A stretch of 64,000 bases of DNA from Alphaproteobacteria bacterium (GTDB taxonomy: Bacteria > Pseudomonadota > Alphaproteobacteria > Bin95): the NCBI GenBank assembly GCA_964291285.2, contig OZ219788.1:512001-576000 (forward strand), given 5' to 3'. The notes beneath the pieces were generated by a model. That model did not search any database. It saw nothing but the letters and a program-made list of their open reading frames with translations, and was not told the DNA's origin. The position numbers and the translations under genes were made by a program. Positions 1 to 64,000 of the stretch are shown piece after piece (the stretch's first letter is position 1; the number at the start of each line of letters is the position of its first letter).

Positions 1-717
1 CGGCGGCTTGCCCGCAACCGCGATACAGGGACCGCACGGACGCCGGAAGGTGTTCCGATCGTCGAGGCGTCGCGGCAGGCGTGGGAAGGAGGCCGGGCCG
101 GCAACGGCGCGCTGATGCGGTGTGCGCCGCTCGCGATCCGGTGGCATGACGATCCGCATCGGCTGGTGCGGGAGAGCGTGCTCTCGGCCGTGCCAACGCA
201 CTGGGACTGGCGCTGTGGCTGGTCCTGCGCGCTTGCGAACCTGGCCTGCGCCGCCGCGCTGCATGGCGAAACACTGTCTGCGGAAGCCCTGTTGCGGTCG
301 GCGCGGGACGGTATGGCGGCATCCCTGCCTGCGCTCCGCGATTACGGCTACCGCGCCGAAATTCCGTCATCGGTATCGGAAGCGGTGACCCTGGCGTCGC
401 GGTCCACGATGGACGATCTGGGGTTCGACGGCGACGACATGGGCTTCACGCTTCTGTCCCTCCAGGCGGCGCTGCTCTCGTACTGGCAGGCGGAAGACTT
501 CGAGTCCGGTTTGCGCAAGGCCGTCGAGGCGGGTGGCGATACGGACACCAACGGCGCCATTGTCGGCGCGGTGCTCGGGGCGCGGTTCGGCCTCGCGGCA
601 ATCCCCGAACGCTGGCGGCGCCGGGTAGACGGGATCAGGACGGGGCGCGTGTCGATGGAGGCCTGCGCCGAACGGCTGGCGGCCCGGCGGACATCAACGA
701 ATGTGCATACGTCTTGA
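1..717 (+). CDS. ADP-ribosylglycohydrolase (DraG/ARH family), 5' end outside window
   Basis: Frame open from base 1; motifs GNGALMRCAP and GGDTDTNGAIVGAVLGA. Confidence 0.9.
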   Translation, partial: RRLARNRDTGTARTPEGVPIVEASRQAWEGGRAGNGALMRCAPLAIRWHDDPHRLVRESVLSAVPTHWDWRCGWSCALANLACAAALHGETLSAEALLRSARDGMAASLPALRDYGYRAEIPSSVSEAVTLASRSTMDDLGFDGDDMGFTLLSLQAALLSYWQAEDFESGLRKAVEAGGDTDTNGAIVGAVLGARFGLAAIPERWRRRVDGIRTGRVSMEACAERLAARRTSTNVHTS

Positions 718-1373
718 CCGTCGCCAGCACCTTTCCCGATACGCGGCGCGATCATTGTCGTGAATGATTTCTGAGGGCCCCGACGGCTGGAATGGAGAGC
801 TTCGCCCAACTTGGGAGAGGCGCGCTGTCGGTGACGCCTGTCGGGCCATGGTCCTGGGAGGCCCGAAACCTTTCCTGCTCCTGCGAATATCGGATTTCGG
901 GAAATTTCGGGTGAGCGCAGGGGCGATCAGGCGCTTCCCGCCCTGCGTTGGCCATGCCCTGCCCCTATTGTTCCGAAATGAGACGGAAAGTCTCGTCGCC
1001 CGGCCAGAGGCCTCGTTCCATGGCCAGTTCTGAGGTTGAGAGCATGACGGCGGCACGGGAGAACCCGGGCGGCGTTCTACTGTCCGCACGGTCGCAAACG
1101 GACCGCCCTGAAGTCAATTTGCAACGGCGTGCCAAGCAATGAGAGAGGTGCGCCGTTCGGGGCGGCTTGTCGGACCGGAGCCCCGGGAGGCTCGGGATTT
1201 CTCTTGCCCTGATATCCCGGTGGCATTTGGGATGAAGCGGGCATCCGCCTCTCAGGAGAACGACTGGGAATCTTCCATGGCCAATTCATGAAGACGTTGG
1301 ACGTTGCATTCGGGCGATTTGCCTGCCCTGTCCAGCTATGCACCAGCTCCGCAGTAGCTTGTATCGCTACCGA

Positions 1374-1562
1374 TCAGCCCGCGCTGAGCCCGCCGCCTTC
1401 GGAGCGGTCGACGCGCTGCTCCTGGGTCGTTTCTTGCACCTGCCGGGGCGTCTGAACCGGCTTCGGCGGGTTCAGGATACGTGCGCGGCGGGTCTCGTCG
1501 CTCCATTCGGCGCGGAAGCATCCGCGCGCGGTGACCGCGGCGACCGTCCTCTCGATATCGCT
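1374..1562 (-). pseudogene. 3' remnant of a gene cut by IS1634; C-terminus resembles relaxase/Mob tails
   Basis: Open frame SDIERTVAAV...QETTQEQRVDRSEGGGLSAG* begins exactly at the IS boundary and has no start codon. Confidence 0.3.
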
Positions 1563-1586
1563 CCTGACTTCGACGGTTGATTCGGG

Positions 1587-1599
1587 TAAGTAGTTGATA
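1587..1599 (-). promoter_or_regulatory. IHF-like binding site in the IS1634a end
   Basis: TAAGTAGTTGATA is the reverse complement of a full match to WATCAANNNNTTR. Confidence 0.5.
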
Positions 1600-1672
1600 T
1601 TGTCCGGTTCTCATTTCCGGCCAGGCACTACATTCGGCATTTCTTCGAGTTCTGGCCGGGCGTGGCTGTGGG

Positions 1673-3328
1673 TCAGGCGAGCAGGTACGGGGTGATTGTC
1701 AGGGGCAACCCCAAGGTGGCGTAGATCTGTTCCGCCGCGGGTGTGGGCTTCGAGGGGATGACGTAGCGGTTTCCCGATTGCCGGCAGCGCAGCACGGAGC
1801 ATTGGCGGTGGACGAGGGCGGAGCGGATGACCTCCGGGGACATCCTCTGCTTCTGGATGGCGACGCGGTATGCGAGGTGGCGGACACAGGCGAAGGCCAT
1901 GAAGGCGATGGCGATGTGGGCGCGGATGCGGTCCGGGTTCCAGTGCCATATGGGCCGCACCCGGAGGTCGTGCCTGGTGATGCGGAAGCTTTCCTCGACC
2001 TGCCAGAGCCCGTGGTAGTGGGACATCACTTCGGTGACGCTGGCGTCGCGCAGATTGGTGATGACGCCGGCGAGCCCGTCCCATTGCTCGGCCTCGGCGA
2101 TCTTCTCCGGGTTCACCGTGAGCCGGGCGTCGCCCTCGACGGCGATGAAGCGCTTCATTCCATGGTTGGAGAGCAGCTCCTTGGGATTGTTGCTGCGGGT
2201 CAGCCTGCCGAGCAGGCGCTGCACCTGCTTGCGGCGCTCGTGCGCGTCCTTGCGCGCGCGCTTGGGGCAGAAGACGACGATCAGGCGTCGGCCCTTGTAT
2301 TCCCATTCGCCGACCCGGCGGTTCTCCGGGCCCTCCAGCGGGGCATAGGCGTCCGGGTCGAGAAGCTGCTTGCGCAGGGCGAGCGGCAGCTTGCGCAGCC
2401 GCGCGCCGACGACATACGCGCCGCCGATCCTGTCCATGGCGTCGAGGTTGTCGGCGCTCAGCATGCCCCGATCGGCCACGCACACCATGCGCTCCACCTG
2501 GTGGCGGCGCTGCATGTCCCGCAGGACCGGGACCAGGCTGTGCCCCTCGTAGGTGGCGCCGGGGAAGACCTCGTAGCCGATCGGCAGGCCTTCGCGCGTC
2601 ACCATCAGCGCCAGCAGGATCTGCGTGTCCTTGTGCTTGCCGTCCTTGCTGAAGCCGTGCTGGCGAAGTTCGTCCTCAACCGCGCTCTCGAAGGAGAGCG
2701 TGGTGCAGTCGAAGAAGAGGATCGCGACCGGCTCCGGCAGCAGCGACCGGCTCGCCTCGCCGACCCGCGTGCGCAGACGCTCGATCACGGGCGCGTCGAG
2801 CTGGTCCATCATCCGGTAGACCTTCTCGAGCGGCAGGCTCACGCCGAAGTCCTCCTCGAGCCGGCGCACGCTGCCCCGCTTGCTGTCGGGGTTGGCGATC
2901 CGCGCCATCACCAGGTGGAACAGCGCGTCGTGCGAGGCGCGGTAGCGCGAACGCGGCAGCAGCGTGTCCAGGCCCAGCAGGCGGTACATCTCGCCGTAGA
3001 CCTCGTGCACGCCGGTGACCAGGCGCTGCTCCTCCTCGATCTGCTTGAGGTCGACCGGGAGTTCCTGCTTGCCGTCGCCCCGGCGACCGACGCGGATCAC
3101 CTGCCCGGCGATCTTCTCGGGCGCAAACAGCAAGGGCTGGCGCTCGTCCTCCAGCTTCGCCTTGACATACGCGCCGAGCTGCCTCAGGCGCTCGAGCTCG
3201 TCCTCGTCCATGGCCACGCCGATGTGGCGCACGATGCGCTGGCGCACCTTGCCGCCGTCGCGCACCGCCTCGACCAGCTGGACCGAGCGGCGCGGGCTGT
3301 TGGGCGTGGACTTGATGCGAACGAACAT
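1673..3328 (-). CDS. IS1634-family DDE transposase
   Basis: 551 aa; N-terminal MFVR..VQLVEAVRDGGKVRQR, FFDCTT, GFSKDGK, VADRGM, WQVEESFR, RIRAHI. Confidence 0.92.
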   Translation of the reverse strand: MFVRIKSTPNSPRRSVQLVEAVRDGGKVRQRIVRHIGVAMDEDELERLRQLGAYVKAKLEDERQPLLFAPEKIAGQVIRVGRRGDGKQELPVDLKQIEEEQRLVTGVHEVYGEMYRLLGLDTLLPRSRYRASHDALFHLVMARIANPDSKRGSVRRLEEDFGVSLPLEKVYRMMDQLDAPVIERLRTRVGEASRSLLPEPVAILFFDCTTLSFESAVEDELRQHGFSKDGKHKDTQILLALMVTREGLPIGYEVFPGATYEGHSLVPVLRDMQRRHQVERMVCVADRGMLSADNLDAMDRIGGAYVVGARLRKLPLALRKQLLDPDAYAPLEGPENRRVGEWEYKGRRLIVVFCPKRARKDAHERRKQVQRLLGRLTRSNNPKELLSNHGMKRFIAVEGDARLTVNPEKIAEAEQWDGLAGVITNLRDASVTEVMSHYHGLWQVEESFRITRHDLRVRPIWHWNPDRIRAHIAIAFMAFACVRHLAYRVAIQKQRMSPEVIRSALVHRQCSVLRCRQSGNRYVIPSKPTPAAEQIYATLGLPLTITPYLLA

Positions 3329-3698
3329 GGGCCGGAGTATAGCCCGCGGCGAAGATATCCGAAATCAAATATAATCACTAGGCACTACAATCCAACGCAA
3401 CTGCAACGCAACTGCCAAGTCATTGGCTTCGCTGAAAACTCCAGACGCAACATCAGCCGAAATCCGGCTCAACCGTCGAAGTCAGGCGGGTTTTGCAATC
3501 GCGCGGGGAATTCGGCTTCAACAGGAATTGAGTCTGCTGGACTGCTACATCGAGAGCGCCGTTGCGCGCCATTCGCACCACCTGGGCGCGGGGCTCTCCC
3601 TCGGCCTTGAGGGCGCGCACCGGCCGGGTCCGGCTCCCGAGACAGCCTCGTGTTGCACGGCGCGCTGCGATGGCAGGAGAACGCCCGGTAGTGGCGCG

Positions 3699-4844
3699 TC
3701 AGGTCTCCAGCACGGCGTTCATGGCCTGCCCGACGCGTTCCGCGGCGGCTTCGATGTCGCGGTCGGCGATATGGGCGTAGCGCAGCGTCATGCGCACATC
3801 GGAATGTCCGAGCAGGCGGGAGACGACCGGGACGGGCACGCCGTTCATCACCGCATGACTGGCCATGGTATGGCGCAGGTCGTGGAGGCGGACATCCCCG
3901 ATCCCGGCTTCGCGTCTGACGCGGTACCAGAGCGGCAGGTCCGGGCTGCGCGGGCGGGCGGGGTCGCGCGGCGAGGGAAACACGAACGCGCTGCCCGTGC
4001 GCGTCTGCCGGTAGAGGATAGCGCGGGCCTGTCTGTTGAGTGGAACCGTTCTCGGTCCGGTCTTGGCATCGGTGAGCGCCAGCCCGTCCTCGCGGACTTC
4101 CGACCAGCCGAGGCCCGTGATCTCGCTTCTGCGGCAGCCGGTCAGCAGCAGGAGGCGGATAATGTCGGCCTGCCGCCGCGCACCCTGCCGGGTCTGCGCG
4201 TCCAGGGCGGCATGGAGGCGTGCGAGTTCCTCCCGGGACAGGAACCGTGTGAGTGCCGGGCGGCGGTTCCTTCTCATGTGCCTGGCCGGATTGACCTCGA
4301 CATGACCGCAGGCGAGGGCGAAGTTCATGATCTGGTGAAGGAGGGTGAAAGCGCGGTTGGCGCCGCCGGGTGCGGTCCGGCTGTAGCGGTCGAACCACTG
4401 CCGGACATGGCCCGGCGCAATGCGGTCGAGCGGCTTCGAGCCGAATGCGGGAAGCAATTGTCGCCGGAGTATCCCGGACGCGGTTTGCTGGCCCGACGGC
4501 TTGTAGCGGTCGAAGTGTGCCTGCTTCCACGAACCCGCGACGAAATCCCGGAACAGCGGGGCCGCGCCGGGCGGCGCGGCTGTCTCCTCCGGCTGCGGGG
4601 CCGCCTGGCGCTCGAGAGCCTCCCGGCGGGCTTCGGCGGCGCTCTTCACGCCAACCGGGCCGAGCGAGACGCGCTTCGTGCGCCCGCCGCTGTCGAGCAG
4701 CAGCACCCAGCTGCGCCCGCCGGTGGGCCGCACCCGGACGCCAAGGCCGGCGATGCGCGTGTCCCAGACCGTATATTCCCGCTCGCGGGGGCGGAAACGG
4801 GCGACGGCGGCGTCGGTGAGTTTCATCCGTTCCCGGCCCGCCAT
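3699..4844 (-). CDS. Tyrosine recombinase/integrase with arm-binding N-terminal domain (second of pair)
   Basis: VWDTRIAGLGVRVRPTG; catalytic R (TGCRRSE), K (DAKTG), HDLRH, LGH, Y (MTLRY); ATG overlaps upstream TGA (TGATG). Confidence 0.9.
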   Translation of the reverse strand: MAGRERMKLTDAAVARFRPREREYTVWDTRIAGLGVRVRPTGGRSWVLLLDSGGRTKRVSLGPVGVKSAAEARREALERQAAPQPEETAAPPGAAPLFRDFVAGSWKQAHFDRYKPSGQQTASGILRRQLLPAFGSKPLDRIAPGHVRQWFDRYSRTAPGGANRAFTLLHQIMNFALACGHVEVNPARHMRRNRRPALTRFLSREELARLHAALDAQTRQGARRQADIIRLLLLTGCRRSEITGLGWSEVREDGLALTDAKTGPRTVPLNRQARAILYRQTRTGSAFVFPSPRDPARPRSPDLPLWYRVRREAGIGDVRLHDLRHTMASHAVMNGVPVPVVSRLLGHSDVRMTLRYAHIADRDIEAAAERVGQAMNAVLET

Positions 4845-5968
4845 CAGCCTGCCTCCAGCGCGGCGCCGACGGTCTCGGCTGCGTCCTGCACCATGGCGTC
4901 GGCGACATGGGTGTATTTCAGCGTGGTTTCCGGCCTGCGGTGGCCCAGCAGCCGGCCGATGGCGAGCACCGTCTCGCCCTGCCTGAGGGCAAGGCTCGCA
5001 TGCGTATGACGCAGGTCGTGAAGGCGGGCGTCCTCCAGGTGCGCCTCGGCGCGGACCCTGCGCCAGAAGTGGTCCAGCCAGCACCCGCTCCGGGGCCGGT
5101 CGCCCCGAGATGCGGGGAATATCCATCGCCCCTTACGCTCGAGACGATCAAGCACCGTCCGGGCCGGCTCCGACAGCCAGACGGTTCTCGGCCCCGTCTT
5201 GGAATCGCGGAGAAACAGGCGGCCTTCGCGGTAATCGGACCATTGCAGGGTGAGGATCTCGCCCTTGCGGCAGCCGGTCAGCAGCAGCAGGCGGATGGCG
5301 GCAACATGCTGCGGCCAGCGGGCCTCATGCGCCTTGAGCCTCGCGGACAGGCGGCGGATTTCCTCGTCCGGGAGGAACCGCTCGCGGCCCTTGCGGCGGT
5401 AGCGCCTGATGCCCCGGCAGGGGTTGGAACCCTCCGGGCGCAGGCCCATGGCCTCCGCCTCCCTCATGATGACGGACAGCACCGGCATCGACCGGTCCGC
5501 CGCCACCGGCGTCGCGCGCAGGCGGGCGAACCAGTTCCTTACCTCCTGCCGGTCGATGTCCGCGACTTGCCGTCCCGCGAAATGCGGCAGGATCTGGCAG
5601 CGAAGATAGCTGCGGTTGACAGCGAGCGTTCCGGCCTTCCAGAGGCGCTCATACCGCCGGAAGACCGTCCCGGCGACGGCCTCGAAGACCGTCTCGTCCA
5701 GCGCAGGCGGCGCTTCCCCGCCGCGCCTGATGGCGGCAAGCATGTCCGCAGCCACGGCCCGCGCCTCGCCGATGCTCATGGACCCGGCGTCGCCGACGAT
5801 CTTCCAGATGCGCACGCCGCGATGCTGGCAGTGGATGAAGAACTGCTTGCGGCCCAAGGGCGACACCCGGACGCCGAACCCCCTGAGCCTGCCGTCGCGG
5901 ACCTCGCGGACGGACCTGCGGGGCTTGAGCGCCTTCACGCGGACCTCGGTGAGGGTAGTCTTCGCCAT
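4844..5968 (-). CDS. Tyrosine recombinase/integrase with arm-binding N-terminal domain (first of pair)
   Basis: RDGRLRGFGVRVSPLG; TGCRKGE, DSKTG, HDLRH, LGH, TTLKY. Confidence 0.9.
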   Translation of the reverse strand: MAKTTLTEVRVKALKPRRSVREVRDGRLRGFGVRVSPLGRKQFFIHCQHRGVRIWKIVGDAGSMSIGEARAVAADMLAAIRRGGEAPPALDETVFEAVAGTVFRRYERLWKAGTLAVNRSYLRCQILPHFAGRQVADIDRQEVRNWFARLRATPVAADRSMPVLSVIMREAEAMGLRPEGSNPCRGIRRYRRKGRERFLPDEEIRRLSARLKAHEARWPQHVAAIRLLLLTGCRKGEILTLQWSDYREGRLFLRDSKTGPRTVWLSEPARTVLDRLERKGRWIFPASRGDRPRSGCWLDHFWRRVRAEAHLEDARLHDLRHTHASLALRQGETVLAIGRLLGHRRPETTLKYTHVADAMVQDAAETVGAALEAG

Positions 5969-6093
5969 TGCGTTTCTCCCGGCTCCGGTTGCAGCCGGGG
6001 AACGGGCCCTTGCGACCCGCTTGCCCGACCGCTACATTTCGGGAGAAAAAACGATGCTATGTCAGGTAGTTAGCACCCACCGGTGCGGGCGCG

Positions 6094-6951
6094 GTGTGGA
6101 AGAAGGTGAAGTCGTGGTTCGGCTACGGGCTGCACCTGATCGCCGACACGGACCACGAGGTTCCTGTGGCCTTCGAGGTGACGCGGGCGTCGGCATCGGA
6201 ACCCGGGGTGCTGTCCGGGATGCTGGAGGAGTTGTTCGCCGAGGCGCCGGAGATGGCCGGGCGCTGCGCCACCTTCAGCGCCGACCGCGGTCTCGACAAC
6301 GCCCGCCTGAAGGCGCGGCTGTGGGACAGGTGGCATATCCGCCCGCTGATCGACACGCGCCTGATGTGGCGGGTCGAGAAGAAGGAGCCGGGCCATGACC
6401 CGGCCCGGCCGATCACGCGACCGCTGTTCCCCGGGCGCGCCGACGTCATCGTTCATGACGAACGCGGCCGGGTGTCCTGCGTGTGCCCGCAGACCGGCGA
6501 GGTCCGCGCCATGGCCTTCCAGGGGTTCGAGGTCGGGCGCGGCGTCTGCGGCACGCTCAAATACCGCTGCCCCGCAGCCGCCTTCGGCTTCGAGTGCAAG
6601 GGACGCCGGGCCTGCCATCGGGCGGGTGGGGTGAAGTCCGGCGAATACGGCCGCATCCTGCGCGTCGACCTCGACAGCCATGACCGGCGTATCTTCACGC
6701 CCACGCCCTGGGGCAGCCCGTCATGGCGGCGCGGATACAACCGGCGCACCGCCATGGAGCGGATCAACGCCCGCCTCGACCGCAGCTTCAACTTCGAGAC
6801 CCATTACATCCGCGGACGCGCGAAGATGAAGACCCGCATCGGGCTGGCCCTGGCGGTCATGATGGCCATGGCGCTTGCACAGGCCCGCGCCGGACGCGTC
6901 GCACGCATGCGCTCCCTGGTCGGCCCGGCGCCATACCTCGATACCGGCTGA
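6094..6951 (+). pseudogene. 5'-truncated DDE transposase (IS5/IS1182-like)
   Basis: Begins mid-domain at SWFGYGLHLIAD; ADRGLD and YNRRTAMERINARL motifs; N-terminal half absent. Confidence 0.75.
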
Positions 6952-6967
6952 TACCAGCGGGCATAGT

Positions 6968-7545
6968 TCAGAACCCATTGGCCCATTTTCGGGTTCCGAT
7001 GGAGGCGATGCGTTCTGGTTGTGAGACGAGATTGTTCCAGGCCTGGCAGCAGTGATCGAGTATGTCGTCGTAGTTCTGGAAGACGCGGTTCGAGAGCCAA
7101 TTTTCGCGCATGAACTGCCAGACATTCTCGACGGGATTGAGCTCGGGGGACCGGGGCGGGAGCGGCATCAGGGTTATGTTGTCGGGGACTTTGAGGGCCG
7201 GGGATGTGTGCCATCCGGCCCGGTCGAGCATGACGAGGGCATGGGCTCCGGGTTCAACGGTGAGGGCGACCTCGGCGAGGTGGGCGTTGAGTGCCTCCGT
7301 GTTGGCGTGGGGCATGACGAGGCCGGCGGCCTTGCCCTTCTGCGGGCATATGGCGCCGAAGATGTAGGCCGAGATGGTTCTCTGGTCCTTGGGCGCTGAC
7401 GGTCGGGTGCCGCGTTTAGCCCATCGCCGGGTGATCTTGTTCTTCTGCCCGACGCGCGCCTCGTCCTGCCACCAGACTTCGACCTCGACGCCGTCGCCGA
7501 GTGCAGCGCGGATCTCCTTCAGGCGGTCGGGGAAGTTTTTTTGAA
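6968..7545 (-). pseudogene. IS630-family transposase, DDE half only
   Basis: WWQDEARVGQK, LDRAGWH, SPELNPVENVW; A7 slippery run at 7536-7542; upstream HTH half replaced by IS1380. Confidence 0.88.
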
Positions 7546-7603
7546 CCTAAATCCGGCAGTTGAGTATGGCGTGGCCTTGCCGAATCCCTTGTAGTCTTCG
7601 GGT

Positions 7604-8485
7604 ATGAGCGTCTTTTCAGGGGCCGAAGAGGCTCACCCTGTGGGTGATTATCCTGGCGCTGTGCGGGATGTCGCCCGAGCGTTCGTGAAGGTGGACACCT
7701 TCGGCGGCGCGGTTCATGTGGAATGGGACCCTGATGCGGCGGTGACGCCGCTGGGCCATCTGGCGTTTTTCGCGGAATAGCTGAAGGTGAGCGGTCGCTT
7801 TGACGCTTTGGTTGCGGACTGCCCGCTGCGGTACACGAGCCCGAACGCGCCGTCGAAGCGGGATGTCCCGGGGACGGTTCTTCTGTCGGTTCTGGCGGGG
7901 CAGTCCCGCTATGCGCACATCACGTCGCTGCGCGGCGACGGGGTGAACCCTGCGCTGCTGGGTATGGACAAGGTTGCGAGCGAGGATTCGGTGCGGCGCG
8001 GTCTGGAGCGGATCGGTGCGGATGTCGGCACATCGTGGCTTCAGGGCCATCTGGACGAGGTGGTCCGTCCGCTGCTGAGGGAGCCGTGGGTTCTGGACTG
8101 CGACACGACGATCAAGGCGCTTTACGGTCGTCAGGAGGGAGCGGTTGTGAGCTACAACCCGAAGAAGCCGGGCCGCCCCTCGCATGCCTGCCATGCGTTC
8201 CTGATGGCGGGGACGCGGCTTGTTCTGGATGTCGAGGTGGCGCCGGGCAACCATCACCATTCGAGGCGCGCGGCGCCGTCCTTGTGGGCGTTGCTCGACC
8301 GTCTTGGGCGGGATCGCTGGCCGCGTCTGGTGCGGGGCGACAAGGACTGGGGCAGCGAGGCCAACATGGCGTCGTGCGAGGCTGCGGGTCCGGACTATCT
8401 GTTCAAGCTGCGCCTGACGAAGGGGGCGCGCCGGCTTGCCGGGCGGCTGATGGCGCGGGACGGCTGGAAGGATGCGGGCCAGGGC
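7604..8485 (+). pseudogene. IS1380-family transposase with an internal stop, truncated by IS21
   Basis: VDTFGGAVHVEWD, YTSPNAP, LDCDTTIK, SYNPKKPGRPSH; in-frame TAG at 7778-7780; ends at the IS21 IR; element probably starts at CC 7546. Confidence 0.82.
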
Positions 8486-8700
8486 TGTCAATGGCAGCCG
8501 AAAATTGCGCATTTTTGGCAAGTGAAAATTGCTCACTTTTGTCTTTGATCCCTTTCGCCCGGCACGGTGCTTGGGGGGTGGGCCTCGATGGAGCTTTGGG
8601 TAACCGGGTTGGCGCAGCGACCGCCGCGAGTCTGGCGGCGACAACCCGGTTATCCATAGCGGGCGGCGGTCACCGTTGCCGTTTTTGCTCCGGGCGGGGA

Positions 8701-9498
8701 TCACGCGGCGGCCCTCTTGCGTCGCCGGTCCGAGCCGGACTGCAGCAGGTTCTGATGATCGCGCATCCGGTAGGAGTTCCCCCGGATGTTGACGATGTGG
8801 CAGTGGTGGACCAGGCGGTCGATGAGAGCCGCCGCCATGACCTCGTCGCCGAGCACGCCGCCCCAGTCCTCGAAGCCCTTGTTCGAGGTCAGCACGGTCG
8901 ATGCCTTCTCGTGCCTGGCGTTGATGAGCTGGAAGAAGAGCACGGCGCCGTCCTGGTTGACGGGCAGGTAGCCGATCTCGTCGACCACCAGCAGCGCCGG
9001 GTGTGTGAGCACGCGCAGCCGGTGGGACAGGTTGCCGGCGGCCTTGGCCTCGGTGAGGGAGTCGATCAGCCCTGCGAGCGTGCCGTAGTAGACGCGCCGT
9101 CCAGCTTCGGCCGCGGCGATCGCGAGGCTTATGGCCAGATGCGTTTTGCCGACCCCGGGCGGACCAAGCAGGATCACGTTCTCGCGGCGGTCGACGAAGC
9201 CGAGCTCGTGCAGGCTCTCGATCTGCTCGCGCTTGATGCTGGGCTGGAAGGCGAAGTCGAACTGGTCGAGCGTCTTCACCGCGGGCAGCCTGGACGAGCG
9301 CATGGCGGTCTGGAGCCTGCGGTTGTTGCGGAGCACGATCTGGGCGTTCAGCAACTGCTGGATGGCCTCGGCCGCGGTGATCGAGCCGCCGTCGGCTTCG
9401 GACAGGATGCCGTCGACGGCCTCCAGCGCGCCGGGCATCTTCAGGTCGGCCAGCATCGCCCGCAGCCTGTCGCGCCGGCTCGGCGCCGGGGGCTTCAT
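8701..9498 (-). CDS. istB: IS21 helper AAA+ ATPase IstB
   Basis: Walker A GPPGVGKTHLA, Walker B LLVVDEIGY, LTSNK, IDRLVHH, GNSYR. Confidence 0.92.
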   Translation of the reverse strand: MKPPAPSRRDRLRAMLADLKMPGALEAVDGILSEADGGSITAAEAIQQLLNAQIVLRNNRRLQTAMRSSRLPAVKTLDQFDFAFQPSIKREQIESLHELGFVDRRENVILLGPPGVGKTHLAISLAIAAAEAGRRVYYGTLAGLIDSLTEAKAAGNLSHRLRVLTHPALLVVDEIGYLPVNQDGAVLFFQLINARHEKASTVLTSNKGFEDWGGVLGDEVMAAALIDRLVHHCHIVNIRGNSYRMRDHQNLLQSGSDRRRKRAAA

Positions 9499-10233
9499 TG
9501 CAGCGCCTCCGCATAGACGCTGAGCGGGCGCCGTTCGACCTCCACACTTGTCGGAAAGCGCCGTCGTGCGGGCTCCGGAGCCTGGCGGAGGCCGAGACGC
9601 CGGTAGGGAGAGATGGCCAGGGGGCGAAGCGCCGCCCGTTCGTCGCGCTCGAAGCGGTCGACGGGGCGTTCCCCGGTCGTGGCGTGCCGGCGAACGTTGG
9701 CCGTACCCTCCAGCCAGCCCGCGGCCTGTTGGTTGAGATCGTCGTCGTTCGCGAAGCTGCGTCCGTAGAAGAAGCTCTCGCGGATGTAGCGGATCGGACG
9801 CTCCACCTTGCCCTTCGTCCGGGCCCGACAGGGGCGGCACGAGCGGGGCATGAACCCCCAGTGCGTGGCGAAGCGCAGGAACTCCGCGTTGAGCACCAGG
9901 CCGCCGGCGCCGGTGCGGTCGTCGGACAGCACCACCGCGCGCATCTGGTCGAACAGCAGCTCCTCCGGAACCCCGCCGAACCGACCGAAGGCGCTCTCCA
10001 GTCCCTCCATCAGCACTGCCATCGTCTGCCGGGGGAAGAACCGCAGCCACAGAAGCCGGGAGTAGCCCAGCACCACCACCAGGGCATGACGCCGGCCCCA
10101 GGGAAGCCGGAACGTCCCGAAGTCCACCTGGCCCTGGCGACCCGCCGGCGTCTCGAACCGCACCACCGCCTCGACCGGCTCGCGCGGCCGCGTCGCACGC
10201 ACATAGTCCAGCACGCGGCGATAGCCGCCCGGG
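9495..10233 (-). pseudogene. istA: IS21 transposase IstA, 5'-truncated
   Basis: RFETPAGRQGQVDF, LGYSR, KGKVERPIRY; N-terminal HTH lost at the IS21b insertion point. Confidence 0.88.
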
Positions 10234-10614
10234 TGTAGGTGACGGTCGTAAAAGGCGCTTATTTGCTGGCGTTGCGCGTTTTTGCGGGGCGTGATGATCG
10301 CAGTGATTGTGGTGCGGCGGTGTTTGTGACGGGGGCCTGGGACGGAAGGAGGGCGTAGCCCGACTGGAGTCGCCGGCCCCCGTCGCGTTGATATTTTCGC
10401 CTGCCGAGGGGAGGGTGTCCTGGCGCTGTCGGCGGGGGTCGCCGGGCTGCGCGAGGGGGTAGACTGGGGCTGCTGAGAACGATGCGGCGCCGGCCCCGTT
10501 TGCTAGGTGGCAACGACCGGCGCCGCACCCCCCGAGCCATGCAAGGCACGGCCCGTATGCGCAGTATCGTAGGCGTTCGGGCGTGGGTCCACCCCGTTCT
10601 CATCGGTCTTTGCG

Positions 10615-11049
10615 ATGAGGAACGCCGCCCGCCTGTTCACCTGCGCTTCGTGCCATCGCCAGGTTGTGCTGTGCCGGCGGTGCGACCACGGCAACATCTA
10701 CTGCTCGCGTCCGTGCAGCGGCCGGGCGCGGCGGCGCTCGCTGCGCCTTGCCGGGCGTCGCTACCAGAACAGCCGGCGGGGCCGTCACAAGCATGCCGAA
10801 CGCCAGCGGCGCTACCGCGAGCGCCGTCGCGTCCGTGCGCCTGAGGAGGGGCGCCGTGCGCAGAAAGTGACGCATCACCCTTTGACCCGTTCACCGCGCC
10901 GTCCTGTTGTGGCGGGCATGCCGGCGGGGCGCTCGGGAAGGAGGCCCTTCGGACCCGACCGTCCCGCCGGAGTGTTCCGCTGCGATCACTGCGGGCGGTT
11001 CTGCGCCCGGGCGGTCTATCCGGGCCTGCGCCCGGCGCGAAGGGAGTGA
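10615..11049 (+). CDS. Cys-rich, basic putative zinc-finger protein upstream of istA
   Basis: CASC..CRRC..YCSRPC and C-terminal CDHC; Arg-rich helix; stop 1 nt before the istA start. Confidence 0.7.
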   Translation: MRNAARLFTCASCHRQVVLCRRCDHGNIYCSRPCSGRARRRSLRLAGRRYQNSRRGRHKHAERQRRYRERRRVRAPEEGRRAQKVTHHPLTRSPRRPVVAGMPAGRSGRRPFGPDRPAGVFRCDHCGRFCARAVYPGLRPARRE

Positions 11050-11050
11050 G

Positions 11051-12556
11051 ATGGCGATCGACCAGCAGACCCGGGCCGAGATCCTGCGGCTGTATTTTGC
11101 CGAGAAGTGGCGGATCGGCACGATCGCGCGCCAGCTCGGCGTCCACCACGGCACGGTCGAGCGCGCGGTGGCGGCCGCCGGGGCGCCCACGCCTGAGAAG
11201 CGGCGCAGATCTTCGATGATCGATCCGTTCCTGCCCTTCGTCCGCCAGACCCTGGCGGTCTGGCCGAAGTTGCCCTCCAGCCGGCTCTACCGGATGGCGG
11301 TCGAGCGCGGTTACCGGGGGTGCGAGAGCCACTTCCGGCGCATGATCGCGCCCGGGCGTCCGCGGCCGGTGGCCGAGGCCTATCTGCGCCTCAAGGCCCT
11401 GCCCGGCGAGCAGGCCCAGGTCGACTGGGCCCACTTCGGCAAGGTGAGGATCGGGCGTGCGGAGCGCCCGCTGATGGCCTTCGTGATGGTGCTCGGCCAC
11501 TCGCGCCGCCTCTTCCTGCGCTTCTACCTCAACGCCGGGATGGACAACTTCCTGCGCGGCCATGTCGAGGCCTTCGAGGCTTGGCAGGGCGTGCCCCGCG
11601 AGCTCTGGTACGACAATCTGAAGAGCGTCGTGCTGGAGCGGCGCGGCGACGCCATCCGCTTCAATCCCCGGCTTCTCGACTTCGCAGGCGCCTACCGCTT
11701 CCTGCCGAAGCCGGTCGCGGTCGCCCGAGGCAACGAGAAGGGCCGCGTCGAGCGGGCCATACGCTATGTGCGCGACAGCTTCTTCGCCGCCCGCGCCTGG
11801 CGTGACCTCGACGATCTCAACGCCCAGGCCCGGGAGTGGTGCGAGGGCGTCGCCGCCGACCGCCCCTGGCCGGACGACCGCTCCCTCACCGTGAGCGAGG
11901 CCTTCGAGCGCGAGCGCGGCTCCCTGATGGCGCTGCCCGACGACCGTCCCCCCGTCGACGAGAGGGTCGAGGTCAGGATCGCCAAGACCCCCTATGCCAG
12001 GTTCGACCTCAATGACTACAGCGTCCCGCATACCCATGTCCGGCGCACCCTCACCGTGGCCGCGACGCTGGAAGAGGTGCGCATCCTCGACGGCATGGAG
12101 GTCATCGCCCGCCATCCGCGCAGCTTCGACAAGGCGGCCCGCATCGAGAACCCCGAACACATTGAGGAGCTGGTCAGGCGCAAGCGTCACGCCCGCAGCC
12201 TGCGCGGGCAGAGCCGGCTGCTCCAGGCCGCGCCCAACAGCGAGCGCCTGATCGCCGAGGCCGCCCCCCGCGGCGCTTATATCGGCGCCACCGTCGCCGC
12301 CCTGCTGCGCCTGCTCGACCAATACGGCGCCGCCGAGCTCGAAGCCGCCATCGACGAGGCCCTCGAACGCGGCGTCCCCCATCCCAATGCCGTGCGCCTC
12401 AGCCTCACACGGCGGCGCGAACTGCAGGACAGGCCGCCGCCGATCCCCATCGACCTGCCCAGGGACCCGCGCGTGCGCGACATCGCCGTGCGCGATCACG
12501 ATCTCGGCGGATACGACGGGCTGGCCGGCTACCATGAAAAGGACAGCGAAGAATGA
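11051..12556 (+). CDS. istA: IS21 transposase IstA
   Basis: HTH (IARQLGVHHGTVER), PGEQAQVDW, YDNLKS, NEKGRVERAIRY. Confidence 0.92.
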   Translation: MAIDQQTRAEILRLYFAEKWRIGTIARQLGVHHGTVERAVAAAGAPTPEKRRRSSMIDPFLPFVRQTLAVWPKLPSSRLYRMAVERGYRGCESHFRRMIAPGRPRPVAEAYLRLKALPGEQAQVDWAHFGKVRIGRAERPLMAFVMVLGHSRRLFLRFYLNAGMDNFLRGHVEAFEAWQGVPRELWYDNLKSVVLERRGDAIRFNPRLLDFAGAYRFLPKPVAVARGNEKGRVERAIRYVRDSFFAARAWRDLDDLNAQAREWCEGVAADRPWPDDRSLTVSEAFERERGSLMALPDDRPPVDERVEVRIAKTPYARFDLNDYSVPHTHVRRTLTVAATLEEVRILDGMEVIARHPRSFDKAARIENPEHIEELVRRKRHARSLRGQSRLLQAAPNSERLIAEAAPRGAYIGATVAALLRLLDQYGAAELEAAIDEALERGVPHPNAVRLSLTRRRELQDRPPPIPIDLPRDPRVRDIAVRDHDLGGYDGLAGYHEKDSEE

Positions 12557-13347
12557 CCGACACCCTCATGAACCGCGCCCGCGCGCTGGGCCTGCACGGC
12601 CTCCTCGCCCATTGGGGCGAAGTCGCGGAGCGCGACTGGCTCGCCTCCCTGATCGCGTGGGAAGAAGATGAGAAGCGCGCCCGAAGCCTCAAACGCCGCC
12701 TCGCCGACGCCCGCCTCGGACAGTTCAAGCCGCTCGCAGACTTCGACTGGGACTGGCCAAGGCGCTGCGACCGCATGGCCGTCGAGGACCTCATGACCCT
12801 CGACTTCCTCAAGGAGGCCGCAAACCTCGTACTGGTCGGACCCAACGGCGTCGGAAAGTCCACCATCGCCGCCAATATCGCCCACCGCGCCGTCCTCGAA
12901 GGCCACATCGTGCGCTTCGCAACCGCCGCCAGCCTGCTCGGCGAACTCGCCGCCATCGACTCCGACACCCTGCTCCAGCGCAGGCTGCGCTTCTACGCCC
13001 GACAGCACCTGCTGGTCATCGACGAAGTCGGATATCTCTCCTACTCCAACCGCCACGCCGACCTGCTGTTCAACATCGTCTCAAGCCGCAGCCAGCAGAA
13101 CTCAACCATAATCACCACGAACCGCCCCTTCGCCGAGTGGAGCGAGGCCTTCCCAAACGCCGCCTGCCTGGTCGCCCTCGTCGACCGGCTCGTCCACAAC
13201 GCCGAGATCGTCGCCATCGACGGCGACTCCTGGCGCCGCAAGGAAGCCGAGGAACGTCAGAAGCAGCGCAGCGCCGAACGCCGCCGCCGGCGCGGACCGA
13301 AAGCCGGGCAAAGCACTGGAAAGGCGAACCCGGTCCCGTCGCCATAG
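12553..13347 (+). CDS. istB: IS21 helper ATPase IstB
   Basis: GPNGVGKS, LVIDEVGY, TTNRPF, VDRLVH, GDSWR; ATGA overlap with istA. Confidence 0.92.
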   Translation: MTDTLMNRARALGLHGLLAHWGEVAERDWLASLIAWEEDEKRARSLKRRLADARLGQFKPLADFDWDWPRRCDRMAVEDLMTLDFLKEAANLVLVGPNGVGKSTIAANIAHRAVLEGHIVRFATAASLLGELAAIDSDTLLQRRLRFYARQHLLVIDEVGYLSYSNRHADLLFNIVSSRSQQNSTIITTNRPFAEWSEAFPNAACLVALVDRLVHNAEIVAIDGDSWRRKEAEERQKQRSAERRRRRGPKAGQSTGKANPVPSP

Positions 13348-13349
13348 CC

Positions 13350-14222
13350 ATGCATCCCTCCCGCCCCCGCGAGCGGCGGGTGCGGGCCGAGAGCCTGCGG
13401 GGCTATCCCCTCGAACCCGTCGCCCGAGCCCTCGGCTACCGCAGCGATCCCGACAATGCCGTGCGCTGGAGACGGCCAGGATCGGTCCTCTCCATCAACC
13501 GCTTCATGTTCTACGACCATCTGCGCGCAGAGGAGGGAGCCGGGGCTATCGAACTGGCGGTCCATGCGCTCGGATGCACCCCGCCGGACGCCATCGACTT
13601 CCTCGCCGAACTGTCCGACCTCTCAATGCCCCCAGGCGGCCGCCGGCAGGCGCCGGCCAAGGACCCCCGCTGGCCCAACCTCCGGCGATACCTCGTCGAG
13701 CGGCGCGGCCTCGCGGACGCGCTCGTCACCCTGTGCCGCGACCTCGGCCTGGTCCATGCCGACCCTCACGGCAACCCCGTGTTCGTCCGCCGAAACGCCG
13801 CCGGCGAGGCTACCGGCATCGAAACCGTCACCGCTGACCGCAAAACGACCGCGGGCGGCGGCTTCTGGATGTCCTGGGAGACCGAATGGCCACACGCCGT
13901 CATCCTGGACGGCAACGCCCTCGACGCACTCTCCATCCTCTCCCTCCACCTCGGCCCGGTAAAACGCACCGAATGCGCCACCGTCTCCACCGGCGCCGTC
14001 GCCACCAAAGTCCCCAAATGGATCGAGGCATGGAACCCGCGCCTCATCTTCTGTGCATACGACGCCACCACAAACGGCGATCACGCCGCAAGGCGCCTCG
14101 CCCGCAACGACACCAGAATCGTCCGGCTGCGACCCGCACTCGACAACCGGGACTGGAACGACATGCTCATCCGCGACCGAGCCGGCGAACCAATCGAAAC
14201 CGATGACCAACAGATCAACTGA
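13350..14222 (+). CDS. DUF3991/TOPRIM primase-like protein
   Basis: GAGAIELAVHALG primase-like N-terminus, YLVERRGL, DALS, CAYDA, DWNDML. Confidence 0.7.
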   Translation: MHPSRPRERRVRAESLRGYPLEPVARALGYRSDPDNAVRWRRPGSVLSINRFMFYDHLRAEEGAGAIELAVHALGCTPPDAIDFLAELSDLSMPPGGRRQAPAKDPRWPNLRRYLVERRGLADALVTLCRDLGLVHADPHGNPVFVRRNAAGEATGIETVTADRKTTAGGGFWMSWETEWPHAVILDGNALDALSILSLHLGPVKRTECATVSTGAVATKVPKWIEAWNPRLIFCAYDATTNGDHAARRLARNDTRIVRLRPALDNRDWNDMLIRDRAGEPIETDDQQIN

Positions 14223-14282
14223 AAAACCGCAACCGGCCGAAAAATGTCAGCGAATAGGCGCGCTCTGTAACCGTCGCTAACA

Positions 14283-15267
14283 AGCGGCTTCATCCCCTCC
14301 GCCAGCCCCTCGCGCCGGGCGATGTCCACCACATATTCGCCGAGGTCGAACACCGAGCGCGCCAGCCGCGCCACCTCCTCATTGTCGGGCAGCAGAAGAG
14401 GCCATTCGAATTTCAGCATGAGCGCGCAGGACGGCATCAGCGCCACGATATCGTAGCCGGCGTCGGAGACCCCCAGTAACTCCGCAGCGATCCGCCCGGC
14501 CCGCCGGGCCACCGTTTCGATATCGCCCAGATCCAGTTGCGGCATGCCGCAGCAGCCGGGATGGACGATGTGCGTCTCGACGCCGTTCCGCGCCAGCACG
14601 GCGCGGGCGGCGAGGCCGGTTCCGGCTCGTTGTAGTTGCCGAGGCAGGTGGCGTAGAGCACGGCCTTGCGCCCGAAGGCCGGGGCGGCCTCGTTGAGCGC
14701 CGGCGCGCCCGCCATGGCGCGGTGCTCGAGGCTCTCATGGTGGAAGCGCGGCAGCGCGGCCTCGCGGTGGACGCCCGCCAAACCCTCGATCAGCGTGCGC
14801 ACGGGCTCGTTCGCCGTATCCAGCGCCCAGTTGGCGAGCGGTGCCGCCATGCCGCCAAAACGGCCGTTGCGGTCGGTCGCGGCAACCTCGCGGTCCTCGA
14901 AACGCCGCTCACCGCGCCGGAACTCCGCCGCCCGGTGGCGCAGCATCAGGTGGGGGAAATCCACCTCCAAAGGGTGCGGTGGCACATAGGGGCATTCGGT
15001 CTTGAAGCACATGTCGCAGAGCGTGCAGGCGTCCGCGACCGCCTTGAAATCCGCCGAGTCCACCGTGTCGAGCCCGCTCGACGGAGCCTTGTCGATCAGG
15101 TCGAACAGCCTCGGGAACGAGTCGCAAAGGCCGGAACAGCGCCGACAGCCATGGCAGATGCCGAACACCCGCCGGAGCTCGGCGTCCATGGCTTCGGAAT
15201 CGTCGAATTCCGGCGCGTCCCACGCCAGCGGGCGGCGCAGCGGGGCGTCGGGTCTGCCCTCGCGCAT
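14283..15267 (-). pseudogene. GlpC-like Fe-S oxidoreductase (rubrerythrin-associated type), frameshifted and truncated
   Basis: CHGCRRC..C and CTLCDMC...CPY ferredoxin motifs, CCGMP; 1-nt frameshift near 14620; cut by IS21b at 14282. Confidence 0.85.
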
Positions 15268-15297
15268 GGGCTCCGACCTTCCCGGGACGGAAGGTTT

Positions 15298-15340
15298 GCG
15301 GGGGGACAGCCGGCCGGCCCCGCCGGCCGGATGTCCCCGC
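15298..15340 (-). terminator. GC-rich hairpin downstream of katG
   Basis: GGGGACA.CCGGCCGGC-loop-GCCGGCCGG.TGTCCCC stem; no U-tract. Confidence 0.45.
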
Positions 15341-15345
15341 CGGAA

Positions 15346-17661
<2,316 letters not shown>

Positions 17662-17668
17662 TCAACAA

Positions 17669-17685
17669 TTTAGACCGATTCCAGG
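17669..17685. promoter_or_regulatory. Irr ICE-like box upstream of katG
   Basis: TTTAGACCGATTCCAGG matches 14/17 of TTTRGAAYNRTTCYAAA; lies between irr and katG. Confidence 0.55.
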
Positions 17686-17718
17686 TTCCGGAATTTCAGG
17701 CGGTGCGCGTACCCGCGC

Positions 17719-18123
17719 CTAACGGATTCGCACCACCAGGTCGATGCGTTCCACCGTCTTGCCGCCGGGCGCTGCCGGCAGGCCGGTGATGCCGACATCT
17801 TCCGCGTCGAAGTCGATCAGCTCGTTCGTGCCCGTGTCGTAGAAATGGTGGTGGCGGGAAAGGTTGGTGTCGAAGCAGGCGCGGCCCGGCTCCACATCCA
17901 CCCGGCGCAGCAGTCCGGCATCCACGAACTGGTGCAGCGTGTTGTAGACCGTGGCCAGCGAGACGCGGACTCCGGCCTCGCGCGCCTCCCGGCTCAGTTC
18001 CTCGGCGCGGACATGGCGGTCGGGCCCGGCGAACAGGAGCCGCGCCAGCCCGAGCCGCTGCCGCGTCGGGCGCAGTCCGGCCCCGCGCAGCCGTGCCCTG
18101 ATGTCCGAAGCCTTGGCATCCAT
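17719..18123 (-). CDS. irr: Iron response regulator (Fur family)
   Basis: GLRPTRQR, SLATVYNTLHQF, FDTN..HHHFY. Confidence 0.88.
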   Translation of the reverse strand: MDAKASDIRARLRGAGLRPTRQRLGLARLLFAGPDRHVRAEELSREAREAGVRVSLATVYNTLHQFVDAGLLRRVDVEPGRACFDTNLSRHHHFYDTGTNELIDFDAEDVGITGLPAAPGGKTVERIDLVVRIR

Positions 18124-18256
18124 GACACCGGCGATCCTATAGCGCGGCGGGCGAAAGTCCAGCCGAAGGACTTGCCTGCGGCCGCCCCGGCGCAGCACGG
18201 CCCGATGGAAAATTTGGCTTCTCCCCGCCCGTCCGCGTCGTATAATTTCCCTCGCC

Positions 18257-19024
18257 ATGCCCGCCCGACACATCGGTCCGTTGCCCTCATCCCGGTTTCG
18301 CGTCGCCACGGCGGCGGCGTTGCTGGCGGCGCTGATGGTGTTCCCGGCGGCGGCCGGGCCGCTCGATGGCGCGCGGGCGGCATGGTCTGAAGGGCGGTTC
18401 CTCGAAGCCGCCGACATGGCGGAGGAAACCGGCGGGCCGGCGGGCCTCGCCTTCGCGGCGGAATCTCTGGCCCTGCAGGCATTCTACCTCGCGGCGGAGC
18501 AGGACCGGCCTGCACTGTTCGAGAGGGCGCTCGCGCTGGCGGCGCGCGCGGTCGAGGCAGCACCGGACCGGGCCTATGCGCATATCGCGGCGGCGCGCGT
18601 CATGGGCCGCCACGGACAGACGCTGAGCACTTCCGAAGCCGGCGACCGGGGCTATGCGACGAAGATCCGCGATTCGCTGAAGCGCGCGCTGGAGTTGAAA
18701 CCCGCGTCCGTGAAGGCGATGACGGGCCTCGCCATCTGGCATGCCCGCGTCGTGGAGGTTGCGGGCTCCTTCCTGGCCAGGATCACTTACGGCGCCCGCG
18801 AGAAATCGGTCCATGAGCTGTTCGGCCGCGTGCTCGAGGCCGCGCCCGGCGTGAAGGCGCCGCTCTACGAATATGCGCGCGCGCTGCGCATGCTGGGCGG
18901 AGACATGGACCGCGCCCGGGAGCTGCTCCGGCAGGCCATGGCGCGGCCGGCGAAGAACGCCTATCAGCGCATTATCGACGAACGCGCGGCCGCTCTTCTG
19001 GCGGAAATCGAAGCAGACGGCTGA
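18257..19024 (+). CDS. Exported TPR-like helical protein
   Basis: Hydrophobic signal peptide (AALLAALMVFPAAA) and TPR-like helices. Confidence 0.7.
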   Translation: MPARHIGPLPSSRFRVATAAALLAALMVFPAAAGPLDGARAAWSEGRFLEAADMAEETGGPAGLAFAAESLALQAFYLAAEQDRPALFERALALAARAVEAAPDRAYAHIAAARVMGRHGQTLSTSEAGDRGYATKIRDSLKRALELKPASVKAMTGLAIWHARVVEVAGSFLARITYGAREKSVHELFGRVLEAAPGVKAPLYEYARALRMLGGDMDRARELLRQAMARPAKNAYQRIIDERAAALLAEIEADG

Positions 19025-19042
19025 TGGTCGCACTCGCCGCGG

Positions 19043-19498
19043 TCAGCCTTCGATGAGCTTGCGGTAGCGGGCGAGCCAGTGGGCGGCGAGCTCCGCCTCG
19101 TCGGCGCCCGTGTCGTAGGCGGGCGACACCACCATCTCGGCCGCGGTGACGGCGATATCGAAGATGCCGTGCATGCGGGGCTGCAGGTCCGGCCATTCCG
19201 TGAAGCGGGGCAGGAGGGCGTCGAACTCCGGCGCGCCGCGCGCATGGTAGGAGCCCCGGCCGCGCACGCGCACCGCCTTGCGCCGGAACACATCGACGAA
19301 GGCGAGCTCGCAGGCCGGATTGGCGGCAAGATTGCGCCTCGTGCCGGGGGAGCGCAGGTCCGAGAAGGCGAGCCGCGCCGGGTCCAGCACCACCACCGTC
19401 GCCTTGGGCGAAACGGCGGGTTCTCCCTCCGGCGTCACCGTCGCGGCCAGCGCCAGCGTGTTGTCGCGGATGAGCGCCGTCATTTCGGGCGTCAGCAT
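19043..19498 (-). CDS. Pyridoxamine 5'-phosphate oxidase family FMN-binding protein
   Basis: AATVTPEGEPAVSPK, SPGTRRNLAANP, SPAYD. Confidence 0.85.
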   Translation of the reverse strand: MLTPEMTALIRDNTLALAATVTPEGEPAVSPKATVVVLDPARLAFSDLRSPGTRRNLAANPACELAFVDVFRRKAVRVRGRGSYHARGAPEFDALLPRFTEWPDLQPRMHGIFDIAVTAAEMVVSPAYDTGADEAELAAHWLARYRKLIEG

Positions 19499-19600
19499 GG
19501 GGAACGGTCTCCCTCGGGGCGGGTCAGCGGCGGGCCGGGCTTGGACCCCGGGCGGAAATCGATATAGGCTCGCGCCGCCATCATGGGAAGGAGAGGGGAT

Positions 19601-20455
19601 ATGACCGGTTTCCAGCGCATCGAGGTGAAGCCCGTGGCCGGTGCGCTCGGCGCCGAGGTCGGCGGGGTCGATCTGGCGGATGTCGATGACGAGACCTTTG
19701 CGGAAATCCGCCGCGCGCTGCACGAGAACCTGGTGATCTTCTTCCGCGAGCAGGACATGACGCCCGAACAGCAGCTCGCCTTCGCGCGGCGCTGGGGGGA
19801 CATCCACCTGCACCCCTTCATGAAGGGCATGGACGACTATCCGGAGCTTCTCGAAATCAAGAAGACGCCGGTGGACACGAAGAATTTCGGCGGCGCCTGG
19901 CATTCGGACCAGATGTTCTCGCCCCAGCCCGCCATGGGCACCATCCTCTACGCCAAGCAGGTGCCGTCCAAGGGCGGCGACACGCTGTTCACCAACCAGT
20001 ATCTCGCCTATGAGATGCTTTCCGACGGCCTCAAGGAGACGCTTGCGGGTCTGCGCGCCGTCTCGGTCGGCGACCGCTTCAAGAGCGCCGGCGGCAAGAC
20101 CCGCAAGGAAATGTATGCCGGGCGCACCTCGATGCAGGTCAAGGACCCCGGCAATGTGCAGACCACCTCCTCGCACCCGGTGGTGCGCACCCACCCGGAG
20201 ACGGGCCGCAAGGCGCTCTATGTCGGCGGCCACTGCCAGCATTTCGACGGGCTGACGGACGCGGAGAGCGAGCCGCTGCTCGACTGGCTGCGCCAGCATT
20301 CCATCAAGCCGGAATTCCAGTGCCGCTTCCGCTGGGAGGAGGGGTCGGTCGCCTTCTGGGACAACCGCTGCACCCAGCATTACGCGCTCGACGACTATCC
20401 CGGCGAGACCCGCATCATGCACCGCGTCACCATCTGCGGCGACACGCCGGTCTGA
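19601..20455 (+). CDS. TauD/TfdA family 2-oxoglutarate dioxygenase
   Basis: WHSD, GGDTLF, HPVVRTHPETGRK, WDNRCTQH. Confidence 0.93.
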   Translation: MTGFQRIEVKPVAGALGAEVGGVDLADVDDETFAEIRRALHENLVIFFREQDMTPEQQLAFARRWGDIHLHPFMKGMDDYPELLEIKKTPVDTKNFGGAWHSDQMFSPQPAMGTILYAKQVPSKGGDTLFTNQYLAYEMLSDGLKETLAGLRAVSVGDRFKSAGGKTRKEMYAGRTSMQVKDPGNVQTTSSHPVVRTHPETGRKALYVGGHCQHFDGLTDAESEPLLDWLRQHSIKPEFQCRFRWEEGSVAFWDNRCTQHYALDDYPGETRIMHRVTICGDTPV

Positions 20456-20477
20456 CGGCGCGATACCGGAACTGTCC

Positions 20478-20879
20478 ATGATCGAACTGCTCGACCTCCG
20501 CCGCGACCTTGACGACCTGGTCCTGCTGGAAGGGCGCGGCGCCCACACCACGGAAGCGGAGGCGCAGGCCTCCTTCCGGAAGCTCGCCGACTTCCGCGAC
20601 GGCGGGCTGTTCGCCGCGCATTTCAGCGGCTCCAGCGGATGGGAGCGGCACCTCAAGGGCGACGAGATCGTCCAGATTCTCGAAGGCTCGACCCGCTTCG
20701 ACATCATCGTGGACGACAGGATCGAGTCGCACCGGCTCACCGCAGGCGCTCTCCTGGTGGTGCCGCAGGGCTGCTGGCACCGGTTCACCTCGGAAGACGG
20801 GGTCAAGGTGATGACCGCGACCCCGCAGCCGACCGAGCACCTGCATGTGGACGACCCGAGGGCGGTGAAGGCCGGCTGA
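20478..20879 (+). CDS. Cupin domain protein
   Basis: WERH..GDE...LEG and VVPQGCWHR. Confidence 0.85.
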   Translation: MIELLDLRRDLDDLVLLEGRGAHTTEAEAQASFRKLADFRDGGLFAAHFSGSSGWERHLKGDEIVQILEGSTRFDIIVDDRIESHRLTAGALLVVPQGCWHRFTSEDGVKVMTATPQPTEHLHVDDPRAVKAG

Positions 20880-21088
20880 CCGCGGCATCGGCGACAGGCC
20901 GGATGCGGCGGACGAAAGCGGCCTCCCGCCGCCCGCTTCGAGACGAGTTCGGAAGAGCGCGCCTGCCGCATCGACGGTTTCCGCACCGTGCTTGCGCCCG
21001 TTCCAGAGGCTGCGGCTGCCTGACCCGGCCACGCCGCGCTCCGCGCCGGGGCGGCGGCTGTGCTTCGGAAAGCGCTTCCCTGGCGCTG

Positions 21089-21115
21089 TGTCATGGAATG
21101 TCATGTTTTGTCATG
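21089..21115 (+). repeat. 10-bp-phased TGTCATG array, copy A
   Basis: TGTCATG-GAA-TGTCATG-TTT-TGTCATG; identical 27-mer at 55700-55726. Confidence 0.9.
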
Positions 21116-22090
21116 GTCGGGGGCGGAACCGGCGTCCTCCGGGCCGGTCCTCCGCTTCTTCCCCTTCTTCTTTTTCTGCTTCTTCCTCCTCGCCGCCGGT
21201 CCGCTCCAATCGTCATCTTCGTCGCCGCCCCGCTCTTCCCGTTCGAGGCGGCTCTGCCTGCGCTCCTCGACTTCCTCCGGGGCCCAGGGGTCGTAGATGT
21301 CGTCGTAGCCGTTGCGGCGCTGGTATAGCCAGTCATGTTCGGCGCCGTCGGCCCGGTCGTCGTCGGTGCTGTCCTCGTGGCCGGGCGTGTCGGCGGCGGC
21401 CCACGGGCAGTCTTCGTAGGTCTCCTCCGGCGGGTCGTCGGCCGGCGGCAGGTCGTTTGCCGGCGCGGGCGGGGGGCCGAAGCTGACGGGCAGGCGGGAG
21501 CGCTCCTCGACGGCCGCGGCGAGCCTGCGGGCGTCCTCCTCATGCGCGGCCCCGTCGAAGCCCTCCTGCGCCTCCATCTCCTCGCGCCGCTCGCGGTGGC
21601 GGGCGAGCGCTCGTTCGGCCCGGGCATGGCCGCTGCGCACGGCGTCTGCGAGCGGTCCGGGCTCGGTGCCCGCCTCCTGCGCCTCGCCCGCTTCGATCTC
21701 GCCGAACTCGTCCTCGTGCAGCAGCGGCCAGAGCCGGGCGCGGTTCGCGCCGGCCGGACTGACAAGCCCGGCGATCTCGGCCTGGAAGCGCAGCACCCGA
21801 AGCATCATGTAAGCCGAGCCGCTGGCGACGGCGGCGTCCCAAGCCTGCTCCGAGCGGGCGAGCAGGATGCGGGCCTCGTCGCGTTCGGTGCGCTTCCAGG
21901 ACAGGCGGATGCGGCGCACGCGTTCGACGATGTAGGGCCGCTCCAGCAGGGCGCATCCGGTCTGCCTTGCGGAGCGCTCGGCATAGCCGGCCTGCCTTGC
22001 AGCGTCGGCGGCATTGCCGGAGGCTGTGTAGTGGCGGCAGAAGGCTTCCTGGCGGGTGGAAAGCGCGACGGCGGGGTCGATGACGGGCAT
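21101..22090 (-). CDS. Orphan terminase small subunit-like HTH protein with acidic/basic disordered tail
   Basis: LSTRQEAFCRHY..SGNAADAARQAGY..RSARQTG..LL..P matches the TerS N-terminal pattern; AAAGGA SD before ATG 22090; 329 aa. Confidence 0.75.
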   Translation of the reverse strand: MPVIDPAVALSTRQEAFCRHYTASGNAADAARQAGYAERSARQTGCALLERPYIVERVRRIRLSWKRTERDEARILLARSEQAWDAAVASGSAYMMLRVLRFQAEIAGLVSPAGANRARLWPLLHEDEFGEIEAGEAQEAGTEPGPLADAVRSGHARAERALARHRERREEMEAQEGFDGAAHEEDARRLAAAVEERSRLPVSFGPPPAPANDLPPADDPPEETYEDCPWAAADTPGHEDSTDDDRADGAEHDWLYQRRNGYDDIYDPWAPEEVEERRQSRLEREERGGDEDDDWSGPAARRKKQKKKKGKKRRTGPEDAGSAPDHDKT

Positions 22091-22587
22091 GGTGTGCGGG
22101 TCCTTTCGTTCCGCTTCGGTTCGACGGCCATGCCGCCCCGGCATCGGAGCGACCCTTATCCGCGCGTATCCTGCGCGCGCCTGTGCCGGCGCGGGCGGGT
22201 GTCGGCGCCGGCGCGGTTCGCGCGCCTGATTGCGCGTGCGCGAGGCAGGCGCAGGGCACACCTCGCCTGTCGGCTGAATCGGGGTCGTTCCGCACCGGGC
22301 CGGCGCGGGCGGGAAGCGGTCCGCGCGGACTTCGCTCACCTCGGACCCATCATACCACGATTTCTGAAAATGCAAGCCTCAAATCAAGAATTATTACTTA
22401 AATTTCATGAACAACCTGTCGCGCCCTTTGTCGCCCTCGCGAAAGAGGTTGTGGAGAAACGGAGTAGCGGCCGCTCCTGTGGAAAGGGACACAACCGCAG
22501 CGAGTGCTCCTGCGGAACCTGTTCCCGGGCGTGCGATTCGATCCGGCCGAAGCGGTTGCCGGTGTGCGGTCAGCGCGGTGTCAAATT

Positions 22588-22602
22588 TGCGATTGACTTG
22601 CA
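22588..22602. promoter_or_regulatory. Fur-like box upstream of bfd
   Basis: TGCGA-N5-TTGCA near-palindrome 45 nt before the ATG. Confidence 0.55.
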
Positions 22603-22647
22603 TTTGCACATGGGTCAGGCTCTGCCGGTTCATCCGGGGACAGCGGC

Positions 22648-22866
22648 ATGTATGTCTGCATCTGCAATGCCTATCGCGACGCCGAGATCCGCGAGGCAGC
22701 GCGCTCGGGCCTGAGATGCGCACACAAGGCGTATGCGGCACTCGGCGGCGGCCCCCGCTGCGGCCGCTGCCTGCCGGTTGCCCAGGACCTGATCGACCGC
22801 GAGCATGATGCGCCGGTCGCCCTCGCGGTTTCCGCCGGGAACCCGCCCGGCGCGCGCGCCGGTTGA
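22648..22866 (+). CDS. bfd: Bacterioferritin-associated [2Fe-2S] ferredoxin
   Basis: MYVCICN...CGRC. Confidence 0.92.
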   Translation: MYVCICNAYRDAEIREAARSGLRCAHKAYAALGGGPRCGRCLPVAQDLIDREHDAPVALAVSAGNPPGARAG

Positions 22867-22890
22867 GGCGCCGCCCGCAGCAGCCCTCCC

Positions 22891-23370
22891 TCAGTCCTCT
22901 GCCGGCTTGCTCTGCAGCTGGACGTAGTTCTCCATCCCCATCCGGGCGATCATTTCCCCCTGGGTCTCCAGCCAGTCCACATGCTCCTCCTCGCTTTCGA
23001 GGATTTCGCGCAGCAGATGGCGGGTCACATAGTCGGAGACCGCTTCGCAATGGGCGATGCCTTCGCGAAGCGGGGGGATGGCTTCATGCTCCAGTGCCAG
23101 GTCGGCGTCCAGGATTTCCTGCACCGTCTCGCCGATGCGGAGCCGGCCGAGGTCCTGGAGGTTGGGCAGCCCCTCGAGGAACAGGATGCGCTCGATGAGC
23201 TTGTCGGCATGGCGCATCTCATCGACCGATTCCTCATATTCGTGCTTCGCGAGCCTCGCGATTCCCCAGTTCCCGAGCATCCGGGAATGCAGGAAATACT
23301 GGTTGATCGCCGTCAGCTCGTTCTTCAGCACATCGTTGAGTATTGCGATGACCTTTTTATCGCCCTTCAT
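22891..23370 (-). CDS. bfr: Bacterioferritin
   Basis: [35 protein letters not shown]. Confidence 0.97.
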
Positions 23371-23481
23371 TTCTCTCTCCTGCCGCTGGAATGGCTTCCC
23401 AACAGGGAATTGTTGCATGAATATATGAGCTGAAACATCGCAATGGCAAGGACAATAACTTATCAATTCACAAACTTTATT

Positions 23482-23575
23482 TGCGACGGATTTTCATTTT
23501 CATTCGCAGAATATTTGCGAGTGTTTCGCATTATCTTTCGCATGCACCAGGAATTGAGAACGAGAAGAATTCTCA
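23482..23575. promoter_or_regulatory. AT-rich bfr upstream region with several Fur-like boxes
   Basis: Perfect TGCGA-N5-TCGCA at 23516-23530; degenerate copies at 23482-23496 and 23561-23575. Confidence 0.55.
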
Positions 23576-23615
23576 TCGATGAGCCGCAGTTCCGGAAGGC
23601 TGCGGCCAGCCGCCC

Positions 23616-24662
23616 CTATCCGAGCGCGGGCATGACCTCTTCGGCGATGCGGCGCACGCTGTCGGCGGCCTGTCGCTCGGTGAGGCCGTTGCCGGCATTG
23701 GTCTCGACCATGATGCCGTCGATGTCGAGCGTCTCGCGCCAGCGGCCCAGCGTCTCGACGAGCCGGGCGGGAGAGCCGACGGCGACATAGTGCGCGCGGA
23801 TGTCCTCCCAGGTGAGCGCCGCGAGCCGGGCCGCGGTCGCAGACGCGCCGCCCCTGCCGATGCCCTTCTTCGCGCCCTGGCTCGCCACCAGCCGCGCCTG
23901 GCGCTCGAAATAGTGCACCAGGGTCGGCCGCGCCTCCGCCTCCGCCGCCTCCGGCGTCGCGCCCGCATAGACCGGCACGCGCAGATGCACGGTCGGCCGG
24001 CCCGGATGGCCCGCCGCCGCCCAGGTCTCGCGATAGACGCGGATATTGGCGGCGAGCGGCTCCAGCCCGTCGCCGCGCAGCCCGACGAACAGCGGCAGGC
24101 CGAGCGCGCCCACCTTGGCGAAGGTGGCCGGCGAAGTCGCGGCCATGTACATGGGCGGGTGCGGCTTCTGGTGCACGGGCGGCATCAGCACCGAATCGCG
24201 CACCCGGTAATAGCGGCCCTCATAGGAGAACCGCCCGCCGGCGAAGACGCCGCGCAGCACCTCCAGCGCCTCGTCGAAACGCGCTTCGCTCTCGCCGTAG
24301 TCGATGTCGTAGCCGCGATATTGCGCGACGAAGCCGCTGCGCCCGATGCCGAAATCGAAGCGCCCGCCGCTGATCTGGTCCACCGTCGCCACTTCCTCCG
24401 CGATGCGCAGCGGGTGGGCGAGCGGCAGCACATAGACCGCCATGCCGATCCTGAGCCGCTTCGTGCGCGCGGCCAGCGCCGCCGCCACGGCGATCGGCGA
24501 GGAGAGCACCGAGCGGTCCGGCATGAAGTGGAACTCCGCCAGCCACACCGAGTGCATGCCGAGGCGCTCGGCGAGGTCGGCCAGCGCGAAGCCCTCGCGG
24601 AATATGTCGTCCGGCGCCCGCCCGTTGCGGACCCCGAATTCGAGGAACAGCCCGAATTCCAC
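23616..24662 (-). CDS. LLM-class flavin-dependent oxidoreductase
   Basis: VWLAEFHF, HPLRIAEEVATVD, GRFDFGIGR, QKPHPP. Confidence 0.92.
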   Translation of the reverse strand: MEFGLFLEFGVRNGRAPDDIFREGFALADLAERLGMHSVWLAEFHFMPDRSVLSSPIAVAAALAARTKRLRIGMAVYVLPLAHPLRIAEEVATVDQISGGRFDFGIGRSGFVAQYRGYDIDYGESEARFDEALEVLRGVFAGGRFSYEGRYYRVRDSVLMPPVHQKPHPPMYMAATSPATFAKVGALGLPLFVGLRGDGLEPLAANIRVYRETWAAAGHPGRPTVHLRVPVYAGATPEAAEAEARPTLVHYFERQARLVASQGAKKGIGRGGASATAARLAALTWEDIRAHYVAVGSPARLVETLGRWRETLDIDGIMVETNAGNGLTERQAADSVRRIAEEVMPALG

Positions 24663-24668
24663 GGCCCC

Positions 24669-25799
24669 TCAGCCCCCCAGGAAGGCGGCGCTGCGGGCGC
24701 GGAGCACGGCCCCGGCGTCCGAGACCAGCTCCGCCATGATCTCCGCGGCCGGGCGCACGGCGCGGATCATGCCGATGCCCTGGCCGGCGAAGCCGGGGTT
24801 CACGTCCGCGCGGCCGGCGAGGTTGGCGGCGACCATGACGGGGCGCGAAACGGCACCCTGGTAAGGCATGGGCAGCGGCTCGCGTTCCGGGTCGTTCGCC
24901 CAGAGCTCGGTCCATTTGGAGCGGATGATGCGCGCGGGCTTGCCGGTGACGGAGCGGGAGACGGTGGTGCCCTCCTCGGTCGCATCGACGATGGCCTGCT
25001 TCTGGCCGGGCTCGATGCCGGCCTCGGCCGAGGCGAGGAAGGCCGAGCCGACCCACGCGCCGTCCGCGCCCAGCATCATCGCCGCCGCCACGCCGCGCCC
25101 GTCCGTTATGCCGCCCGCGCCCAGCACCGGCACCCGGCCCTCGACGGCGTCCACCACCTGCGGGATCAGCGCCATGGTGCCGATGGGCGAGTTGTGGCCG
25201 CCGCCGTCATGGCCCTGGGCGACCAGCGCGTCGAGCCCGACGGGCAGCAATTGCCGCGCATGGCGCACCGTGCCGATCACGGCCAGCACCTTCGTGCCGC
25301 GCTCGCGCAGCCGGTCGAGCCAGGCGGCCGGGCTGCCGAGCCCGGAGGCGTAGACCGGCACCGCCTCCTCGATCACCACCTCCATCTGCGCCTCGAAGAA
25401 CTCCTTCGAGAAGAGCGGCGGCCCGTCCCCCCGGGGCCAGATCGCGTCCTCCGGCGCTTCGGGAATGCCTTCCCCGGCCATGAAGGCGCGCGCGCGTTCG
25501 CGGTATTCCGGCACCAGGTCCTGCGGCCGCGGGCGGTTGGAGGGCCAGCCCTTCTGCGCGCCCCGGCGCACCGAGGCCGGCAGCAGGGTATCGACGCCGA
25601 ACGGCTTGTCGGTCAGGTCCCGGCAGCGCGCGATCCACTCCCGCAATTGCGCGGGCCCGAGCGAGGCCGCGCCCATGATGCCGAGCCCGCCCGCATTGGA
25701 GACGGCGGCGGCGAGCTCCGGCGTGCTCGCCCCGCCCATGCCGGCCAGCAGGATCGGGTGTTCGATGCCGAACAGCTCGCAGATCGGCGATTTCAGCAT
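24669..25799 (-). CDS. Nitronate monooxygenase/FabK-like flavoprotein
   Basis: PILLAGMG, AVSNAGGLG, QGHDGGGH, AGGITDGRG. Confidence 0.9.
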   Translation of the reverse strand: MLKSPICELFGIEHPILLAGMGGASTPELAAAVSNAGGLGIMGAASLGPAQLREWIARCRDLTDKPFGVDTLLPASVRRGAQKGWPSNRPRPQDLVPEYRERARAFMAGEGIPEAPEDAIWPRGDGPPLFSKEFFEAQMEVVIEEAVPVYASGLGSPAAWLDRLRERGTKVLAVIGTVRHARQLLPVGLDALVAQGHDGGGHNSPIGTMALIPQVVDAVEGRVPVLGAGGITDGRGVAAAMMLGADGAWVGSAFLASAEAGIEPGQKQAIVDATEEGTTVSRSVTGKPARIIRSKWTELWANDPEREPLPMPYQGAVSRPVMVAANLAGRADVNPGFAGQGIGMIRAVRPAAEIMAELVSDAGAVLRARSAAFLGG

Positions 25800-27445
25800 G
25801 CGGCCATGTCCCCCCGGGTTTCCAGCCGGCTGCACGCATCGGCGCGCGGCTTTATACGTTCCTGCGCGTCGGCGCGCAGTTCCACTTTTCGTATCTTCCC
25901 CGATGCGGTCATCGGGAATTCGTCAATGAAGAACACATGCGCCGGAATCTTGAAGCTCGCAACCTTGCCCCGGCACCAGGCGATGACGGTCCCGGCGTCG
26001 AGGCGGCTGCCCGGCTCGCGCTCCACATAGGCGGCGGCGACTTCCGCCAGCCGCTCGTCCGGCGCGCCGACCACGGCGGCCTGGCGGATTTCCGGATGGT
26101 CGAGCAGCAGCCCCTCGACCTCCATCGGATCGACGTTCTCGCCGCCCACCTTGAGCATGTCCTTGTAGCGCCCGAGGAAGCGCATGTAGCCATCCTCGCG
26201 CCACACGGCCATGTCGCCGGTGCGGAACCAGCCGTCCTCCGCATAGCTCTCCGCCGTCTCGGCGGGTTTCTTGTAATAGCCGAGCATCAGGCTGAAGCCG
26301 CGCACCTGCAGTTCTCCCTCGGTGCCGGGCGGGCAGAGGGCGCCGGTTTCGGGATCGACGATGCGCGACTCGTAGCCGGGGGCGGGATAGCCGGAGGTCT
26401 CGGTGCGGCGCTCCAGACCGTCATCGACGGAGCCGACCGTGACGCCGAGCCACACTTCCGTCATGCCGAAGCCGGAGACGGCGCGGAACGGCTTCAAGGT
26501 CTCCGCGCCGCGCCGGCAGACGGGCGTGGCGCTCTTCATGCCGGCGGCGAAGAGGCCGGTGCGCAGGCTGGAGAGGTCGCGCGGGCGGGCCTCCTGGGCC
26601 TCGCAAAGCCCCTTCATGTGCGCCTCGAAGCCGTGCATCACGCTCACGCCCTCGGCCTCGACAAGGTCCAGGCACTCGTCCGGGTCGAAGGTGGCGGTCA
26701 GGATCTGGCGCGCGCCGAAGAGCGGCGACATCAGCGCGCCTTCCGAATAGCCGAAGGCGTGGAACAGCGGCAGGTAGTTCAGGATGGTGTCGCAGACGGT
26801 CAGGCCCAGCTTGAAGCCGCGCTCCTCATTGTTGCGCAGCAGCTTGTGGCTGTGCATCGCGCCCTTGGGGAAGCCGGTGGTGCCGGAGGTGTACATGATG
26901 AACGCCACCGCGTCGGGCGCCACCTCCGCCGCGCGCCGCACAAGCTCCGCCTCCGGCACGGCGCGGCCCGCCTCGAGCGCCGCCCGCCAGTCGGCGAAGC
27001 CGTCATGCGCCGGCCCTTCCGAAACCAGCACGATCCCCCGCAACTCCGGGAAGTCCGCCCGGTCGAGTTCGCGCAGCATGGCGAGGTAGTCCACCGGCCC
27101 CGAGACGTCGTGCGCGACCAGCATGACGCTGTCGGACTGCTTCAGAACATAGGCGAGGTCGCGGGTGCGGAAGCGGGTGTTCACCGGCACGGTGACCGCG
27201 CCGATCTTGGCGAGCGCGAAGTGGACGAACACCCACTCGTCGCAATTGGTGAGCCAGAGCGCGACATGCTCGCCGGGGCCGACGCCGAGGCCGATCAGCG
27301 CGCGCGCCGCCTCGTCCACCTTGTCGGCGGCCTCCCGGAAGGTGTAGCGCCGGTCGCGGTAGACCAGCGCCTCGCGGTCCGGCCAGCGCGCCGCCGCCTC
27401 GTCATAGAGGTCGCCGAAGCGGCGTTTCGGATACCAGTGCTCCAT
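25793..27445 (-). CDS. AMP-binding acyl-CoA synthetase
   Basis: YTSGTTGFPKG, GFGMTE, WFRTGD, TASGKIRK. Confidence 0.92.
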   Translation of the reverse strand: MEHWYPKRRFGDLYDEAAARWPDREALVYRDRRYTFREAADKVDEAARALIGLGVGPGEHVALWLTNCDEWVFVHFALAKIGAVTVPVNTRFRTRDLAYVLKQSDSVMLVAHDVSGPVDYLAMLRELDRADFPELRGIVLVSEGPAHDGFADWRAALEAGRAVPEAELVRRAAEVAPDAVAFIMYTSGTTGFPKGAMHSHKLLRNNEERGFKLGLTVCDTILNYLPLFHAFGYSEGALMSPLFGARQILTATFDPDECLDLVEAEGVSVMHGFEAHMKGLCEAQEARPRDLSSLRTGLFAAGMKSATPVCRRGAETLKPFRAVSGFGMTEVWLGVTVGSVDDGLERRTETSGYPAPGYESRIVDPETGALCPPGTEGELQVRGFSLMLGYYKKPAETAESYAEDGWFRTGDMAVWREDGYMRFLGRYKDMLKVGGENVDPMEVEGLLLDHPEIRQAAVVGAPDERLAEVAAAYVEREPGSRLDAGTVIAWCRGKVASFKIPAHVFFIDEFPMTASGKIRKVELRADAQERIKPRADACSRLETRGDMAAC

Positions 27446-27459
27446 GCCCCGCTCCTCCC

Positions 27460-29415
27460 TTACGCCCGGAGTTCCGGCAGGCCGCGGAAAAGCTCCAGCG
27501 CTTCCGGGTTCTCCAGCGCCTCGACATTGGCGACGGGGCGTCCGTGAACCACGTCGCGCACCGCAAGCTCGACGATCTTGCCGGACCGCGTGCGCGGAAT
27601 GTCGGCCACCGGGGCGATCACCGCCGGCACATGGCGCGGCGAGGCGTGCTCGCGGATGCGCCGGCGGATGCGGTCCCGGAGCGCGTCGTCGAACGCCGCA
27701 CCGCCGGCCAGGCGCACGAACAGCACGATGCGCGTGTCGCCCTCCCATTCCTGGCCGATCACCAGCCCTTCCGCCACCTCGTCGAGCTGCTCGACCTGGC
27801 GGTAGATTTCCGCCGTGCCGATGCGCACCCCGCCCGGATTGAGCGTCGCGTCCGAGCGCCCGTAGATCACCATGCCGCCGGTTTCCGACGAGATCGATGC
27901 AAAGTCCCCCTGGCGCCAGACATTGTCCCAGCGGGCGAAATAGGCCTCGCGGTAGCGCGCGCCGTCCGGGTCGTTCCAGAACCCGACCGGCATGGAGGGG
28001 AACGGCCGCGCGCAGACCAGTTCGCCCTTCTCGTCCAGCACGTCCCGGCCCGCGCCGTCGAACACGCGCACATCCATGCCGAGCTGCGGAGCCTGGATTT
28101 CGCCCCGGTGGACCGCGCCCAGCGGGTTGGCACCGACGAAGCAGCCGAGCAGGTCCGTCCCGCCCGACATGGAGCCGACCAGGAGGTCCGCCTTTGCCTT
28201 GCCGTAAAGCCAGTCGAAGCTTTCGGGCGCGAGCGGCGAGCCCGTGGTGAGCACGCTGCGCAGCGCGTCCAGCCGCCGCCCGGCCGCCGGCTCCACCCCC
28301 GCCTTGCGGACCGCGTCCACATATTTGGCCGAGAGGCCGAGATGGGTGATGCCCTCCTCCTCGGCGAAGTCCCAGAGCGCGTCCGGGCCGGGGTGGAAGG
28401 GCGAGCCGTCGAAGAGCATCAACGCCGCCCCGAAGGCGAGGCCGCCGAGCAGCCAGTTCCACATCATCCAGCCGAGCGTGGTGAAGTAGAACACCCGGTC
28501 GCCCTCGCCGACATCGGCGTGCAGACGGTGCTCCTTCAGGTTCATGAGCAGTGCGCCGCCCGTGCCGTGGACGATGCATTTCGGCTTTCCCGTCGTGCCC
28601 GACGAGTAGAGGATGAAGAGCGGCCGGTCGAAGGGACCGCGGTTCCAGGCGATCGGGCCGGGCTCGAAGCCGCCCGCGAATTCCTCCAGCGATACCGTCT
28701 TCGGCACGGCGGCAAGGTCCGGCTCTGCGGCGAGATAGGGGATGACCACGACGGTCTCGACCGTGGGCAGGCCGGCGGCGACCTCGGCGAGCTTCGCGCG
28801 GATGTCGTGGTCGCGGCCCGCATATCTGTAGCCGTCAACGGCGAACAGGATGCGCGGCTCGATCTGGCCGAAGCGGTCGAGCACGCCGGCCGCGCCGAAA
28901 TCCGGCGAGCAGGAGGAGAAGACCGCGCCGAGCGCCGCCGTCGCCGCCATGGCGGCCACCGCTTCCGGCATGTTCGGCAGGAAGGCCGCCACCCGGTCGC
29001 CCTCCTTGATCCCGGCGGCCGCGAGCGCCTGCGAGATACGCGAGGCCTCTTCATGGAGCCGGTCGCGCGGCCAGACGCGCCGGAGCCCGTCCTCGCGCCG
29101 GAAGACGATCGCCGGCGCCTCTCCGCGGAGCCTCAGCAGGTTTTCCGCATAGTTGAGCCGCGCGCGCGGGAAGAAGCGCGCGCCCGGCATGAGATGCCCG
29201 TCCTCGATCCAGGGAGCCGCGCCCTTGTCGCCGACAATGCCGGCGTCGTCCCAGAGCAGGTCCCAGAAGGCCTCCGGCTCTTCGACCGACCAGCGGTGCA
29301 GGGCGGCGTAGTCATTCGCTCCTGCGCCCTTTTCCGTATTGGCCCGCGCCATGAAGGCCGCGATGTTGCTCGCCGCCTTGCGCCGGGCGGAAGGTTCCCA
29401 CAGGAGATCGGACAT
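27460..29415 (-). CDS. Acetoacetate--CoA ligase
   Basis: [50 protein letters not shown]. Confidence 0.93.
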
Positions 29416-29567
29416 GCTTCACGACTCGGTGACGGAACGGGGCCGGTGCGAACGATAGCCGCTCGCCCGCCGCTGCGAAACCTCGCCGGGCTGCGCGGGC
29501 TGCCGGAGTCACGCCTCCCGTCCCGGCTCGTATGCAGTCCATCCCCTGTCCGCCATGTCTGCCCCTC

Positions 29568-29672
29568 CGTCATGCCCGGACTTGTCCCGGGGTCCATCCA
29601 TGGCTCGCGACGCCGTCCGCCGCCGTCGCCCCGGATGCCCGCGGGGGAGCCAACGGGCCGGCCTCAGGCGTG
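29568..29672. repeat. Degenerate alphaproteobacterial REP-like palindrome pair
   Basis: CGTCATGCCCGGACTTGTCCCGGG..CATCCA followed by a decayed inverted partner GGATGCCCG... Confidence 0.5.
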
Positions 29673-29709
29673 AAAGGGCTGTCGGCCATGCGTCATCCGC
29701 ACGACGGAC

Positions 29710-29731
29710 CATGACATCTCATGTCATGACA
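29710..29731 (-). repeat. Degenerate TGTCATG array at the glcF stop
   Basis: CATGACA-TCT-CATGT-CATGACA. Confidence 0.55.
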
Positions 29732-31013
29732 CGCCTGGCAGGCCCCCGGGCTTCGGCCCGCCCGCCGCCCAGTCGAGGAGTTGGGCGGTGTGGAGGACGG
29801 GGAGGCGCGTCGCGCCGGCGATCTGCACCATGCAGCCGATATTGCCGGCGGCGACGGCGTCCGGGTGCGTGCTCTCGATATGCGCGGCCTTGCGCTTGCC
29901 GAGGCGCGTGGCGAGTTCCGGCTGCAGCAGGTTGTAGGTGCCGGCGGACCCGCAGCAGATATGGCCCTCGGGCACGGAAAGCGGCTCGAAGCCGGCGGCC
30001 TCCAGCAGGCGCACGGGCAGGTCCGTGATCTTCTGCCCGTGCTGCATGGAGCAGGCCGAGTGGTAGGCGATGCGCAGCTTCGGGACGGCACCGTTCGCCG
30101 CCGGCCTGAAGCCGAGTTCGTCCACCACCTCCGTCAGGTCGCGCGTGCGGGCGGAGATCCAGGCCGCGTTCTCGGCAAGCGCCGGGTCGTTGCGCAGCAT
30201 GTAACCGTAGTCCTTCACCTGCGTGCCGCAGCCCGAGGCGTTGACGACGATGCGGTCCGGCGCCGCGCGCATCCAGGCGCGGACATTGGCCGCCGCCGCC
30301 CGCTTCCCCGCTTCCGCCTGCCCCATATGGTGGACGAGCGCCCCGCAGCAGCCCGCCCCCTCCGCCACGACCACCTCCGCGCCGAGGCGGGTCAGCAGGC
30401 GAACCGTCGCCTCGTTGATGGCGGGGTCGAGCACCGTCTGGGCGCAGCCCGTCAACAGCGCGACGCGCATCTTCCGCTCCCCCTCGGCCGGGAAGGTCTG
30501 CGGGCGGTCCACCGGCGAGGGCGGGGGCAGGCGGCGGGGCGCCATGCCCGCCATCGCGCCGAGCCTGCCCGGCAGGAAGCGCGCGAAGGGCTTCGCCGCC
30601 ATCGCGCCGAGCAGCGCCGCGCGGAAGAGCGCCGGGCGCGGCAGCACGAACGCCAGCAGCCGGCGCAGCCAGCGTTCCGCCGGCGGGCGGGCGAAGGTCC
30701 GCTCGATATGGGCGCGCGCATGGTCCACCAGGTGCATGTAGTTCACGCCGGAGGGGCAGGTGGTCATGCAGGACAGGCAGGAGAGGCAGCGGTCGATATG
30801 GCGCACCGTCAGCGCGTCGGCTGCCCGGTCGTTCTCCAGCATGTCCTTGATGAGGTAGATGCGCCCGCGCGGGCTGTCGAGTTCGTCGCCCAGGAGCTTG
30901 AAGGTCGGGCAGGTGGCGGTGCAGAAGCCGCAATGCACGCAGCGCCTCAGAATCTGCTCGGAGGCCGCGACATCCGGGTCGGCAAGCTGCGCCAGTCTGA
31001 AATTCGTCTGCAT
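29724..31013 (-). CDS. glcF: Glycolate oxidase Fe-S subunit
   Basis: CVHCGFCTATCPT, CLSCLSCMTTCPSGV, CCGSAGTYN. Confidence 0.95.
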   Translation of the reverse strand: MQTNFRLAQLADPDVAASEQILRRCVHCGFCTATCPTFKLLGDELDSPRGRIYLIKDMLENDRAADALTVRHIDRCLSCLSCMTTCPSGVNYMHLVDHARAHIERTFARPPAERWLRRLLAFVLPRPALFRAALLGAMAAKPFARFLPGRLGAMAGMAPRRLPPPSPVDRPQTFPAEGERKMRVALLTGCAQTVLDPAINEATVRLLTRLGAEVVVAEGAGCCGALVHHMGQAEAGKRAAAANVRAWMRAAPDRIVVNASGCGTQVKDYGYMLRNDPALAENAAWISARTRDLTEVVDELGFRPAANGAVPKLRIAYHSACSMQHGQKITDLPVRLLEAAGFEPLSVPEGHICCGSAGTYNLLQPELATRLGKRKAAHIESTHPDAVAAGNIGCMVQIAGATRLPVLHTAQLLDWAAGGPKPGGLPGVS

Positions 31014-32173
31014 CAGAGGCCCTCGCCCATGCGGCCCGGATTGAGCACGCGCTTCGGGTCGAAGCTCTCCTTCACCCGCCGCGAAAGCGCCGCCAGCGCC
31101 GGCGGCTGCGGGTGGAAGACCGGCTCGGCCGCGCGGACCGCATCGGGCGCGCGCACGCAGGTCGCATGGCCGGCGAGGCCCTCGCGGATAACCGCCCCGT
31201 GCCGGCCCGCCTCCAGCGCCAGCCAGAGGAGCCCGCCCGCCCAGTCGAACAGCCGGCCCGCGATCGGCAGGCCCGCTTCGGCGAGCCTTGCGGCGACCGC
31301 CGCGCCGTCCGCGGGCGCCACGGAGAGCCGCCAGAGCTGCTCGCCCCGCCCCGCGAGCGTGCGCACGTCGCGCACCGCCTCCCAGAAGGCGCGCGAGGCG
31401 GCCTCGGCCAGCACTTCCGCCTCGCCGCCGAACCGGACCAGCACCGACTCGCGCCGGCTCGCCACGGAAACCGCCGGCCCTTCGAGCCGGAGGCCCGTGC
31501 GCCCGCCCTCTTCCGGCGCGTGGGCGAAGCCCGAGACCTCCGCCGTCAGCCCCGACGCCGCGGTCATCAGCGCCACCGCCGCCGCATCGTCCAGGCCCCG
31601 GAACACCACCGTCTCCTCGGTTTCCGGCTTCGGCAGCACCTTGACAGTGATCTCGCTCATCACGCCGAGCGTGCCGTGCGAGCCCGCCATCAGCTTCGAG
31701 AGGTCGTAGCCGGTCACGTTCTTCATCACCCGCCCGCCGGACTTGAAGGGCTCGCCCCGCCCGCTGACGGCGCGGAAGCCGAGCACATGGTCGCGCGCCG
31801 CCCCGGCCTTGATGCGGCGCGGGCCGGAGGCGTTGATGGCGATGGCGCCCCCTATCGTTCCCCGGTCCGCCGGTCCGCCCAGGATGAGGCCGTAATCCGC
31901 CGGCTCAAAGGCAAGCTGCTGGCCCTGCTGGTCGAGCAGGCCCTGGATTTCGCGGAGCGGCGTGCCCGCGCCGGCGGTCAGCACCAGTTCGGCCGGCTCG
32001 TAGAGCGAAACGCCGCGCAACGCCGCCGTGGTGAGCCGCCGGCGGGCCTCGACCGCGTGGCCGAAGCCGCGCTTGCTGCCTTCGCCCTCGACCGCCAGCG
32101 CCGACCCGCCGGCGACCGCTGCCGCTATCGCCTCCTCGAGTTCGGCCTCATTGTGGGGCGCCAGCTCCTCCAT
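31013..32173 (-). CDS. glcE: Glycolate oxidase FAD-binding subunit
   Basis: YEPAELV, SGPRRI..GAARDH, GGRVMKNVTGYDL, FDP..LNPGRM. Confidence 0.93.
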   Translation of the reverse strand: MEELAPHNEAELEEAIAAAVAGGSALAVEGEGSKRGFGHAVEARRRLTTAALRGVSLYEPAELVLTAGAGTPLREIQGLLDQQGQQLAFEPADYGLILGGPADRGTIGGAIAINASGPRRIKAGAARDHVLGFRAVSGRGEPFKSGGRVMKNVTGYDLSKLMAGSHGTLGVMSEITVKVLPKPETEETVVFRGLDDAAAVALMTAASGLTAEVSGFAHAPEEGGRTGLRLEGPAVSVASRRESVLVRFGGEAEVLAEAASRAFWEAVRDVRTLAGRGEQLWRLSVAPADGAAVAARLAEAGLPIAGRLFDWAGGLLWLALEAGRHGAVIREGLAGHATCVRAPDAVRAAEPVFHPQPPALAALSRRVKESFDPKRVLNPGRMGEGL

Positions 32174-32196
32174 GCTGCCGGGTCCGGCAGGCCGGC

Positions 32197-33690
32197 TCAG
32201 AAGCGCGGCAGGTCCGGGAAGGGCAGGGCGCCGCCCCGGACATGCATCCGCCCGAGCTCGGCGCAGCGCCGCAAGGTCGGGAAGACCTTGCCGGGATTGA
32301 GCCGGTGCTCCGGGTCGAAGGCGCATTTGACCCGCTGCTGCTGGTCGAGGTCGGCCTCGGTGAACATCGCGCCCATCAGGTCGCGCTTCTCGACGCCGAC
32401 GCCGTGCTCGCCGGTCAGCACGCCGCCGACGGCGACGCAGAGCTTCAATATGTCCGCGCCGAACGCCTCCGCCTTTTCGATGTCGCCCGGCCGGTTGGCG
32501 TCGTAGAGGATCAGCGGGTGCAGATTGCCGTCGCCGGCATGGAACACGTTCGCCACGCGCAGCCCGTGTTCGCCGGCAAGCGCGGTCATGCCGGCCAGCA
32601 CTTCCGCCAGCCGGCCGCGCGGGATGGTGCCGTCCATGCAGAGATAGTCCGGCCCGATGGCGCCGACGGCCGGAAAGGAGTTTTTGCGCCCGGCCCAGAA
32701 GCGGAGCCGTTCCTCCTCGCTCTCGGAGGCCCGGATGGTCGTCGCGCCGGCCGCCCGCGCGATTCCGGACACGCGCCCGACCAGGTGGTCCACCTCGGAG
32801 GCCTCGCCGTCGAGCTCGCAGATCAGCAGCGAAGCGGCGTCCGTCGGGTAGCCGCAGGGCTGGAAGTCCTCGGTCGCGCGGATCGCCGGCCCGTCCATCA
32901 TCTCCAGCCCGCCGGGGATGATGCCTGCCGCGATGATGTCGGCGACGCAGGTGGCGCCCGCCTCGACCGTCGGGAAGGCGAGCAGCAGGCCGCGCGCGGT
33001 CTCGGGCTTCGGCAGCAGGCGCACCGTCACCTCGGTGATGACGCCGAGCAGGCCCTCGGAGCCGGTCATCAGCCCCATCAGGTCGTAGCCCTCGGAATCG
33101 AGATGCTTGCCGCCGAGATGCACGATCTCGCCGCCCATCAGCACGATTTCGAGGCCGAGTATGTTGTTGGTGGTCAGCCCGTATTTCAGGCAGTGCACGC
33201 CGCCCGAATTCTCGCCGACATTGCCGCCGATGGAGCACGCGATCTGCGAGGAGGGGTCAGGCGCGTAGTAGAAGCCGCGCTCGGCTACGGCATCGCTGAT
33301 CGCGAGATTGGCCACGCCCGGCTGCACGCGGGCCGAGCGGTTTTCGTAGTCGATCTCCAGGACGCGGTTGAACTTGCCCATGGCGAGCAGGATGCCGTCG
33401 CCGAGCGGCATGGAGCCGCCGGAAAGCGAGGTGCCGGCCCCGCGCGGCACCACCTTCACGTTCATCTCGGCCGCGAGCGCCATGATCGCCTGCACCTGGC
33501 TCACGGTTTCCGGCAGGGCGACGACGAGCGGAAGCTGGCGGTACATGGTGAGCGCGTCGCACTCATAGGCGCGCATCGCCGTCTCTTCGGCGATCACGCT
33601 CGCGTCGGGCAGGATCGCGCGCAGCCGGCGGATCAGCCGGTCGCGGTTCTCCAGGATCGCCGCCTCGGGCGCCGGCATGGTGAGCGACAT
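32197..33690 (-). CDS. glcD: Glycolate oxidase subunit
   Basis: PRGAGTSLSGG, YAPDPSSQIAC, HAGDGNLHP, GEHGVG. Confidence 0.95.
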   Translation of the reverse strand: MSLTMPAPEAAILENRDRLIRRLRAILPDASVIAEETAMRAYECDALTMYRQLPLVVALPETVSQVQAIMALAAEMNVKVVPRGAGTSLSGGSMPLGDGILLAMGKFNRVLEIDYENRSARVQPGVANLAISDAVAERGFYYAPDPSSQIACSIGGNVGENSGGVHCLKYGLTTNNILGLEIVLMGGEIVHLGGKHLDSEGYDLMGLMTGSEGLLGVITEVTVRLLPKPETARGLLLAFPTVEAGATCVADIIAAGIIPGGLEMMDGPAIRATEDFQPCGYPTDAASLLICELDGEASEVDHLVGRVSGIARAAGATTIRASESEEERLRFWAGRKNSFPAVGAIGPDYLCMDGTIPRGRLAEVLAGMTALAGEHGLRVANVFHAGDGNLHPLILYDANRPGDIEKAEAFGADILKLCVAVGGVLTGEHGVGVEKRDLMGAMFTEADLDQQQRVKCAFDPEHRLNPGKVFPTLRRCAELGRMHVRGGALPFPDLPRF

Positions 33691-33945
33691 GGGCAGAGGC
33701 CTCCCCGACCGCCCGCCAGTCTAGGGCCTTTCCGGCGGGAACGGAAACGGCGGACCAGTGATTGGTGAATAGTGGATCGAAGGAAGTGTGGCCGCCTCCC
33801 ACCGCCGCGTAGAGGGTACGCCACGCATACGGGCTCCCGACCTTGAGCTACTCCCTCGTCACCCCGGACGAGCAAGGCGGCGATTCGGGGCGACAAGAGG
33901 ATCGGCCGCGGTGATAATGGGGCTGCCTTGAGTTCGGAGCCCTCT

Positions 33946-35124
33946 ATGCCCCGCTTTGTTGTTTGCGCCCTCACCGCCTTCATATGGCCGGCCATATCTT
34001 CCGCCGCAGATTGCGGCAACTGGAATACATTGGAGTTCTTCAAAGGCACTGTTCCCGAAAGTGTTCGGACTTGCCTTGCTGCCGGCGCTGACCCCAATGC
34101 GCGTGCAGACACAGACAAGGATATGACGCCGTTGCACATGGCAGCGTTCGCCAACGGAGACCCGGCGGTTATGGCGGTCCTTCTCGACGCAGGCGCCGAC
34201 CCCAACGCGAGGGCAGATAGGGGCTGGACGCCGCTGCACATGGCGATATTCGCCAACGGGGATCTAACGGTTCTAGCGACCCTTCTTGGTGCCGACGTTG
34301 ATTCGAAGGCGCAGAACGGCGGTAGCCCGATACGTCCGTACGCGCCTGCAGCCATGAACGACAACCTGGCAATCGTCGCGATCCTCCTCGACGCGGGCGC
34401 TGACCCCAACGCGCGGGTCGATAAGGGCTTGACGCCGCTGCAGATAGCAGCGTCCGTCAGCAGGGACCCGGCGGTTCTGGCCGCCCTTCTTGATGCCGGC
34501 GCCGATCCGAAGGCGCGAAGCGAAGGCGGCTCGACACCTCTACACGCGGCTGCAATCATGAACGACAATCCGGCAGTCGTCACAGCGCTGCTTGACGTCG
34601 GCGTTGATCCAAACGCTAGGGAAGATCAAGGTTGGAGCCCCCTTCACGCTGCGGCGCGCCACAACCGGAACCCGGCGGTTCTGGCCGCCCTGCTCGATGC
34701 TGGCGCCGACCCGAAGGCACGGGAGGAATACAACCAGACGCCTTTGCATCTGGCGGCAGCACACAGCGAGAATCCGGCCGTTCTGACAGTGCTCCTCAAT
34801 GCTGGCGCTGACCCCAACGCGCAAGCAACTAGAGGCCTTACGCCCCTTCATATGGCTGCGGTCGGCACCAAGAATCCGGCAATCGTGACGGTGCTGCTCA
34901 ATGCCGGAGCTGACCCGAAAGCGCAAGCCGGTGGAAGCTGGACGCCGCTGCATGTGGCTGCAATGAAGAGCGAGAACCCGGCAGTCGTGGCAGCGTTGCT
35001 TGACGCCGGTGCCGACCCGAAGGCGCGATCTCATGACGGCAACACTCCTTGGGACTTGGCGAAGGACCGAGAGGCTCTGAAGGGAAGCGACGCCTATTGG
35101 CGGCTCAATGACGGGCGTTTCTGA
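33946..35124 (+). CDS. Secreted ankyrin-repeat protein
   Basis: Signal peptide then about 10 repeats of about 34 aa, TPLHxAA..NPAV..LLDAGADPxAR. Confidence 0.95.
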   Translation: MPRFVVCALTAFIWPAISSAADCGNWNTLEFFKGTVPESVRTCLAAGADPNARADTDKDMTPLHMAAFANGDPAVMAVLLDAGADPNARADRGWTPLHMAIFANGDLTVLATLLGADVDSKAQNGGSPIRPYAPAAMNDNLAIVAILLDAGADPNARVDKGLTPLQIAASVSRDPAVLAALLDAGADPKARSEGGSTPLHAAAIMNDNPAVVTALLDVGVDPNAREDQGWSPLHAAARHNRNPAVLAALLDAGADPKAREEYNQTPLHLAAAHSENPAVLTVLLNAGADPNAQATRGLTPLHMAAVGTKNPAIVTVLLNAGADPKAQAGGSWTPLHVAAMKSENPAVVAALLDAGADPKARSHDGNTPWDLAKDREALKGSDAYWRLNDGRF

Positions 35125-35216
35125 ACGAGTCCCGCCACGCGAACAGTCCCCTGTGCCTTCCCTGCTTCCGCAGCCGCGCTATGCTGGCCGCCAGGATAGC
35201 GGCGGAGGGCCGGGCT

Positions 35217-36389
35217 ATGGCGGGCGGCACGTGGATTTCCTTTCCCCACAGCGAGGGCGAGACCAACCGGCGGGCGCATGTCCAACTGCCGGACGGGCGC
35301 TTCGAGCGCGAACTGGGCCGCGAGGGCTTCTTCGGCCCGGCGGCGCACATGTACCACCGCAACCCGCCGACCGCCTGGACCGGCTGGGAAGGGCCGCTCC
35401 GCCCCCGCGCCTTCGACCTCAACAGGCTTCCCGCCGCCGCCTCTCCGTGGGAAGCCCGGCGGGTGCTGCACAACGCCCATGTCGATTACCGCTTCTGGCG
35501 CGCCGAGGGGCGGATGGACCACCTCGTCCGCAACGGGGACGGCGACGACCTGCTCTTCCTGCACCGCGGCAGCGGCGACTTCTTCTGCGATTACGGGCGG
35601 CTTCCGGTCGAGCAGGGCGACTATGTCGTCATCCCGCGCGGCACCATGTGGCGGCTCGACGCCGAGGGGCCGACAGAGGCGCTGCTGATCGAGGCGACCG
35701 GCGGTTTCTACCGGCTGCCGGAAAAGGGCATGGTCGGCCGCCATGCGGTGTTCGACCCGGCCGCGCTCGTCCTGCCCCGCATAGACGACGCCTTCCGCGC
35801 CCAGCAGGGGCCGGGCACATGGCAGGTGCGGATCAAGCGCCGGGGCCGGATCAGCTGCGCGACCTTCCCCTTCAACCCGCTCGACGCCGTCGGCTGGCAT
35901 GGCGACCTTTCCGTCGCCAAGCTCAATGTGCGCGAAATCCGCCCGCTGATGAGCCACCGCTACCACCTGCCGCCCTCGGCGCACACCACCTTCGTCGCCG
36001 ACCGTTTCGTCGTCTGCACCTTTGCGCCCCGCCCGGCCGAGACCGACCCGGAGGCGCTCAAGGTGCCGTTCTTCCACAACAATGACGATTACGACGAGGT
36101 GATCTTCTACCACTCCGGCGACTTCTTCAGCCGCGACGGCATCGACGCCGGCATGGTGACATTGCACCCCTGCGGTTTCGCCCACGGCCCCCATCCCAAG
36201 GCGCTGGCCCGCATGCTCGGGGGCGGCAAGGCCTTTCTCGACGAATATGCCGTCATGCTGGACACGCGCGATGCGCTCGACGTCGCCGAGCTGCCGGAGG
36301 ACGTCGAATGGGCCGGCTATGTCGACAGTTGGGAGGGCGCGCTTGCCTTCGCGCCCGACGCGCCGGAAAACGGAGGCGGCGGGACGTAG
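35217..36389 (+). CDS. hmgA: Homogentisate 1,2-dioxygenase
   Basis: GREGFFG, NGDGD, DAVGWHGD, VPFFHNNDDYDEVIFYH, HGPHP. Confidence 0.88.
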   Translation: MAGGTWISFPHSEGETNRRAHVQLPDGRFERELGREGFFGPAAHMYHRNPPTAWTGWEGPLRPRAFDLNRLPAAASPWEARRVLHNAHVDYRFWRAEGRMDHLVRNGDGDDLLFLHRGSGDFFCDYGRLPVEQGDYVVIPRGTMWRLDAEGPTEALLIEATGGFYRLPEKGMVGRHAVFDPAALVLPRIDDAFRAQQGPGTWQVRIKRRGRISCATFPFNPLDAVGWHGDLSVAKLNVREIRPLMSHRYHLPPSAHTTFVADRFVVCTFAPRPAETDPEALKVPFFHNNDDYDEVIFYHSGDFFSRDGIDAGMVTLHPCGFAHGPHPKALARMLGGGKAFLDEYAVMLDTRDALDVAELPEDVEWAGYVDSWEGALAFAPDAPENGGGGT

Positions 36390-36407
36390 CTGCTCGCGGG
36401 AAGCGCA

Positions 36408-38267
36408 ATGCGCCCGGCCTCTGTGCTGAAGTGGACCGGGCTGGCGCTCGCCCTCATCGCCGCGGCCGCCACCGCGGCACTCCTTTCGGTCGATGTCGGC
36501 AGCTACCGGGAAGAAATTGCCGCGGAATTCCGCAAGGCGACCGGCCGCGACCTCACTATCGGCGGCGACATGGACCTGTCAATTTCGCTCAGTCCCGCCG
36601 TGGTCGTGGAGCGGGTCTCCGTCGCCAATGCCGGCTGGGGCTCGCGCCCGGTCATGGCGGCAATCGAGCGCGCCGAGGCGGAAGTCGAATTGCTTTCGCT
36701 GCTCGCCGGCGATATCCGCGTGACCCGGCTCATCCTCGTCGAGCCCGACATCCTGTTCGAGACGAATGCGGCCGGCCTTTCCAACTGGCGGACAGGACCG
36801 TCTTCGGAGGACCGGTCCGCTGCGCCTGCCGGCTCCGGAGAGGCGGACAGGGAAGGCAGGGCGGACGGTGCGCCGCCGGTGCCGCTCTTCAACCATGTGG
36901 AAATCCGCCGGGGGCGCCTGACCTACAGGGACGCGCGGACCGGCGGGGAAATGCGCCTCGACCTCGAACGCGTGTCGGCAAAGACGGACTCTTTCAGCGC
37001 GCCGCTGAAGATAGAGGCCGCAGGCGCGTGGAACGGAAGCCCGTTTTCGATCTCGGGCGCTGCCGACTCCCTGGCCGGCATCGCTGCGGGCGGCCCGGTG
37101 GGCATCGACTTCGAGGCCGCGCTCGGGGCCAGCGACCTCTCCGGCCGGATCGAGCTTGCGCTGGCGGGGCTCCGCCCGCGCCTTGCCGGGACGCTGGCGT
37201 CAGACGCAATCGACCCCGCAGGACTGCGGCGGGGGTCGGCCGGCAGCGGGCGTCCCGCCGCTCCGGGCGGTGAGGCCGGGCCGGAAAAGCCGCCGCCGGA
37301 CCGGGTTTTCCCCGATGACCCGCTTCCGCTGGACGGACTGAAGTCGGTCGATCTGGATCTGACGCTCAGCATCGGGACGCTGGCCGGCCATGCGGTTCCG
37401 GTCGGCGCGGTGGAGTCCCGTATCAGGCTCGATCACGGCGCGCTGGCGGTAAGGCCGTTGCGGGCGCGTGTCGCCGGGAGCCCGGTAGAGGGCGAGCTTC
37501 ACCTCGACGCGCGCCGCGCGCCGCCCCGGCTCCGCCTCGCGGCAAGAGCTGACGGGTTCGATCTCGGCCGCCTGCTGGCGGAGGCCGGCGTCACCGACCT
37601 CTTCGAGGGGAAAGCAAGGGCGAGGATCGATCTCTCGGGCGCCGGCCGGTCCGTCGCCGCGCTGATGGCCGGCCTCGACGGCGATGTCAGGCTCGTTGGC
37701 GGGAGCGGACGGCTGAAGACGCAGGCGTTCGATGCGGCGGCAGGTGGCGCGAGCGCCCTTCTGGGCACGCTGTTCTCGGGCCGGCAGCAATGGACGGTCG
37801 TCAATTGCGCCATCGCTTCCGTCGGCATCGAGAAGGGGCGCGCGACCGGCCGGGCGGTGCTGATCGACACCGAGTATTCAACCGTCGCCGCCAGCGGCAT
37901 GGCGGACCTGGCCTCGGAAACCCTCGACCTCGTCGTCGAGCCCCGGGCGAAATCGGCAACTCTCAATGTCGCAGTCCCGGTCCATATACGAGGTAGTTTC
38001 GCCGAGCCGAAAATCCGGCCCGACACCGGCGCGGTGCTGAAGAAGCTCGGCGGCCTCGCGGCGCTCGCCCTGTTTCCGCCGGCCGCCATCGTTGGCCTCG
38101 GCGAACTCGGCGGCGGTGACAATGAATGCCTGAAGGCCGCCGCCGGCCCCGGGCCGCGCGCCACGTCGCCGGAAAAGGCCGTCCGGGAACTCAAGGACAA
38201 TCTCAAGGGCGCCGTGCAGGATATCGGCCGCGGCCTGAAGGGCCTGTTCCGCCGCAAGAAGGACTGA
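36408..38267 (+). CDS. AsmA family protein
   Basis: N-terminal TM anchor, ATGRDLTIGG, NAGWGSRP, beta-rich body. Confidence 0.88.
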   Translation: MRPASVLKWTGLALALIAAAATAALLSVDVGSYREEIAAEFRKATGRDLTIGGDMDLSISLSPAVVVERVSVANAGWGSRPVMAAIERAEAEVELLSLLAGDIRVTRLILVEPDILFETNAAGLSNWRTGPSSEDRSAAPAGSGEADREGRADGAPPVPLFNHVEIRRGRLTYRDARTGGEMRLDLERVSAKTDSFSAPLKIEAAGAWNGSPFSISGAADSLAGIAAGGPVGIDFEAALGASDLSGRIELALAGLRPRLAGTLASDAIDPAGLRRGSAGSGRPAAPGGEAGPEKPPPDRVFPDDPLPLDGLKSVDLDLTLSIGTLAGHAVPVGAVESRIRLDHGALAVRPLRARVAGSPVEGELHLDARRAPPRLRLAARADGFDLGRLLAEAGVTDLFEGKARARIDLSGAGRSVAALMAGLDGDVRLVGGSGRLKTQAFDAAAGGASALLGTLFSGRQQWTVVNCAIASVGIEKGRATGRAVLIDTEYSTVAASGMADLASETLDLVVEPRAKSATLNVAVPVHIRGSFAEPKIRPDTGAVLKKLGGLAALALFPPAAIVGLGELGGGDNECLKAAAGPGPRATSPEKAVRELKDNLKGAVQDIGRGLKGLFRRKKD

Positions 38268-38366
38268 GCCCGAACCTCGACAGGCACGGCTCGTCCCGTC
38301 ATGCTCGCGCTTCGTGAACAGCCGGTCCCGGGCCCGGACAGTCCGCCAGAGGAAGGCCAAGCGCCG

Positions 38367-39005
38367 ATGAAGCTCTATGTCTGGAATATCGCGCCGAACC
38401 CGCGCCGGGTGGTCATCTATCTGGCGGAGAAGGGGATCGAGGTGCCGATGGAGGAGGCGGGTATTCCCGGCAAGCCGGCCCTCGACCCGGCCTTTCTCGA
38501 AAAGGCGCCCTACCGCCGGGTGCCGCTGTTGGAGCTCGATGACGGCACGCTGATCTCCGAGGCCATGGCGATCTGCCGCTATTTCGAGGCGCAGCATCCC
38601 GACCCGCCGCTGATGGGCGCGGACGCGCTGGAGATGGCGCGCGTCGAGATGTGGGAGCGGATGTCCGAGTTCGAGGGGCTGTTCGCCGTGGCCGAATCCT
38701 TCCGCAACGCCAAGCGCAGCTTCGCCGGCCGCGCGCTGCCCGGGATTCCCGGCGAGAGCGCCCAGATCCCCGAACTGATCGAACGCGGCAGGCAGCGGGC
38801 CGCGCTCTATTTCGACCGCCTCGACGCCCGCCTCGGCGAGTCGCGGTTCCTGGCAGGCGAGCGCTTCACCACCGCCGACATCACCGCCTTCTGCACCGTC
38901 GATTTCGCCAGGTTCATCGAGATGGACGCATCCGACGGCCGCCGCCATATCGCGCGCTGGCAGGCGGAGGTCGCGGCGCGGCCCAGCATCCGCGGGACCG
39001 CGTAG
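38367..39005 (+). CDS. Glutathione S-transferase
   Basis: APNPRRV, VPLLELDDG..ISE..AICRY, FTTADI. Confidence 0.92.
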   Translation: MKLYVWNIAPNPRRVVIYLAEKGIEVPMEEAGIPGKPALDPAFLEKAPYRRVPLLELDDGTLISEAMAICRYFEAQHPDPPLMGADALEMARVEMWERMSEFEGLFAVAESFRNAKRSFAGRALPGIPGESAQIPELIERGRQRAALYFDRLDARLGESRFLAGERFTTADITAFCTVDFARFIEMDASDGRRHIARWQAEVAARPSIRGTA

Positions 39006-39017
39006 CCGCCGGCCCCG

Positions 39018-39350
39018 TCAATCGATAATCAGAAGGGCTGCTTCCCGGGCTTCTTCAAAGTCGCGAAGATCGCCCGCGCGCCGTCTCAACGCCGCAACGA
39101 TATCCGCCGTCGAACAGTTGCCCATACGCACCCAAACGACTTTCGGCGGCGCCCCGGCAAGAAAACTCAATTGCCGGAAATCCCCGTCCTTGGAAACTAT
39201 GGCGCACCGGTTTTCAATAGCGAATTGCCAGACGGTGCGATCATCGGCTTCCCCCAGTCCGGCATCCAGAACATGCTGCGAATCCGGGAATAGGTCGGCA
39301 AGCAACTGCACGAGCCTTGGCGACAGGTTCTGGTCGAAGAGCAGCCTCAC
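39018..39350 (-). CDS. DUF5615 PIN-like toxin (VapC45-type)
   Basis: MRLLFDQNLS, SKDGDF, PPKVVWVRMGNCST. Confidence 0.88.
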   Translation of the reverse strand: MRLLFDQNLSPRLVQLLADLFPDSQHVLDAGLGEADDRTVWQFAIENRCAIVSKDGDFRQLSFLAGAPPKVVWVRMGNCSTADIVAALRRRAGDLRDFEEAREAALLIID

Positions 39351-39577
39351 TCGGCTGCGGGAGACATCAACTTGCGCTCCCGGTCGGCGGCAAACGCGAG
39401 GCAGGCGCGGATATCCTCTTCGACGAGATACGGGAAGTCTTCGAGGATTTCCGGGACGGTCATGCCGGAGGCGAGATAGTCGAGGACATCGTAAACGGTG
39501 ATCCGCATGCCCCGGATGCAGGGCTGGCCGCCGCGTTTGCCGGGCTCGATGGTAATGCGGCCGTCATAGTCCGCCAC
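39347..39577 (-). CDS. DUF433 antitoxin
   Basis: RITIEPGKRGGQPCIRGMRITV, EDIRACL; overlaps the toxin start. Confidence 0.9.
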   Translation of the reverse strand: MADYDGRITIEPGKRGGQPCIRGMRITVYDVLDYLASGMTVPEILEDFPYLVEEDIRACLAFAADRERKLMSPAAE

Positions 39578-39692
39578 TGCCGGCGCCTCCTGACGCTGCC
39601 CGCCGGAACAATTGCCCGACTGTAGCAGACCAGCCCGGCCGGCGTCACCCCGGCCTCGACAGGCTCGGCCCGCCGCGCCATGCTCGTGCCCC

Positions 39693-40238
39693 ATGACCGG
39701 CGCCCCCTTCATCCGCACCGTGCCCGAGGGCGACGACCGGGAGCGGCTGGTTTGCGCCGATTGCGGGCATATCGCCTATGAGAACCCGAAGATCGTGGTG
39801 GGCTCGGTCGCAGTGCTGGGCGACCGGCTGCTGCTCTGCCGGCGCGCCATCGAGCCGCGCAAGGGCTTCTGGACCCTGCCGGCGGGCTATCTGGAACTGC
39901 ACGAGACGCCGGAGGACGGGGCGAAGCGGGAAGCGGTCGAGGAAGCCTGCGCCGCTATCGAGATCGACCGGCTGCTCGCCGTCTTCTCCATCCCGCGGCT
40001 CTCGCAGGTGCAGCTCATCTTCCGCGCGCGCCTCGCTTCGCCCGAGATCGCGCCCGGACCGGAGAGCACCGATGTCCGGCTTGCGCGCTGGGAGGAGATT
40101 CCCTGGGACGAGATCGCCTTCCCATCGGTCCGCTGGTCGCTCGACGCCTGGCGACAGACGCTGGACCAGGTGGATTTCGCGCCCCTCGGCAACCCGCCGG
40201 GCGAAACCGGCGACATGCGCGCCGGCAGGCCGGACTAG
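39693..40238 (+). CDS. NUDIX hydrolase with N-terminal zinc ribbon
   Basis: RLVCADCG..YENP, PAGYLE..ET..GAKREAVEE. Confidence 0.9.
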   Translation: MTGAPFIRTVPEGDDRERLVCADCGHIAYENPKIVVGSVAVLGDRLLLCRRAIEPRKGFWTLPAGYLELHETPEDGAKREAVEEACAAIEIDRLLAVFSIPRLSQVQLIFRARLASPEIAPGPESTDVRLARWEEIPWDEIAFPSVRWSLDAWRQTLDQVDFAPLGNPPGETGDMRAGRPD

Positions 40239-40244
40239 GCCCGA

Positions 40245-41330
40245 TCAGACGTAGGGGATCACCTTTTCCATCGTGATCCGCATGGACGACTCGACATGCT
40301 CGATCGGCAGGCCGCCGAGCGTGCTCCAGAGCGCGAACTCGGTGATGCCGAGCTTGTCGCGCAGCTCGCGGAGGCGCGCGATGCATTCCTCCGGGTCGCC
40401 GGCGATGCAGGCGCCGAACTCGTGCAGTTTCTCGAAGTTGAGATAGCCCATCTCGCGCGTCTTCAGCCCCTCGGTCATGGTCAGCTCATAGCCCCTGACC
40501 GGCTTGAAGGACCCCGTCTGCGAGAGCTGGTTGCTCGCCACCTTGTTGTAGAACCACTGCACGCGCTCGCCGAAGATTTCGCGCGCCGCCGCCCCGTCCT
40601 CGTGACAGAAATAGGGCATGAGCATCATGCGCTCGGCCGCCTTCGGGTCGCGGCCGTTGGCCTCGCAGGCCGCCTCGTATCCGGCGAGGTTCTCCTCCAG
40701 CTTCTCGACCCATACCTCCCGGTAGGTGCGGTAGGTGAAGGGCGAGGCCAGCTGCAGGTGGAAGCCCTTCTCCGCCGCCTGGGTGAAGCTCTCCGGCGAG
40801 ATCGACGCCTGATAGACCGGCGGATGCGGCTGCTGGACCGGCTTCGGCAGGCATTCGACGGGATCGGGAATGGGCCAGTGGCGGCCGTCGGGCCGGCTGA
40901 CGGTCTCGTTGGTCCAGGCGTCGAGCACGATGTCGACGCCCTCGTTCATCATCTCGCGCGCTTCCGCCATCGGCACGCCGAGACCGACGAATTCATGCGG
41001 CTGGTAGGCCCGCCCGACGCCGAACAGCAGCCGTCCGTGGCTCAGTATGTCGATCAGCGCGAAGTCGGAGGCGGTTCGCAGCGGATGGTTGAAGGGGATC
41101 GCCACCACGGCCGTGCCGATCCTGATGCGTTTCGTGCGCTGGGCGACGGCGGCGGCATAGACCTGCGTCGAGGTGACGACGCCATAGGTCGAGAACAGGT
41201 GCTCGGCGAGCCAGACCGTGTCGTAGCCGAGTTCCTCCGCCTTCACGAAATAGTCGAGGTCCTCGTCGAACGCCTCCACCCGCCGGGTCTGGTCCGGCAT
41301 CTGGCTCAGGCTGAAGACGGCCCATTTCAT
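40245..41330 (-). CDS. LLM-class flavin-dependent oxidoreductase
   Basis: VWLAEHLF, HPLR, GRLLFGVGR, PKPVQQPHPP. Confidence 0.92.
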   Translation of the reverse strand: MKWAVFSLSQMPDQTRRVEAFDEDLDYFVKAEELGYDTVWLAEHLFSTYGVVTSTQVYAAAVAQRTKRIRIGTAVVAIPFNHPLRTASDFALIDILSHGRLLFGVGRAYQPHEFVGLGVPMAEAREMMNEGVDIVLDAWTNETVSRPDGRHWPIPDPVECLPKPVQQPHPPVYQASISPESFTQAAEKGFHLQLASPFTYRTYREVWVEKLEENLAGYEAACEANGRDPKAAERMMLMPYFCHEDGAAAREIFGERVQWFYNKVASNQLSQTGSFKPVRGYELTMTEGLKTREMGYLNFEKLHEFGACIAGDPEECIARLRELRDKLGITEFALWSTLGGLPIEHVESSMRITMEKVIPYV

Positions 41331-42688
41331 CGCATATCGCCTCCGGGCTGCGTGAGGGCCGCAAGCTGGCCCACTTCCGCGACCGACTCAAGCCGGTCCA
41401 CTCCTTCTATCAGTCGTTCGCCCGCCTCGGCGTCGAGCCCGGCCCAGGCCCAGTTGCCGCGGAACTTGGCGAGGTGCTGGGCGCGGGTGAGCGGCCGGGC
41501 CGGGCCGCCGGGCACATCCTCGACCCGGCGCTCGAGGCGGCGGCCGTCCTTGAGCGCGATCTCGACCGCGACCGGGGCCAGCGCATTCGGGTCGGGATTG
41601 CCGTCCGTCTCGACGCGCACGCGCCCGGCGAATTCCTGGCTTTCCCTGTCGGCGAGCGCGTCGGGCGTGAAATCCGCGTGGCCGAGATCGCTGCCGAGCA
41701 GGATCCGCGCCGTCGTCCAGCGGACCGAGAGCCGTGCCTGGTTGACGGCCAGCTCCCCCCGGACCTCGCGGCCGACCAGCTGCTCCACCAGCGGCGTCAC
41801 GCTCAACAGGACATCGGCCACGTCGCCCGCGCCGAAGCCGTGCTCCGCCCGCAGCGCCCGCAGCGCCTCGACGACGCCATGCGTTGCGCGCCCGCTCGGC
41901 CAGGGCTTGTGCGCCGTCTCCGCGATCCGCCAGACCCGGCCGAGACCGGCCAGCACGGGCGCGATATCGTGTTCGCCCTCGATAAGCTCCAGATAGCCGT
42001 GCTCGCCCTCGATGCTGCCCTGCGGCCCCGGCAGGCCGGCGCGGGCCATGTCGACCGCCGCGATGGCGTTGCGTGCGCCGAAGCCTACCTGCATGCCGAG
42101 CAGCGGCGAGCCTTCGCCATGCGCCTGCATCGTTCCGGAGACCTGCCCGAGCGCGATGCCGAAGGCGTGCGCGGTCGCCTCCTCGTCGAGCCCGGCGAGC
42201 TTCGCGCAAGCCGCCGTTCCGCCGAAGGTGCCCGCCGTCGCCGGGCGGAAGAAGCGCAAGCCCGCCTTCGACGCAAGGCCGAGCCCGGCCGCGACATCCG
42301 CGCCGACGGCGACCGCCTCGATCAGCCGGCGGCCGGACACGCCGCCCTCGCGCTCGGCGAACGCCATGGCGGCCGGGAACAGCACCGCCATGGTGTGCAC
42401 CACCGCGCCCTCATGGACGCAGTCATATTCCGAGTTGTGCAGCTGGTAGGCGTTGAGCGCCGCCGCGGCCGGGGCCGGCAGCCTGTCCGGTGTCGCCCAG
42501 ACCCGCGCCTCGGCCGGCGGGCCGGTCAGCACGCGGCGCCACTCGGCGGTAAACGGGCCGCGCGAGCCCGCCGCCGCCACGCCGAAGGAATCGAGCGCGA
42601 AGGTCTTGACGGCCTCGACGGCCGCCGCCGGCAGGTCGTCGAAACCCGTGCCCGCGACATGGCGGGCGAAGATGCGGGCCGCGTCCAT
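41327..42688 (-). CDS. MmgE/PrpD family protein
   Basis: EYDCVH...VVH, HKPWPSGRATH. Confidence 0.88.
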   Translation of the reverse strand: MDAARIFARHVAGTGFDDLPAAAVEAVKTFALDSFGVAAAGSRGPFTAEWRRVLTGPPAEARVWATPDRLPAPAAAALNAYQLHNSEYDCVHEGAVVHTMAVLFPAAMAFAEREGGVSGRRLIEAVAVGADVAAGLGLASKAGLRFFRPATAGTFGGTAACAKLAGLDEEATAHAFGIALGQVSGTMQAHGEGSPLLGMQVGFGARNAIAAVDMARAGLPGPQGSIEGEHGYLELIEGEHDIAPVLAGLGRVWRIAETAHKPWPSGRATHGVVEALRALRAEHGFGAGDVADVLLSVTPLVEQLVGREVRGELAVNQARLSVRWTTARILLGSDLGHADFTPDALADRESQEFAGRVRVETDGNPDPNALAPVAVEIALKDGRRLERRVEDVPGGPARPLTRAQHLAKFRGNWAWAGLDAEAGERLIEGVDRLESVAEVGQLAALTQPGGDMR

Positions 42689-42716
42689 GCCCTGCCGGCG
42701 TTCCCGGGTCAGCGGG

Positions 42717-43898
<1,182 letters not shown>

Positions 43899-44045
43899 GC
43901 GGTGTTCTCCCTGAAACACGATTCAGGGCGGAGTATTGCCAGTCCCCGCCCCCGGTTTCAATGGCCGCGCTCGGGGCCGGCGTCTTCCCCCTCCCGGGGA
44001 ACCGTTCTAAAACGCCGCTATCCGCCCGCTCGGAGAGTTGACCGC

Positions 44046-44792
44046 ATGGCGTCCGAGACCGGCAAGACGCCCCGGACCGTTGCCCTGTTCGCGACCTGCC
44101 TGGCCGACCTCGTCCGCCCGTCGGTCGCGTTCGCTTCCGTGCGCCTGCTGGAGGCGGCGGGATGCCGGGTGGACGTGCCGGCGGCGCAGACCTGCTGCGG
44201 CCAGCCCGCCTATAACAGCGGCGACCGCAGGCACGCCGCCCGGATCGCGCGGAAGACGGTGCGCGCCTTTCGCGGCTATGAGTGGATCGTGGTCCCCTCG
44301 GGGTCCTGCGCCGGCATGCTGCGCTGTCACTATGCCGACCTGCTGGGCGATGACGAGGGCTTCGGCGAGCGCGTCTGGGAACTGACCTCCTTCCTGGTCG
44401 ATGTCTGCGGGTTCGAGGGTATGCAGGCCCGCTGGCCGATGACCGCCGCCTATCACGACAGCTGCGCGGGCCTGCGGGAGCTCGGCGTGAAGGACCAGCC
44501 GCGCGCCCTGCTGGCCAAGGTGGAGGGACTCGAACTCGCCGAACTGCCCGATGCCGAGGTGTGCTGCGGCTTCGGCGGCACCTTCTGCGTCAAATATCCC
44601 GACATCTCGACCGCCATGGTCCGGGACAAGGCCGCCGCCGTGAAGAGCACAGGGGCCGGCGCGCTGCTGGCGGGCGACCTCGGCTGCCTGATGAACATGG
44701 CCGGGCGGCTCTCGCGCGAAGGAGCCAAGGTCGAGGTGCGCCATGTCGCGGAGGTGCTGGCCGGCATGGTGGACGAGACGCCGCCGCTATGA
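44046..44792 (+). CDS. lutA: Lactate utilisation Fe-S protein A
   Basis: QTCCGQPAYNSG, YHDSC, CCGFGGTF. Confidence 0.88.
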   Translation: MASETGKTPRTVALFATCLADLVRPSVAFASVRLLEAAGCRVDVPAAQTCCGQPAYNSGDRRHAARIARKTVRAFRGYEWIVVPSGSCAGMLRCHYADLLGDDEGFGERVWELTSFLVDVCGFEGMQARWPMTAAYHDSCAGLRELGVKDQPRALLAKVEGLELAELPDAEVCCGFGGTFCVKYPDISTAMVRDKAAAVKSTGAGALLAGDLGCLMNMAGRLSREGAKVEVRHVAEVLAGMVDETPPL

Positions 44793-46198
44793 GCTTCGCC
44801 GGGCCCGCCAATTTCCGTGTCAGCGCCGCCCGCGCGCTCGCCGACGAGCCGTTGCAGCGCGAGCTCGGAAAGTTCAGCCGCGGCTTCCAGGTCCGGCGCG
44901 TCGAGGCGGCCTCCCGGCTGCCGGAATTCGAGGCGCTTCGGGACCGGGCGCGCGACATCAAGAACCACTGCCTCGCCCATCTCGACTTCTACCTGGAGCG
45001 CTTCGAGGAGAACTGCCGCGCGGCCGGCGGCGAGGTGCACTGGTGCGCCACCGCCGGGGACGCCCGCCAGGCGATCCTCGCCATCTGCCGCCGCCTCGGC
45101 GCGAAAACCATGGCGAAGGGCAAGTCCATGGTCTCGGAGGAGATCGGGCTCAACGATTTCCTCGCCGAAAACGGCGTGCGCGCGGTCGAGACGGACCTCG
45201 GCGAATATATCCTCCAGCTTCGCGGCGAATCGCCGAGCCATATCGTGGCCCCGGCGATCCATGTCGCGACCGAGCAGTGGACCGAAGCCTTCCGCGCGGC
45301 GCACACCGACCGGCCGGCGGACCGCCCGCTCTCGGACGGCAACGAGATCATGGCGGAGGCCCGCGCCGTGCTGCGCGAGCAGTTCCTGGGCGCCGATGTC
45401 GGCCTGACGGGCGCCAATTTCCTGATCGCCGAGACCGGCTCCTCGGTCATCTTCACCAATGAGGGCAATGGCGACCTCTCGCAGACCCTGCCGCGCGCCC
45501 ATATCGTCATCGCCGGCATCGAGAAGGTGATCCCGACCCTGGAGGACCTCTCGGTGTTCATGCGCGTGCTGCCGCGCTCGGCGACCGGGCAGGAACTCAC
45601 CGTCTATACGACGCTCTCCACCGGCCCGCGCCGGCCGGAGGACCTCGACGGGCCGGAGGAATACCATGTCGTGTTGCTCGACAACGGGCGCGCGGACATG
45701 CTGGGCGGCGAATTCCAGGACATGCTGCGCTGCATACGCTGCGCGGCCTGCATGAATGCCTGCCCGGTCTACAAGCAGATCGGCGGCCACGCCTATGGCT
45801 GGGTCTATCCGGGGCCGATGGGCGCGGTGCTGACGCCGGGCCTGCGCGGCGTCGAGGAAGCGGGGCACCTGCCCAACGCCTCCACCTTCTGCGGCAAGTG
45901 CGAGGAGGTGTGCCCGGTCCGCATTCCCCTGCCGCGCATGATGCGCCACTGGCGCGAGCGCGAATTCTCCCGCCGCCTCAGTCCGGCCAGATTCCGCTAC
46001 GGGCTGGGCATATGGGCCTTCTTCGCCGCCCGCCCGGGGCTCTACCGGCCTTTTGCGGCCCTTGCCGCAAGAGTGCTCGGCGGCCGGAAGCCCTGGCGGC
46101 GGCTGCCGCTTGCCGGCGGCTGGACGGGCACACGCGACTTCCCGGCGTCGGAGGGCCGAAGCTTCATGAGCCTCTGGCGGGCGGGGCGGAGGCGCTGA
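44789..46198 (+). CDS. lutB: Lactate utilisation Fe-S protein B
   Basis: KGKSM, ETDLGEYI, CIRCAACMNACPVY, CPVRIPL. Confidence 0.92.
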   Translation: MSFAGPANFRVSAARALADEPLQRELGKFSRGFQVRRVEAASRLPEFEALRDRARDIKNHCLAHLDFYLERFEENCRAAGGEVHWCATAGDARQAILAICRRLGAKTMAKGKSMVSEEIGLNDFLAENGVRAVETDLGEYILQLRGESPSHIVAPAIHVATEQWTEAFRAAHTDRPADRPLSDGNEIMAEARAVLREQFLGADVGLTGANFLIAETGSSVIFTNEGNGDLSQTLPRAHIVIAGIEKVIPTLEDLSVFMRVLPRSATGQELTVYTTLSTGPRRPEDLDGPEEYHVVLLDNGRADMLGGEFQDMLRCIRCAACMNACPVYKQIGGHAYGWVYPGPMGAVLTPGLRGVEEAGHLPNASTFCGKCEEVCPVRIPLPRMMRHWREREFSRRLSPARFRYGLGIWAFFAARPGLYRPFAALAARVLGGRKPWRRLPLAGGWTGTRDFPASEGRSFMSLWRAGRRR

Positions 46199-46201
46199 GC
46201 C

Positions 46202-46633
46202 GTGGCATCGCGGGCGGCCCTGCATGAGCGGATCGTCGAGGCCGAAAACGCGCAGGCCGTCGAGGTCGGCATCGACCTGCGCCGGCTGAACGAGCCGGAT
46301 TCCCCGGTCTTCAACCGGGCCGAGAACTCGGCTCCCTTCTTCGTGGCGATGGGCGCAGTGTTCGCCGCGCTCTATTTCGGCGGCTGGGTCTGGGCGCTGG
46401 CCGTCGCCGGCACCGCGCTTATCCTGATGGCGACCGGCCTCCAGTATGTGCTCATGCTCCGGCTGCGCCGGCGGGCGCTCGCCTATGCGCTCTCCGATCC
46501 CGAGCGCTGGCAGCGGCTCTGGGACCTGGGCGGGCTGACGCTTCGCATACCGAGCCGGGACGACACGCTCGCCGAATCTCCCGAAGGGGACTGGACCCGT
46601 TTCGCCTCGCGGTATCTGGGGCCCCCGCAATGA
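46202..46633 (+). CDS. Hypothetical membrane protein
   Basis: Two hydrophobic segments; tightly packed between lutB and lutC. Confidence 0.7.
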   Translation: MASRAALHERIVEAENAQAVEVGIDLRRLNEPDSPVFNRAENSAPFFVAMGAVFAALYFGGWVWALAVAGTALILMATGLQYVLMLRLRRRALAYALSDPERWQRLWDLGGLTLRIPSRDDTLAESPEGDWTRFASRYLGPPQ

Positions 46634-47298
46634 GCGGCCGCGACGCTATTCTGGCCCGGATCAGGGCCGCCACCGGCGGCGCGAAGGGCGAAGCGGAAGA
46701 ACGGCTTGCCGCCCGGCCGAGCGGCCCCCGGCCGGCCCGCGCGGCCGACGACCCGCTTGAACGCTTCGCGGCCGAGGCGCGCGCGGCCGGCAGCACGGTT
46801 GCCGGTCCGGTGCCTCCGGAAGAGGTGCCGGCCGCGATCGCCGAGTGGCTTGTCAACGAAAACCTGCCGGCCCGCCTCGCCGCCTCGCCCGACCCGGCGC
46901 TCGACCGCTATCCCTGGAGCAGCCGCCCGCTGCTGACGCTGGAGCGCCGGCGGGCGGAGCCGGAGGACCGCGTGGCGCTCACGCCCTGTTTCGCGGGCGT
47001 CGCCGAGACCGGCACGCTCGCCATGCTCTCCGGGCCGGAGCGCCCGGTCACGCTCAACTTCCTGCCGGAGGCGCATATTGCGCTGGTGAGCGCGCGCGAC
47101 CTTGTGGGCGCCTATGAGGACCTCTGGGCGCGGATGCGCGCGGCGGGCGACACGCCTCGCACGGTCAACCTGATAACTGGGCCGTCGCGCAGCGCCGATA
47201 TCGGGCAGGAGTTGCGCATGGGCGCGCACGGGCCCCGGAGGCTGCATATCGTGCTGGTTGATGACAACGAGCCGGCGGAAGGCTCCGATGGCGGCTAA
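46630..47298 (+). CDS. lutC: Lactate utilisation protein C (LUD domain)
   Basis: AETGTL, ITGPSRSADI, GAHGPRRL. Confidence 0.88.
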   Translation: MSGRDAILARIRAATGGAKGEAEERLAARPSGPRPARAADDPLERFAAEARAAGSTVAGPVPPEEVPAAIAEWLVNENLPARLAASPDPALDRYPWSSRPLLTLERRRAEPEDRVALTPCFAGVAETGTLAMLSGPERPVTLNFLPEAHIALVSARDLVGAYEDLWARMRAAGDTPRTVNLITGPSRSADIGQELRMGAHGPRRLHIVLVDDNEPAEGSDGG

Positions 47299-47815
47299 CC
47301 GCGAAGATTTCGAAGTCTGGCGCCGGATGACGCAAAGCGTCCGGCCTCTGCCGGGCCGTCCCGCCCCGCCCGAACAGCGCCTGCCCGAGCCCGCGGCGGA
47401 GCGGGAGCCGGAGGAACCGCCGCCGCCCTCCTCCGGCGGCGCGGCGGCCGCGGCGCGCTCCGCCCCCACCGCCGGCAGCGGCATCGACAAGCGCACCGCG
47501 AGGCGCATCAGGCGCGGCGCCCTGCCCATCGACGCCCGGATCGACCTGCACGGCATGACGCGCGAGCAGGCCTGGCACCGCCTGACCCGCTTCATCGCCG
47601 AGAGCCAGGCGGCCGGGCGCCGGCTGGTGCTGGTCGTCACCGGCAAGGGCCGCAGGGTCGAGGACGGCATGGCGGTCGGAGTCATCCGCCGCGAGGCGCC
47701 GCTCTGGCTCGCGCGTCCGCCCAATGCCGCGCGCGTGCTGGACACGGCCCCGGCGCAGCCCCGCCATGGCGGCGATGGCGCGCTCTATGTCTATCTGCGG
47801 AAACCGAGGCCGTGA
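47288..47815 (+). CDS. Smr/MutS2 C-terminal domain protein
   Basis: IDLHGMT, VVTGKG, HGGDGALYV. Confidence 0.9.
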   Translation: MAANREDFEVWRRMTQSVRPLPGRPAPPEQRLPEPAAEREPEEPPPPSSGGAAAAARSAPTAGSGIDKRTARRIRRGALPIDARIDLHGMTREQAWHRLTRFIAESQAAGRRLVLVVTGKGRRVEDGMAVGVIRREAPLWLARPPNAARVLDTAPAQPRHGGDGALYVYLRKPRP

Positions 47816-49086
47816 CCCCGGCGGCGCGCATCGGCGCGGCCATCGAAGCTCTGGAGTCGATCGAGGAGACCGGCCGCCCGGCCGACGCCGTGCTGGGCGG
47901 CTTCTTCCGCGCCCGGCGCCATATCGGCGCGAGCGACCGCAAGGCGGTGGCGGAGCGGGTGTTCGGCGTGCTGCGCCGCCGCGCCCGGCTGGACTGGCAC
48001 CTGGCCCGCCGGGGCGTCGAGCCGACGGCGCGTGCGCGAATGCTGGTCCGCCTCCTGCTGGTGGACCGTCTGCAGGAGCCGGGGGCCGTCTTCGGGCGGG
48101 GCAGATACGCGCCCGCACCGCTCGACCCCGAGGAACTGGACCTGTTCATGGCGCTGGCCGGGGAACCGCTGGAGCCGCCGGAGATGCCGGCCGCCGTGCG
48201 CGCCGAATGCCCCGCCTGGGCCGAAAACGGGCTCAGGGAGAGCCTGGGCGGGGCCTTCGCCGAGGAAATGAAGGCGCTCGCCGGGCCCGCCCCGGTGGAC
48301 CTCCGCGTCAACGCGCTCAAGACGACGCGCCGCGAAGCACGCCGCCTCCTGTTTCGCGAGGGCATCCGCACCGAGCCGCTGGATGACGCCCCCTGGGCGC
48401 TGCGCTGCGAGGGCCGCCCGGCGCTCGGCCGCACGCGCGCCTTCCGCGAGGGCCTGATCGAAGTACAGGACGCGGGCTCGCAGCGCATTGCCCACGCGGT
48501 CGCAGCGGGACCGGGGATGCAGGTGGTCGATTTCTGCGCCGGCGCGGGCGGCAAGGCGCTCGCGCTCGCTGCCGACATGGACGGCAAGGGGCGCGTCGTC
48601 GCCACGGACGTGCATGACAAGCGCCTTGCGCGCCTCGGCGAGCGGATGCGCCGCGCGGGCGCACACAATATCGAGCGCCGCCTGCTGGAAAGCGAGCGCG
48701 ACCGCTGGGTCCGCCGCCAGCGCGGCAAGTTCGACCGCGTACTGGTCGATGCGCCCTGCACCGGCACCGGTTCCTGGCGGCGCAACCCGGACGCCCGCTG
48801 GACGCGCGAGGGCCCTCGCCTCGCGGAACTGACCGAGCTCCAGGGCCGCATCCTCGAAAGCGCCGCGCGGCTCGTGAAACCCGGCGGCCGGCTGGTCTAT
48901 GCCACCTGCTCGCTGCTCCGCGAGGAGAACGAGGCGCGCGTCGAGCACTTCCTGGAGGCCGCGCCCGGTTTCGCGCGCGCCGGAGACGACCTCCGCATTT
49001 CGCCCGCCCGGGACGGCTCGGACGGGTTCTATGCCGCCATTCTGGAACGGGAAGAGGCCCCATGCGCGAACGACTCCGCGACCTGA
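47812..49086 (+). CDS. RsmB/NOP family RNA m5C methyltransferase
   Basis: EVQDAGSQ, DFCAGAGGK, DAPCTGTG, YATCS. Confidence 0.92.
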   Translation: MTPAARIGAAIEALESIEETGRPADAVLGGFFRARRHIGASDRKAVAERVFGVLRRRARLDWHLARRGVEPTARARMLVRLLLVDRLQEPGAVFGRGRYAPAPLDPEELDLFMALAGEPLEPPEMPAAVRAECPAWAENGLRESLGGAFAEEMKALAGPAPVDLRVNALKTTRREARRLLFREGIRTEPLDDAPWALRCEGRPALGRTRAFREGLIEVQDAGSQRIAHAVAAGPGMQVVDFCAGAGGKALALAADMDGKGRVVATDVHDKRLARLGERMRRAGAHNIERRLLESERDRWVRRQRGKFDRVLVDAPCTGTGSWRRNPDARWTREGPRLAELTELQGRILESAARLVKPGGRLVYATCSLLREENEARVEHFLEAAPGFARAGDDLRISPARDGSDGFYAAILEREEAPCANDSAT

Positions 49087-49595
49087 TCGCCGAACGGGCG
49101 CTCTCCACCGGAGAGTTCACCCTCGCCTCCGGGGCGGGCACCGGATATTTCTTCGACATGAAGCGGGTGATGCTGGACCCGGAGGGCCTGACGCTCATCG
49201 CCGAAGCCTTCCTGGAGCGCATCCGAGGGGAGCCGGCGGACCATGTCGGCGGCATCGCCATGGGGGCGGTGCCCATCGTGTCGGCGGTCTGCGCATTGAG
49301 CCGCGCCACCCCGCGCCCGCGCCGGGCCTTCTTCGTGCGCAAGGAGACCAAGGACCACGGCACCGAACGGCGCGTGGAAGGCTATCTGCCCGAGGGCGGC
49401 GAGGTGCTGCTGTTCGAGGATGTGACCACCACCGGCGGCTCGGCGATGATCGCGGTGGAGGCCGCGCGCGCCGCCGGCTGCCGGGTGGAGACGCTCTACA
49501 CCGTGGTGGACCGGCTCGAGGGCGCGGAAGCCAATCTCGCCCGCGAAGGCATCCACCTCGCCCCGCTCTTCACCCGCGACGACTTCACGCTGTAG
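49062..49595 (+). CDS. pyrE: Orotate phosphoribosyltransferase
   Basis: GEFTLASG, VRKETKDHG, EDVTTTGGS. Confidence 0.9.
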   Translation: MRERLRDLIAERALSTGEFTLASGAGTGYFFDMKRVMLDPEGLTLIAEAFLERIRGEPADHVGGIAMGAVPIVSAVCALSRATPRPRRAFFVRKETKDHGTERRVEGYLPEGGEVLLFEDVTTTGGSAMIAVEAARAAGCRVETLYTVVDRLEGAEANLAREGIHLAPLFTRDDFTL

Positions 49596-49630
49596 AATCC
49601 GGGCCGAGGCTAACCGGGAGCGCGGCTGCC

Positions 49631-50065
49631 ATGTCGCGGACGGCAGATATCGACACGAGCGGCCTCCGGCGGTGCATCGGCACGCTTGAGACGGCGTTCG
49701 CGCATTTGCAGCAGGAAAGTCCGGACGGGCCGATGCGCGATGTCTTCCGGGCTGCCTGTGTCAAGGAATTCGAACTCGTGCTGGAAGTCGGCGGCGCCTT
49801 GCTGAGGCGACGCCTCAAGGACTTTTTCGCGAGCGGCCGCGAGGCCGACCGGCTGACCTTCCGGGACGCCTTCCGCCACGCCGCAAAACATGCACTCGTA
49901 ACCGCCGACGCCTGCGAACGGTGGCTGCAATACCGCGATGTCCGCAACGCCTCGGCGCACGATTATGGCGAGCGCTTCGCCGAGACGGCGCTGGAGCTCA
50001 TACCGGCATTCGTGGCTGACGCGCGGGCGCTGGCCGATGCCATCGAGGGCGAAGATGGTGGCTGA
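49631..50065 (+). CDS. HEPN-type nucleotidyltransferase substrate-binding protein (HI0074-like)
   Basis: ACVKEFE and an RX4H motif (RNASAH). Confidence 0.85.
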   Translation: MSRTADIDTSGLRRCIGTLETAFAHLQQESPDGPMRDVFRAACVKEFELVLEVGGALLRRRLKDFFASGREADRLTFRDAFRHAAKHALVTADACERWLQYRDVRNASAHDYGERFAETALELIPAFVADARALADAIEGEDGG

Positions 50066-50405
50066 CGGGCTTCTCCTGCATGAGCGCCACCGCGCCGCGC
50101 TCGAACGGCTCTTCGCCGAATATCTGCCCGAGGTCGAGGTCTGGGCTTATGGCAGCCGGGTCACCGGCCGCGCGCATGAAGGCAGCGACCTCGACCTGGC
50201 GCTGCGCGCGCCCGGCGGGGCCGAAATCGAACCCGTCCGGCTGGGTGCGCTCTGCCGTGCGCTGGAAGCCTCCACCATCCCCTTCCTCGTCCAACCGCAT
50301 GACTGGGCCCGCCTGCCCGACCGCTTCCGCCGGGAAATCGAGCGCCGGCACACGGTGCTGCGGCGCAGGCCGGAAACTCGCGAATTCGCGGACGGCCGTT
50401 CGTAA
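50055..50405 (+). CDS. Minimal nucleotidyltransferase (MNT)
   Basis: VWAYGSRVTG...SDLDL. Confidence 0.88.
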   Translation: MVADGLLLHERHRAALERLFAEYLPEVEVWAYGSRVTGRAHEGSDLDLALRAPGGAEIEPVRLGALCRALEASTIPFLVQPHDWARLPDRFRREIERRHTVLRRRPETREFADGRS

Positions 50406-50443
50406 CGAAACGCGGTCTGCCCCCCGGAGCGGGCTTCATCGCC

Positions 50444-50567
50444 GTCGATCTGCCCAGGCTCGCGGACATGTATATGCGCGGCCGGTTGAAGATCGACGAG
50501 CTGATAAGCCGTTCCTGCCCGCTGGAGCAGATCAACGAGGCCTATGACGCGCTGCAGGCGGGCGGGG
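50444..50567 (+). pseudogene. C-terminal fragment of a Zn-dependent alcohol dehydrogenase
   Basis: VDLPRLADMYMRGRLKIDELIS..PLEQINEAYDAL with no upstream body. Confidence 0.7.
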
Positions 50568-52562
50568 TTAGCCCCGCGCCGCGCTCAGCTGCGGGAATTC
50601 GGCCCGGAGTGCATCGAAGGCCGCGCGGACCTCCGTGCCGTCGCCCTTGCGCGCGTCCGGGTCGAGCATGTCGAGAGCGTCGAAGATCCGGTGCTTGGCG
50701 TAGAAGCGCCAGTGGACGGGCAGCGCCGCCAGGCATTGGGTGAGCGCGTCGTAATTGGCGTCCGTCCAGACGGCCTCGAAGGCCGCCCGCTCGGGGCCGA
50801 CATCGTAGAAGCCGTCCGCCTTCCCGCCGGCGCGGGCCGCGCGCAGCGCCTCGGTGGCGGGCCCGTCCACCGCGCCGTCGGCAATGACCACGCCGTAGGC
50901 CTCGCGCGCCTGCTCCGTCGAGACCCAGCCGCGCCGCCAGTCCAGCAGCACCGCCTCCGGATCGCGCCGGAACGGGTCGCCCCAGCCGCCCGCGCCGCCG
51001 CAGGTGACATGGATGATATCTCCGGGGCCGATGGTGAGGATGTCGGTGTTCTTCAGGTCCACCTCGCGGTTGGTCCCCGGATTCAGGATGAATTTCGACG
51101 CGCCGCCCGGGCGGCCGCCCTCGATGCCCCAGCCCGTGAAGATCGTCCGGTCCCGGTTGCGCGCCGTGACGCGGGTGTTCGGCGAGAACGCCTGGAACAC
51201 CAGCTCCGTGCCGAGCCCGCCGCGATGCAGGCCGGGCCCGGCCGAGTCGCGCGCAAGGCCGAAGCGCAGCACCTTGATGCCGGCCTCCGCCTCGTTCACT
51301 TCGGTCGGCGTGTTCTTCATGAAGCCCTGATTGGCGCCCGAGCCGTCCTGGCCGTCCTCCATCGCGCGCCCGCCGCCGCCGCCGCTCATCGGGCTGATCG
51401 CCGCCATGATCCGCCGGCCCGTGCGGTTGTCGATGGTGTTGACGTTCATGATCGGCCCGCCGGAACCGGGAGCGCCCGCCATGCGGTCCGGGGCCGCCTG
51501 GGCGAAAGCGCCGAAGGTGAGCCCGTGCAGGCGGTAGCAGCTGAGCGTGCGCATGCCGACCGCCGCGGGGAACTCCGGATTGACCATGGTGCCCGACGGC
51601 AGGATGCAGCGGCAGACGCGCGCGATGCCGGAGTTGAGGTAGAGCGACGGGTCCAGCGAATAGAGCACATAGGTCATGCCGACCAGCAGCAGCACGTGGC
51701 GTTCGTCGCCGCCGGTCGGCATGTTGAGCGAGGATTCGAGCTGCGGGTCGGACCCGGTGAAGTCGAAGACCAGCTCCTCGTCGCGGACGATCACCGTCAG
51801 CTTCATGCGGCAGGGCCGCCCGTCCACCGAGTCCTCGTCCATGTAATCCGCAAACGGGTAGCTGCCGTTCGGCAGGGTGCGGACGATGGCGCGCGCCTGG
51901 GCCTCGGCATAGTCCAGCAGGTCCGCCACGCCCTCGCGGAAAGTGTCCGCCCCGAAGCGGGCGATCATCTCGTGGACCTTGCGCTCGCCGGTGTTGCAGG
52001 CGGCGATCTGGGCCTTCAGGTCGCCCCAGTTCTGGTCGGGCGCGCGGACATTGGCGAGGAAGATGTCGAGCACCTGGCGGTTGAGTTCGCCCTCTTCGAG
52101 AATCTTTACGGGCGGGATGCGCACGCCCTCCTGGTGGATTTCCGACAGCGTGCGGGAAAGCGAGGCCGGCACCGCGCCGCCGACATCGGTGTTGTGGATG
52201 TGCCCGACGGAAAAGGCCACGATCTCGCCCTCGTGGAACACGGGCTTCCAGATGTGCATGTCCGGCGAATGGGTGGAGACGAAGCCCGAATAGGGGTCGT
52301 TCGTCATCGCGATGTCGCCCGGCCGGTAGTCGTCGATCATGGCGATGGCGCGCCCGTAATTCAGGCCGACGAACCAGGTGGCGCCGAGTTCCGTGGGCGT
52401 GGCGAAGGTCTCCCCCTCCGGCGTGGTGAGGCCGGTGGTGAAGTCCTCGGTCTCCTTGACGAAGGTCGAATGCGCCGTGCGGTAGAGCGTATAGGCCATG
52501 CTCTCCGCCGCCGCGCGGGTGTGGTTCTTCAGGATTTCCAGCGTGACCTTGTCGATGGGCAT
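50568..52562 (-). CDS. Hydantoinase B/oxoprolinase family
   Basis: NDPY..HSPD, HNTDVGG, EIHQEG, GAGGWGDP. Confidence 0.92.
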   Translation of the reverse strand: MPIDKVTLEILKNHTRAAAESMAYTLYRTAHSTFVKETEDFTTGLTTPEGETFATPTELGATWFVGLNYGRAIAMIDDYRPGDIAMTNDPYSGFVSTHSPDMHIWKPVFHEGEIVAFSVGHIHNTDVGGAVPASLSRTLSEIHQEGVRIPPVKILEEGELNRQVLDIFLANVRAPDQNWGDLKAQIAACNTGERKVHEMIARFGADTFREGVADLLDYAEAQARAIVRTLPNGSYPFADYMDEDSVDGRPCRMKLTVIVRDEELVFDFTGSDPQLESSLNMPTGGDERHVLLLVGMTYVLYSLDPSLYLNSGIARVCRCILPSGTMVNPEFPAAVGMRTLSCYRLHGLTFGAFAQAAPDRMAGAPGSGGPIMNVNTIDNRTGRRIMAAISPMSGGGGGRAMEDGQDGSGANQGFMKNTPTEVNEAEAGIKVLRFGLARDSAGPGLHRGGLGTELVFQAFSPNTRVTARNRDRTIFTGWGIEGGRPGGASKFILNPGTNREVDLKNTDILTIGPGDIIHVTCGGAGGWGDPFRRDPEAVLLDWRRGWVSTEQAREAYGVVIADGAVDGPATEALRAARAGGKADGFYDVGPERAAFEAVWTDANYDALTQCLAALPVHWRFYAKHRIFDALDMLDPDARKGDGTEVRAAFDALRAEFPQLSAARG

Positions 52563-54620
52563 TCAGTCCTCCCTGGTGAGGATCAGGTTGCTGCACAGAT
52601 CGACCTCGGCCGAGAACCCCGGAGGAACGACGGTGGTGCAGTCGTCCTGCGAGACGATTGCGGGGCCGGCGAAATGCCGGCCGGGCGGCAGGTCCGCCCG
52701 GTCGTAGAGCGCCGCCATGCGTTCGGCGCCGTCCAGAAAGACCGCCGCATGGCCCTTCGGCGCCGCCGGCCCCGGCGCGGCGGCGGCCCCGGCCAGGGCC
52801 GGCTTCGGCACGGAGCCGCTGACCGTCAGCCGGAGATTGACCGCCTGCACCGGCGCTTGCCTGTCGGCATGGTCGTAAACGCGGGCATGTTCGCCGTGGA
52901 AGGCCTCGGCCAGCGCCGCGACCCGGCCGGCGGCGATATCGGCGCGGCCCACCGGGGTTTCGATTTCGTAGGACTGGCCGAGATAGCGCATGTCGGCGGA
53001 CCAGATGAGCCGCGCCTCGCCCCGGAAGCCCTGCTCCTCGCGCAGCCAGGCGAGCGCCTCAGCCTCCAGGTCTCCCGCGAGGCCCTCCAGCACCGCCAGG
53101 CCGTCGGCGTCCAGATCGACGAAGGCCGTGCGGATGAAGTCGTTGCGGATGTCGGCGATCAGGCCGCCATAGGCGGACAGCACGCCGGGCGCGGGCGGCA
53201 CGATCACCCGCGCCATGCCGAGCTCGCGCGCGAACAGGGCGCCCAGCATCGGCCCGGCGCCGCCGAAGGCCAGCAGCGAGAATGTGCGTGGGTCCGCGCC
53301 CCGGCGCGACATCAGCTTCGAGACCTCCAGATACATGCCGGAGACCGCAACGCTCACGATGCTCTCGGCCGCCTCCGAGAGCCCGAGCGACAGGCGCTTC
53401 GCAACCCCGCCGACCGCGCGCTCGGCCGCCGCCCGGTCCAGCCTGACGGCGCCGTATCCGAGCGCACCCGCGCCGAGCAGGCCCATCGCAAGGAAGGCAT
53501 CGGTGACGGTCGGGCGTTCGCCGCCCGCGCCGTAGCAGGCGGGGCCCGGCCGGGAGCCCGCGCTTTCCGGGCCGACCTTCAGCACGCCGAAATCGTCCAC
53601 CCGGGCGATGGAGCCGCCGCCCGCGCCGATGGAGGTGACGGAGACCGTCGGCACATAGATCGGGAACTCGCCCACCAGCTCGCCCGTGCCGAAGGCCGGC
53701 TCGCCGCCCTGGACGACCGCGACATCTGCCGAGGTGCCCCCGACATCGAAGCTCAGCACATCCTGAGCCCCGATGCGCGCCGCCGCGTCGGCCGCGCCGA
53801 TGGCCCCGGACGCCGTGCCCGAGAGCAGCATGGCGATGGGGCGGGTCTTGCCGAGTTCGGCCGCCATGATGCCGCCGTTCGACTTGGTAATCATCGGCTC
53901 GGCCGGCACGCCGGCATCGCGGAGCGCCGCCTGCAGCGAGCCGATATAGGCGGCCACCCGGCGCTGCACATAGCCGGCGACGGTGGCCGTCACCGTGCGC
54001 TCATATTCCCGGATGACCGGCCAGACATCGGAGGAGAGCGTCACCGCCATGCCGGGCTCCGCCGCCAGGATCGCGTCCCGGACCGCGCGTTCGTTCGCCG
54101 GGTTGGCATAGGCATGCAGGAGGGCGACGACGATCGTGTCCGCGCCGGCCGCCTTCGCCTTCGCCACCGCGTTCAGGACATCGGCGGGATCGACCGGCGT
54201 TTCGACCGAGCCGTCCTTCAGCACCCGCTCCGCGATGCCGTAAACCCGCTCGCGGGGGACCAGCGGCGGCGGGCGGCGCGAGAAGATGTCGTAAGGGTCG
54301 GGCGTCTTCAGCCGCGCGACCTCCAGCACGTCCTCGAACTCCCGCGTCGTGAACAGCGCCAGCTCTGCGCCCCGGCGCTGGATCACAGTGTTGACCCCCA
54401 CCGTGGTGCCGTGGGTGAAGAACCGGATGCCGGAGGCCGGCTGCCCGTGGCGCCGGTCCAGCTCGGCGATGCCCTGCATGACCTCCGCACCCGGAGTCTC
54501 GGGCGTCGAGAGGATCTTCAGGGTCCTGAGCGCGCCCGTCGCCTCGTCGAAGGCGCAGAAATCGGTGAACGTGCCGCCGATATCGACAGCGACCCGGCAT
54601 CCCTTTGTAAGTTCCGACAC
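52563..54620 (-). CDS. Hydantoinase A/oxoprolinase family
   Basis: VDIGGTFTD, HGTT, DVGGTSAD, GAGGGS, GPACYG; start codon approximate. Confidence 0.92.
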   Translation of the reverse strand: MSELTKGCRVAVDIGGTFTDFCAFDEATGALRTLKILSTPETPGAEVMQGIAELDRRHGQPASGIRFFTHGTTVGVNTVIQRRGAELALFTTREFEDVLEVARLKTPDPYDIFSRRPPPLVPRERVYGIAERVLKDGSVETPVDPADVLNAVAKAKAAGADTIVVALLHAYANPANERAVRDAILAAEPGMAVTLSSDVWPVIREYERTVTATVAGYVQRRVAAYIGSLQAALRDAGVPAEPMITKSNGGIMAAELGKTRPIAMLLSGTASGAIGAADAAARIGAQDVLSFDVGGTSADVAVVQGGEPAFGTGELVGEFPIYVPTVSVTSIGAGGGSIARVDDFGVLKVGPESAGSRPGPACYGAGGERPTVTDAFLAMGLLGAGALGYGAVRLDRAAAERAVGGVAKRLSLGLSEAAESIVSVAVSGMYLEVSKLMSRRGADPRTFSLLAFGGAGPMLGALFARELGMARVIVPPAPGVLSAYGGLIADIRNDFIRTAFVDLDADGLAVLEGLAGDLEAEALAWLREEQGFRGEARLIWSADMRYLGQSYEIETPVGRADIAAGRVAALAEAFHGEHARVYDHADRQAPVQAVNLRLTVSGSVPKPALAGAAAAPGPAAPKGHAAVFLDGAERMAALYDRADLPPGRHFAGPAIVSQDDCTTVVPPGFSAEVDLCSNLILTRED

Positions 54621-54800
54621 GGTGCCCCAATTCCATTCAGGATCGCGGCCGCCGGTCGCGAAGGCCGCAGTTCCGCCCAGCATTTCCCGGGCCGCGCCGC
54701 AAGTCCAGCCTCGTCATCGCGCGGCGGGGAATGTCGGCGCGCGCCGCCCGGATATGCGATACAGGCGCGGGAAACGGGACGGACGGAAAGGGCCGCGGCC

Positions 54801-55688
54801 ATGCTCGCAGGACTCAACACGGCGCTGGTGACGCCGTTCGATGCGGAGTTCGCGTTCGACGAGGCTGCCATGCGCAGAAGCGTCCGCCACCAGATCGAGG
54901 CCGGCGCGGCCGGGCTTTGCGCGCTCGGCGGCACGGGGGAGCCGCTGTCGCTCACCCTTGCCGAGCATTTCAGGGTCGTCGATACGGTCGTCGAGGAGGC
55001 GGGCGGGCGCGTGCCCGTCACGGTCGGCTGCCTGCTCGGCGCGCAGGCCGACATCCTTGCGGTCGCGCGGCATGCGGAACGGGCCGGCGCCGATTTCATC
55101 ATGCTCGTCCCGCCCTTTTTCTTCTCCGCCCGGCCCTTCGACATCGAGCGCCATTTTGCCGCCGTCGCGGAGGCCTGCGGGCTGCCGATCGTGCTCTTCC
55201 ATACGCCCGGGCGGAGCGGCGTCCGCCTGAATGCGGACGAACTGCTCGCCCTCATCCACGCGGTTCCCTCCATCCGGGGCATCAAGGAGGCATCCGGCGA
55301 CATGCTGCTCGCGGGCGAGGTGATGAACGGCGCGCCGCAGGGGTTCGCGTTCATGCAGGGGCTGGACGAGCTGTTGCTGCCGTCGCTCGCGATGGGCGCG
55401 GCGGGCGGCATCGTCTCGCTCGGCGAACTGCTTCCCCGGAGCCTGCGGGCGCTGTTTGAGCATGCCGGGGCGGGCGCGCTTGAGCCGGCACAGGGAATAC
55501 AACTGGGCCTCCTGCCGCTCTGCCGCTGGATCTATTGCGAGCCCAATCCCGGCCCGCTCAAGCATGCGCTCGACCTCGCCGGCCGCCCGGCGGGCCCCTG
55601 CCGCCCGCCCATCTACGGCCCCCGCGACGCCACGGTGCAGGCGCTCCGGAAACTGCTGCCGCCCCTGCTCCGCGCGGAGGAGGGCTGA
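54801..55688 (+). CDS. DHDPS/NAL-family Schiff-base lyase, non-canonical active site
   Basis: ALVTPF, GTGE, GIKEASG; triad residues replaced. Confidence 0.88.
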   Translation: MLAGLNTALVTPFDAEFAFDEAAMRRSVRHQIEAGAAGLCALGGTGEPLSLTLAEHFRVVDTVVEEAGGRVPVTVGCLLGAQADILAVARHAERAGADFIMLVPPFFFSARPFDIERHFAAVAEACGLPIVLFHTPGRSGVRLNADELLALIHAVPSIRGIKEASGDMLLAGEVMNGAPQGFAFMQGLDELLLPSLAMGAAGGIVSLGELLPRSLRALFEHAGAGALEPAQGIQLGLLPLCRWIYCEPNPGPLKHALDLAGRPAGPCRPPIYGPRDATVQALRKLLPPLLRAEEG

Positions 55689-55699
55689 CCCGCGCGGGA

Positions 55700-55726
55700 T
55701 GTCATGGAATGTCATGTTTTGTCATG
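55700..55726 (+). repeat. 10-bp-phased TGTCATG array, copy B
   Basis: Identical to 21089-21115. Confidence 0.9.
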
Positions 55727-55808
55727 TTCCGGGTTCGTACACTGACGGCTTCCGCCGGTTCGAGGGGTTGTTTCACGGGCCGGGGCGGCGGTGGGGGGCG
55801 GGACCCTA

Positions 55809-57824
55809 ACCCGACTTCCGCAACTCGGCTTGAGAATCGACTGATTTGACGGTTTTCCGGCGCGAGAAGTGTCGGATTTCGGTGCAGTACCTCTCGGGAC
55901 CGGCTTGTAGTGCCGACCTACCCCCTTGATCGGGCTGGCGAAGATCCGGACGCTGCGCTGATGTTCGTGCGCTGCAAGAGACGCTTCAAGGACGGCAAGG
56001 AGCACCGCTACTGGAGCGTTGTGGAGAACGTCCGGGTCCACGGCGGTCGGGTTGTTCAGCGTCAGGTGCTCTATCTCGGGGAGATCAACGACAGCCAGCG
56101 AGCGGCGTGGTGCCGCTCGATCGAGGTGGTGGAGGGCAAGTCGCGATCACGGCAGATGGCGCTGTTTCCCGAGGACCGGGAGGCGCCGGCGCTGACTTGC
56201 GAAGTGGTGAAGATCGACCTCTCGCAGGTGGCGCTTCACGACCCGCGCCAGTGGGGGGCGTGCTGGCTGGCGCTGTCCTTGTGGGACCGCCTGGACCTGG
56301 ACCGCTTCTGGGAAGAGCGGCTGCCGGCGAGCCGGCAAGGCACGCGGTGGCTGGACATCCTGAAGATCCAGGTCTGCTACCGGCTGATCGACCCGGGCAG
56401 CGAGTGGCGCCTTCACCGTCACTGGTATGAGCACAGCGCGCTTCGCGATCTTCTGGGTGGCGAGCGGGCGATCGCCGACGACACACTCTATCGCTGTCTC
56501 GACAAGCTGCTGGCGCACAAGCAGGGCTTCTTCTCGTTTCTGCGCGACCGCTGGGCGACGCTGTTCGAGGCGCGCTTCGACGTGCTGCTCTACGACCTGA
56601 CCTCGACCTACTTCGAGAGCGATCCGCCGTTCGATGACAAGCGCCGCTTCGGCTACAGCCGGGACAAGCGGCCCGACTGCGTGCAGGTGGTGATCGCCCT
56701 GATCGTTACGCCGCAGGGCTTTCCGCTGGCCTATGAGGTGATGCCGGGCAACACCTCCGACGACACCACGCTGGCGGCGTTCCTCAAGAAGATCGAGGAT
56801 CAGTATGGCCGCTCCGAGCGGGTGTGGATCATGGACCGCGGCATCCCCACCGAGGAGACGCTGGCCGCGATGCGCGAGGGCGAGGCGCCGGTGCGCTACC
56901 TGGTGGGCACGCCCAAGGGCCGGCTGACGCGGCTCGAGAAGGTGTTCCTGGGCCTGCCCTGGCAGGAGGTGCGCCAGTCCGTGACTGTCAAGCTTCTGGT
57001 CGAGGATGGCGAGCTCTACGTCCTGGTGCGCAGCGAGGGGCGGCAGGTGAAGGAACGCGGCATGCGCCGGCGCCGGCTGAAGAGGCTGTGGCGTCGATTG
57101 GCCGAGTTGCAAGGGCAGTCGAACAGCCGGGATCAGTTGTTGCTCAAGCTCGGCGCCGCCAGGAAGGAGGCCGGCCGGGCCTGGAGCCTGGTCGACATCA
57201 CCGTGCCCGGGACCGACAGCGAACTCGCCGCCAACGGCTTCTCATTCCGCCTGCAGCGCGACCGGCTGCGCCAGGTCCGCCGCCGCGAGGGCCGTTACCT
57301 GCTGCGATCCAACATGGTCGCCGAAGACCCCGCCACGCTGTGGCATCTGTACATGCAGCTCGTCGAGATCGAGCAGGCGTTCAAGGAACTCAAGCACGAC
57401 CTCGCGATCCGCCCCATCTTCCATCAGCGCCAAGAGCGCATCGAGGCGCATATCTTCGTCTCGTTCATCGCCTACTGCCTGCTGGTGACCCTGAAGAACC
57501 TCGCCCGGCCGCGCGCCCCGGGCCTCACCCCACGCGCCATCCTTGAGGCCTTCGCCACCATCCAGATGGTGGACGTCCATCTGCCAACCACCGACGGCCG
57601 GCACCTCGTCCTGCCGCGCCACACCCGGCCGAACAAGGAGCACGAGCTACTGCTGCAACAGCTCGGCATGACCTGGCCGCAGCAACCCGCACCCCGGATC
57701 TCCGCCTGACGGCACACGGCGCCGCCTCTCCGTTCGCCGCCTTGTAGTGCCGACCCTCGGGGAGACGATCAAGGCTATTCAATGAGTTAGCATCCTCATG
57801 ACCCCCGAGTTGCGGAAGTCGGGT
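55809..57824 (+). mobile_element. IS1634-family insertion sequence (copy b)
   Basis: Perfect 20-bp IRs ACCCGACTTCCGCAACTCGG / CCGAGTTGCGGAAGTCGGGT, flanked by TA on both sides. Confidence 0.9.
55961..57709 (+). CDS. IS1634-family DDE transposase
   Basis: YWSVVEN, LYDLTSTYFE, GYSRDKRPD, MDRGIP, IEQAFK, RIEAHI. Confidence 0.92.
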   Translation: MFVRCKRRFKDGKEHRYWSVVENVRVHGGRVVQRQVLYLGEINDSQRAAWCRSIEVVEGKSRSRQMALFPEDREAPALTCEVVKIDLSQVALHDPRQWGACWLALSLWDRLDLDRFWEERLPASRQGTRWLDILKIQVCYRLIDPGSEWRLHRHWYEHSALRDLLGGERAIADDTLYRCLDKLLAHKQGFFSFLRDRWATLFEARFDVLLYDLTSTYFESDPPFDDKRRFGYSRDKRPDCVQVVIALIVTPQGFPLAYEVMPGNTSDDTTLAAFLKKIEDQYGRSERVWIMDRGIPTEETLAAMREGEAPVRYLVGTPKGRLTRLEKVFLGLPWQEVRQSVTVKLLVEDGELYVLVRSEGRQVKERGMRRRRLKRLWRRLAELQGQSNSRDQLLLKLGAARKEAGRAWSLVDITVPGTDSELAANGFSFRLQRDRLRQVRRREGRYLLRSNMVAEDPATLWHLYMQLVEIEQAFKELKHDLAIRPIFHQRQERIEAHIFVSFIAYCLLVTLKNLARPRAPGLTPRAILEAFATIQMVDVHLPTTDGRHLVLPRHTRPNKEHELLLQQLGMTWPQQPAPRISA

Positions 57825-58004
57825 TAGGGTTCCGCCCCCGGGCAAACCGGCAGCGGGGAGAACGGAACGGACAGGGCTTAAAAGGAGAGACTCATGCCGA
57901 AGACGCGAAGCCGGGCAAACCGGAGGACATACCCAGGGGAGCTGCCCGGGGCGAGGGCCTTATGCCGGGATCGAACGCAGACTATGACCCCGGCGCATGG
58001 CGAA

Positions 58005-58062
58005 CATGACATTCCATGACATCGCACGGCCTCCTCATGACAAAACATGACATTCCATCACG
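58005..58062 (-). repeat. TGTCATG arrays C (2 units) and D (3 units), inverted relative to copy B
   Basis: CATGACA at 58005, 58015, 58036, 58046 and CATCACG at 58056. Confidence 0.88.
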
Positions 58063-58148
58063 TCCGGCGGCCTCCCCGCACCGCCTTCGTCGAAACCTGC
58101 CGCGAGGGCATGCGCGCCGGCCGGCGAACGGTGGTATGACGCCCGGCG

Positions 58149-58859
58149 ATGATCGATTGGACCGACCGCGCCGTCATGTTGTCCGCCCGTCCCTTCGGGG
58201 AGGGCAAGGCCGTCGCGCAGGCGCTGACCGAGACGCACGGCCGCCATGCCGGGCTGGTGCAGGGCGCGCGCCGCCACGCCGAGGCGCTCCAGCCCGGCAC
58301 GCTCGCGACGGTGCGCTGGCGGGCGCGGCTCTCCGACCAGCTGGGCAGCTTCTCATGCGAGGTCGAGACGGCCCACGCCGCGCTCTGGCTGGACGACCCG
58401 GCGCGGCTGGCGGCGCTCCAGAGCGCCTGCGCGGTGGCGGAAATGGGCCTGCCGGAGCGCGAGCCGCACCCGGCGGCGTTCTCGGGGCTCGCCGCCTTCC
58501 TGGAAACGCTGGCGGGCGGCGCCTGGCCCGCGGCCTATGTCGGCTACGAGGTGGCGCTGCTGGCGGAGCTCGGCTTCGGCCTCGACCTGGAGCGCTGCGC
58601 GGTCACGGGCTGCCGCACGGGGCTTGCCTGGGTCTCGCCCCGGTCCGGGCGGGCCGTCACGCGCGAGGCCGGCGAGCCGTGGAAGGACCGGCTGCTGGCC
58701 CTGCCGGGCTTCCTCTCCGGCGCGCCCGGCTTCACGCCCGGCGACATTCGCGACGGCCTGGCGCTCACCGGCCATTTCCTCGCCCGCCATATCGCCGGGC
58801 CGGTGGACCGCCCCCTGCCCGCCGCGCGCCTGCGCCTCGCGGATTGTTTCGCGGGCTGA
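58149..58859 (+). CDS. recO: DNA repair protein RecO
   Basis: [33 protein letters not shown]. Confidence 0.93.
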
Positions 58860-58908
58860 GGACGCCTATTCTGTGACGGATCCCGATTCGGAGCATTCGC
58901 AGCGCGCC

Positions 58909-61146
<2,238 letters not shown>

Positions 61147-61152
61147 CCGGCC

Positions 61153-62565
61153 TCAGAGCGCCGGGCGCCTGTCTGCCCAGGGGCGCGCGGCCTCGAAGGC
61201 GGCGGCGGCCTGGAGCACGCCCAGATCGTCCAGCCGGCGCCCGACGACCTGGAGGCCGACGGGCAGCCCCGCCTCCGTGAACCCGCAGGGAATCGAGGCC
61301 GCCGGGTTGTGGGAGAGATTGAAGGGGTAGCTGAATTGCGCCCATTGCAGCCAGTTCCACGGATGGTCCGGCCAGTGGGAGGGGGAGAGGCGCCCGGCGG
61401 GGAAGGCGGCGACCGAGACGGACGGCGTGAGCAGGAAGTCGTAATCCTCGAAGAAGCGGTGGATCGCCTCGACATAGGCGAGCTTCCGCGCGCGCATGGC
61501 GAGATAGTCCTCCGCCCGGTAGCCCAGCCCGTCGCGGATGCAGGCGACAAGGCCGGGGTCCATCCGGTCCTCGAACGCCTCCAGCAGGCCGGCATAGCCG
61601 AGCTCGTGGACCGGCCAGAAGAAATGCTCGATCTCCACCCCGTCCGGCCCCCAGGCGGGCGAGACTTCCTCGATCTCGGCCCCGAGTTCCGCGACCGCCG
61701 CGACCGCATCGGCCACCAGCGCCGCCACCTCCCCATCGACCCGCGCATGGCCGAGATGGGGGCTGTAAGCGACGCGCGCGCCCCGGAGCCGCTCCCCCTC
61801 GCCCAGGAGTGCGGGATAGTCCGCCGGCGGCGCTTCGAGGCTGTAATGGTCGCGCGGGTGCGGCCCGGCCATGACCCTGAGCATCAGCGCGGCATCGGCG
61901 ACGGTGCGGGTCATCGGCCCGACATGGCTCACCTGGTCGGTATTGCCGACCGGCAGATGCGCCACCCGCCCGTAGCTCGGCTTGATGCCGAAAATGCCGC
62001 AGAAATGGCTCGGCATACGGATCGAGCCCGCGCCGTCGGAGCCCTGGTGCAGCGGCCCGTAGCCCGCCGCCGCGCCCGCGCCGGCGCCCGCCGAGGAGGC
62101 GCCGGCGTTCATGCCGTGCGCCCAGGGATTGTGCGTGATCCCGGTGAGCGGGCTCTGGCTCACTCCCTTCCAGCCGAACTCCGACGTCGTCGTCTTGCCG
62201 AGGGAGACCGCGCCCGCCGCCGCCAGCCGGTCCACGCAGGGCGCGCTTTCCGCCGGGACGGTCCCCTTCTCCGCGTGCGATCCGCGCTCGGTCGGGATGC
62301 CGGCCGTGTTGGTCAGGTCCTTGATCGTCACCGGCACGCCGTGCAGGGGCCCGAGCGCCGCGCCCGACATGACCTTCGCCTCGGCCTCCTTCGCCGTGTC
62401 GCGCGCGCGCTCGGCGGTGAGCGTGGCGAAGGCGTTGATGCGCGGCTCCAGCCGCTCGATCCGGGCCAGCACCGTATCGACGATCTCGACCGGCGAAATC
62501 TCCTTCGCGGCCACCATCGCCGCCAACCGGGTCGCCGGCGTGAAACACAGGTCTTCTTCGTTCAT
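61153..62565 (-). CDS. Amidase signature family protein
   Basis: GVPVTIKD, GASSAG, GSDGAGSIR. Confidence 0.93.
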   Translation of the reverse strand: MNEEDLCFTPATRLAAMVAAKEISPVEIVDTVLARIERLEPRINAFATLTAERARDTAKEAEAKVMSGAALGPLHGVPVTIKDLTNTAGIPTERGSHAEKGTVPAESAPCVDRLAAAGAVSLGKTTTSEFGWKGVSQSPLTGITHNPWAHGMNAGASSAGAGAGAAAGYGPLHQGSDGAGSIRMPSHFCGIFGIKPSYGRVAHLPVGNTDQVSHVGPMTRTVADAALMLRVMAGPHPRDHYSLEAPPADYPALLGEGERLRGARVAYSPHLGHARVDGEVAALVADAVAAVAELGAEIEEVSPAWGPDGVEIEHFFWPVHELGYAGLLEAFEDRMDPGLVACIRDGLGYRAEDYLAMRARKLAYVEAIHRFFEDYDFLLTPSVSVAAFPAGRLSPSHWPDHPWNWLQWAQFSYPFNLSHNPAASIPCGFTEAGLPVGLQVVGRRLDDLGVLQAAAAFEAARPWADRRPAL

Positions 62566-62687
62566 CGGCCCTCTCCGGCCCCGCGGAATGTCGAGGCCGG
62601 GAGCCTAACCCGGATGTCTCGCCGATGTCATGGGCCCGTGCGGCGCCTGTGCTAGGGTCCGGGCCCGGCGCGTCGGAGGAGAGCGAA

Positions 62688-63488
62688 ATGGTAGAGGTGG
62701 CGACATTCGCACCCGGCGGATACCGCTATATCCGGGGGCGGTTCCAGTATTCGGGCGGCGTCGCGGCGGAGCCCGGCTTCCGGATCGAGCGCGTGCGCTT
62801 CCGCCGCCTCGTGCCGCTGGAGGCGGGCTTCCGGCGGATCGAGGCCTGGCTGGAGGCGGCGGGGCGGCCGATGACGGCCTTCTGCGCCTGCGAGCTGCGT
62901 TCGCCCGGACAGTTCAGCGAAGAGGGGTTCGTTGCCTTCAACCGGGCCTATGTGCGCACACTGGAGCGCTGGGGCATTTTCCGCGACGAGGAGAACCCGG
63001 TCGCGCGCTCCAATGTCTGCCCGGAGGTGAACCCGCCCGGCGAACCGGGCTTCCACGCCTTCTGCTACACCGTCGCGCAGAACGCGACGAACCGTTCGGA
63101 TGGCGGCGTTGGCGCCGCCGTCCCCGACGAGGGGACGGGCGGCACCTTCGTCATCGCCGGCTCCGGCGAGGCGCCGGAAGGGCCGGGGCCCTACCGGGAC
63201 CGGATCATCCGCCTCGGCGACACCTCGCCGGACGCGATGCGGGAGAAGGCGCGCTATGTGCTGGGCGCCATGGAGAGCCGCATGGCCGCGCTCGGCTTCG
63301 GCTGGGCGGACGCGACCGCCGCCCAGGTCTATACGGTCCACGAAATCCACGGCCTTCTCGGGCCCGAGATCGTCGCGCGCGGCGCAGCGCCGGACGGCAT
63401 CCAGTGGACCTTCGCCCGCCCGCCGGTCGAGGGCCTCGCCTTCGAAATGGACGTGCGCGGCCTGTTCTCGGAGCGGGTCGTAGCCTGA
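62688..63488 (+). CDS. CnbZ-like (2-amino-5-chloromuconate deaminase-like) protein
   Basis: GGYRY...QYSGGV, CACELRSP, NPVARSNV, FVIAGSGE, RPPV..L.FEMD. Confidence 0.65.
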   Translation: MVEVATFAPGGYRYIRGRFQYSGGVAAEPGFRIERVRFRRLVPLEAGFRRIEAWLEAAGRPMTAFCACELRSPGQFSEEGFVAFNRAYVRTLERWGIFRDEENPVARSNVCPEVNPPGEPGFHAFCYTVAQNATNRSDGGVGAAVPDEGTGGTFVIAGSGEAPEGPGPYRDRIIRLGDTSPDAMREKARYVLGAMESRMAALGFGWADATAAQVYTVHEIHGLLGPEIVARGAAPDGIQWTFARPPVEGLAFEMDVRGLFSERVVA

Positions 63489-63556
63489 CGCGCGACGGCG
63501 GCACCACGGTACCGCGCTGCCCGAAGCGCCGCGGCCTTCACCGCATCCGGGTCCCG

Positions 63557-64000
63557 TCAATAGACGCCGGGGAAGATGCGGTATTTCACCCTTGCCCGGT
63601 ATTCGGCCCATTTCCGGGGGCCGTATTTCTCCGCGCAGTGGCGCTCGTCCGCGCGCTGGCGCCAGACGAACAGCGAGACGATGAAGACGAAATAGGTCCA
63701 GGCCCAGGGATTGCCCGGATAGCCGAATAGGAGCGCGATCGAGAGCGACAGGAACCCCTCGCCCAGATAGTTGAAATGGCGTGCGGCGCCCCACAGGCCG
63801 CTGCACAGGATCTTGCGCTCGCCCGCCTCGATATAGTCGGGCTCGATGAGCCCGAGAAACTTGCGGTCGGGCCATCGCTTGAATGTGTATTTCTGCAGGT
63901 TCGCGCCGCGCGAAATGCTCCAGCCGAACAGGAACAGCGCCCCCGTTCCGATGAGCCAGGCATTTGTCCATGCCGGCGGGAATCCGGGGTCCGGATGGGC
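63557..64000 (-). CDS. ERG4/ERG24 (sterol reductase) family membrane protein, 5' end outside window
   Basis: Manual translation: RGANLQK, ILCSGLWGAARHFNYLGE, DERHCAEKYG..W..Y..RVKYRIFPGVY*. Confidence 0.88.
   Translation of the reverse strand, partial: AHPDPGFPPAWTNAWLIGTGALFLFGWSISRGANLQKYTFKRWPDRKFLGLIEPDYIEAGERKILCSGLWGAARHFNYLGEGFLSLSIALLFGYPGNPWAWTYFVFIVSLFVWRQRADERHCAEKYGPRKWAEYRARVKYRIFPGVY

Follow-up and report, generated by a model that had tools for sequence, protein, structure and literature searches.

The gene at positions 21101 to 22090 of the window (the whole stretch of 64,000 nucleotides analysed here) encodes a protein resembling the small terminase subunit (TerS) of phages and belongs to a dispersed family of cassettes of about 1.35 kb, built of an AT-rich promoter-like end, a 250-nt GC-rich leader, a Shine-Dalgarno sequence, the gene and an array of a short word in strict 10-bp phase. 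We regard the cassette as an undescribed type of dispersed one-gene element whose protein likely recognizes its own array, and the hijacking of phage packaging as the best mechanism we can offer, although we hold it tentatively. A literature search of titles and abstract openings, mostly outside subscription journals, found no description of such an element.

The 329-aa protein carries the TerS-type helix-turn-helix (HTH) N-terminus that an earlier note on this DNA had pointed out: residues 11-72 match PF03592 (profile positions 2-63 of 141; E 1.7e-11, 45.3 bits against a cut-off of 26.1), the TerS families PHROG 51, 2606 and 641 match the same N-terminal part, and an NCBIfam search of the protein gave no match. 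The gene is laid out as HTH (residues 9-72), acidic and proline-rich linker, conserved DWLYQRRNG motif and variable end. The acidic Pro-rich stretch described before lies at residues 201-295 (33% D+E, 14% P), while the Lys-rich end is present in the window gene (residues 296-312, 59% K+R) but is not a conserved trait, being absent from two of the ten copies in this genome and from several relatives. The gene's own Shine-Dalgarno sequence and AT-rich upstream region, its place between a cupin gene and bfd, and the lack of adjoining phage genes were as the earlier note had it, the neighbors being the cupin gene and bfd-bfr (Table 1). The word "orphan" holds for the locus and not for the genome, where ten near-full copies occur; the count of paralogues that had been proposed gave PF03592 matches at 12 places. 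No catalytic domain was recognized in the protein by domain search, model, fold match or an atlas search with residues 110-290, in which the best score was 0.83 and gave no lead. AT-rich boxes, probably iron-regulator sites, lie upstream of bfd (22584-22614) and bfr (23478-23542), the former being conserved among the genus loci that were read.

Table 1. Features of the window discussed in the text (positions are those of the window)
Feature	Position	Strand	Remark
Cupin gene	20478..20879	+	host flank, outside cassette
Stretch missing as a whole from four relatives	20884..22582	.	the cupin gene there abuts the bfd upstream box
Outer flank beyond array	21038..21088	.	weakly conserved for ~20 nt in all copies; end not sharp
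Three-unit array	21089..21115	-	CATGACA on gene strand, period 10 bp
Small-terminase-like gene	21101..22090	-	329 aa
GC-rich leader	22091..22340	-	conserved core 22213-22301 common to 91 genome places
Shine-Dalgarno-like AAAGGA	22101..22106	-	10 nt ahead of ATG
AT-rich promoter-like end	22341..22420	-	36% GC
bfd gene	22648..22866	+	host flank, outside cassette; bfr beyond
Second array of the family	55700..55726	-	cassette cut off by IS-like sequence
Third array cluster	58005..58052	+	CATGACA on + strand; cut off by IS-like sequence

The heptamer TGTCATG starts at 21089, 21099 and 21109, and it occurs 18 times in the window against 3.7 expected (fivefold; none of 100 shuffles reached this count). 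In gene orientation, unit 1 supplies the codons for HD, unit 2 holds the TGA and unit 3 follows the stop, in agreement with the earlier statement that the last codons of the gene are encoded by the array. Since each of the three frames of a three-unit array with 10-bp period contains a TGA, no ORF that runs into such an array can read through it; it is the register of the junction between gene and array, not the stopping itself, that is informative. The stop lies in unit 2 in 45 of the 52 related genes that end in a multi-unit array; among 80 related loci, these 45 are accompanied by four with the stop in unit 1, three with it in unit 3, three with a single unit, 16 that stop outside any unit and nine that run off the contig. 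Shared descent may be the source of much of this register. The association of homologues with the array, which the earlier note had put forward for checking, was found both in protein (the array-encoded C-terminal peptide occurs in 105 of the 120 matches listed, of 310) and in DNA (47 of 71 readable loci end in an array). Elsewhere in the window, a degenerate array with opposed units (29550-29731) lies between glcF-like and acetoacetyl-CoA synthetase-like genes and adjoins a REP-like palindrome beginning GTCATG, and positions 34174-35026 hold long tandem repeats of 102 and 204 nt that are ankyrin-repeat-like by period. A link of the array word to REP-like palindromes beginning GTCAT was rejected, since only 4 of 472 TGTCATG outside arrays continue as CCCGGA.

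Across the genome there are 901 TGTCATG and 252 same-strand pairs exactly 10 nt apart, forming 115 arrays, or 102 when grouped as clusters. Ten near-full cassette copies, the window's included, share 82-97% nucleotide identity, and eight further copies are internally deleted, keeping the first gene codons and both ends. A profile of the leader matches 91 places, and a leader lies within 3 kb of 83 of the 102 array clusters on the proper side and strand, with none on the wrong strand. The cassette travels whole, from promoter-like end through leader and gene to array, and shortened copies keep both ends. Most copies are gene-less or hold gene remnants, yet retain leader and array. Cassettes occur about once per 55 kb on three large contigs, without strand bias, and at fourfold lower density on C5. 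IS insertions like those at the window arrays recur inside leaders elsewhere in the genome, which explains some of the unpaired arrays. At least seven cassettes carry, with the same leader and array, a second cargo ORF (L408:201-857(-), L409:346-825(-)) that starts MTATDPRP or MTETDPRP, has an acidic tail and gave no convincing Pfam match; it was considered as a homologue of the TerS-like protein and rejected, as the two are unrelated. Outside the cassette family, three identical iteron-like repeats (G000 C2:12076, C3:1914958 and C5:11410) show TGTCATG spaced 24 nt apart after an AT-rich stretch.

Both ends of the cassette are ragged, neither being sharp, and the flanks diverge within about 20-60 nt. 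The flank at 21038-21088 is common over about 50 nt to the window copy and three others, and the sequence shared beyond the array runs to 0-165 nt in 95 clusters and to more than 400 nt in seven. No terminal inverted repeat or target duplication was found at the cassette, the longest word common to both flanks being 7 nt. Nine full copies are mosaics of each other: four-gamete conflicts affect 1602 of the 3189 distant site pairs and 158 of the 512 close ones.

The cassette has been inserted at sites that are empty in relatives. Among 16 other bfr loci in 15 genus genomes, four (G009, G002, G016 and G010) have an empty site, with little DNA between cupin gene and bfd upstream box, whereas G006, G007 and G014 have the cassette, a deleted form or the promoter end between cupin gene and bfd, and the remaining loci have different inserts or neighbors. 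The gap between cupin gene and bfd is an insertion hot spot, occupied by toxin-antitoxin-like pairs, IS elements or the cassette (L041, L046, L047, L049 and L050). The protein is under purifying selection in its HTH region: over residues 9-72, dN/dS is 0.20 among the ten copies of this genome and 0.15 among 12 genes of relatives; the overall value is 0.37, and that of the last 39 residues, in which the Lys-rich end is present in some genes and absent from others, is 0.8. A decaying prophage relic was therefore rejected on its intact copies, the HTH dN/dS of 0.15-0.2 and the empty sites in relatives, and an assembly artefact on the presence of ten copies at separate sites and of the family in many independent MAGs. 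Either one is barely credible for the window copy, which has its own promoter-like end and no phage genes beside it, even though the nearest named families are those of phage TerS. Contigs of runs X1 and X2, which may be the source sample, match one flank perfectly as far as 21084 and the other from 22321 onward, and are interrupted in the repeat.

The exact triple array is present in 14 of 17 genus genomes and in none of 24 others. Arrays and protein were found together in 13 of these 17 genomes, which are kin and not independent, arrays only in one, and neither in three, each of the three at 100% completeness; in a 401-genome sample of the phylum, a looser array pattern gave 98 matches here and at most two in each of the others listed. 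Related copies came from MAGs of uncultured Alphaproteobacteria or Rhodospirillaceae, one of them Spongia_Bin9, and from a sponge metagenome run. The earlier suggestion of a "domesticated or selfish TerS module" is best kept in its second half, as the cassette is patchy at this site and was not found in 3 of 17 genus genomes. For the same reason a domesticated nucleoid organiser acting at about a hundred chromosomal sites is disfavored: the fairly even spread of the arrays and a 10-bp phase suited to DNA wrapping speak for such a role, but a site occupied in some species and empty in others, ten gene copies, the lower density on C5 and copies broken by IS leave it very improbable.

The promoter-like end contains TTGCAT (22370-22375) and, after 15 nt, TG-n-TATGAT (22349-22354), both read by eye; a strict promoter scan with a spacer of 16-18 nt misses this end. 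The window leader alone folds at z -4.1; searched against Rfam, it gave no match at the gathering score, and 55 leaders showed many broken pairs and no compensatory ones. A structured RNA leader was rejected for lack of an Rfam family and of covariation across the 55 copies. Since the leader is conserved as primary sequence without compensatory changes, it looks like a conserved DNA site. In RNA run X23, contigs (which give no strand, start or level) of related leaders and ORFs were found, with almost none in run X24. The alphaproteobacterial LexA box is GTTC-N7-GTTC, and LexA control of the window copy was rejected, as there is no box and the best match near the promoter reaches 5/8. A near match, GTTC-N7-GATC, occurs in 7 of 39 scored cassette promoters, of another subfamily, and the canonical box is present at the lexA promoter of a relative.

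The model of the protein (76 rows, mean pLDDT 74.8) is all-helical, with the HTH, a long hairpin to residue 106 and family-specific helices at 146-198 and 243-286. Foldseek ranked SF6 TerS (4zc3) first, with an rmsd of 0.8 A over 50 residues, probability 1.0 and E 0.3, and its viral list was led by phage TerS models, none at E<=0.001. Four copies of residues 6-125 were predicted to associate, with a score of 0.44 against 0.02 for the best control, an interface mainly at 69-110, and runs agreeing in at least 75% of contacts at pLDDT of at least 73; among reference cases, 20 of 30 solved pairs reach this mark, as does 1 of 23 single chains, and the pass, obtained with four copies only, may stem from likeness to solved TerS rings. 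SF6 TerS carries a C-terminal beta barrel; the single-chain model contains no strands, and a barrel to which several chains contribute would be invisible in it.

The protein is like G1P of SF6/SPP1 (PF03592; 4zc3, 2cmp, 3zqq) in its N-terminal HTH, by sequence and fold, and may be like it in the oligomerization predicted through the helices after the HTH. Direct repeats at the gene are a further likeness, the pac of SF6/SPP1 spanning promoters and the gene start (PMC4737164). Unlike in SF6/SPP1, however, there is no terL, portal or capsid gene beside the gene, the protein has 200 extra residues, and the repeats stand at the 3' end, in strict 10-bp phase and in many dispersed copies. The SF6 DNA-binding domain is reported to bind weakly and without specificity, and hardly to prefer pac repeats (PMC4737164); here, in contrast, word and helix partly co-vary.

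Judged from sequence comparisons, the protein quite probably binds the array at the end of its own gene. Distant lone homologues, often multicopy, occur in other alphaproteobacterial families (nine in G033, four in G255 and five in G338), and a profile of these homologues also found lone ones in metagenomes. A phased array (period 10 or 11, p<=0.01) lies at the stop in 9 of 28 such homologues as compared to 1 of 68 viral TerS genes, the 28 loci having been chosen by eye as lone with a readable 3' end, with short prophage-like matches and five loci running off the contig excluded. The words of these arrays differ: GCC(C/G)ACA in L326, L327 and L329; GATGAC in L328; GTTGACG in L368, L373 and, by eye, L358; GCCTAC in L371; GA(C/T)GACA in L367; AAAGCCC in L389; and CATGACA or CCTGACA in the window's clade. 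The words were compared with the recognition helix on a tree of 37 N-terminal domains. L328, a sister of L326/L329 in the same genome (99/96 support), has the helix SVRNQA where they have NARGQA, and another word; L371, nested with L368/L373 (100/98), has SARRQA where they have TARQQA, and again another word. In addition, TARQQ goes with GTTGAC in two separate clades (L358 and L368/L373), as does RNQ with GA(T/C)GAC (L328 and L367). A word that changes with the recognition helix between sisters matches the prediction of a lock-and-key relation and supports it, in a small sample read after the fact. A simple two-residue recognition code, derived afterwards from about ten loci, was rejected, being broken by P0171 and P0178, which have an RQQG helix yet a C-terminal peptide implying CATGACA, and by P0233, with an RNQ helix yet a peptide implying GCCGACA. 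L375 and L378 have a common word and unlike helices, and a search for fresh loci to test the code found almost none.

No significant array was found at 19 of the 28 distant lone homologues, the multicopy G033 family among them, indicating that multiplication does not require the array. The nine G033 genes (L056-L061, L336, L342 and L349) form two subfamilies with no phased array, and their conservation starts sharply at the -35 box, in flanks full of REP-like palindromes. The cultured species Skermanella rosea has a lone homologue as well (L407, plasmid pSR-2, 3465-4196; WP_203099292.1), which has two TAGTGACC motifs near the gene end, with the same word as its relative L363.

TerS ancestry together with the precedent of satellites makes packaging the likeliest purpose of such binding. 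Satellite TerS genes are thought to redirect packaging (PMC9618062), and the PLE is described as mimicking a pac site (PMC11417361). We therefore propose, with somewhat less than even confidence, that the cassette is a minimal pac module whose oligomer, likely bound to its own array, draws the large terminase of an infecting phage there to start packaging. The oligomer is predicted to form through helices 69-110 and to display several HTHs, which may take up one HTH per 10-bp unit on a single face of the helix; the few intact copies would then serve roughly a hundred arrays in trans. In the weakest step, packaging from the arrays would bring the cassette and its flank into other cells; there, recombination with copies already present or at short homologies may produce mosaic copies, ragged ends and carried-over flanks. 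Packaging accounts for transfer from cell to cell and not, by itself, for new chromosomal sites.

Five TerL Pfam searches found no TerL in the genome, and one divergent TerL, on another contig, was reached via a weak portal match. A satellite-like island (G000:C2:85335-96857; L359, L360) has an integrase-like ORF, HK97-type TerL, major capsid, protease-like ORF and portal, an AlpA-like ORF (by eye) and a D5-type primase split by an IS, with no separate terS recognized in it. Its TerL was matched in only 4 of 17 genus genomes, with close matches in G010 and G002, and on this ground conserved partner packaging genes were rejected. An infecting phage would be needed as helper, since the island TerL is not a fixed partner. 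Viral contig L077 has the same form of array (3001-3027) directly ahead of its terS and terL. Of the viral loci with the array word, 8 of 18 have terL no more than 3 kb away, against 9 of 35 for the reversed word (p=0.22; 64/87 and 30/35 test ORFs against all 126 control ORFs of at least 200 aa, long ORFs being cut to 450 aa in the later two and both sets containing related contigs), which gives no word-specific support for a link between array and terL. In phages the reversed control word, too, makes up genuine phased arrays, next to terL or to replication genes (L261-L295), so that 10-bp heptamer arrays are a general phage feature. Neither the 80 viral TerS loci nor the 18 viral array loci contained a close copy of the cassette.

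The cassette shares with PICI/SaPI, PLE and VEIME satellites a TerS without the rest of the phage (PMC9618062) and a selfish, patchy distribution. It differs from them in lacking integrase, primase, replication genes and regulator, having a single ORF that matches only PF03592 and TerS-type PHROGs, and in lacking flanking att direct repeats, the longest word shared by its flanks having 7 nt; it is 1.35 kb and not several kb long, and it occupies a hundred scattered sites and not one island.

An array-binding transcription regulator in the manner of Ltr/RinA, or a self-repressor, would involve no packaging and would leave the spread of the cassette to another enzyme. The layout of the cassette is that of the Ltr/RinA/ArpU modules of Gram-positive phages, in which an HTH gene is directly followed by direct repeats that its product recognizes, in cognate pairs (PMC3753634); in viral contig L077 a sigma70-like promoter stands between the array and terS-terL, and a GCATG-N9-CATA motif is conserved next to the array in one subfamily of short cassettes. 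The protein here, however, is of TerS type and not of the Ltr family, the cassette is chromosomal and multicopy, no promoter, conserved target gene or late promoter/terS operon follows the array, and the flanks diverge. We consider regulation an unlikely role.

IS elements and their MITE derivatives exist as full copies and as internally deleted copies that keep both ends. The cassette resembles them in its dispersed copies without strand bias, its deletion derivatives beside autonomous-like copies and its empty sites in relatives, and a new transposable element could be imagined whose protein, as an adaptor bound to the ends, would wrap array and leader and bring in, in trans, an enzyme of the host or of another element for nicking or recombination, with no phage involved. 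Flanks shared over varying lengths, a feature of one-ended or rolling-circle transposition, would suit such an element, as would the sharp start of the G033 homologues. It is decidedly unlikely, since the cassette has no transposase or other catalytic domain, no terminal inverted repeat, no target-site duplication and no sharp ends, and no candidate enzyme is linked to it.

An anti-phage decoy, in which the TerS-like oligomer with its acidic tail would poison phage packaging or divert it to host arrays and benefit to the host would favor many copies, is quite improbable. A TerS core that is conserved but extended by a long non-TerS part, the conserved DWLYQRRNG motif and a strong promoter-like end would fit, and a satellite TerL inhibitor, Gpi, is known (PMC11417361); but leader and array would be unneeded for defense alone in the many copies that keep them without an intact gene, and the window copy sits among metabolic genes.

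Overall, by what defines each of them, the cassette is not a satellite, an IS element or MITE, an Ltr module or an ordinary prophage TerS, and it partly works like each. If phage packaging is indeed the purpose, a wider picture, which we regard as doubtful, would be one of widespread one-gene parasites in which HTH and own-stop array co-evolve like a lock and its key, with a distinct word in every subfamily, and in which a hundred chromosomal packaging starts would let any infecting headful phage transduce both the cassette and the entire host chromosome.

Should the protein read its own array, the subfamilies would be natural helix-word pairs for learning how small terminases choose DNA, the best-studied relative selecting DNA by shape and not sequence. 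A gene annotated "terminase small subunit" is not necessarily a relic when it lies outside a prophage, and a repeat family that spreads to about 100 copies per genome with no transposase, integrase or terminal repeats must move by a route not yet described. If phage terminases are recruited, uncultured symbionts would possess a built-in route of gene flow, and the cassette would be, to our knowledge, the smallest known packaging parasite.
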